From NCBI GenBank assembly GCA_049700355.1, contig JBNAVG010000003.1, positions 1 to 28,611 on the forward strand: a stretch of 28,611 nucleotides of DNA. The letters are read 5' to 3'. The translations under genes and the position numbers were made by a program. Numbering within the stretch: the first letter of the stretch is position 1; every line of letters starts with the position of its first letter. The DNA comes from Candidatus Micrarchaeales archaeon (GTDB taxonomy: Archaea; Micrarchaeota; Micrarchaeia; Micrarchaeales; JBNAVG01). The notes under the pieces are model-generated. The model did not search any database. It was not told where the DNA came from and was given only the letters and a program-made list of their open reading frames with translations. Of the stretch, positions 1 to 28,611 are shown in pieces.

Positions 1-1094
1 ATTAAACTAGCGGTATCTAGAGTTACTAGAACTTGATAATTGCTTAGAGTATTTGGATTTTGAGTATTGCTTATAGTTATTGGTCTTCTATACCTCCAAC
101 CACTTAGCCAAATAATCGAAGTAGTAGATGTTGTTGAGGTAGAAGTTGAAGTAGATGTTGAAGTAGAGGTTGATGTTGAAGTAGATGTAGATGTTGACGT
201 AGATGTAGAGGTTGAAGTAGTTGAAGTTGATGTTGATGTAGATGTTGAGGTTGTTGAAAGGAAGGTAATTGGGATTGTTGTTGTAGTTGTGTAAGGAGTA
301 AAGGTAATTGTTTGGGAATTACTTAATATATTTGCAAAAGAAGCTTGAACTTTTACCGTTTGCGCAATTGAGCTTTTAATGTAAGAAATCGCATTTCCAT
401 TTGAATCTGTTATTTGTGTTGTTGGGAATATTGTTGCAGTTGATGAATTTCCTGTAAAGCTTACAGTAGCCCCTTTTATATTTTGTCCAAAGATTTTTAC
501 ATTTGCTATAAGCTTTGAGTAGTTAAGATTGTTTGCTGGAACTGATGTTGGTGAAGCTGTTAATGTGATTAAAATGTTTTGCGATGAAATCGCCCCTGTC
601 CTAGCATGTGCTTGCATTAAACCAACATAGGTTTCGATGAGTGCACCACTACAACTTTTTGCAGAAAACCATCCAGGAGCTGTTCCACAATCATAAAGCT
701 TAATCCACATTGGGAAAGAATAAAGGGAGTTTAAATTTGCTTTTGCTCCAGAGATATTTATCGTGCAAAAAAATGTTGCTCCAGATTGTATAAAACTTGG
801 AGAGCAAAGAGCTGATACGTTTCCCTGAGTAATACCAACAGGTTGAACTATTAGAGTAGCGTTTTTTATTGGAAATGGCAGAGAATTTATCGCTACTATT
901 GCAATGTTGCTTGCAGTATTGCTACTAAAAAGCATAACACCAATACAAGTTGGTCCATACTTAAAATTACAAAAATCTGGAGCAAGGGAGGAAGGAGTTA
1001 TTACATATTGGTAAAGAGCTCCCAAAACAACGGCGATAATTAGAATAGCCCATCCATAAGTCATTAAATATTCTATTGCTGATTGAAGTTTCAC
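1..1094 (-). CDS. Class III signal peptide (type IV pilin-like) surface protein with Ig-like (Big_1-type) domain, Ser/Thr linker and start of a DUF2341-like domain; runs off the left edge
   Basis: Translated by hand, not in the ORF track. GTG at 1094, no stop to base 1 (364 codons). N-terminus MKLQSAIEYLMTYGWAILIIAVVLGAL has Q+1/E+5 and a hydrophobic helix. ITLTASPTSVPAN...GATVSF...TDSNGNA is Big_1/invasin-like. WLSGWRYRRPITISNT...NYQVLVTLDT matches the recalled DUF2341 start. Confidence 0.85.
   Translation of the reverse strand, partial: MKLQSAIEYLMTYGWAILIIAVVLGALYQYVITPSSLAPDFCNFKYGPTCIGVMLFSSNTASNIAIVAINSLPFPIKNATLIVQPVGITQGNVSALCSPSFIQSGATFFCTINISGAKANLNSLYSFPMWIKLYDCGTAPGWFSAKSCSGALIETYVGLMQAHARTGAISSQNILITLTASPTSVPANNLNYSKLIANVKIFGQNIKGATVSFTGNSSTATIFPTTQITDSNGNAISYIKSSIAQTVKVQASFANILSNSQTITFTPYTTTTTIPITFLSTTSTSTSTSTSTTSTSTSTSTSTSTSTSTSTSTSTSTSTSTTSTTSIIWLSGWRYRRPITISNTQNPNTLSNYQVLVTLDTASL
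117..257 (-). repeat. Low-complexity (Ser-Thr)n coding repeat, 47 consecutive Ser/Thr codons
   Basis: Minus-strand codons are all TCN or ACN (STTSTSTSTS...TTS), in frame with the 1094 ORF. Confidence 0.9.
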
Positions 1095-1189
1095 ATTTTT
1101 TATTCTAAAAGAAAGTTTTTATTTTTTTTGTTTGTTTTTGTTTTTATTTTTTAGAAAAAAAGATAAACCTTTTTTGTTTTAAATTTTAA

Positions 1190-2656
1190 ATGAAAGAAGA
1201 AGAAAGTATAGTAAAAGGCTCTTTGTACTTGAGTATTGCAAAGTTTCTTTCAAATCTTATGCTTGCTTTTAGTATAATAATAGTTGCAAGAGTCATAGGA
1301 GCCTCAAACTATGGTTATTTTGTTGTTGCGATTTCCCTTGTAGGTCTTTTGAATTCTTTTGGTGGTTTTGGTATAGGTCCTTATCTCTCAGCACATCTTC
1401 CAAGGTTTAAAAAAGAAAGAAAATTGAAGGTAATCTCAACAACATTCTATTTAAACGCGATCATTTCATCTTTTTTAACCGTTTTTGCATTTCTTTTTCT
1501 TCCAAACTTTTCAAACACTCCTTTACTCGTTAGCATTGCTTCTCTTTCAATACTACTTAACCTTATTTTTGCTTATTTTGTTAATCTATTTATAAGCTTA
1601 AGAAGAGCAGGCTTTTCAAGCTTAGCAACGATATTTCAATCCTTTTCACAAGCTTTTTCTTCTATAATCCTTTCTTTTCTTAACTTTGGAATGTATGCTC
1701 CTTTAATAGGCTTAGAAATTGGTTATGCTATTGGAATAATTGTTTCTTTATTCTTTTTAAAAAAGCTAAAGATTAAAATAGAACCCATACTAGAAAAAAA
1801 GGAAATAAAAAAACTTTTCTCATTTTCATCATTTCTAATAATCTCCTCAATCTTTTCTTTCTTTTCAGCCCGTTTTGCGATCGTTTATCTTTCAAAATTT
1901 GTTGAGAGCTCAACTATAGGAAATATAGGTATTGTACAAAATTTTATAGTTGTTAGCGATATAATAGTAGGAAGCATTGCTAGCGTAGCAATGCCAATAT
2001 TTGCAACACAGGAAGAGAATAGAAAAAGAAGGGTTTTTGGAATAAGCTTAAAGTATACATTCTTATTGATTCTATTTCCGATTATAATCCTTTTTCTCTT
2101 TCCAAATTTTGTTATAAACATTCTTTTTGGAAAAAATTATGGAGAAGCTATACCTTATTTAAAGCTCTATTCAATCTACTTACTCTTTTCATTTCCATGG
2201 TACCTTTTTTCCTCTTTAATTTTGGCTGAAAGAAGGATAAAACTCTATACTTTTATTTCAGTTTTTGGTAGTGTCGCTTTGCTCCTTTTGGTACCATTTG
2301 AATCCATTTTTAAAGCAATTGGCTACTTTTTTGCTTTGATAATTAGCTCTTTTATTACAAACCTTCTTACTTTCTTTTTACTTCGTTCAAAAATTGGACT
2401 TAGGAAAAAAGAGCTTTTTGAGATTTTAACCGCTTCCTTTATTTTTTTCATCTTTTCATATTCTATTAGTTATTTTGTCAAAAGATTGTTGGAATTCTTT
2501 GTGGCCTTCTTCTTTTTATTTTTTGTTTATGTTTTTGTGCTAAGGTTACTTATAAAAAAGAAAGAAATAGAAATAATAAAAATAAGCATTAAAAATTCTA
2601 GGTTAAGAGTATTATCCCCATTCTTAGAGAATGTTTGGAATTTTCTAGGTTTTTGA
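1190..2656 (+). CDS. Oligosaccharide flippase (Wzx/RfbX, MOP superfamily)
   Basis: 488 aa with about 12-14 hydrophobic segments. N-terminal IVKGSLYLSIAKFLS...IIVARVIGASNYG and central LSKFVESSTIGNIG...VAMPIFA patterns are typical of polysaccharide flippases. Confidence 0.8.
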   Translation: MKEEESIVKGSLYLSIAKFLSNLMLAFSIIIVARVIGASNYGYFVVAISLVGLLNSFGGFGIGPYLSAHLPRFKKERKLKVISTTFYLNAIISSFLTVFAFLFLPNFSNTPLLVSIASLSILLNLIFAYFVNLFISLRRAGFSSLATIFQSFSQAFSSIILSFLNFGMYAPLIGLEIGYAIGIIVSLFFLKKLKIKIEPILEKKEIKKLFSFSSFLIISSIFSFFSARFAIVYLSKFVESSTIGNIGIVQNFIVVSDIIVGSIASVAMPIFATQEENRKRRVFGISLKYTFLLILFPIIILFLFPNFVINILFGKNYGEAIPYLKLYSIYLLFSFPWYLFSSLILAERRIKLYTFISVFGSVALLLLVPFESIFKAIGYFFALIISSFITNLLTFFLLRSKIGLRKKELFEILTASFIFFIFSYSISYFVKRLLEFFVAFFFLFFVYVFVLRLLIKKKEIEIIKISIKNSRLRVLSPFLENVWNFLGF

Positions 2657-2658
2657 AA

Positions 2659-4287
2659 TTATATTGGTTCAAAGAATTTGTAGGTTATTTCAAAACCAAC
2701 AACAGGAAGCTCAAGCTCATAAAAGTTTAATGCTTTTGGTGAGATCTCGCCAACGAATCCTATTTCGTTTCCTTTTTCATCAAGTATCGCAGCACACCTC
2801 CCTTTTATAAAGATCTCAAAATCTTTTTCATTTAATTTTATTTTTATTCCAATTGCATTTTCTAGACTTCTTAAAACAGAAATCGCTTCCTCTATGCTTG
2901 CTCCTTCTCTACTGATTAAAGCACAAAGATTTTTCATAGGAAAGTATTTTTGATTTTCAAATTTTATCGCATAACCAAGCTCAAATATTCTTTGGGGATA
3001 TCTTCTATGTTTGTTTTTTGCTAAAAACTTGAGAAGGCTTGGAATTAAAGAAATTCTATAACAACTTAACTCATTACTTACTGGGTTTTGAATCTCAACT
3101 ATACCTTCTTTTCTTATCAGATTTTGTTCTTCCTTACTACTAAGAGAAAGAGTCTTTACTTCCTGAAAACCATTTCCTACCATTATTTTAGATAGCTGAT
3201 TTTCTAATATTGTTATTTCATTAAACCTTCCTAGTGTTGAAAGCTTTAAAAATTCAGGTTTTAGGTTTTTGTACCCATATGCTATTGCAACATCTTCTAT
3301 GATATCATAAAAATGGAGAATATCACCCCTATAAAAAGGGATTATGATGGAGTTTCCTTCCCTTTTATAACCCATTCTTAAAAGCAATGAAAATATTTCA
3401 TCTTGAGTAAGCTTTAAACCAAGAAGGTTGTTTATTTCCTTTACTCTTTTTTTATCGATTTCAAGTTTTTCCTCTTTGAGTACCCCCTCTTCTCTTTCCT
3501 TTTTGTTTTTTTCCTTTTTGTTTTCTTCTTTTTCATTTTTCTCTATTTTAACTTCAAAAACTTCACAATTTCTTTCAAGCATATCAGCTATAAGAATCGT
3601 ATAAGCTCTTTTTACTGCGTTTTCTTCACAACCAGTCATTTCTATAAAAAGTTCTTTTGTTTGAGTTGTCACTCTTGTTCTTTCAGAATTTAGTATGGGT
3701 GGAAAGCTAAAAATTCCTAGAGAATCGATAAAAACTGGAAAATCTTTTACTAAATTTTTGTATTCTTTTCCTTTTTCAGTTTTTTCCAATACTTCGCTCA
3801 GCTTCATTTCCTCCGAATAACCAAGTGGAATAAAACTTCCATCCTTTACATCTTTATAAACTATCTCCTTACCATTTATTTTTGATAGGTCATGTACTCC
3901 TATAGCTACCGCTTCTCTGTTCTTTCCTATTGTTTTATGTATATTTTCTTGGTCATTCATCAATGCTTTTAGCTCTTCTTCATCTATTACTATATTTTTT
4001 ACTATGAAGCTTTTTACAAAAGGCCTCAATTTTCCTTCAGCTTTTATTCTATAATCAGAATTTTTAAGCTTAAGCTCTAAGGGTTTTGGTGAATACAAAT
4101 TTCTTATAGCCCTTCCTAAGCCATAAAGAGTAAAGAGGTCATCCCTCTCTGGCGTTAGTTCAATGAGCATTCTTTCCCCATTTTCTTTTACTTCCCCCTT
4201 TAAATTTTCTATAGCTTCTATTAGCTCTTCTTCACTTAGCTTTGTTATTCTTAGCAATGTTTGTTTTTCAAATTCAAGAGTTGGCAT
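2659..4287 (-). CDS. pheT: Phenylalanyl-tRNA synthetase beta subunit (archaeal type)
   Basis: 542 aa. MPTLEF start, ELTPERDDL, IGVHDL, FSFPPILNSERTRVT, B5 motif IPFYRGDILHFYDIIEDVAIAYGY, NPVSNELSCYRISLIPSLL, YPQRIFELG. Confidence 0.93.
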   Translation of the reverse strand: MPTLEFEKQTLLRITKLSEEELIEAIENLKGEVKENGERMLIELTPERDDLFTLYGLGRAIRNLYSPKPLELKLKNSDYRIKAEGKLRPFVKSFIVKNIVIDEEELKALMNDQENIHKTIGKNREAVAIGVHDLSKINGKEIVYKDVKDGSFIPLGYSEEMKLSEVLEKTEKGKEYKNLVKDFPVFIDSLGIFSFPPILNSERTRVTTQTKELFIEMTGCEENAVKRAYTILIADMLERNCEVFEVKIEKNEKEENKKEKNKKEREEGVLKEEKLEIDKKRVKEINNLLGLKLTQDEIFSLLLRMGYKREGNSIIIPFYRGDILHFYDIIEDVAIAYGYKNLKPEFLKLSTLGRFNEITILENQLSKIMVGNGFQEVKTLSLSSKEEQNLIRKEGIVEIQNPVSNELSCYRISLIPSLLKFLAKNKHRRYPQRIFELGYAIKFENQKYFPMKNLCALISREGASIEEAISVLRSLENAIGIKIKLNEKDFEIFIKGRCAAILDEKGNEIGFVGEISPKALNFYELELPVVGFEITYKFFEPI

Positions 4288-4308
4288 TATTTAATTAATT
4301 TTTTAATT

Positions 4309-4322
4309 TATTTAACTTTTAC
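4309..4322 (-). promoter_or_regulatory. Putative BRE-TATA promoter of pheT (leaderless spacing)
   Basis: Minus strand reads GTAAAAG-TTAAATA, ending 21 nt before the pheT ATG. Confidence 0.5.
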
Positions 4323-4471
4323 TTTCACTTTGCTTCACTTTTTTACTTTAATAATTTAGTAACTTTTTTGTCTTTGTGTAAATCCATCGAGGAATATATT
4401 TAACCATTCTAATATATAAATATAATTTTGGTTAAATCTTTTAAAGATAATAGATTGTAGCTACTTGAGAT

Positions 4472-4484
4472 GAAAGCTTAAAAA
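4472..4484 (+). promoter_or_regulatory. Putative BRE-TATA promoter of the beta-CASP/pelota pair
   Basis: GAAAG-CTTAAAAA ends 29 nt upstream of ATG 4514. The region is AT-rich, so this is only a weak call. Confidence 0.35.
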
Positions 4485-4513
4485 GGTTTTTTGAGAAAAA
4501 TTCATTTGATTGA

Positions 4514-5755
4514 ATGAGACTAAGGTTTTTAGGAGGAGCTAGAGAAGTTGGTAGGAGTAGCATAGTGATAGAGGATAGAAAAAAGATAATGCTAGATTGT
4601 GGTATAAAGCTAGATTCAAAAACAGAATATCCTGAGCAATTAGCAGCAGACCTTATTATAGTTTCCCATGCTCACCTAGACCATAGCGGATATTCCCCAT
4701 TTTACTATAAGTTTTCTTCAATTCCAAGCATAGGTACTTATCCAACGCTTAACCTTACTCAACTTCTTCTTAAGGATTTTTTAAAAGTACAAAGGAGAAA
4801 ACATGAAAAAGTTCCTTTTAAAGATAGGGAAATAAGAAAATTCGTTAGAAATTTTATAGTTGCAAACTATGAAGAAGAATTTGCTTTTGGTGATTTTTCA
4901 ATAAAGTTTCATGATGCTGGGCATATTCCAGGAAGCTGTATGGTAGAGCTAAACAAAGATGGAAAAAAGATTTTTTATACTGCTGATTTTAAGCTTACAC
5001 CAACTTATCTCCACAAGGGAGCAAATTTTTATGAAAGTGATATTCTGATAATAGAATCAACCTATGCAAATAGAGAGCATCCCCCAAAGAAAGAAGTGGA
5101 GAAAAGATTAAAAGAAGAAATAGAAGAAACGATTTCAAAAGGTGGGAATGTTTTAATGCCAACGTTTGCTGTTGGAAGAGCCCAGGAAATGCTCTTTGTT
5201 TTAGATTCTCTTGGCTTTTCTGATATCGTTTATTTGGATGGTATGGCAAAGGATGCGACTCAAATAATTCTTAATTCAAAAAAATTTATCTCAGACCCAG
5301 AATGGCTCCAAAGGATATTGCAAAGAGTAAATTTTGTAGAAGAAAGAAGGGATAGGAGGGAAGCATTAAAAAAACCGAGCATTATTTTAACTACCGCCGG
5401 AATGCTAAACGGAGGTCCTGCACTCGATTATATTACAAAGCTTAACCTAAATAGCAAAATAATCTTTACTGGTTACCAAGTTGAAGGAACAAATGGAAGG
5501 GAGCTTCTTGAAAAAGGTGTAATAAATTTAAATGGAAAGAAGTTTAAAGTTCCCCAAAAGGCAATTTATCTTGATTTTTCTGCACATGCTGGAAGGAGTG
5601 AATTGTTTAAATTTGTAGAAAAAAGTAAAGCGGAGAAAATATTCGTTGTTCATGGTGATTCAAAAATAGCTATAGATTTTAAGGATGAACTTCTCATGCT
5701 TGGCTACGATGCAGTTGCTCCACAAAATAAAGAGAGCTTTGAGATTTCTTTTTAA
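4514..5755 (+). CDS. MBL-fold beta-CASP ribonuclease without KH domains (aCPSF2-like)
   Basis: 413 aa. LGGAREVGRS, LDCG, HAHLDH, AGHIPGS, ESTY, PTFAVGRAQE, GML.GGP, TGYQVEGT.GR, FSAHA, VHG. Confidence 0.88.
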   Translation: MRLRFLGGAREVGRSSIVIEDRKKIMLDCGIKLDSKTEYPEQLAADLIIVSHAHLDHSGYSPFYYKFSSIPSIGTYPTLNLTQLLLKDFLKVQRRKHEKVPFKDREIRKFVRNFIVANYEEEFAFGDFSIKFHDAGHIPGSCMVELNKDGKKIFYTADFKLTPTYLHKGANFYESDILIIESTYANREHPPKKEVEKRLKEEIEETISKGGNVLMPTFAVGRAQEMLFVLDSLGFSDIVYLDGMAKDATQIILNSKKFISDPEWLQRILQRVNFVEERRDRREALKKPSIILTTAGMLNGGPALDYITKLNLNSKIIFTGYQVEGTNGRELLEKGVINLNGKKFKVPQKAIYLDFSAHAGRSELFKFVEKSKAEKIFVVHGDSKIAIDFKDELLMLGYDAVAPQNKESFEISF

Positions 5756-5776
5756 TTTTAAATACTAAAAATAATT

Positions 5777-6778
5777 GTGAAAATATTAAACATAGATAAA
5801 AAGAATAATTTTGTAAAGCTTCTTTTAAATTCAAAGGAAGACCTTTTTCATTTAGAATACTTTATAGAAGAAGGAGACCTTTTAACCTCAAAAACTTTTA
5901 GAAAAGCTTTTTTTGAAAGTGGTAGTGAAAGAAAAGAAGTTCTTGTTGAAATTCTTGTTTTAAAACTATTCTTTAGGGAGGAAACAAATACCCTTAGAAT
6001 TTTTGGAAAGATTGTTAATGGTTACCCACAAGAATACGTTCAAATAGGAAAGCACCATAGTTTGGAGCTTGGAGTCGGTGATGTTGTTGAAGTAAGAAAA
6101 AGCAAACTTTATAATTTCCAAATCTTTTTACTTAAAGAGTGGGAAAAAGAAACAAAAAAACCCATTTTTTTGTTCTTAGCGATTGATGAAGAAAAAGCAA
6201 CGATTGCAAACGTTTTTCCTTATGGAATCGGTAATGTAAAAGAGATAAGAAGTGGATTAAGCAAAAGGCTTGATGAAAAAGAGTTTAAGAAAAAAGAAGA
6301 AGAATACTTAAACAAAGTTTCAAAAATAGTAAATAATTCAAAGGCAAAGATTGCTATAGTTTGTGGACCTGGTTTTGAAAAAGAAAAGATAATACCTTTG
6401 TTAAAAATCGAAGTTTTTTCTTTTTATTCTACTTCATCAGAGCTCTCAGCTATATATGAGGTTATGAAAAGCAAAGATTTTTTAGAACTTTCAAAAAAGC
6501 TTATGCTTAAGCAAGAAGAGTATTATGTTGAAAAGCTTATAGAAGAAATCTCAAAAAGTGGTAATTATGCCATTGGCTTGGAAGATGTTTCAAAATACGC
6601 TTACTCAAAAAGAATAAAAGTTTTACTCGTCACAAACTCAATGCTCAAGAAAAAAGAAGTAAAAGAGATAATAGAAATATTCAAAAATTTTGGAGGGACT
6701 CTTAGAATAATAAATGAAAAAACGAGCGCTGGAAAACAACTTTTAAGCTTAGGTGGTATAGGAGCTTTACTTACTTGA
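5777..6778 (+). CDS. pelA: mRNA surveillance / ribosome rescue protein Pelota (aDom34)
   Basis: 333 aa, GTG start. EDLFHLEYFIEEGD, LRIFGKI, GKHHSLEL, IVCGPGFEK, eRF1-like C-domain ending LGGIGALL. Confidence 0.88.
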   Translation: MKILNIDKKNNFVKLLLNSKEDLFHLEYFIEEGDLLTSKTFRKAFFESGSERKEVLVEILVLKLFFREETNTLRIFGKIVNGYPQEYVQIGKHHSLELGVGDVVEVRKSKLYNFQIFLLKEWEKETKKPIFLFLAIDEEKATIANVFPYGIGNVKEIRSGLSKRLDEKEFKKKEEEYLNKVSKIVNNSKAKIAIVCGPGFEKEKIIPLLKIEVFSFYSTSSELSAIYEVMKSKDFLELSKKLMLKQEEYYVEKLIEEISKSGNYAIGLEDVSKYAYSKRIKVLLVTNSMLKKKEVKEIIEIFKNFGGTLRIINEKTSAGKQLLSLGGIGALLT

Positions 6779-9700
6779 TTTTTTCTATTTTTTCCTTTGG
6801 AAGGATTAGCTTTACCATTCCAGTACCAACAGGTACTTCTTGGCCTATTATTATGTTTTCTGTTACCCCGGTTAATCTATCAACCTCACCAGTTGCAGCA
6901 GCATTCATTAAATGCTTAACTGTTTCCTCAAAAGCTGCCCTTGCAAGAACACTCGGTTTTTCAGCAACTAAGCCTTGTCTTCCTATTGGCTTTATTACCC
7001 CTTCCCTGGTCATCGTATCGGCGAGAAGCATTATATGCCTTATATCTACGTTTAGCTTGTTGGATTTTAGTATAGAATAAAGCTCCCTTACTATCGCATT
7101 CCTAGCAGCTTCTATTCCAAGTACTTCTGCTATTTCATGGATATGTGTTGTAAATATTTTACTTTTATCAACTCCTTCAACCTTCATCACTTCTCTTAGA
7201 TTGCTCCCACTAGCTCTTATGAAGTATTCTTCACCTTCCTGAAGCACTATTGCCCTTTCTATTCCTTTTATTCCCTTAACTATTAGCTCCTTTATTCTTA
7301 CTGCACTCCTTCTTAGCTTTGCATAAGAATTTGTTTTTATTTTTATTTTAACTCTATTTCCTTTTATGTTCATCCTACCAATCTTTTCACTTTTAATCTT
7401 TTCTATTGCTTCAGAAATTTTTACTCCTTTGCTCTTTAGTTTATTCTTGCTAAATGTTATCGTTATGCTCATATCATCAAAATCTTCCTCAACCTTGGCT
7501 ACTTCAGAAATTTTTACTTCTTCTATTTTTGAAGCGATTTGTTTGACCTTTTCTAGGTTGTTCTTAAACTTTTTATCTATATAAATGTCCATCATAGGTA
7601 TGGAAGGAACACTCTTTGCATCTATTATTTCTATAACCCTTGGAAGACCGGTTGGTACTTGCTCAGCAACTCCTGCAAAGTGGAAAAGCCTTAAGGTCAT
7701 TTGTGTTGCTGGTTCACCAAGGCTTTGTGCAGCAACTATACCAACAGCTTCACCGGGTTCGACAAGGAATTCTTCCCTTTTCTTTATGTTGTATTCTTCA
7801 AAATGTGAAAACATAGGATGCAAAGCATCTCCACCATATACAAATTGAACGATATCGTTTTTTGAATCCTTAACGCTTAAATCTTCATCAACATAAAGGT
7901 CTTGTAAAGCATGTATTAGTCTTCTTTGCATGTAACCAGATTTTGCTGGTCCAAGACCTTTTTGTACTATACTTTCCCTACCACCTACCGAGTGGAAGAA
8001 GAACTCTATCGGGTTTAAACCAAACCTAAAGTTTCCACCTATAAAGCCCCTTGCTTCAGCGCTTAAGTCATTCTTTTTCAAATGTGGTAATACTCTTGCT
8101 CTATAACCACGGTTTATCCTCTGTCCTCTTACTGCTTGCTGACCGAGCATCGCTGAGATTTGTATAAAGTTAAGCATTTTTCCCCTTGCACCACTTTGTG
8201 TCATTAGAAGAGCTGGGTTTTTTTCATCGATATATTTTTTAATTATCTCTTCGCACCCATCCCTAACTTCACCGAGCTCTTTAACAATATAAGCTTCTAA
8301 GCTTTCTTTACTCGTTCTACCAGGTAATGGAACTAACCTTTCTTCCTTATACTCTTTTATTAGCTCGTTTACTCTTTCTTTTCCTTTTTCCCTTCTTTCA
8401 TTTATTTTCTCCATCGCTTCTTTTGGAAGAGTATATTCCTCTAAGCTAACTGTTAATCCATACCTAGAAATAACAAAGTTTCCAACTCTTGTAATGTTAT
8501 CTATAAATTCTCTTGCTTCTTCAAAACCAACTTGAAGAGCAATAGCACCTATTATTTTTCTTAAAACATCCTTATCAACTACTCCTTCTTTAAGCTTTCC
8601 ATTTTCTATAACAACTTTACCTTTTTTCGTCTTTATTTCTAAGCTAATTTTTGGTAGAATGTTTGAGAATATTTCCTTTCCACTATATCTTTTTTCCTTC
8701 CTTTCTATTTCCTTCCCAGCTTGAGCTAATATATCGCATGCTTCTTCTTTTGAAAAATAAGAGGAATCTTGTGTTAAAATATAAATACCAGTGCATGTAT
8801 CTTCTATTGGTCCAATTATAATTTCTCCATGCCTTGGTGAAAAAAGTTGAAACTTTGTATCCATTAGATACTTTGCCTCAGCTATAGCATCTTCGCTTTG
8901 TGGAACATGAAGGTTCATTTCATCCCCATCAAAATCTGCATTATAAGGTTCTGTTGCTGCAATGTTTATTCTAAAGGTTTTTCCAGGAAGTATTCTAACA
9001 TAATGGGCCATCATGCTTATTCTATGCAAGCTCGGTTGTCTATTGAATAGAACTATATCACCATCTTTTATTTGTCTTTCAACTACATAACCAACGTTTA
9101 TTTCATTCTTTATCTCCTCTTTGTTCTTTTCAGTAATCTTTCTTTTTGTCCCATCTGGAGAAATTACATACAAAGCCCTTGGATATTCTTCTCTTTCTAT
9201 AAGCTCCTTGCAATAATCTATATTTTGAGAATTTACCTTTACTGGATAAGTAAGCTCCATTGCAATTTCTTTTGGTACCCCAACTTCATTTATGCTTATC
9301 CATGGGTCAACAGAAATAACACTCCTTGCACTAAAGTTTACCCTTTTTCCACTCAAATTATAACGAAACCTTCCTTCTTTTCCTTTTAGCCTTTGTGCTA
9401 AAGTTTTAAGAGGTCTTCCACTCCTATGCCTTGCTGGTGGAAGTCCTGAGGTTTCATTGTCAAAATAGGTTGTTATATGGTATTGTAAAAGTTCCCAAAG
9501 GTCATCTATTATCAATTGTGGAGCACCAGCGTTTATGTTTTGTTCAAGCCTTTGGTTTATCCTCATTATATCTACAAGCTTATGAGTTAAATCATCTTCG
9601 CTTCTTTCACCAGTTTCAAGAGTAATGCTTGGTCTTATGTTTACTGGTGGTACGAGCAGAGAATGTAGTATCATGTATTCGGGCCTTGCAACCTCTGGGT

Positions 9701-10313
9701 CAAGTCCAAGAAGCTTACAATCTTCATCGCTTATTCCCCTTAACCATTCTTCTATTTCAGGAACTTTCATCCTGATATTCTCAAGCTTTCCATCTTCTTT
9801 TTTTTCAACTCTATAGAAGAAAGTTGGTTTTTCAAACTTTATAAGTGGATGTACTTCACCACAATAAGGACATTTTTTAACCTGTTTAAGCTTGTTTATC
9901 AAAGATTTGCTTAACTTTTTCTTCTTTCCAGTTTCTTCCTCAACTTCTTCAACTTCAGCTTCTATAACTTCTTTTAATTGTTGTATTTCTTCTTTGTTTA
10001 AAAGAAGCTTATGACATTTTGGACATGTTGCTTGTAGCAATAAGTATATTACTTTTGCAAAGCCTGGGTGAATAACTGGCCTTGCTAAGTCTATATGCCC
10101 AAAATGTCCTGGGCATGCTCTCATCCTTGCTCCGCATGTTTTGCAGCGCAAGCTTGGGTCTATAACTCCAAGCCTTTGGTCTAGAAGACCACCATCTATT
10201 GGAAAACCTTCTTCATCATAAGTATCTGGAATCGTTATCTTTGCGACACTAAGCTTATGTACCATTTCATTTGAAAAAATACCAAACTTAATTGATTTTA
10301 TTATTTCTCTCAT
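6771..10313 (-). CDS. rpoA1: DNA-directed RNA polymerase largest subunit Rpo1, fused A'+A'' (Rpo1N+Rpo1C)
   Basis: 1180 aa in one frame. Zn site CKTC...CPGHFGH, NLSGKRVNFSAR, NRQPSLH, catalytic NADFDGDEMN (8913-8942), SGYMQRRL, then A'' motifs PGEAVGIVAAQSLGEPATQMTL and RAAFEET...NIIIGQ. Confidence 0.97.
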   Translation of the reverse strand: MREIIKSIKFGIFSNEMVHKLSVAKITIPDTYDEEGFPIDGGLLDQRLGVIDPSLRCKTCGARMRACPGHFGHIDLARPVIHPGFAKVIYLLLQATCPKCHKLLLNKEEIQQLKEVIEAEVEEVEEETGKKKKLSKSLINKLKQVKKCPYCGEVHPLIKFEKPTFFYRVEKKEDGKLENIRMKVPEIEEWLRGISDEDCKLLGLDPEVARPEYMILHSLLVPPVNIRPSITLETGERSEDDLTHKLVDIMRINQRLEQNINAGAPQLIIDDLWELLQYHITTYFDNETSGLPPARHRSGRPLKTLAQRLKGKEGRFRYNLSGKRVNFSARSVISVDPWISINEVGVPKEIAMELTYPVKVNSQNIDYCKELIEREEYPRALYVISPDGTKRKITEKNKEEIKNEINVGYVVERQIKDGDIVLFNRQPSLHRISMMAHYVRILPGKTFRINIAATEPYNADFDGDEMNLHVPQSEDAIAEAKYLMDTKFQLFSPRHGEIIIGPIEDTCTGIYILTQDSSYFSKEEACDILAQAGKEIERKEKRYSGKEIFSNILPKISLEIKTKKGKVVIENGKLKEGVVDKDVLRKIIGAIALQVGFEEAREFIDNITRVGNFVISRYGLTVSLEEYTLPKEAMEKINERREKGKERVNELIKEYKEERLVPLPGRTSKESLEAYIVKELGEVRDGCEEIIKKYIDEKNPALLMTQSGARGKMLNFIQISAMLGQQAVRGQRINRGYRARVLPHLKKNDLSAEARGFIGGNFRFGLNPIEFFFHSVGGRESIVQKGLGPAKSGYMQRRLIHALQDLYVDEDLSVKDSKNDIVQFVYGGDALHPMFSHFEEYNIKKREEFLVEPGEAVGIVAAQSLGEPATQMTLRLFHFAGVAEQVPTGLPRVIEIIDAKSVPSIPMMDIYIDKKFKNNLEKVKQIASKIEEVKISEVAKVEEDFDDMSITITFSKNKLKSKGVKISEAIEKIKSEKIGRMNIKGNRVKIKIKTNSYAKLRRSAVRIKELIVKGIKGIERAIVLQEGEEYFIRASGSNLREVMKVEGVDKSKIFTTHIHEIAEVLGIEAARNAIVRELYSILKSNKLNVDIRHIMLLADTMTREGVIKPIGRQGLVAEKPSVLARAAFEETVKHLMNAAATGEVDRLTGVTENIIIGQEVPVGTGMVKLILPKEKIEKIK

Positions 10314-13300
10314 TCTCTTTCACCAATTTTAATTCTTGGGAAAATATGAAAGCTTCTTATCTCATCCAACAAAAGCTTAAAACCATAGGAAACATCAACC
10401 TCTCCAATGTTCGTACTTCCACAAATTGGACAAACTGCAGTATTCTTAAGCCTATCAAAATATGCAAGTGAGCCACAATCTCTGCAAACAAGTATTTTTG
10501 TTTTATCGCTTTCTTCTAGCAATCTATCCCTTAGCAATGCGCTCGCACCAAAACCTATTAAAGTATCTCTTTCCATTTCTCCAAACCTTAAGCCCCCTTC
10601 TCTTGCCCTTCCTTCTGTTGGTTGATGTGTTAGAAGCTGAACTGGTCCACGGCTTCTTACGTGCATTTTATTGCTAACCATGTGATAGAGCTTTTGATAG
10701 TAAATAACTCCAATGTAAATATCTGCTTCAAAAGCCTTTCCACTTATACCATCATACATTCTCTCCTTTCCATTCTTTTTAAAACCATAGCTTTCGAGTA
10801 TTTTTCCTATTTCCTCTTCATTTATTTCTTTAAATGTTGTTCCTTCGATTGGTTTTGCCTTTAAACAAGCAGCTTTTCCAACGATAGTTTCGAGCAAATG
10901 ACCAATAGTCATTCTAGTTGGAATTGCATGCGGGTTTATTATTAAATCTGGAACTATTCCGCTTGAAGTGAATGGCATATCCTCTTGTGGAACAAGTAGC
11001 GCAACAACCCCTTTTTGCCCATGCCTAGAAGCAAACTTATCGCCATTTTCTAAGCTTTTTATCATCCTTATTCTTACTTTTACAAGCTTGTTTGCTTCCC
11101 CACTTTCACTTATAACAACAGAATCTACTACTCCACTCTCCCTTGGTTTAAGTAGAGTTGAGTTATCCCTTCTTTTTTCTTCAGAAACCCCAAAAATACC
11201 TGCTTCTTCTAAGAACCTTGGTGGTGATGTTTTTCCTACTAAAACATCTTTCCCATTAACGTTTTGTTCAACTTCTATTATACCATCTTCACCGAGCTTT
11301 GAATACGCCTCTTCACCCTTATAATCCTCTACCTCAGGGTTTGGAATCTCTATTCTATCTTTTTGTCCACCTGGATACCTTCTTTCCTCTGTTTCGTAGG
11401 TTTTATAAAAAACGCTCCTTGCTAAGCCCCTTTGTGCAGCATTCTTGTTAACTACTACTGCATCACCCATATTATAACCATAGTATGGTGCAACAGCAAC
11501 AACAAAGTTTTGTCCAGAAGAATATTTTTCATACTTTGCTATTTCAAAACCTTGTGTATAAACCAATGGTTTTTGTGGATAATAAAGAATGTAGCTTCTT
11601 GAATCAAAACGTTGGTTAAAGTTTAATGCAAATACTCCTTGACCTTGTTTAACCATTTGGCTTGCCATCGTAATTCTTGGAGAGCTATTATAGTTTTGGA
11701 AAGGAAGTAAGCTTGCAGCAATACCAAAAATAGTAGAAGGATCTATTTCAAGATGTGTTGTTTCTTTTTTGATATCTTTTTCGGAAATAGCTATAAAAGC
11801 GTTTTCTTCTTCATCAGCATCCAAGTACTCAACTATTCCATTCCTAACTAAATAATCAAAATCTATTTCTTTCTTTTCCAATTTTTCTAAAAGCTCCTGA
11901 GTAAGCTTTGGCTTTCCATCTTCAACTATTATATATGGCCTTCTAACTCTCCCAGGGTCGCAGTTTACGCTTATCTCCCTTGTTTTTTTATTTATTGAAA
12001 TGTTTAAGTTTATTAAAGAAAAATCCCTTCTTCTTTCTTCCCTTACTCTTTTTACAAATTCTTCACCATTCTTTACAAAATTCAAAAACCTTCCATTTAA
12101 ATAAACTGCAAAGGCTTCTTCCTTTTTCTGGGCTTCAAAATCGTTCATAATCTTTTCTAGTATCTTTTCTATTCTTTCTTCGTTTTCTTCCCTAGAAATA
12201 TCTATCATTAAAGCAAAATTTTTTATTAGAGCATGCCTAGGTCCTTCTGGGCTTTCATTAGGACAAAGCTTCCCCCAATGAGAACCGTGTAAATCCCTTG
12301 CTTCAAAATGTGTATGCTTCTTTGAAAGTGGTGATTGAAGCCTTCTAAGGTTTGAAAGAGTTGCTGCAAAATTGTTTCTATCTAGTAATTGGCTAACTCC
12401 GGTTTGCCCAGCAATCCAATTACCAGTTGCCATTGCAAACCTTAACCTTTGAGTTAATACTTCTGGTCTAACGACTCCTTGCAATAAAAGTTTTTTTCCA
12501 CGTGCATGAGACCTCTCAACTTGATAAGCAATATCTTTAACCAAAAAACCAAAAGCGTACTTAAAAAGCTCCTCCATCAATGCTCCAGCAATCTTTACTC
12601 TTTTGTTTGAATAAACATCCTTATCATCAGCCTTTATTTTATTATAAGCTAGAAGAATAGCCCTTTCAGCCATTTTTATTAAATAATAAGCTTTGTTTAT
12701 TCTGCTTTCTTTTGTTAAGCCTATATGTGGTAAAAGGTATTGGTCTAGGAGCATATCCACTCTTTTCCTTTGATAAACCAATGGTTGATTTGGAGCAACT
12801 TTTTTAGCAAGTTCATCAAAAGCTTCGCTTGCTTGTGTCTTTTCTAGCTCAAGGTTAAGCAGGAAGTCGTTTCTTACTATTTTTTCTTGTATTCTAGCCG
12901 TTATTTCGCTTGGTTTTAAGCCTAGAGCTTTTAGCAAAAGCATAAGCCTAAGCTCCTTCGGAGCTCCTGGGAAAGCAGCGAATAGCTCACCAGAATGATT
13001 CCTTCTAACAATACACTTTGCTCTAAAACCTTTAATCGTTGAAAAAACTTTACTCATCGTTTCTTTTCCTTTCTTTTCTTTTGAGGTTACTATTTTATTT
13101 GGTGCCAAATCTTCAATCCCAACTAATGCTTTTTCTGTACCGTTTATTATGAAATACCCACCAGGATCATTGGGGTCTTCACCATGTTCTATTAATTGTT
13201 TTCTCGTTAACCCATAAAGTCTACAAAGCTTGCTCTTTACCATAACTGGCAACCAACCGATAAGAACTTCTTTTGGTGTTCTTTTTACATCATCTATTAC

Positions 13301-13579
13301 TGGAATTATTTCCAAGTATATTGGAGATGCATAGGTTATGTTTCTAAGCCTGCAATCTCTTGGATAAAGCTCAGTGATTGAGCCATCTGCTTCAGTTATT
13401 ATAGGCTTTTCAAACCTTATTTTCCCTAAAAGAAATTTATAACCTTCAACATTCGGTTCTATTACTTTCTGGGAATCTATTACTCTTTGAGCCCCATACT
13501 CTATAAAATCATTGTAACTATTTAGCTGATGAGCAATTATAGAATGTTGTTCAAAAAAACTTAAAACTAAACTATTCAT
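10310..13579 (-). CDS. rpoB: DNA-directed RNA polymerase subunit Rpo2 (B, unsplit)
   Basis: 1089 aa. DPGGYFIINGTEK, FEARDLH, GDKFASRHGQKG, NPHAIPTRMT, KLYHMV, GGLRFGEMERD, C-terminal CRDC...CPIC. ATGA overlap with rpoA, with GGTGA 6 nt before the rpoA ATG. Confidence 0.97.
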   Translation of the reverse strand: MNSLVLSFFEQHSIIAHQLNSYNDFIEYGAQRVIDSQKVIEPNVEGYKFLLGKIRFEKPIITEADGSITELYPRDCRLRNITYASPIYLEIIPVIDDVKRTPKEVLIGWLPVMVKSKLCRLYGLTRKQLIEHGEDPNDPGGYFIINGTEKALVGIEDLAPNKIVTSKEKKGKETMSKVFSTIKGFRAKCIVRRNHSGELFAAFPGAPKELRLMLLLKALGLKPSEITARIQEKIVRNDFLLNLELEKTQASEAFDELAKKVAPNQPLVYQRKRVDMLLDQYLLPHIGLTKESRINKAYYLIKMAERAILLAYNKIKADDKDVYSNKRVKIAGALMEELFKYAFGFLVKDIAYQVERSHARGKKLLLQGVVRPEVLTQRLRFAMATGNWIAGQTGVSQLLDRNNFAATLSNLRRLQSPLSKKHTHFEARDLHGSHWGKLCPNESPEGPRHALIKNFALMIDISREENEERIEKILEKIMNDFEAQKKEEAFAVYLNGRFLNFVKNGEEFVKRVREERRRDFSLINLNISINKKTREISVNCDPGRVRRPYIIVEDGKPKLTQELLEKLEKKEIDFDYLVRNGIVEYLDADEEENAFIAISEKDIKKETTHLEIDPSTIFGIAASLLPFQNYNSSPRITMASQMVKQGQGVFALNFNQRFDSRSYILYYPQKPLVYTQGFEIAKYEKYSSGQNFVVAVAPYYGYNMGDAVVVNKNAAQRGLARSVFYKTYETEERRYPGGQKDRIEIPNPEVEDYKGEEAYSKLGEDGIIEVEQNVNGKDVLVGKTSPPRFLEEAGIFGVSEEKRRDNSTLLKPRESGVVDSVVISESGEANKLVKVRIRMIKSLENGDKFASRHGQKGVVALLVPQEDMPFTSSGIVPDLIINPHAIPTRMTIGHLLETIVGKAACLKAKPIEGTTFKEINEEEIGKILESYGFKKNGKERMYDGISGKAFEADIYIGVIYYQKLYHMVSNKMHVRSRGPVQLLTHQPTEGRAREGGLRFGEMERDTLIGFGASALLRDRLLEESDKTKILVCRDCGSLAYFDRLKNTAVCPICGSTNIGEVDVSYGFKLLLDEIRSFHIFPRIKIGERE

Positions 13580-13583
13580 TATT

Positions 13584-13832
13584 TCACTTCGCTACAACTA
13601 CTCTATAATAAAAATATTTAATTCCGTTTTCTTCTTCTCTTTCAATTTCTATAACATCACCAATCTTAACATTATATCCTTTGAGCATGGCGTCTGTTTT
13701 TAGTATTTTTGGGAGTTGTTTTTTTGTAATTTTGTATTTTTTTAATAATTTGTCTACTTCTTCACTCTTCAAAATTCTAAATTTTGGTACAAGCAAATGG
13801 TCAATACCAAAAACTATTCCTAGAATTAGCAT
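13584..13832 (-). CDS. rpoH: DNA-directed RNA polymerase subunit Rpo5 (H)
   Basis: 82 aa. HLLVPKFRIL, LPKILKTD, GDVIEIER, YYRVV. Sits directly upstream of rpoB, as in the conserved H-B-A operon. Confidence 0.92.
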   Translation of the reverse strand: MLILGIVFGIDHLLVPKFRILKSEEVDKLLKKYKITKKQLPKILKTDAMLKGYNVKIGDVIEIEREEENGIKYFYYRVVVAK

Positions 13833-13857
13833 TCAATCATATTTTATAAATTTTGAG

Positions 13858-13872
13858 TATTTAAATTTTTCG
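13858..13872 (-). promoter_or_regulatory. BRE-TATA promoter of the rpoH-rpoB-rpoA operon
   Basis: Minus strand reads CGAAAAA-TTTAAATA, close to the archaeal consensus, ending 25 nt before the rpoH ATG. Confidence 0.65.
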
Positions 13873-14030
13873 CTCAAAAGTATGATTAACACAACGAGTT
13901 GAAATCTTACAATCTTTACAGCAGGATAAAAGCAAACTGTCGTCATAGGAAGAAGGAAAGAGAGGAAGAAAAGAAGAAGAAAGAGGAAGGTAAAAAAAAT
14001 TATTAAATATTCTAAAAGAGAGAGAAAAAT

Positions 14031-15326
14031 ATGTTTAAAAAATATCTTTTATTGTTGTTTTTTGGTTTATTAATCGCTTTTGAATTTCCAATGCAAGGAT
14101 TTAAAATTGGAAACCTAAGCCTTCAAATCAGCAGGAATAATTCTGTTTTGGTAACTTTTCCGAATGGTTCTAAAAAGGAAATTCCACAAAATCTTACAAT
14201 AGCAATTATAAGAAATTTTACAAAGAATTCAAATATTTCTACTATAACTCACTTAATCTTTCTTAATATTACAAATCAAAATATTCAAATAAACAAAGAA
14301 ATGGAAAAAATAAAAGAGATTTATAAACATTATGGAGGTAACGAGGCTAAGATAGAAGAGGAGTATATAAAAGAGTTATCCAACATCTCTTTACCAACAA
14401 ATGTTTCAATTGAAAAATTAGAAGAAGAGTTTAAGGAAAAACAAAAGGAAGTTTGGGGGAGGGTAGAGAGAAAGTTTATAAATCACTCATCTAATGAATA
14501 TTGGAAAAAACACAGGATATGCGTAGCGATTTATCCAAATTTAAAAGAATGCCCTCCAGAAGTGTTTCCTATCTTCATTAATCAAACTAAAAAATTAATG
14601 CTTCCAAATGGTTCTATAATTTCAGTGAACGAAACGATTTTTGTAAGAGGTTTAGGAAAAATAATTCCAAAAGAGGATGAGGTTGAGATAGAAAATGAGT
14701 CTACGCATTCATTTATAAAAGAAGTACACAATCGTCCAGTAGTAGTTACGATTACTAAAACACCTACAGGAGTAAATGTTATTGTAACAAACTTAATAAG
14801 CGGAGTAAGAAATGAAATTGAAGTTGAAAAAGAGGAGAATGTTTTTAAGCACATTGTTGTACATACAAAAGGAAACGTTTCAAACGTTATAGTAAACATA
14901 ACAAGGATTAAAAACATCACATTTCCACCAAAAGTACCAAAAGAGTTTTCAAAAGCTTTGTTTTATGAGATTAATAGTAATTTAAGCGATAGCGATATAA
15001 AGAACGTTACATTTACTGTTGTTGTTAATCAGACATGGCTTAATAAAGTGAATAGTAGCATAGGAAAGATTGGGGTTATTAGAATAAATGGCAATACATC
15101 ACAAGTTTTACAGATTCTAAACGTTACAACTCAAAAAATCGGAAATGAAACATTCTACTATTTAAAAGTTGTTTCTCCAGGATTTTCTTTGTATGTAGTA
15201 ACTCCTCTTATCACTCCAACTTCAAGCATATTTAATATAAATTCATTGATTATAGCAGGGATCGTATTCTTAATTATAGCGATTGTTACAATTGTTTTAT
15301 TAAAAAGGAGAAAGAAGAGCAAATAA
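14031..15326 (+). CDS. Cell-surface glycoprotein with PGF-pre-PGF domain and C-terminal membrane anchor
   Basis: Signal peptide MFKKYLLLLFFGLLIA. C-terminal domain FYEINSN...VTFTVVVNQTWL...VVSPGFSLYVV, then a TM helix and KRRKKSK. About 23 N-X-S/T sequons by manual count. Confidence 0.72.
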   Translation: MFKKYLLLLFFGLLIAFEFPMQGFKIGNLSLQISRNNSVLVTFPNGSKKEIPQNLTIAIIRNFTKNSNISTITHLIFLNITNQNIQINKEMEKIKEIYKHYGGNEAKIEEEYIKELSNISLPTNVSIEKLEEEFKEKQKEVWGRVERKFINHSSNEYWKKHRICVAIYPNLKECPPEVFPIFINQTKKLMLPNGSIISVNETIFVRGLGKIIPKEDEVEIENESTHSFIKEVHNRPVVVTITKTPTGVNVIVTNLISGVRNEIEVEKEENVFKHIVVHTKGNVSNVIVNITRIKNITFPPKVPKEFSKALFYEINSNLSDSDIKNVTFTVVVNQTWLNKVNSSIGKIGVIRINGNTSQVLQILNVTTQKIGNETFYYLKVVSPGFSLYVVTPLITPTSSIFNINSLIIAGIVFLIIAIVTIVLLKRRKKSK

Positions 15327-15350
15327 AAATTCTTATATAATGGATAAAAC

Positions 15351-17255
15351 TTAGCAAAGTTGTAAAACATCAAGATTATTTGGAACAAATGTTTGTGTTT
15401 TTGTAACATTCCTTATTGCTTGAGCTAATTGTAAAGATTTTTCTTCTTCACCATGCATAACAAAAATTTTCTTTGGTCTTGGTTGAAGATTTTGTACAAA
15501 ATTCAAAAGCTGTACTCTATCGCTATGCCCAGAAAAACCTTCTATTGTTTCAATCTGCATTTTTATTTGATATTTTTTCAGTTTTCCTTCATCATCTAGT
15601 AAAGCAATTTCTCTTATACCACTCTGTAGCTTTCTTCCTAGAGAGGTTGGTGAGTTATAACCAACAAAAATCAATAAATTTTTTGGATTATCACACATAA
15701 GTTTTAGGTACTCTAAGCTTGTTCCACCATTTAACATTCCACCACTTGCTAATATTACACTCCCCCCAGATTCAACAATTTCTTTTTTATCCTTTTTCAC
15801 TATTTCGAATATCGGGTTTTCAAAAGGGGATTGATTGTTTAAAACTTTTCTTTGAATACCCTCTTTTAAGTACTCTGGATAAACAGTATGAATAGCACTT
15901 GCCTCTAGTATCATACCATCTAAGTATACTGGAGCATTAAAATAATACTCTTTATTCCTTAAGTATTCATCTATAACGAGCATTATTTCTTGACTTCTAC
16001 CTACCGAGAAAAGAGGTATTAAAACACTCCCCCCGTTTTCTATTGTTTGTTTTATCATTTTCATTAATCTACTTTCAGCTTCATACCTCTTTGGCATTAT
16101 ATCTTGCTTTCCACCATATGTGCTTTCTATAAATAAAGAGTCTACTCTTGGAAAATGTGTTTCAGCTACATCAAAAAGTCTTGAAAACCCATATTTAATA
16201 TCTCCCGTGTAAAGCAAATTATACAAACCTTCGCCTATATGTAAGTGCACCATAGCACTTCCTAAAATATGCCCTGCATTGTGAAAAGTAAGTCTAATCT
16301 CATTTGTTATATCAGTCACCTCTCCATAATCCCTTGTTATAAAGTTTGAAAGCATTTTTTTTACATCTTTTGAAGAATACGGTGGCTTATGACCGGATTT
16401 TTCAACTATGTTTATATAATCTAAAAGAAGTAATGCAGCAAGCTCCTTTGTTGGTGGCGTAGAATAAACAGGACCTTTATATCCATAGCTGAAAAGATAT
16501 GGAATAAACCCTATATGGTCCATATGTGCATGGCTTACCACTATAGCATCTATATCCTCTAGAGGAAAGCCTAAAGAATTTAGATAAGGAAAAGCTTTTT
16601 CAGCTTCTTCTACTCCAAGGACACCCGGCTCTGGAGAAATACCACAATCTATTAAAACTTTTGAATTTTTTGTTTGCACCAATAGACTACTCCTTCCTAC
16701 CTGTCTAAAACCACCCAATGCGATTGCTTTAACATTTTCACTTTTTTCTAAAACTTTTTTATTTATTTTCTTACCAACTTCGTTTAAAAATCTTTTTCTT
16801 TTTTTCTCCGTTTTAAAAAACAAGCTCCTTGTAAGAGTAATTGTTTCTGAGTTTATAGTTGGAACTCTAAGTGTTCTTGGAATCCATCCTGTTGCTTTTA
16901 TTATAACCCTTAAATTATTTCCTTTTTTTCCAATAACCAAGCCAGGCTTCAATGCTTCTATATAAACCTCTCTAAACTTCGGCAAAAAATTTATACTTTT
17001 AATACCAGCTTCTTTTGGTAATATCCTTAAGATTTCTTTTTTAGCTTCTTCTTCTTTTTTTAAGTTTGTGCTTCTTGCAATGATCTTCTTTTTTAATGTT
17101 GTAGCAAGTTGCTTTAATATTGCTTCGTTAGAGTAAATTAAGTTTGGGTCATCAACATAAATAACTATATCGCTTCCTTCAAATTCAACTTTTTTAAAAC
17201 TACCCACTATTCTTTCAACTATCTCTTCTACTTCCTCAATTTCCATAAAGTTCAC
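15351..17255 (-). CDS. fttA: aCPSF1 / FttA beta-CASP ribonuclease with two N-terminal KH domains (transcription termination factor)
   Basis: 634 aa. VEFEGSDIVIY, IEALKPGLVIGKKG, LGGFRQVGRS, HAHMDH, GHILGS, ESTYGG, SGGMLNGG, GFSGHSD, HGE. Directly follows psmB, a conserved pairing. The start may be the ATG at 17246 rather than the GTG at 17255. Confidence 0.95.
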   Translation of the reverse strand: MNFMEIEEVEEIVERIVGSFKKVEFEGSDIVIYVDDPNLIYSNEAILKQLATTLKKKIIARSTNLKKEEEAKKEILRILPKEAGIKSINFLPKFREVYIEALKPGLVIGKKGNNLRVIIKATGWIPRTLRVPTINSETITLTRSLFFKTEKKRKRFLNEVGKKINKKVLEKSENVKAIALGGFRQVGRSSLLVQTKNSKVLIDCGISPEPGVLGVEEAEKAFPYLNSLGFPLEDIDAIVVSHAHMDHIGFIPYLFSYGYKGPVYSTPPTKELAALLLLDYINIVEKSGHKPPYSSKDVKKMLSNFITRDYGEVTDITNEIRLTFHNAGHILGSAMVHLHIGEGLYNLLYTGDIKYGFSRLFDVAETHFPRVDSLFIESTYGGKQDIMPKRYEAESRLMKMIKQTIENGGSVLIPLFSVGRSQEIMLVIDEYLRNKEYYFNAPVYLDGMILEASAIHTVYPEYLKEGIQRKVLNNQSPFENPIFEIVKKDKKEIVESGGSVILASGGMLNGGTSLEYLKLMCDNPKNLLIFVGYNSPTSLGRKLQSGIREIALLDDEGKLKKYQIKMQIETIEGFSGHSDRVQLLNFVQNLQPRPKKIFVMHGEEEKSLQLAQAIRNVTKTQTFVPNNLDVLQLC

Positions 17256-17261
17256 AGTAAT

Positions 17262-17888
17262 TTATTCCTTTAAGAGTTTCTCTATTTCTTCCTTTGAATA
17301 TTCAAAATACCCTTCTTTAGTTATTTTTACGATATCTATTCCATCTCCAGTTGCAGCATCCCTTCTCATTGCTATATTTAGGGCTTTTATTCCTATTTTT
17401 AAGTTTTCATCAGTTGTTCTGTTTGCTTTATATGCTTCTTCTAAAATTCCTATAGCTGTTAGAGAACCAGAGCCTGTTGCAGTGAAGTTTTCTTTTGTAT
17501 AACCTCCAAGAGGATCTATATTGTAAAGTTCAGGCTCTCCCCTTTCGTTTATTCCACCAATTAACATTTGTACAAGGAATGGAAAATACTTGTTTGATTG
17601 TAAGATATTTGCTAGTAAAGTTGAAGCCACTTTTGGGCTCATTGATAAATTGGTATTAAACCTATAAATTTCGGAATGATACCTAAGTAAGCGTATTAGC
17701 TCTAATGCATCACCAACACCACCAGCTATTGTAACCCCTAAGTTATCACTAATCTTATAGATTTTTTTGACTTCTTTACTTGCTATGAAAGTATCCATAG
17801 TAGCTCTTTTATCAGCTCCAAGTATTACTCCATCTTGGCAAACAAGTCCTATTGTTGTAGTCCCCTTTTTTATTTTTTCCATATTCAT
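17262..17888 (-). CDS. psmB: Proteasome beta subunit
   Basis: Propeptide then G|TTTIG, ADKRAT, KKIYKI, TIAGGVGDA, TGSGS, A.RRDAATGDG. Confidence 0.96.
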   Translation of the reverse strand: MNMEKIKKGTTTIGLVCQDGVILGADKRATMDTFIASKEVKKIYKISDNLGVTIAGGVGDALELIRLLRYHSEIYRFNTNLSMSPKVASTLLANILQSNKYFPFLVQMLIGGINERGEPELYNIDPLGGYTKENFTATGSGSLTAIGILEEAYKANRTTDENLKIGIKALNIAMRRDAATGDGIDIVKITKEGYFEYSKEEIEKLLKE

Positions 17889-17903
17889 AGGATCACAAAG
17901 AGA

Positions 17904-18167
17904 TTATTTTATTTGTGAATTTACATTTTTAAAACTTTCCTTTTCAATCAGTAAATTATTTTTTTCTCCTTCGGGTTCTGCAATTGCATACGTTCTATAT
18001 TTTTTGATTATCCTTACTTTATATTCATTCCCTATTTTTGGGTTACAATTTCTAATAAAAATAAAACTTTCACCAACTTTCCCTATACCCTCACCTTTTG
18101 AATTTTTTGCAATTATAGTTACACTTATTACTTCTCCTTCTTCTATTTCTTCCATATACCTACCCAT
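17904..18167 (-). CDS. Single TRAM-domain RNA-binding protein
   Basis: 87 aa. EEGEVISVTI...KGEGIGKVGESFIFI...GNEYKVRIIK...YAIAE matches the archaeal stand-alone TRAM pattern. Confidence 0.8.
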   Translation of the reverse strand: MGRYMEEIEEGEVISVTIIAKNSKGEGIGKVGESFIFIRNCNPKIGNEYKVRIIKKYRTYAIAEPEGEKNNLLIEKESFKNVNSQIK

Positions 18168-18196
18168 CCTATTGATTTATTTTTTAATTATTCTTT

Positions 18197-18532
18197 TTAA
18201 AATTTCCTACTAATTCTTTTATTGGCGATGTTGGGGAGTGAGAGGTATATAAGAATAAAAAATAACGCTATGGATATAGAAGAATAAAGGATTAGAGCAA
18301 AACCTCGAATTGAATTTATTTGTGAATATGCTTCTTCAGCATATTCTTTTGCTAACCTAGCATAAAAATCAGCTTCACTTGTGTTACTCGAGTTTAAGCT
18401 TTTTTCTAAATAAAAAATTGCTTTTGAAAGCTGTGGAGAAAAAAATCCAAAAGAATTTTGAGCTACTACTTGGATTGTTTGGTTTGCATCTATTTGAATA
18501 CTGCTCAATAAAATTAAAAAAGGGATTATCAT
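18197..18532 (-). CDS. Hypothetical small membrane-anchored protein
   Basis: 111 aa with a hydrophobic N-terminus, a helical middle and a C-terminal TM plus basic tail. Starts 2 nt after the tfb stop on the same strand. Confidence 0.6.
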   Translation of the reverse strand: MIIPFLILLSSIQIDANQTIQVVAQNSFGFFSPQLSKAIFYLEKSLNSSNTSEADFYARLAKEYAEEAYSQINSIRGFALILYSSISIALFFILIYLSLPNIANKRISRKF

Positions 18533-18534
18533 GC

Positions 18535-19578
18535 TTATAAATCAACTTTTAAATTCAATGCTTTCTTAAGTTCTCTATACCTATTTCTTATGGTTACTTC
18601 TGTTACACCAGCGACATCAGCAACTTCTTTCTGAGTCCTTCTTTCTCCTAATAATGTTGCTGCTATATAAACTGCGGCAGCAGCTACTCCAGTAGGACTT
18701 CTTCCAGAGATTAAGCCTTTACTTAGAGCTTCTTTTAGAAGTTCTTCAGCTTTTTTTTCTACTTCACCACCAAGTTTTAACGCGGCAACATATCTTGGAA
18801 CATAGTTTGTTGGGTCGGTAAGTGGAATTTTAATGTCTAATTCATGAGAAATAAACCTATAAGCCCTTCCAATGTCCTTTTTTGAGATTCCACTGACATT
18901 TGCAATTTCTTCAAGAGTCCTTGGCATACCTTCTTCTCTGCATACAGCATAAATAACTGCTGCAACAACAGTTTCTAATGGTCTTCCTCTTATTAAACCT
19001 TTTTCTACACATTTTCTATAAAGAAGGGCTATGCTATTTCTAATATTCTCCGGAAGCCCAAGATAACTTGAAATTCTATCAAGCTCACTTAGAGCAATGG
19101 CTAAATTCCTTTCTATAGAAGTTGCTACACTTGCTCTTTTATGCCATTTTCTCATCCTATAGAATTGGGATTGCCTTTTTGATGGAAGCTTTGAACCCCT
19201 TATATCCCTATTATACTGATCGATTTCAGTTACAAGCCCTTTATTTGGACGCATATAGCTAATGGGAGCCCCACCCCTTACTCTTTTTTCTCTTTGTTCA
19301 GCATCAAAAGCTCTCCATTCTGGACCAAATTCTATTATATTCTCCTCGATTACAAGCCCGCAGTCAGCACAGATAAGCTCCCCTTTTTCTGGGTCCTTAA
19401 CTAAATTAGTACTTCCACATCTAGGACAAGCTTTTATCTCCTCTTCAACTTTCTTCTTTTTAATTTGCATTTCTTCCTTTTCTTGTGGTGCTTTTTCTTC
19501 GATTTTTTCTATTTTTATTTCTACTCTTTTTTTCTTTTCCTTCTTTCTTTCCTTCTTTTCCTTCTTTTCTTTTCCCAT
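18535..19578 (-). CDS. tfb: Transcription initiation factor IIB with Lys/Glu-rich N-terminal extension
   Basis: Zn ribbon CPRC...CADC, B-reader GPEWRAF, two cyclin repeats, GRSPTGVAAAAVY, VAGVTEVTIRNRY. The frame is open to 19725; I prefer ATG 19578 because a BRE-TATA lies at 19630-19645. Confidence 0.95.
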   Translation of the reverse strand: MGKEKKEKKERKKEKKKRVEIKIEKIEEKAPQEKEEMQIKKKKVEEEIKACPRCGSTNLVKDPEKGELICADCGLVIEENIIEFGPEWRAFDAEQREKRVRGGAPISYMRPNKGLVTEIDQYNRDIRGSKLPSKRQSQFYRMRKWHKRASVATSIERNLAIALSELDRISSYLGLPENIRNSIALLYRKCVEKGLIRGRPLETVVAAVIYAVCREEGMPRTLEEIANVSGISKKDIGRAYRFISHELDIKIPLTDPTNYVPRYVAALKLGGEVEKKAEELLKEALSKGLISGRSPTGVAAAAVYIAATLLGERRTQKEVADVAGVTEVTIRNRYRELKKALNLKVDL

Positions 19579-19629
19579 TTTTTCACAGATAGATTTAAAA
19601 ATCTTTCTATTTTCTTTTAGAAGAGTGAA

Positions 19630-19645
19630 TTTATAAAGCTTTCTC
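19630..19645 (-). promoter_or_regulatory. Putative BRE-TATA promoter for the tfb run
   Basis: Minus strand reads GAGAAAGC-TTTATAAA, about 50 nt upstream of ATG 19578. Confidence 0.5.
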
Positions 19646-19702
19646 TTTGAATAGTATTTTTTCTTTCTATTTCCTCTGTAGCCCTTATCTCTTGTATTCA
19701 TC

Positions 19703-19734
19703 GCATTTTGCGTTTGCATTTGCATTTTGCATTT
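19703..19734. repeat. Five imperfect tandem GCATTT(T) units in the divergent tfb / membrane-operon intergenic region
   Basis: gcatttt-gcgttt-gcattt-gcatttt-gcattt, read directly. Confidence 0.7.
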
Positions 19735-19776
19735 AACAAAACAAAAATATTTATTTATATTAAGTAAATTATTTAT

Positions 19777-20517
19777 ATGCCAAATGTTCTTAAAACTACC
19801 TTCTCTGCTTATTTCAAAAATCTAAAACAAATTTTATTCTTTTCATTTGCTTTTTTAATAACTTTTTCGATTCCAATTTTTGCTGGAATGCCAACTTATT
19901 TAGCCTTAGGTGGAATATTCTTAAGAAGCGGTGGAATATTTCTTACTGTAACTTTAAAAGATATAACAATAATAATCCTATCGATGTTCCTTTCCTTATT
20001 TTTTCTTAGCATTGGGATAGTAGCTATAAACCTATTAATAAAGGCTCAAAAAGCATATACAAAAACTAGTAAATCAAAACTTGCAGAGTTTTCTATCTAT
20101 ACATTTAAAGTCTTCTTAATCTTTTCAATCTTTTCTATTTTACAGTTTCTTTTTAGTTTAATTGGTTATCTTTACAATATTCAAGAATTTGTATACTTGG
20201 CTCTTTTTATTTTTTCCCTTTTTATTTTCTATGCCCCAGCCGGAATTGTGATAGATGAGTTTAGTATTTTCAGTTCTTTGATCTATAGCTTTAAATTTAT
20301 TTTTAAAAAACCACAATACTTTTTAATTTGGTTGATCTTTGGAAGTTTGAGTATTATCCTAGTAACATTTATTTCTTCAGCCTTTCAAGGATTTATATTT
20401 AACTTCCCGATCGGGGAGTTTTTAGCCCTTTCCATAAATTCATTTTTTGTAGCACCATTGCTCATTATTTTACAGGCCGAAAGCTTTTTAAGAAAATATC
20501 CTTTATTCAAAAAATAA
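19777..20517 (+). CDS. Hypothetical polytopic membrane protein (about 6 TM)
   Basis: 246 aa, Phe/Ile/Leu-rich, with alternating TM and short basic loops. No family motif I can name with confidence. Confidence 0.75.
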   Translation: MPNVLKTTFSAYFKNLKQILFFSFAFLITFSIPIFAGMPTYLALGGIFLRSGGIFLTVTLKDITIIILSMFLSLFFLSIGIVAINLLIKAQKAYTKTSKSKLAEFSIYTFKVFLIFSIFSILQFLFSLIGYLYNIQEFVYLALFIFSLFIFYAPAGIVIDEFSIFSSLIYSFKFIFKKPQYFLIWLIFGSLSIILVTFISSAFQGFIFNFPIGEFLALSINSFFVAPLLIILQAESFLRKYPLFKK

Positions 20518-20548
20518 AAAATAAAAAGAATAAAAACCTTAAAAAAGT

Positions 20549-22195
20549 ATGAAAAAGTTTCTTTTATTCTTATCTTTATTAATGCTTGTTACGGCTCAGA
20601 CACAACAGCAACCAGCATCCTGTATTGTATTCCGTACTGGCATTACCTATTTTTATTCTGACCAAAAGTGTAGCAGCGATTCAGTTTTATTTACTTGTAG
20701 CTATCAACCTCCATCTGATATTGGAAATCTTTATGGAGAATGTTTAAGTATTTCCAACCCAATTTGTGAAGATGCATTTAAAGTATGCTCTGCTCAACAG
20801 ACACAAAAACCACAATCAGTAAAATTTTTATCTGGTCTTTCAACAACTGGAATCGGTAATGAGCAACCATTTGTAATAGCAGTTTTTTATAGTACTACAG
20901 ATTGTAATACTCCAATTTCTGTAGCTTTTGTAAATATACCAATTGGAAAAGCTCAAAACATTCCTGGTGGGCAAATATGTGAGACTGGAGTATGCTACTC
21001 AAGTGATACAGCTTGTTTTCAAGAAGCTACCAAGCAAGTTAGTGGTGGAGGAGAGAAGCGGATTAATTTTTGTTCTCAGTCTGCTGTTCCTCTGCAATTT
21101 CAATCTCTTTCTTTGTTAGCATTGCTTTTTACTTTTACTCTTCTTGGACTTTTGTATTCTATTGGTGAGATTACTTCATCTTCTTCAATTAAAGCATTTG
21201 TAAAATCAGAATATTTCGAAGGAATAAAAAGTATTATTCTATTTGTAGGAATTTTTTCTATATTAGCTACGATGAATTCTTTGCTTCTTCCATTAACTGG
21301 AGAAAAAGATTTAATAAATGGTGCATGTAATAAAGCACTGGAAATAAAAGGTACTCCTACTACTGGTGGAATAGAAAAAATTCAACAGGAAGTGTTTAAT
21401 TATGCATTCCAACTTGGTGTTTTTGCTCCTTTAACACTATCTTTTGGTTTTGGTATAAATCTTGGTAAAATATTAGGAGTATCTATAAACTCGATGGGTA
21501 CCTTTCTTCCTTCAAGTATAATTGAATGGGCCTATCCTCCAACAAAATTTACACTTATAAACTATGTGATTAATGATGTAGTTTATGGTATAGAAAACTC
21601 TTTTCTGATTGCTATCGCTAGAGTAGCTATTTTAACTTTAACCCCTATATTCGTGTATCAATTTTTACTTCCTGTTGGTTTACTTTTTAGGGGTTTTCCG
21701 ATTTTGAGGAAAATAGGAGGTTTCTTTATAGCTTTAAGCATAGGGCTTTTAATTATCTACCCTTCCCTTGTTTTATTTTTTGATTATCCATTTCTAAAAA
21801 CTGTAATAAACGCAGTTCAACCAACTTCACCTATTTTACAACAAATTTCCCAACTTTCTCTTCCAATAGAAGTAAACTTACCAATATTTGGAAAAGTAAA
21901 GATAAATATACTTTCTATTTTCTTACCTTTCCTTGTAAGCTCAATACCAGCTTCTATAATTAGTATTATATCCATTGTTGATATTGGAGCTGTTCTTTTT
22001 CCATCTATTATTTCTTTATACTTACCATTAAATTATTTCCTTTCTGCAGTTAGCGTAAATTTGGCTCAAATGGTTGTAGTTTTTATAGACCTTCTTATAA
22101 TGTATACTTTAATACTTGATTTGAGTGATATTATAGGAGGAAAGTTTAAAATTGCTGGAAGGGAGGTGCAAGGTTTTGGTTTCCTTAAGCTTTAG
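20549..22195 (+). CDS. Membrane paralog 1 of 6 (putative CedA/VirB6-like) with N-terminal Cys-rich extracellular domain
   Basis: Signal peptide, 11 Cys in roughly the first 175 aa. Motif A: LLYSIGEITSSSSIKAFVKSEYFEGIKS. Motif B: LPVGLLFRGFPILRKIGGFFIALSIGLLIIYP. Confidence 0.8.
   Translation: MKKFLLFLSLLMLVTAQTQQQPASCIVFRTGITYFYSDQKCSSDSVLFTCSYQPPSDIGNLYGECLSISNPICEDAFKVCSAQQTQKPQSVKFLSGLSTTGIGNEQPFVIAVFYSTTDCNTPISVAFVNIPIGKAQNIPGGQICETGVCYSSDTACFQEATKQVSGGGEKRINFCSQSAVPLQFQSLSLLALLFTFTLLGLLYSIGEITSSSSIKAFVKSEYFEGIKSIILFVGIFSILATMNSLLLPLTGEKDLINGACNKALEIKGTPTTGGIEKIQQEVFNYAFQLGVFAPLTLSFGFGINLGKILGVSINSMGTFLPSSIIEWAYPPTKFTLINYVINDVVYGIENSFLIAIARVAILTLTPIFVYQFLLPVGLLFRGFPILRKIGGFFIALSIGLLIIYPSLVLFFDYPFLKTVINAVQPTSPILQQISQLSLPIEVNLPIFGKVKINILSIFLPFLVSSIPASIISIISIVDIGAVLFPSIISLYLPLNYFLSAVSVNLAQMVVVFIDLLIMYTLILDLSDIIGGKFKIAGREVQGFGFLKL
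22162..22168 (+). promoter_or_regulatory. Shine-Dalgarno GGAGGTG inside the paralog 1 3' end, serving paralog 2
   Basis: Perfect archaeal SD 7 nt before an in-frame TTG at 22176. Confidence 0.5.
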
Positions 22196-23180
22196 TTTTT
22201 TGATTCTCCAAAATTATTGCAATTTTGGTAGTGAGTATGTTTCTGGATGGGCGCCAGTTTCACTTTTAGTTATTCTAACTGTAATTACAGTTCTTTCCTT
22301 ACTTTATTCTTTATCCCCATTTTTAGGTGTTTATGGAAGGAAGTTAAAGATCCAATTAAAAGAGGAATTTGTGCAAGCTGTAATTTCAATCTTTTTAATT
22401 TCATCGATCTTTGTAATACTCAAACTTTTTTGTGACATCTCATCAGGTGACCCATTTCAACAAAGTGAAGGTTTTCTTCAGCGATTACTCATTAAAGGAA
22501 TAAACCTTTATGTAGAAGGTTACCTTTATGAGGTTAGATTCTTAATTCTAGGAACACTATTTGAAAATGTGCCACCTCTTCAGGTTGGTCTTCAATCTGG
22601 TGGGCTAGCTTGTGGCGGAGTAACTTCAACTCCTTTTATTAATCTTTTAGTAACCGTAGATACTATAATTAATGGTTTTATAACGATTTCATATGCTTCA
22701 ATTTATTTTATTCTTTTGGTTTTAGCCTTTGCAAGGGAATATGCGTTTAGCGTTATACTTCCGATTGGAATTATTTGTAGAGTCATCCCTCAAACAAGAA
22801 GAGCCGCAGATTTCTTTATAGCTTTGAGCATAGGTTTATATATATTCCTTCCAGCAATATTATTGATGAATGATTCTCTTGTACAACAAATTAAGCCACA
22901 ACAAATAGAGACTCCTCCAGCAGCAAAAGATTTAGTTTCTTATCTTTCTTCTTTTCAGTATATATCAAATACCCTTCTAGTTTCAGCTATAAATATTTTT
23001 AAGGTAGGTGATTTTTCAAATTTTATAAGAGAAGTAGCTTGGTATTATTTCTTTGCAGTATTTATGCTTGGAATAGATATATCACTTCTAACAACATTTG
23101 TAGAAACTCTTGGCAATGCGTTGAGTATAGGTTTTGGATCTTTATCAACTAGAATGAGGGAAGCATATGCACCAGGTTAG
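22176..23180 (+). CDS. Membrane paralog 2 of 6 (putative CedA/VirB6-like)
   Basis: The ORF track opens at 22152; the SD favours TTG 22176. Motif A: LLYSLSPFLG...LKIQLKEEFVQAVIS. Motif B: LPIGIICRVIPQTRRAADFFIALSIGLYIFLP. Confidence 0.8.
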   Translation: MVSLSFSFLILQNYCNFGSEYVSGWAPVSLLVILTVITVLSLLYSLSPFLGVYGRKLKIQLKEEFVQAVISIFLISSIFVILKLFCDISSGDPFQQSEGFLQRLLIKGINLYVEGYLYEVRFLILGTLFENVPPLQVGLQSGGLACGGVTSTPFINLLVTVDTIINGFITISYASIYFILLVLAFAREYAFSVILPIGIICRVIPQTRRAADFFIALSIGLYIFLPAILLMNDSLVQQIKPQQIETPPAAKDLVSYLSSFQYISNTLLVSAINIFKVGDFSNFIREVAWYYFFAVFMLGIDISLLTTFVETLGNALSIGFGSLSTRMREAYAPG

Positions 23181-24579
23181 ACCAATGTACCTTTTATTTT
23201 TAGTTTTTCTTATAAATTTTGTTTATTCTAATTCATATTTCTTTTTGCTACAAGTAACATACGAAAAAACAATTAATCAATGGTTGCCATTGATTTTAAT
23301 TGCTGGAATTCTTGCTTTAGGTATAGTTGGAATTGTCTATGCGATTGCTTCAGCGTTTAACATAGAAAAATTAAAAACTTACGCTTCTTCCGAAATCCCT
23401 CAGGTTATAGCAACAATTTTATTTGCTTCTATAATTGTTATAATTTTAAAATTTGGTTCTATGTTGCTTATCAGTTATGAAAATTCAATTTTGCCACAAG
23501 AAAGTTTACAAAAAGTTTGTGAGAACATAAAAAACGCTCATTCATCACTTAACTTTTTTACTCCAAGCAATACTGCTGCATATGGGTTGGATGCGATTTA
23601 TGGATTTGCAAATACTGGGGATGAAGGGACCCCTTCTATATGTGATACAGTTTCAAATCCAAGTGGAAGGGAGCCATACTATTTTTTAGCAAGTTCAGAA
23701 ATAATTTTGTTAAACAATACTGTTAGACTTATTAATTTTTCAAATTCAATTTATGTTTTGCATACTGTTCTTTCCTTCTTTAAAGAACTGAAGAATGAAA
23801 TAGATATCAACCCAGTAGCTACTATTTCATTCTCACCATATGCTGGATTTGATCCTTTGGCAAGTGCGGTAAAAGGAATAGAAGCAGATATAATTGGTTA
23901 TATTTCATTCAATTTTATTTCTATAACACTTTTATTTTTTATTTATAGATATTGGGTTACAATTTTAATTGCAGGAATTTTACTTAGAACTTTCTCATTT
24001 ACTAGAAAACTCGGTGGTTTCTTAATAGCTTTTGTAATCTCTACTATTTTTATAACTCCATTAATTTACTTTCTTACTTACTCAGTTATTACAAAAACTT
24101 GGATTACTCCTCTTTCAATGAACCCAGACCCTTCTATAAAACCAGTATGCCCACAAGTACAACAAAATCCAACACCACCTGAAAACCTTCCACCTGGTTA
24201 TGGGTATTATACAACTACAATTTCCCCTTCCTCTCCATATACCACTTCGTTAGCCTATCAAGGGTTTTGTGGTTGTTTTTGGCAACCTTATAATCAGAAT
24301 ATTTTATTTTGGGAAGTGAAGCAATTCTTTTTAAACCTAGGTTCTGCTTTGCTTACACTTCCATCTGTTACGGTTTTTGAGGGTTATTCATGTAATATAG
24401 ATACAGCAACTGCATACGTTACTTTTCTTGGCTCTTCGGAATTTATGGGAAAGTTAGCTGTTGAGACTTATCTCTTTCCACTTATAAGTTTTTTTGTTAC
24501 TTTGGCTAATATTATAGGACTTTCATGGCTTTTTGGTGGTACAACAAGAATATTTGGTATTGAAAAATTGGTGGGATGA
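23167..24579 (+). CDS. Membrane paralog 3 of 6 (putative CedA/VirB6-like) with Pro/Cys-rich insert after motif B
   Basis: Motif A: IVYAIASAFNIEKLKTYASSEIPQVIAT. Motif B: IAGILLRTFSFTRKLGGFLIAFVISTIFITP. Overlaps paralog 2 by 14 nt. Confidence 0.8.
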   Translation: MHQVRPMYLLFLVFLINFVYSNSYFFLLQVTYEKTINQWLPLILIAGILALGIVGIVYAIASAFNIEKLKTYASSEIPQVIATILFASIIVIILKFGSMLLISYENSILPQESLQKVCENIKNAHSSLNFFTPSNTAAYGLDAIYGFANTGDEGTPSICDTVSNPSGREPYYFLASSEIILLNNTVRLINFSNSIYVLHTVLSFFKELKNEIDINPVATISFSPYAGFDPLASAVKGIEADIIGYISFNFISITLLFFIYRYWVTILIAGILLRTFSFTRKLGGFLIAFVISTIFITPLIYFLTYSVITKTWITPLSMNPDPSIKPVCPQVQQNPTPPENLPPGYGYYTTTISPSSPYTTSLAYQGFCGCFWQPYNQNILFWEVKQFFLNLGSALLTLPSVTVFEGYSCNIDTATAYVTFLGSSEFMGKLAVETYLFPLISFFVTLANIIGLSWLFGGTTRIFGIEKLVG

Positions 24580-25823
24580 TGAAAAAGCTACTTATCTTTT
24601 TTATTTTTGTTTTAAGCTCTTTATACGCTACTTCTTCAATCGAGTGTAACGTTTGTTATTTTCCTAGACCTTTATCATGCCCAAGCGAATGTTCTACTCT
24701 AGTTCCATGTTCAGCACCTTCTGGGAGTGGTTATGAGTGTGTAAATTATAAAGGAGTTTCTTACTCTTTAATTACTGAAAATACAATACAAATAAACTTC
24801 TATTCCACAAATACTTGCGAGCCTTCTTCACTTCAATTATCCCAAGAAATAAGCGTTTCTTCCTATTCTTCTTCCTGTGATCCAAATAAATGTTATGATA
24901 TCTCCACCTCTTGTGGCCAACAGCTATTGCAATTAATTCAGAGTTTTCCAGCTAAAGAAATAAAAGTTTTACTTCCAAAGGATATAATTACAATCTCATT
25001 GTTAATAATCTTTGTAGAAGTTTCAGCTTTGGGCATAGTATATACTTTAGGAAAAGCATTTTCTTATGAAAAGTTAGTAACTTATTCAAAAGGTGAACTT
25101 ACGCAAGCACTTGCAAATATAATCCTCATTGGCATAATTTTTTCACTTCTTTTAACTATGGATATTTATAAAATATTTCAAACTCTTGATTTACAACTTA
25201 ACAAACTTGCTTCGGATATAACAAGCTATGCATTTTTGCCATTTTTATGGAATACTATAATGTCAGTAGTTGAAAGTTTATCATTTAGTATAGAATTTTC
25301 CATTCCAATTTCTATCGTTACAGTTAATATAGGTGTATATAATGTTCAACCATTGGATGGAATTGCACCTTTCCTTGATGCTGTTGATAGAATCCTTTCT
25401 TATTTCTCTTTATCCTATATTTTTATTATTGCTACAAGAGTATTCTTTATTTTCATAGAAACCATGCTCCCTATACTTCTCTATTTGGGGCTTCTGCTTA
25501 GAATAATTCCTTGGACAAGAAGCGCCGGTGGTTACTTAATTGCTTTCTTTATTTCTTTTTATTTCTTTTATCCATTGCTCCTTTGGTCTTTCCTTTCTTT
25601 ACAACCATTTAGTCTAATAACTTTTTATTCACCATATAACTATTTTAATTTTTGGTATCCAGATGTTACCAACCTTGAAAATTTTGCTGTAGATGTTGTA
25701 ACAACAATAATAAATATATTGCCCCTTATACTATGTTTTATAGTGTCATTAATGGTAGTTGAAGAGTTTGGTATGCTCCTTGGATCTTTTCTTACAAGAC
25801 CAAGTTTATTTAGGCTGATATGA
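24576..25823 (+). CDS. Membrane paralog 4 of 6 (putative CedA/VirB6-like) with N-terminal Cys-rich domain
   Basis: Signal peptide, 10 Cys in about the first 113 aa. Motif A: IVYTLGKAFSYEKLVTYSKGELTQALAN. Motif B: YLGLLLRIIPWTRSAGGYLIAFFISFYFFYP. ATGA overlap with paralog 3. Confidence 0.8.
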   Translation: MMKKLLIFFIFVLSSLYATSSIECNVCYFPRPLSCPSECSTLVPCSAPSGSGYECVNYKGVSYSLITENTIQINFYSTNTCEPSSLQLSQEISVSSYSSSCDPNKCYDISTSCGQQLLQLIQSFPAKEIKVLLPKDIITISLLIIFVEVSALGIVYTLGKAFSYEKLVTYSKGELTQALANIILIGIIFSLLLTMDIYKIFQTLDLQLNKLASDITSYAFLPFLWNTIMSVVESLSFSIEFSIPISIVTVNIGVYNVQPLDGIAPFLDAVDRILSYFSLSYIFIIATRVFFIFIETMLPILLYLGLLLRIIPWTRSAGGYLIAFFISFYFFYPLLLWSFLSLQPFSLITFYSPYNYFNFWYPDVTNLENFAVDVVTTIINILPLILCFIVSLMVVEEFGMLLGSFLTRPSLFRLI

Positions 25824-26965
25824 TGAAAAAAGTATTGCTTTCATTATTACTTTTAACCTTTGTCTTTGCACAAACAGATAATTCTTATTCTACTATAAAC
25901 AAAGGGATTCAAACATTAAAAGAGAGTTATCCTTTCATTATGCTAATAATTCTTTTTACTTTTGTTTTAAGTGTTTTCATTTATTCTATCGGAAAATTTC
26001 TAAATATGGGATCCATAAAAAGTTGGGCTAAGGATCAAATTTACGAATCCTTTCTTTCTTTATTTATAGGAGTTTTTGTAGTGTTTTTACTTGAGAATTT
26101 CTTTTTAAATCAAAATTTTGGTGGTCTATTAACCTCTTATGGTTTGTTACCTCAGGCATGTAAGAGTGAAACTAACCTATTCGGTATAGGAGAATGTGAA
26201 CTTAACGAGTTCTTTAAAAACATAGATAACCTTCTTTGGAACATTTTTGCTTACGATTTGCTTTTTTCTGTGCTTGGTACATGTGGACTTAGTTTTGAAT
26301 TTTCGATTCCTCCTTCTCCTGCTCCCCCCATTCTAAAAATTGGAATAGGTACAAGCCTTCTTTCACCTTTAATGACGGACCTAAGTGATTTTCTTAGCGA
26401 GGGATATTACATTTTACTGGTAGCTTATCTTTTAAATTTCTTCCAGTTTTACCTTATACAAATCGCCCCATACTTCTTTTTATACTTCTTTCCAATTGGA
26501 GTAGTTTTAAGAAGTTTTAGTTTAACAAGAAAAGTAGGCGGGAGCATAATAGCGATTTCTTTAGGAATTTCAATACTCTACCCTATATTAGTTGCAATTG
26601 GTTATGGCTACATACTTTCTGCTTTTCAATTTAATATACCCTCATCTATATTAAGTTTCACTTCAGTAGGAGGTACTTTTATCGCCAGTATTCTCTCATG
26701 GATTTATTCTTATTCTGGGAAAAGTATAATAGGAATTTTATCCCTTTTTATCTTTATTGGAAGTTTAATTCCTAGCCTTATCAGTTTAGTAACTTTTGTA
26801 TTCCCTATTTTATTCGGTTCTATCACTACTCTAGCCCCTGTTATAATAGGTCTTTTAATTGTACCATATATTATATTTGATGTCATCGAAAACTTTATTA
26901 GAGGACTCTCAAGCCAAATAGGACAAGAGGTGAGTGTGCTTGGTGCGATTGGAAGAATTTTGTAA
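25820..26965 (+). CDS. Membrane paralog 5 of 6 (putative CedA/VirB6-like)
   Basis: Signal peptide MMKKVLLSLLLLTFVFA. Motif A: FIYSIGKFLNMGSIKSWAKDQIYESFLS. Motif B: FPIGVVLRSFSLTRKVGGSIIAISLGISILYP. ATGA overlap with paralog 4. Confidence 0.8.
   Translation: MMKKVLLSLLLLTFVFAQTDNSYSTINKGIQTLKESYPFIMLIILFTFVLSVFIYSIGKFLNMGSIKSWAKDQIYESFLSLFIGVFVVFLLENFFLNQNFGGLLTSYGLLPQACKSETNLFGIGECELNEFFKNIDNLLWNIFAYDLLFSVLGTCGLSFEFSIPPSPAPPILKIGIGTSLLSPLMTDLSDFLSEGYYILLVAYLLNFFQFYLIQIAPYFFLYFFPIGVVLRSFSLTRKVGGSIIAISLGISILYPILVAIGYGYILSAFQFNIPSSILSFTSVGGTFIASILSWIYSYSGKSIIGILSLFIFIGSLIPSLISLVTFVFPILFGSITTLAPVIIGLLIVPYIIFDVIENFIRGLSSQIGQEVSVLGAIGRIL
26927..26933 (+). promoter_or_regulatory. Shine-Dalgarno GAGGTGA inside the paralog 5 3' end, serving paralog 6
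   Basis: 6 nt before an in-frame TTG at 26940 (9 nt before GTG 26943). Confidence 0.45.
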
Positions 26966-28151
26966 ATTAAAATTATTCCTTTTATTTTTTCTAATTTTTG
27001 TAAGTAAAGTATATGCTCAAGAAGTGCTGAATCTTCCACGTTGGTATCTAAAACAATATGATGAAGAAATAAAAGGGATATGGAAGGAGTACCAACCCAT
27101 TGCATTAATAGCAGTTTTACTTTCATTTACAGTAGCTTCTTTACTTTATAGTTTTGGTTTTATCCTACAAAACGATAGATTAAAAAATTATGCAATGGCT
27201 GAATTTTTAGAAGCAGTTGCAAGCCTTCTTATGGTAATTTTATTTGTCGTTTTACTCCAAATATTAGCCTCCACCTTTTTCCCAGTAGTTACACAAGGAG
27301 CAACCCCAGAACAAAAGCAAATTGTTGAAATCGGACCTTTTGCTTACTTGGATGCAAAGCTAAATTTAATTCAACAAGTTTCAAATAAAACATATACTGC
27401 TACAATTAACTTACTTTACATTTTAAATTTTATAAGCTCTGTAAAAATAAGTACTCCAACTCTTGAAAAAAATTCTGTTCCAGAACTTCTTTTTAACGCT
27501 AATTCTATTCTAGGGAAATTTGGGTTTATTTATACAAGTAGATTAGCTCCTATTATGAATACGTTTATTGCAGCTTTAACAGAAATTGGGGAGTATATTT
27601 ATAGTGGTCTGAAAGCTTTAAGTTTTCAAAGAGCCCTCCTTAAATTTTTTGCAGAGTCCTCAATAACGGTTTTTCTTCCTCTTGGAGTAGTGCTGAGGAT
27701 TTTTCCGCCAACGAGAGGAGCCGGTGGCATGCTTATTGCTATGGCTTTTAGCTTTTTCTTTATTTTCCCTTTTGTTTATCTTGTTTTTTACCTGCCCTCG
27801 GGTTCAAATAGCTTTGCTTCTATTTTACTTTCAAACTTACAAAAAATAAACTCCAAGCTCGACGAGATTAATTCCGATAAGATATTAGCATTTATAAAAG
27901 TTAGCACAAATAGTGGAGCACTTGCAATTTTTACAACTTTTGTTTACTCTATAAAATTAATTTTGGACCTTTTAAGCAGTTCAACTCTCTTAAATTTATT
28001 CATTTCATTTTATCCTACTTATTTATTTGCCACAAGCATAATTCCTGTAATTGCAGGAGCGCTTGCATTAACCTTTATGACTACTCTCTCTGACCTTTTT
28101 GGTGAGAATGCAGTTAAATATGGGCAAAGGTTAATAGGAAGGATAATATAA
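26940..28151 (+). CDS. Membrane paralog 6 of 6 (putative CedA/VirB6-like)
   Basis: The ORF track opens at 26934. Motif A: LLYSFGFILQNDRLKNYAMAEFLEAVAS. Motif B: LPLGVVLRIFPPTRGAGGMLIAMAFSFFFIFP. Confidence 0.8.
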   Translation: MVRLEEFCKLKLFLLFFLIFVSKVYAQEVLNLPRWYLKQYDEEIKGIWKEYQPIALIAVLLSFTVASLLYSFGFILQNDRLKNYAMAEFLEAVASLLMVILFVVLLQILASTFFPVVTQGATPEQKQIVEIGPFAYLDAKLNLIQQVSNKTYTATINLLYILNFISSVKISTPTLEKNSVPELLFNANSILGKFGFIYTSRLAPIMNTFIAALTEIGEYIYSGLKALSFQRALLKFFAESSITVFLPLGVVLRIFPPTRGAGGMLIAMAFSFFFIFPFVYLVFYLPSGSNSFASILLSNLQKINSKLDEINSDKILAFIKVSTNSGALAIFTTFVYSIKLILDLLSSSTLLNLFISFYPTYLFATSIIPVIAGALALTFMTTLSDLFGENAVKYGQRLIGRII

Positions 28152-28253
28152 ACTCTAAATGCTTTTTTAGGTATAAGTTAATAAAAAGGGGATAAAAAAA
28201 GAAAAGAAAGAAAAGAAGGTAAAAATTAAAATTAATAAAATCAAAAGTTTATA

Positions 28254-28611
28254 ATGGAAATAAGAGAAATGCTTTTCTATTCTTTCCTTGGAATTTCATT
28301 TTTATTTAGTTTTCTTGTTTTTGGTTTTTTGCTTTATATGCCAAACTTCTTAAAATTTTTTTTGATCTTACTTTCTGGAATTTTTGCATACTTTGCATAT
28401 TTCCTATTTAAATTTGATTACATTGCTATACCCCTTTTAACTCAAAAAAGTAAAAGGGTTAAAACTGGTGCTCAAAGATATTGGTTTTCCCCAACAGGTG
28501 ATGTATTGGTCACAAAAATCGGAAATATATTCTATGCATCTATATTCTTAAGAATTCACTCCTATTCCTCTTATACTGAAAAAAATGATGAGGAAAAGGT
28601 TGAGTTTGTTA
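28254..28611 (+). CDS. Partial 2-TM membrane protein with soluble C-terminal domain (possible PrgI/VirB3-TrsE-like T4SS component); runs off the right edge
   Basis: Translated by hand, not in the ORF track: MEIREMLFYSFLGISFLFSFLVFGFLLYMPNFLKFFLILLSGIFAYFAYFLFKFDYIAIPLLTQKSKRVKTGAQRYWFSPTGDVLVTKIGNIFYASIFLRIHSYSSYTEKNDEEKVEFV, 119 codons with no stop. The ORF is well supported; the function is inferred. Confidence 0.7.
   Translation, partial: MEIREMLFYSFLGISFLFSFLVFGFLLYMPNFLKFFLILLSGIFAYFAYFLFKFDYIAIPLLTQKSKRVKTGAQRYWFSPTGDVLVTKIGNIFYASIFLRIHSYSSYTEKNDEEKVEFV

What the first reader, a model, noticed from the sequence alone, without database searches (positions are those of the whole stretch)
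7921..7995. Proline at the conserved bridge-helix threonine of RNA polymerase
Seen: FFHSVGGRESIVQKGLGPAKSGYMQRRL, with the Pro codon at 7947-7949 (residue 789). Known: the consensus is FFHAMGGREGL.DTAV[KR]TA..GY.QRRL, and this Pro aligns to yeast Rpb1 T831 / E. coli beta' T790 beside the active site. Engineered bridge-helix prolines at certain hinge positions alter the activity of archaeal RNAP. Five positions are changed here (DTAVKT to QKGLGP), including two Gly and a Pro. Inference: a naturally kinked or flexible bridge helix, possibly with altered catalysis, fidelity, pausing or inhibitor sensitivity.
Basis: partly seen in the sequence, partly recalled or inferred. Interest (0 to 1): 0.62.

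Follow-up and report, generated by a model that had tools for sequence, protein, structure and literature searches.

The report
Recurrent proline in polymerase bridge helix
This tiny archaeon has replaced a near-universal active-site threonine of RNA polymerase with proline; the same swap arose at least four separate times, all within a branch of archaea that seems to have lost the proofreading factor TFS, so it offers natural enzymes for testing what that threonine does.

Summary
Confirmed and not an error. Pro789 of the single, intact, fused Rpo1 aligns without gaps to yeast Rpb1 T831. All six residues D826-T831 are changed (QKGLGP), not five. Relatives 84-85% identical keep the motif, with synonymous Pro codons. 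The organism is a Micrarchaeon. The same Pro is fixed across Norongarragalinales (noted earlier by this scan on other DNA) and in two lineages of a sister phylum. Trees with the motif masked reject a single origin, so there are at least four origins, always on a K827-G828 background. New context: canonical TFS was found in 0 of 251 Micrarchaeota, against 79 of 81 Nanoarchaeota, which keep T831. The metal-B glutamate of Rpo2 (yeast E836) is Gly here. Yeast T831A impairs TFIIS-stimulated cleavage, and engineered M. jannaschii T821P is weakened but active. Best reading: TFS loss relaxed the threonine's proofreading role, and a compensated Pro hinge was then fixed. This is inferred from one loss event, and most TFS-less relatives keep Thr. 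Natural bridge-helix prolines are published at three other positions; I found no report at this one.

The parts
6771..10313 (-). Rpo1 (A'+A'' fused), 1180 aa, single copy, intact
7917..8003 (-). Bridge helix, residues 771-799 = yeast Rpb1 813-841
7947..7964 (-). QKGLGP (784-789), replacing yeast D826-T831; includes K827 and G828, shared by all Pro lineages
7947..7949 (-). Pro789 codon CCA = yeast T831 / M. jannaschii T821
7638..7718 (-). Trigger loop (866-892); Q1078, L1081, H1085 equivalents and the P1099 hinge (P891) are kept
7686..7688 (-). Leu876 = yeast T1083; family-specific trigger-loop change, candidate compensator
8922..8942 (-). Catalytic NADFDGD motif (metal A), intact
7758..7826 (-). 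A'/A'' fusion junction; short, foot domain absent as in split relatives
10310..13579 (-). Rpo2 (unsplit B), 1089 aa
11465..11467 (-). Rpo2 Gly705 = yeast Rpb2 E836 (metal-B glutamate lost; D837 kept)

Best explanation
This is the working, sole RNA polymerase of a Micrarchaeon with a remodelled but compensated bridge helix. Shown: T831 is replaced by Pro, the change is fixed in this family, and it arose independently at least four times in Micrarchaeota plus their sister phylum, each time on a K827-G828 background with K/R830 usually changed too. Shown: canonical TFS is not found in that clade, and no Pro lineage examined keeps the metal-B Glu. Inferred: the common ancestor lost TFS, which relaxed selection on residues serving backtracking and factor-stimulated cleavage (T831, Rpb2 E836). 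Inferred: the K827-G828 background made Pro tolerable, and partner changes (here D826Q, K830G, trigger-loop T1083L; in Norongarragalinales loss of the P1099 hinge) then locked it in. Predicted behaviour: the hydroxyl that probes the 3' base pair is gone and the helix is locally more flexible, so the enzyme frays and backtracks less, proofreads less, and keeps nucleotide addition adequate.
For: Fixation with synonymous codon change across 84-85% identical Rpo1. Near-invariant DKGVNP motif in ten Norongarragalinales families. AU tests reject one clade for the Pro carriers: window family + Norongarragalinales p=1.8e-74, window family + sister-phylum pair p=2.5e-74, all together p=2.6e-26 with five state changes. 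TFS over the TIGR01384 cut-off: 0/251 Micrarchaeota against 79/81 Nanoarchaeota. A relaxed TFS profile finds 0/31 in the sister phylum and 0/30 in Pro-bearing Micrarchaeota. Nanoarchaeota keep T831 in all 75 genomes matched. T831 is also Ile in 8 of 29 same-order relatives. Rpo2 E836 is G here, N/Q/D in other Pro lineages. Yeast T831A lowers backtracking-dependent, above all TFIIS-stimulated, cleavage (PMC4838855). mj T821P keeps detectable activity (PMC2776397).
Against: TFS loss is probably one event, so the link is a single phylogenetic coincidence, not a statistical correlation. Most TFS-less Micrarchaeota keep T831. Seventeen same-order genomes carry a divergent TFS-like protein with a DE tip, two of them with I831. 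K827-G828 also occurs in two Nanoarchaeota that keep TFS. The window genome is 83% complete. The enzyme has about 57 other changes at conserved columns, similar to other fast-evolving lineages. No biochemistry exists.
Confidence: 0.5

Rival explanations
1. Adaptive compensation, as in cyanobacteria: after TFS loss the Pro hinge was positively selected because it suppresses backtracked arrest or raises intrinsic RNA hydrolysis, so the enzyme no longer needs a rescue factor.
For: The same radical residue arose at least four times and is then almost invariant. Cyanobacteria lack Gre/TFS, and their lineage-specific bridge-helix and trigger-loop residues raise intrinsic hydrolysis 3- to 11-fold in E. 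coli RNAP (PMC7026648).
Against: Thr to Pro needs one base change (ACN to CCN), so recurrence is mutationally easy. Most TFS-less lineages manage with Thr. Loss of E836 argues against better hydrolysis (beta E813/D814 help hold the second Mg, PMC5856549).
Confidence: 0.25
2. Drift in small-genome symbionts, unrelated to TFS: general erosion of conserved RNAP sites fixed a mildly harmful Pro, later entrenched by epistasis.
For: 28 Rpo1 and 29 Rpo2 substitutions at columns at least 90% conserved, comparable to other fast lineages. Same-order relatives have heavily eroded bridge helices without Pro.
Against: Nanoarchaeota have more such substitutions (39-60 per subunit) and similar genome sizes, yet keep T831 (75/75), E836 (four checked) and TFS (79/81).
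Confidence: 0.17
3. The Pro compensates for re-fusion of A' and A'', which tethers the bridge helix to the trigger loop through a short linker.
For: Three of four Pro lineages have independently fused Rpo1 with different junctions, while their sisters are split.
Against: The fourth lineage (G410, G411) has Pro with split subunits, G072 is fused with Thr, and fused Altiarchaeota and Pacearchaeota keep Thr.
Confidence: 0.07
4. Sequencing or assembly error, or a dead paralogue.
For: None found.
Against: Motif present in 16 related proteins from independent assemblies, with synonymous variation; single intact copy with normal operon and catalytic motifs.
Confidence: 0.01

Closest known systems
Nanoarchaeum equitans / Woesearchaeota / Pacearchaeota bridge-helix proline (neA' P810; Nottebaum and Weinzierl 2021, PMC8204694)
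   Same: [quoted passage not shown]
   Different: That Pro is one residue later (mj A822 / yeast A832) and leaves the threonine in place (75/75); those lineages keep TFS. Here the threonine itself is replaced.
Engineered M. jannaschii A' T821P (Tan et al. 2008, PMC2776397)
   Same: Same substitution at the same position.
   Different: Single mutant in a canonical background, with reduced but detectable activity; only bulk activity is reported in the passages read. The natural enzyme adds five neighbouring changes and T1083L.
Hinge prolines mj M808P and S824P, and their natural counterparts in Orientia, Arcobacter, Bacillus isolates and plant Pol IV/V (Weinzierl 2010, PMC2988716)
   Same: Natural or engineered Pro tolerated in the bridge helix.
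   Different: Different positions, facing away from the active site, and superactivating.
Yeast Rpb1 T831A (Da et al. 2016, PMC4838855)
   Same: Loss of the same hydroxyl.
   Different: Ala keeps the helix; laboratory mutant; TFIIS present.
Cyanobacterial RNAP without Gre factors (Riaz-Bradley et al. 2020, PMC7026648)
   Same: Clade without a cleavage factor and with clade-specific bridge-helix and trigger-loop residues.
   Different: Bacterial enzyme; the changes described are at other positions (F773V, N792D, A940V, G1136Q) and residues near the catalytic Mg are conserved.
Norongarragalinales T831P
   Same: Same Pro, same K827-G828 background, fused Rpo1, same phylum.
   Different: Independent origin; that order keeps D826 and T1083 and loses the P1099 hinge, whereas this family has Q826 and L1083 and keeps P1099.

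Membership tests
Archaeal Rpo1 (two-barrel multisubunit RNAP largest subunit) | Rpb1 domains 1-5 and A' equivalog score | tested here: met
   (NF006336 1161.7 bits, cut-off 819)
Archaeal Rpo1 (two-barrel multisubunit RNAP largest subunit) | NADFDGD metal-A motif; trigger-loop Q1078/L1081/H1085 | tested here: met
Archaeal Rpo1 (two-barrel multisubunit RNAP largest subunit) | rpo5-rpo2-rpo1 operon, single copy, RNAP fold | tested here: met
Archaeal Rpo1 (two-barrel multisubunit RNAP largest subunit) | Canonical bridge-helix T831 | tested here: not met
   Pro789
Archaeal Rpo1 (two-barrel multisubunit RNAP largest subunit) | Catalytic activity and expression | not testable with these tools
   No assay; no RNA holder listed
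Nanoarchaeal-type bridge-helix proline (A822/A832) | Pro at A832 with T831 retained | tested here: not met
   Residue 790 is Ala, 789 is Pro
Hinge prolines BH-HN / BH-HC | Pro at M808 (yeast M818) or S824 (yeast T834) | tested here: not met
   Val776 and Ser792
Norongarragalinales-type Rpo1 | Monophyly with Norongarragalinales Rpo1/Rpo2 | tested here: not met
   AU p=1.8e-74; sister to same-order families at 100% SH-aLRT
Norongarragalinales-type Rpo1 | Loss of trigger-loop hinge P1099 | tested here: not met
   P891 kept
Kinked bridge-helix enzyme | Helix break at the Pro in the assembled enzyme | tested here: inconclusive
   AlphaFold coil at 783-788 but pLDDT under 50, Rpo1 folded alone
RNAP without a cleavage factor (cyanobacteria-like) | No TFS in the genome | tested here: inconclusive
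   Not found in G000 (83% complete) nor in 29 other Pro-bearing genomes; strong as a clade pattern, not proof for this genome
RNAP without a cleavage factor (cyanobacteria-like) | High intrinsic hydrolysis | not testable with these tools
   Needs biochemistry

The most novel reading that the evidence does not exclude
Micrarchaeota and their sister phylum are a large archaeal clade that transcribes without TFS, and several lineages convergently rebuilt the active site (Pro for the backtracking-sensor Thr, loss of the metal-B Glu) into a low-backtracking polymerase that avoids arrest instead of proofreading.
Probability: 0.3. Interest if true: 0.78.

Novelty: new variant of a known kind. Interest (0 to 1): 0.56.

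Why it matters
Whether the bridge helix must bend, and what T831/T790 does in translocation and backtracking, is a long-running question studied almost only with laboratory mutants and simulation. At least four independently evolved enzymes carry Pro there, each with different partner changes, so they give ready-made epistasis experiments. The accompanying result, no canonical TFS in 251 Micrarchaeota genomes, conflicts with the review statement that TFS is conserved in all archaea except Methanopyrus kandleri (PMC7289017) and bears on how cells cope without a proofreading factor.

Tried and rejected
Read support: one hot-spring run holds a 97%-identical contig across 7561-8282, but the table of differences was cut, so it says nothing about the codon; no RNA holder listed. 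AlphaFold on residues 560-1180 and full length: bridge helix at pLDDT under 50, no structural claim made; Foldseek only confirmed the RNAP fold. AU test under the mixture model did not finish; the p-values are LG+G4, quick search, although the mixture-model tree has the same topology. First viral scan had a miscounted gap (discarded); the corrected scan gave five chance hits and no RNAP. Horizontal transfer from Norongarragalinales or from the sister phylum: rejected on concatenated Rpo1+Rpo2 trees; single-gene trees were not run. Obligate coupling with P1099 loss: rejected. Obligate coupling with A'/A'' fusion: rejected. DNA patterns needed H816 and RR, so they undercount (they missed G410 and G411). 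Literature searches for Micrarchaeota with bridge helix, TFS or TFIIS, and Norongarragalinales with RNA polymerase, found nothing relevant; the library is open-access only.

Full report
Observation. The stretch lies in a 1180-codon minus-strand ORF (6771-10313) that is a fused A'+A'' Rpo1, downstream of rpo5 and an unsplit rpo2. It is the only copy in the 625-kb, 83% complete assembly. The alignment to yeast Rpb1 has no gap across the helix, so Pro789 (CCA, 7947-7949) is T831. All six residues D826-T831 are changed to QKGLGP and G823 is Ser; H816, G819, G820, R821, G835, Y836, R839 and R840 are kept. The NADFDGD motif and trigger-loop Q1078, L1081 and H1085 are intact.

It is real. Sixteen related proteins from NCBI, JGI, ENA and Logan assemblies carry the same six residues; most are only 84-85% identical to the window's Rpo1, and the Pro codon varies between CCA and CCT. 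Gene order around the operon is conserved in these contigs.

Who has it. The phylum is Micrarchaeota: NCBI-named Micrarchaeota and Norongarragalinales records fall inside it. The window's family has one genome and is sister to two large families of its order; that the order is Micrarchaeales is my inference. A pattern for Pro at this position hit 49 of 401 genomes, all-or-none by family: the window's family and ten families of one clade named Norongarragalinales; 0 of 177 in the two sister families. There the motif DKGVNP is nearly invariant. A metagenome-wide scan gave 54 hits: 47 of that type, 5 of the window's type, one chance hit and one unresolved singleton in an otherwise canonical Bathyarchaeia-like gene. 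In a 31-genome sister phylum, G414 and an independent MAG have DKGVRP, and G410 and G411 have DKGIEP and DKGINP.

Convergence. On Rpo1+Rpo2 trees with the bridge helix, junction and trigger loop masked, the window's family joins the Thr-bearing families of its order at 100% SH-aLRT under LG+G4 and under a mixture model. AU tests (LG+G4) reject grouping it with Norongarragalinales (p=1.8e-74) or with the G414 pair (p=2.5e-74), reject G410 with the G414 pair (p=5e-41), and reject all Pro carriers together (p=2.6e-26; five changes). That means at least four origins; an ancestral Pro would need many more reversions. Every origin sits on K827-G828, which is present in 28 of 30 sister-phylum genomes read and so probably came first. 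Partner changes differ: this family has D826Q, K830G and trigger-loop T1083L and keeps the P1099 hinge, whereas Norongarragalinales keep D826 and T1083 and lose P1099.

Context. Yeast T831 probes the 3' base pair, and T831A lowers backtracking-dependent cleavage, most strongly with TFIIS (PMC4838855). I therefore looked for TFS. No genome of 251 Micrarchaeota reaches the TIGR01384 cut-off, against 79 of 81 Nanoarchaeota of similar size and single Woese-, Pace- and Aenigmarchaeota controls. A profile including the most divergent hits finds TFS-like proteins with a DE tip in 17 genomes, all in the two sister families; only four match full length, and those were in the profile. It finds none in 30 Pro-bearing Micrarchaeota or in the 31 sister-phylum genomes. 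The Rpo2 metal-B glutamate (yeast E836) is Gly705 here and is degenerate in most Micrarchaeota and in every Pro lineage read. Nanoarchaeota keep T831 in all 75 genomes matched, while same-order relatives also show T831I in 8 of 29.

Mechanism. Shown: fixation, recurrence, shared background, missing canonical TFS, lost E836. Inferred: loss of TFS relaxed the cleavage-related residues; K827-G828 made the Pro tolerable; later changes entrenched it; the enzyme should fray and backtrack less and proofread less. Viability is plausible because engineered T821P keeps detectable activity (PMC2776397), T821 lies in a region tolerant of two-residue deletions (PMC2988716), and N. equitans RNAP with a Pro one residue later is active (PMC8204694). 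Limits: TFS loss is likely a single event, most TFS-less relatives keep Thr, two genomes with a TFS-like domain have I831, and K827-G828 occurs with TFS in two Nanoarchaeota. An adaptive reading has a precedent in cyanobacteria (PMC7026648). AlphaFold breaks the helix at 783-788 at pLDDT under 50, which is not evidence. Three of four Pro lineages have re-fused Rpo1, but counter-examples exist both ways.

Comparison and verdict. Natural bridge-helix prolines are published at M808, A822 and S824 equivalents. I found no paper on a natural Pro at T821/T831 or on TFS loss in Micrarchaeota, and a review states that TFS is conserved in all archaea except M. kandleri. It is a new variant of a known kind, interest 0.56.

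Noticed in passing
phylum-wide; G000 and 250 other Micrarchaeota, 31 sister-phylum genomes: Canonical TFS not found in any (0/251 over cut-off; 0/31), against 79/81 Nanoarchaeota. Worth a study of its own.
   Followed up: yes
L255, L257, L258, L267 (about 1501-1827) and L282-L295: Patchy, divergent TFS-like zinc-ribbon proteins with a DE tip in 17 genomes of two Micrarchaeota families; most match only the C-terminal ribbon, some within longer ORFs.
   Followed up: partly
window 11465-11467: Rpo2 metal-B glutamate (yeast E836) is Gly; G, A, S, N, Q, K or D in most Micrarchaeota.
   Followed up: yes
window 7758-7826: A'/A'' re-fusion with a junction different from that of Norongarragalinales; further separate fusions in G414 (foot retained) and G072. 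Rpo2 is also unsplit in this family while most relatives are split.
   Followed up: partly
window about 12215-12256 (Rpo2 442-455) and about 11665-11690 (Rpo2 631-637): Fork-loop/beta-DII and link-region motifs also deviate from yeast (for example Q763 to Ser, N767 to Ile).
   Followed up: no
L325-L328, L330, L334: Sister-phylum lineages with the trigger-loop GEP motif changed to GER and strongly eroded bridge helices.
   Followed up: no
L166:421-497: Singleton Bathyarchaeia-like Rpo1 with Pro at T831 (codon CCG) in an otherwise canonical helix; real or a one-base error, unresolved.
   Followed up: partly
L251 (G233:C96:785-3301): Second, very divergent RNAP large subunit (about 28% identity, NADFDGD intact) on a 3.7-kb contig of a Norongarragalinales bin; its helix also appears to carry a KG background. 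Possibly viral or misbinned.
   Followed up: partly
L207, L018, L336: One Micrarchaeota genus has Pro at A832 with T831 kept, convergent with Nanoarchaeota.
   Followed up: no
window 4514-6778 and 13584-17888: The RNAP operon is not followed by L30e-nusA-S12-S7; it ends convergently on pelota and a beta-CASP gene, and lies near FttA and a proteasome subunit; order conserved in the family.
   Followed up: partly
L250, L164, L185: Intein-like insertion right after the trigger-loop TQM motif in several Norongarragalinales Rpo1.
   Followed up: no

Follow-up and report, generated by a model that had tools for sequence, protein, structure and literature searches.

Described systems comparable to the locus

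Two archaeal systems are among the closest described parallels to the locus analysed here. The Ced system of Sulfolobales comprises the channel proteins CedA and CedE, the pilin CedA1 and the ATPases CedB and CedD, and the Ted system of Thermoproteales consists of TedA, TedC and TedB (PMC9905601, PMC11868833). Among bacteria, the rvh T4SS of Rickettsiales carries four to five tandem VirB6-like paralogs (PMC2653234), and the MPF-FATA T4SS of monoderm bacteria and Patescibacteria includes PrgI/VirB3, PrgH/VirB6 and VirB4 (PMC12102498).

We analysed a 28,611-nt stretch of DNA from a Candidatus Micrarchaeales archaeon (the window) which contains an array of six genes encoding membrane proteins. 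It is probable (roughly 0.7) that these genes are a fixed, anciently duplicated set of VirB6/CedA/TedA-type paralogs which form the channel or platform of a domesticated chromosomal machine, derived from a T4SS and conserved across Micrarchaeota. This reading is based on paralogy, conserved gene order, linkage to an ATPase, a remote similarity seen in HMM searches and in the fold, and distribution throughout the phylum.

Read in this way, the Micrarchaeota machine resembles Ced and Ted in being chromosomal, archaeal and T4SS-derived, with neither a relaxase nor outer-membrane parts. It also has an ATPase of the CedB/VirB4/HerA group and a polytopic VirB6-like protein whose N-terminal hairpin may be pilin-like, the hairpin alignment in Micrarchaeota reaching a probability of 55%. 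As in Ced, where Saccharolobus has CedA and CedE, the VirB6-like protein occurs in paralogous copies and the function of the VirB4 N-domain appears to be spread over two proteins, which are CedB and CedD in Ced. On the other hand, Micrarchaeota have six fixed paralogs in one operon and a seventh elsewhere whereas Ced and Ted have one or two, and the organism is a genome-reduced symbiont and not a free-living crenarchaeon. The Micrarchaeota proteins are 342-548 aa long with signal peptides and big variable ectodomains, compared to the 259 positions of the CedA model. Further differences from Ced are that the pilin gene is found in another locus and that the ATPase has no TM or N-domain, the latter apparently being supplied by two separate 2-TM paralogs.

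The rvh system likewise shows a tandem VirB6-like expansion, its proteins bearing large and variable hydrophilic extensions, in an organism that has a reduced genome and depends obligately on a host. However, this expansion is independent and occurred in a diderm bacterium, the rvh proteins, at about 600-1,150 aa, are true PF04610 members, and a near-complete VirB/D4 set is present in rvh but not in Micrarchaeota. The MPF-FATA systems share an envelope-simple, chromosomal T4SS without relaxase in ultrasmall epibionts, and a 2-TM protein, putatively PrgI-like in Micrarchaeota, that adjoins a VirB4-like ATPase. The systems of Patescibacteria, in contrast, possess VirB4 at full length and only one VirB6, and the models nearest to the Micrarchaeota ATPase are CedB and CedD and not those of bacterial VirB4.

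Organization of the six-gene array

The six genes are homologous paralogs, tightly packed on the + strand and sharing two motifs, A and B (Table 1). A first-pass annotation had described six consecutive, overlapping + strand genes at 20549-28151, and this was borne out with ORF sizes of 342-548 aa. Successive ORFs overlap by 44, 14, 4, 4 and 32 nt; since the 44- and 32-nt overlaps use TTG and GTG starts that were taken mechanically, the true overlaps may be smaller. In an alignment of the six, the other copies are 23-29% identical to paralog 1, which answers the question of homology that had been set beforehand as a refutation test. The alignment contains an invariant Y in motif A and the pattern G..R.....R......IA..........P in motif B. 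Both motifs were indeed common to all six copies. Motif A matched the pattern in five of them and was recovered in the remaining one from the alignment, and motif B matched by pattern throughout, including the proposed substitution in paralog 2. The C-terminal Gly/basic tail, also claimed for all six, was found in five copies, whereas paralog 4 ends earlier. As described, the extracellular parts vary; the variation lies in the N-terminal ectodomains of paralogs 1 and 4 and in the TM2-TM3 loop.

Each of the six copies is recovered, at E-values of 1e-47 to 1e-65, by a profile made from 119 family members. The same profile matches 2743 clusters at 50% identity in public data, and the array is therefore not a product of chance. 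Orthologues of the 246-aa gene that heads the cluster were found directly upstream of the array in eight relatives.

Table 1. Features of the array and its flanks in the window
Feature	Position	Strand	Family profile E	Position clade, SH-aLRT	Remarks
Polytopic membrane protein, 246 aa	19777..20517	+			Heads the cluster; from ORF list; no credible Pfam match and no family assigned
Paralog 1, 548 aa	20549..22195	+	5e-53	92 (position 1; 13 genomes)	Signal peptide; N-terminal ectodomain rich in Cys (12 Cys); membrane core resembling VirB6/CedA
Paralog 2, 342 aa (TTG start)	22152..23180	+	1.5e-47	99 (position 2)	AD replaces GG in motif B
Paralog 3, 470 aa	23167..24579	+	7e-59	99 (position 3)	Long extracellular TM2-TM3 insert; second insert past TM4
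Paralog 4, 415 aa	24576..25823	+	3.5e-55	97 (position 4)	Cys-rich N-terminal ectodomain (11 Cys); no C-terminal Gly/basic tail
Paralog 5, 381 aa	25820..26965	+		99 (position 5)	Copy used for the structure model
Paralog 6, 405 aa (GTG start)	26934..28151	+	8e-65	93 (position 6)	From mechanical ORF list
264-aa protein, 5' part	28254..28611	+			Two TM helices; soluble part resembling a VirB4 N-domain (PrgI/VirB3-like module); continues on contig C23

Similarity to CedA, CedE and VirB6

No Pfam family matched the six copies or the 119 family members. The TrbL/VirB6 family (PF04610) gave no match in the six copies (E<=1), in the 119 members or in the whole genome (E<=10), and hhalign against a 28-sequence Agrobacterium-type VirB6 alignment returned a probability of 0.4%. 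The NCBIfam models matched by the largest number of the 119 members were those of CedE (NF053657; 4/119, best E 1.2e-5) and CedA (NF041796; 4/119, best E 1.6e-4). At E<=0.01, a six-frame search with the CedA model was positive in 33 of the 101 Micrarchaeota genomes (best 1.5e-6), and Sulfolobus acidocaldarius was the only positive among 14 control genomes. The six best of these matches fall on the motif-B segment of genes which the family profile matches at 1e-44 to 1e-77, with CedA model positions of about 105-200 aligning on motif B. These matches point to a specific, sub-threshold homology of the family to the CedA core. The best Micrarchaeota score was 26 bits and did not reach the curated equivalog cut-off of 330 bits for CedA; scores so far under the curated Ced cut-offs indicate that the family members are not Ced orthologues. 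The likeness to all named families is remote. The first-pass annotation had likened motifs A and B to CedA segments, and this holds for motif B at the HMM level in relatives but not for the window's own six proteins, in which the CedA and CedE models found nothing even at E<=10.

Paralog 5 was modelled with AlphaFold2 on the 119-sequence alignment (pLDDT 82.2, pTM 0.75). Among 48,161 solved chains, the top match was TrwI/VirB6 of R388 (7o3v_F; 226 of 261 residues aligned) at Z 9.0, a value which the comparison tool's note places within the chance range for helical models and below its safe level. DotA (Z 8.0) and the CedA1 pilus chain 8dfu_B (Z 6.8, residues 22-109) were also listed, and the model did not match the fold of an unrelated family, an outcome that would have spoken against the earlier proposal. 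Foldseek against the PDB returned nothing below E 0.1, with the TrwI chains at E 0.5-3. The weak matches among Swiss-Prot AFDB models are led by 1,150-aa Rickettsia proteins, which we take to be rvhB6 paralogs, and include PtlD. AFDB clusters outside the family itself included TrbL/VirB6 (E 1.5e-2), 'type IV secretion system protein' and A0A7C2LFF1, the last of which is one of the clusters used to collect CedA, CedE and VirB6 homologues (PMC11868833).

The bacterial VirB6/TrbL proteins (TrwI of R388, PDB 7o3v/8rt9; PF04610) provide the best solved structural match. They are also polytopic inner-membrane subunits at the base of the translocation channel and are encoded beside VirB4, the ATPase here lying two genes downstream. 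In contrast, they have no detectable sequence or profile similarity to the Micrarchaeota family, and TrwI is a homopentamer bound to VirB5 whereas no equivalents of VirB5, VirB8, VirB9 or VirB10 were recognised here.

Downstream putative adaptors and ATPase

The window ends within the gene for the 264-aa protein. The first 55 nt of contig C23 are the last 55 nt of the window and the reading frame runs through, so that the join rests on this overlap together with synteny and not on a spanning read; full-length orthologues of the 264-aa protein hold the same position in relatives. On C23 this gene is followed by its 275-aa paralog and then by a 503-aa ATPase. The 264- and 275-aa proteins are paralogous (hhalign 99.2%, E 2e-19), and neither of these putative 2-TM adaptors has a sequence match in Pfam or the PDB. 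Judged by features and structure (TM 0.47-0.53), the ESM Atlas look-alikes of the 275-aa protein are PrgI, TraC-like, VirB4_TrbE_N and the HerA N-domain.

The sequence of the 503-aa protein indicates a HerA/VirB4-type P-loop domain, with Pfam matches to DUF87 (65.2 bits; cut-off 23.2), AAA_10 (51.4; 27.5) and P-loop_TraG (36.0; 25.8). Among NCBIfam models it matches CedB, CedD and the VirB4-like CD1110 best, with HerA models also matching, and HerA-type proteins lead its PDB sequence matches, which include the VirB4 C-terminal domain 4ag5. It aligns to positions 251-548 of the CedB model only, and the VirB4 N-terminal domain is absent. A linked VirB4/HerA ATPase had been expected for this array and was found two genes downstream on the continuing contig, in the same place as in relatives. 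A conserved 237-aa protein is also encoded downstream, and a faint CdvB_HTH mark was seen on it in one relative.

Distribution and a second locus

The family was found in 95 of 101 Micrarchaeota genomes. Related loci belong to Candidatus Micrarchaeota, in agreement with the proposed DPANN archaeon, and the sequence was matched in DNA runs only, from a hot-spring metagenome. The gene order of the module recurs in about 20 Micrarchaeota genomes, and in several relatives the cluster adjoins the TFB, proteasome and FttA genes. Each array position corresponds to one orthologue clade, one-to-one across 13 genomes, and no intact array with a complete flank had fewer than six copies. The fixed order, the one-to-one orthology and the absence of shorter intact arrays are easier to reconcile with subunits that are obligatory and non-redundant than with variants that could replace one another. 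Six is not a strict number, as other orders of the class have 12-15 family copies. Between close relatives, the membrane proteins are about 45-55% identical compared to about 90% for the ATPase.

A second locus on contig C10 encodes a VirB2-like, T4SS_pilin-like protein (PF18895, 1.6e-4), a seventh paralog and a homologue of the adaptors (hhalign 98.5%). It also encodes a DUF87 ATPase, the second of the genome, which adjoins the seventh paralog. Pilins of this type are present in 55 of the 61 genomes of the order and adjoin the seventh paralog in at least eight genomes, wherever both coordinates are listed. In hhalign, the hairpin of a 30-sequence pilin profile aligned to the family profile over motif A (E 1.2e-4, probability only 55%), and Pfam CedA1 occurs in 23% of the members of one ESM Atlas look-alike cluster. 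The alignment echoes the relation between channel and pilin reported for CedA and CedA1 (PMC9905601). No pilin gene was found in the locus of the six-gene array; the small 2-TM pilin that had been sought in the flanking DNA exists, but in the second locus.

Proposed machine and alternative readings

The reading of the array as a VirB6/CedA-type channel is largely supported. In gene order, the full module of this genome comprises the 246-aa membrane protein, six VirB6-like paralogs, two 2-TM adaptors, the 503-aa ATPase and two small proteins. We infer from this point onwards the joining of the parts into one complex, its stoichiometry, its cargo and the direction of transport. Each adaptor may correspond approximately to PrgI/VirB3 fused to a VirB4 N-terminal domain which, with an ATPase that has no such domain, would amount to a 'split VirB4'. 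The adaptors would tether the ATPase to the membrane, where it may power assembly or translocation through a channel made of the VirB6-like proteins, whose rapidly diverging ectodomains would point to the envelope or a partner cell. The role is probably the contact-dependent uptake or exchange of macromolecules, by analogy with Ced DNA import and with the T4SS genes on which the epibiotic growth of Patescibacteria depends. DNA is the leading cargo candidate; as the linked genes include no relaxase, coupling protein or DNA-processing gene, it is by analogy that DNA is named.

The same homology could be put to a different use, with the six proteins as VirB6/CedA-like copies in a T4SS-like machine that serve as alternative or specialised channel or adhesin subunits for particular hosts, substrates or states and not as one hetero-oligomer, as proposed for the tandem VirB6 proteins of Rickettsiales. 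The ectodomains do differ greatly in length and Cys content, the lower identity of the membrane proteins (~45-55%, against ~90% for the ATPase) is what diversifying pressure on parts exposed at the surface would lead one to expect, and the 12-15 copies in other orders of the class point the same way. We nevertheless consider such specialisation unlikely, given the order and one-to-one orthology kept at six positions in 13 genomes and the lack of any intact array below six copies where the flank is complete.

Two further readings were considered. The family could be unrelated to T4SS, its similarities being convergent helical-bundle noise, and act with a HerA-type ATPase in membrane remodelling, envelope biogenesis or chromosome handling. 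Compatible with this are fold scores that helical proteins can reach by chance, a lack of profile similarity to the VirB6 of proteobacteria, the HerA matches of the ATPase, which lead in the PDB, and the faint CdvB_HTH mark on the 237-aa protein; the CedA/CedE HMM matches are specific, however, the best ATPase families are CedB, CedD and VirB4-like, the adaptors are PrgI/VirB4-N-like and a T4SS_pilin-like gene adjoins the seventh paralog, four independent lines which together make it very improbable. That the cluster is instead the transfer module of an integrated conjugative element is scarcely credible. VirB4-like ATPases, VirB6-like proteins and VirB2-like pilins are hallmarks of such elements and an rve-type transposase lies beside the cluster in one relative, but the site by the TFB, proteasome and FttA genes is the same in several relatives, 95 of 101 genomes of the phylum possess the family, and the phylogeny is congruent between array positions. 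Furthermore, G+C content is even over the window, and neither the window nor C23 contains a relaxase, coupling protein or integrase.

Implications for host-dependent archaea

Within the preferred reading of a T4SS-derived machine, a more specific proposal is that the six positional orthologues form a 1:1:1:1:1:1 pseudo-sixfold VirB6-like ring matching a hexameric VirB4-like motor, in contrast to the homopentamer that VirB6 forms in R388, as the symbiont-side gate of a host-symbiont conduit that would import DNA, nucleotides or other host material. We regard this as a speculative and distinctly unlikely elaboration. In Microcaldus variisymbioticus ARM-1 a docking structure receives a host nanotube (PMC11329633), and the ring, if it exists, could be part of the docking structure that takes in this nanotube. 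No paper describing the six-paralog Micrarchaeota system was found in the literature, in line with the earlier statement that no description of the locus was known. The array and its downstream motor ATPase are an apparently unpublished candidate for the exchange of material between tiny host-dependent archaea and other cells.

A conserved operon built around six paralogs

The six tandem membrane-protein genes were found to belong to a conserved operon, which encodes six non-redundant VirB6/CedA-like proteins together with a VirB4/CedB-like motor and a pair of VirB3/VirB4-N-like adaptors. The source genome is 83% complete (0.62 Mb) and the window represents one whole contig of it (C3, 28,611 bp). 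Archaeal genes in the window code for TFB, RNA polymerase subunits, a proteasome subunit, FttA/aCPSF1, an eRF1-like protein and PheRS beta, and the G+C content is even throughout (29-37%). Related loci in public genomes carry titles that are almost all Candidatus Micrarchaeota or Micrarchaeia, and a hot-spring metagenome is the only public run containing the window sequence, with no match among RNA runs. An additional ORF of 431 aa elsewhere in the window had no Pfam match.

The array ORFs are 548, 342, 470, 415, 381 and 405 aa long, with overlaps between consecutive ORFs of 44, 14, 4, 4 and 32 nt, where the 44- and 32-nt overlaps rest on mechanically picked TTG and GTG starts. All six are mutually alignable, which bears out the first-pass annotation of six tandem, overlapping and homologous membrane proteins. 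Both motifs were also confirmed in all six paralogs, motif B as R-x-[FI]-[PS]-x-[TL]-R-x2-GG-x-hIA with AD replacing GG in paralog 2, and motif A (Y-[ST]-h-G ... basic ... E/Q) by alignment. The Gly/basic C-terminal tail claimed for every paralog occurs in five of them but not in paralog 4. The variable extracellular parts are indeed present, namely the TM2-TM3 loop and, in paralogs 1 and 4, an N-terminal ectodomain rich in Cys. Paralogs 1 and 4 contain 12 and 11 Cys respectively over the whole proteins, and their N-terminal ectodomains are partly alignable with each other.

Coordinates of the annotated features (C3 is the window; C23, C10 and C26 are other contigs of the same genome; L008 and L009 are loci of a close relative; G039 is another genome)
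Feature	Location	Strand	Description
431-aa ORF	C3:14031-15326	+	between Rpo5-like gene and FttA
Six-paralog array	C3:20549-28151	+	six ORFs
Ectodomain, paralog 1	C3:20549-21100		N-terminal
Ectodomain, paralog 4	C3:24576-25000		N-terminal
264-aa adaptor	C3:28254 onward		frame opens here
C3-C23 join	C3:28557-28611; L005 (C23):1-55		identical 55 nt
ATPase gene	L005 (C23):1351-2862		C-terminal extension of ~100 residues
96-aa protein	L005 (C23):2876-3181		soluble, after ATPase
Compact T4SS-like locus	L069 (C10):4545-8106	-	pilin-like, seventh paralog, adaptor homologue, DUF87 ATPase, 173-aa ORF
237-aa, ~745-aa and giant genes	L070 (C26):203-7718
Apparent double array	G039:C1:73695-81002; G039:C3:13382-17878
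rve-type integrase/transposase	L008:2910-3800; L009:2910-3800		between TFB gene and cluster

The linked ATPase and the adaptor proteins

The window's final 55 nt are identical to the start of contig C23, and the reading frame that is open at the end of C3 continues across the join. C23 then carries the remainder of the 264-aa protein, the 275-aa protein and a 503-aa ATPase. The VirB4/HerA-type ATPase predicted to be linked to the array was thus found, on the contig that continues the window. The join is backed by the gene order in three close-relative metagenome contigs (TFB, a 246-aa membrane protein, six paralogs, 265 aa, 275 aa and a 502-aa ATPase). C3 breaks off within the 264-aa gene, and the contigs of two relatives (L006 and L007) break off within its 275-aa neighbour, suggesting that assembly fails repeatedly around this pair of paralogous genes.

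In the 503-aa ATPase, the matches to DUF87 (65 bits), AAA_10 (51 bits) and P-loop_TraG (36 bits) each exceed the Pfam cut-off. Its best NCBIfam models are CedB (2.5e-22), CedD and the VirB4-like CD1110 and Mbov_0397 families, which rank ahead of HerA, with all of these matches falling far under the equivalog cut-offs. The protein covers positions 251-548 of the CedB model only, so that it comes without the membrane anchor and N-domain. The 96-aa protein encoded after it resembles the C-terminal extension of the ATPase (reciprocal phmmer 8e-5 and 9e-6), and both apparently consist of short helical 'LG-x-[DS]-x-E-[RK]-[VI]' repeats.

The two adaptors are mutually paralogous (hhalign 99.2%, E 2e-19), each having two N-terminal TM helices followed by a soluble domain of ~200 aa. 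Neither had a Pfam or PDB sequence match, including in profile searches with both adaptor families. ESM Atlas neighbours of the 275-aa protein are clusters with PrgI, PrgI_like and 'archaeal TraC-like' domains, and its predicted structure lies near the N-terminal parts of VirB4/TraC and HerA-family proteins and near VirB4_TrbE_N (TM 0.47-0.53). Complex prediction for the adaptor soluble parts with the ATPase (orthologues from L008) gave a score of 0.81, yet a control reached 0.63, so that the score speaks neither for nor against binding. We infer that VirB4 has been split three ways, into two VirB3/VirB4-N-like membrane adaptors and a motor domain, an arrangement resembling the joint VirB4-like N-domain proposed for CedB/CedD (PMC11868833).

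A second locus with a pilin-like protein

A compact T4SS-like locus was found on contig C10, where a seventh family member (353 aa) has its neighbours on the same strand. The small protein encoded there matches Pfam T4SS_pilin (PF18895) at 1.6e-4, slightly below the cut-off, and when read from an internal Met consists of a signal peptide and a two-helix hairpin. The small 2-TM pilin that had been sought near the array therefore has a pilin-like counterpart in the genome, but on C10 and outside the window. The other components are an adaptor homologue of 265 aa (hhalign 98.5%) and a DUF87 ATPase of 311 aa. A triad of pilin, VirB6-like and VirB4-like proteins defines the Ced and Ted systems (PMC9905601), and the C10 locus has this same triad. 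Of 61 genomes of the order, 55 have the pilin, and it adjoins the seventh paralog wherever both coordinates are listed (at least eight genomes). Alignment of the pilin hairpin with motif A (hhalign 55%, E 1.2e-4) is not conclusive; it mirrors the homology reported between the CedA N-terminus and CedA1 in Ced.

Family membership and fold

Among 1.8 billion representative proteins, the profile of the six matched 2,743 clusters (50% identity), 1,578 of them below 1e-10, and the family is therefore large and real. No Pfam model matches the six paralogs or 119 diverse family members, TrbL/VirB6 included. Public sources label the family proteins 'hypothetical', homologues retrieved through a word index with the family alignment are all named 'hypothetical protein', a profile search of PDB sequences gave nothing credible and an ESM Atlas shape search returned only the family itself. 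An Agrobacterium-type VirB6 alignment showed no similarity to the family by hhalign (probability 0.4%).

Of the NCBIfam models, CedE (best 1.2e-5) and CedA (best 1.6e-4) match the largest number of members, 4 of 119 each. In a six-frame search at E<=0.01, the CedA model matched 33 of 101 Micrarchaeota genomes (best 1.5e-6), and among 14 control genomes it matched Sulfolobus acidocaldarius only. The six best CedA matches fall on the motif-B segment (TM3, basic loop and TM4) of genes that the family profile recognizes at 1e-44 to 1e-77. The initially proposed resemblance of motif B to CedA is therefore real in the relatives, though remote, while none of the six copies in the window itself matches the CedA model.

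The AlphaFold2 model of paralog 5 built from the 119-sequence alignment was confident (pLDDT 82.2, pTM 0.75), whereas the single-sequence model was unusable (pLDDT 51). Out of 48,161 solved chains, TrwI/VirB6 of plasmid R388 ranked at the top (Z 9.0, 226/261 residues, model residues 23-377), a Z that helical models can reach by chance. DotA of the Legionella T4SS (Z 8.0) and the Aeropyrum CedA1 pilin (Z 6.8, model residues 22-109) are likewise within the chance range of helical models. Foldseek found nothing significant in PDB or Swiss-Prot AFDB. At the head of the weak Swiss-Prot AFDB matches are Rickettsia proteins of 1,150 aa that we take to be rvhB6 paralogs; PtlD is also among these matches. 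AFDB clusters outside the own family comprise TrbL/VirB6, 'type IV secretion system protein' entries and A0A7C2LFF1, the last being one of three clusters used to gather archaeal CedA/CedE/VirB6 homologues (PMC11868833). Because helical models can reach such Z by chance and the Foldseek search of PDB was null, the fold evidence is supportive and not decisive. An ABC permease, an S-layer protein and a type IV pilus platform were rejected as identities for the paralogs, as none has family or fold support.

Conservation and distribution

Related loci were gathered with the ATPase as query. This gave 50 genome contigs with ATPase orthologues (54-72% identity), almost every one from Micrarchaeota. 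In all of these contigs that extend ~10 kb upstream and have an adjacent array, six genes of the family come before the adaptor pair and the ATPase gene. Other genomes have the array at a different site or on the opposite strand, and some array copies in a few assemblies are split by apparent frameshifts. A maximum-likelihood tree (quick search) of 78 array proteins from 13 genomes and ten seventh copies gave one clade per array position (SH-aLRT 92-99; seventh copy 100). The duplications are therefore older than the split of these lineages and the order has been kept since. Close relatives share ~90% identity in the ATPase compared with ~45-55% in the paralogs.

Of 101 genomes sampled from the phylum, 95 contain the family. 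A genome has about seven matches in the window's order, compared with 12-15 in the other orders of the class. Micrarchaeia with 12-15 matches apparently have two arrays, as in G039. Six loci from divergent hot-spring Micrarchaeia (L046-L049, L051 and L059) have one adaptor only and no six-gene array within 10 kb, an arrangement that may be reduced or ancestral. Upstream of the 273-aa adaptor gene, at a distance of ~500-1,000 bp, these loci instead encode proteins of 129-187 aa with 2-3 TMs that match the family profile weakly (E 8e-4 to 1e-2).

Conserved downstream genes encode proteins of 98 aa, ~130 aa (a zinc ribbon and two TMs), 237 aa and ~745 aa (single-pass). The 237-aa and ~745-aa genes and a giant gene (>1,400 aa) directly follow the ATPase module in relatives; in the source genome they are on contig C26, and C23 continues beyond the module with TRM5, TrkA-N and CBS genes instead. 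An ESM Atlas search with the 749-aa protein of the source genome, the orthologue of the 745-aa protein in L008, returned nothing. One close relative has an rve-type integrase/transposase that does not occur in the window.

Proposed function and significance

The cluster could in principle be a mobile conjugative element, in keeping with its VirB6- and VirB4-like components. This reading was rejected on the basis of core synteny and the lack of a relaxase, the cluster lying in a core chromosomal neighbourhood without relaxase, coupling protein or integrase in the window or on C23. The system probably belongs to the T4SS-derived machines of the Ced and Ted kind, with confidence limited by the remoteness of the homology. 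The paralogs, adaptors and motor would together make up a single machine of the envelope. Docked via the adaptors, the motor would drive assembly of, or transport through, a channel of paralogs whose ectodomains may face a partner cell. A putative hetero-hexameric ring of the six paralogs is attractive because six fixed orthogroups would match a hexameric motor. By analogy with Ced, DNA import would be the best-precedented candidate cargo. The VirB6 expansion of Rickettsiales is a bacterial parallel to this archaeal system, and a second is found in Patescibacteria, whose epibiotic growth requires T4SS genes.

DPANN archaea, Micrarchaeota among them, are unable to synthesize the majority of their building blocks, and the operon is a candidate for the machinery by which they would take material from hosts. 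We found no paper describing such a system in DPANN and none linking Micrarchaeota to VirB6, VirB4 or Ced components, in agreement with the initial view that no description of the six-paralog locus is known. Cryo-ET of the cultured Micrarchaeon ARM-1 has revealed an unidentified docking structure for host nanotubes (PMC11329633). The operon would represent a near-universal, chromosomally fixed and conjugation-derived machine, unusual in having six VirB6-like subunits that cannot replace one another and a VirB4 divided between a motor and two membrane adaptors. It provides a concrete set of about ten genes for work in existing co-cultures, and would mean that domesticated T4SSs of the Ced/Ted type occur not only in Thermoproteota but in DPANN as well.
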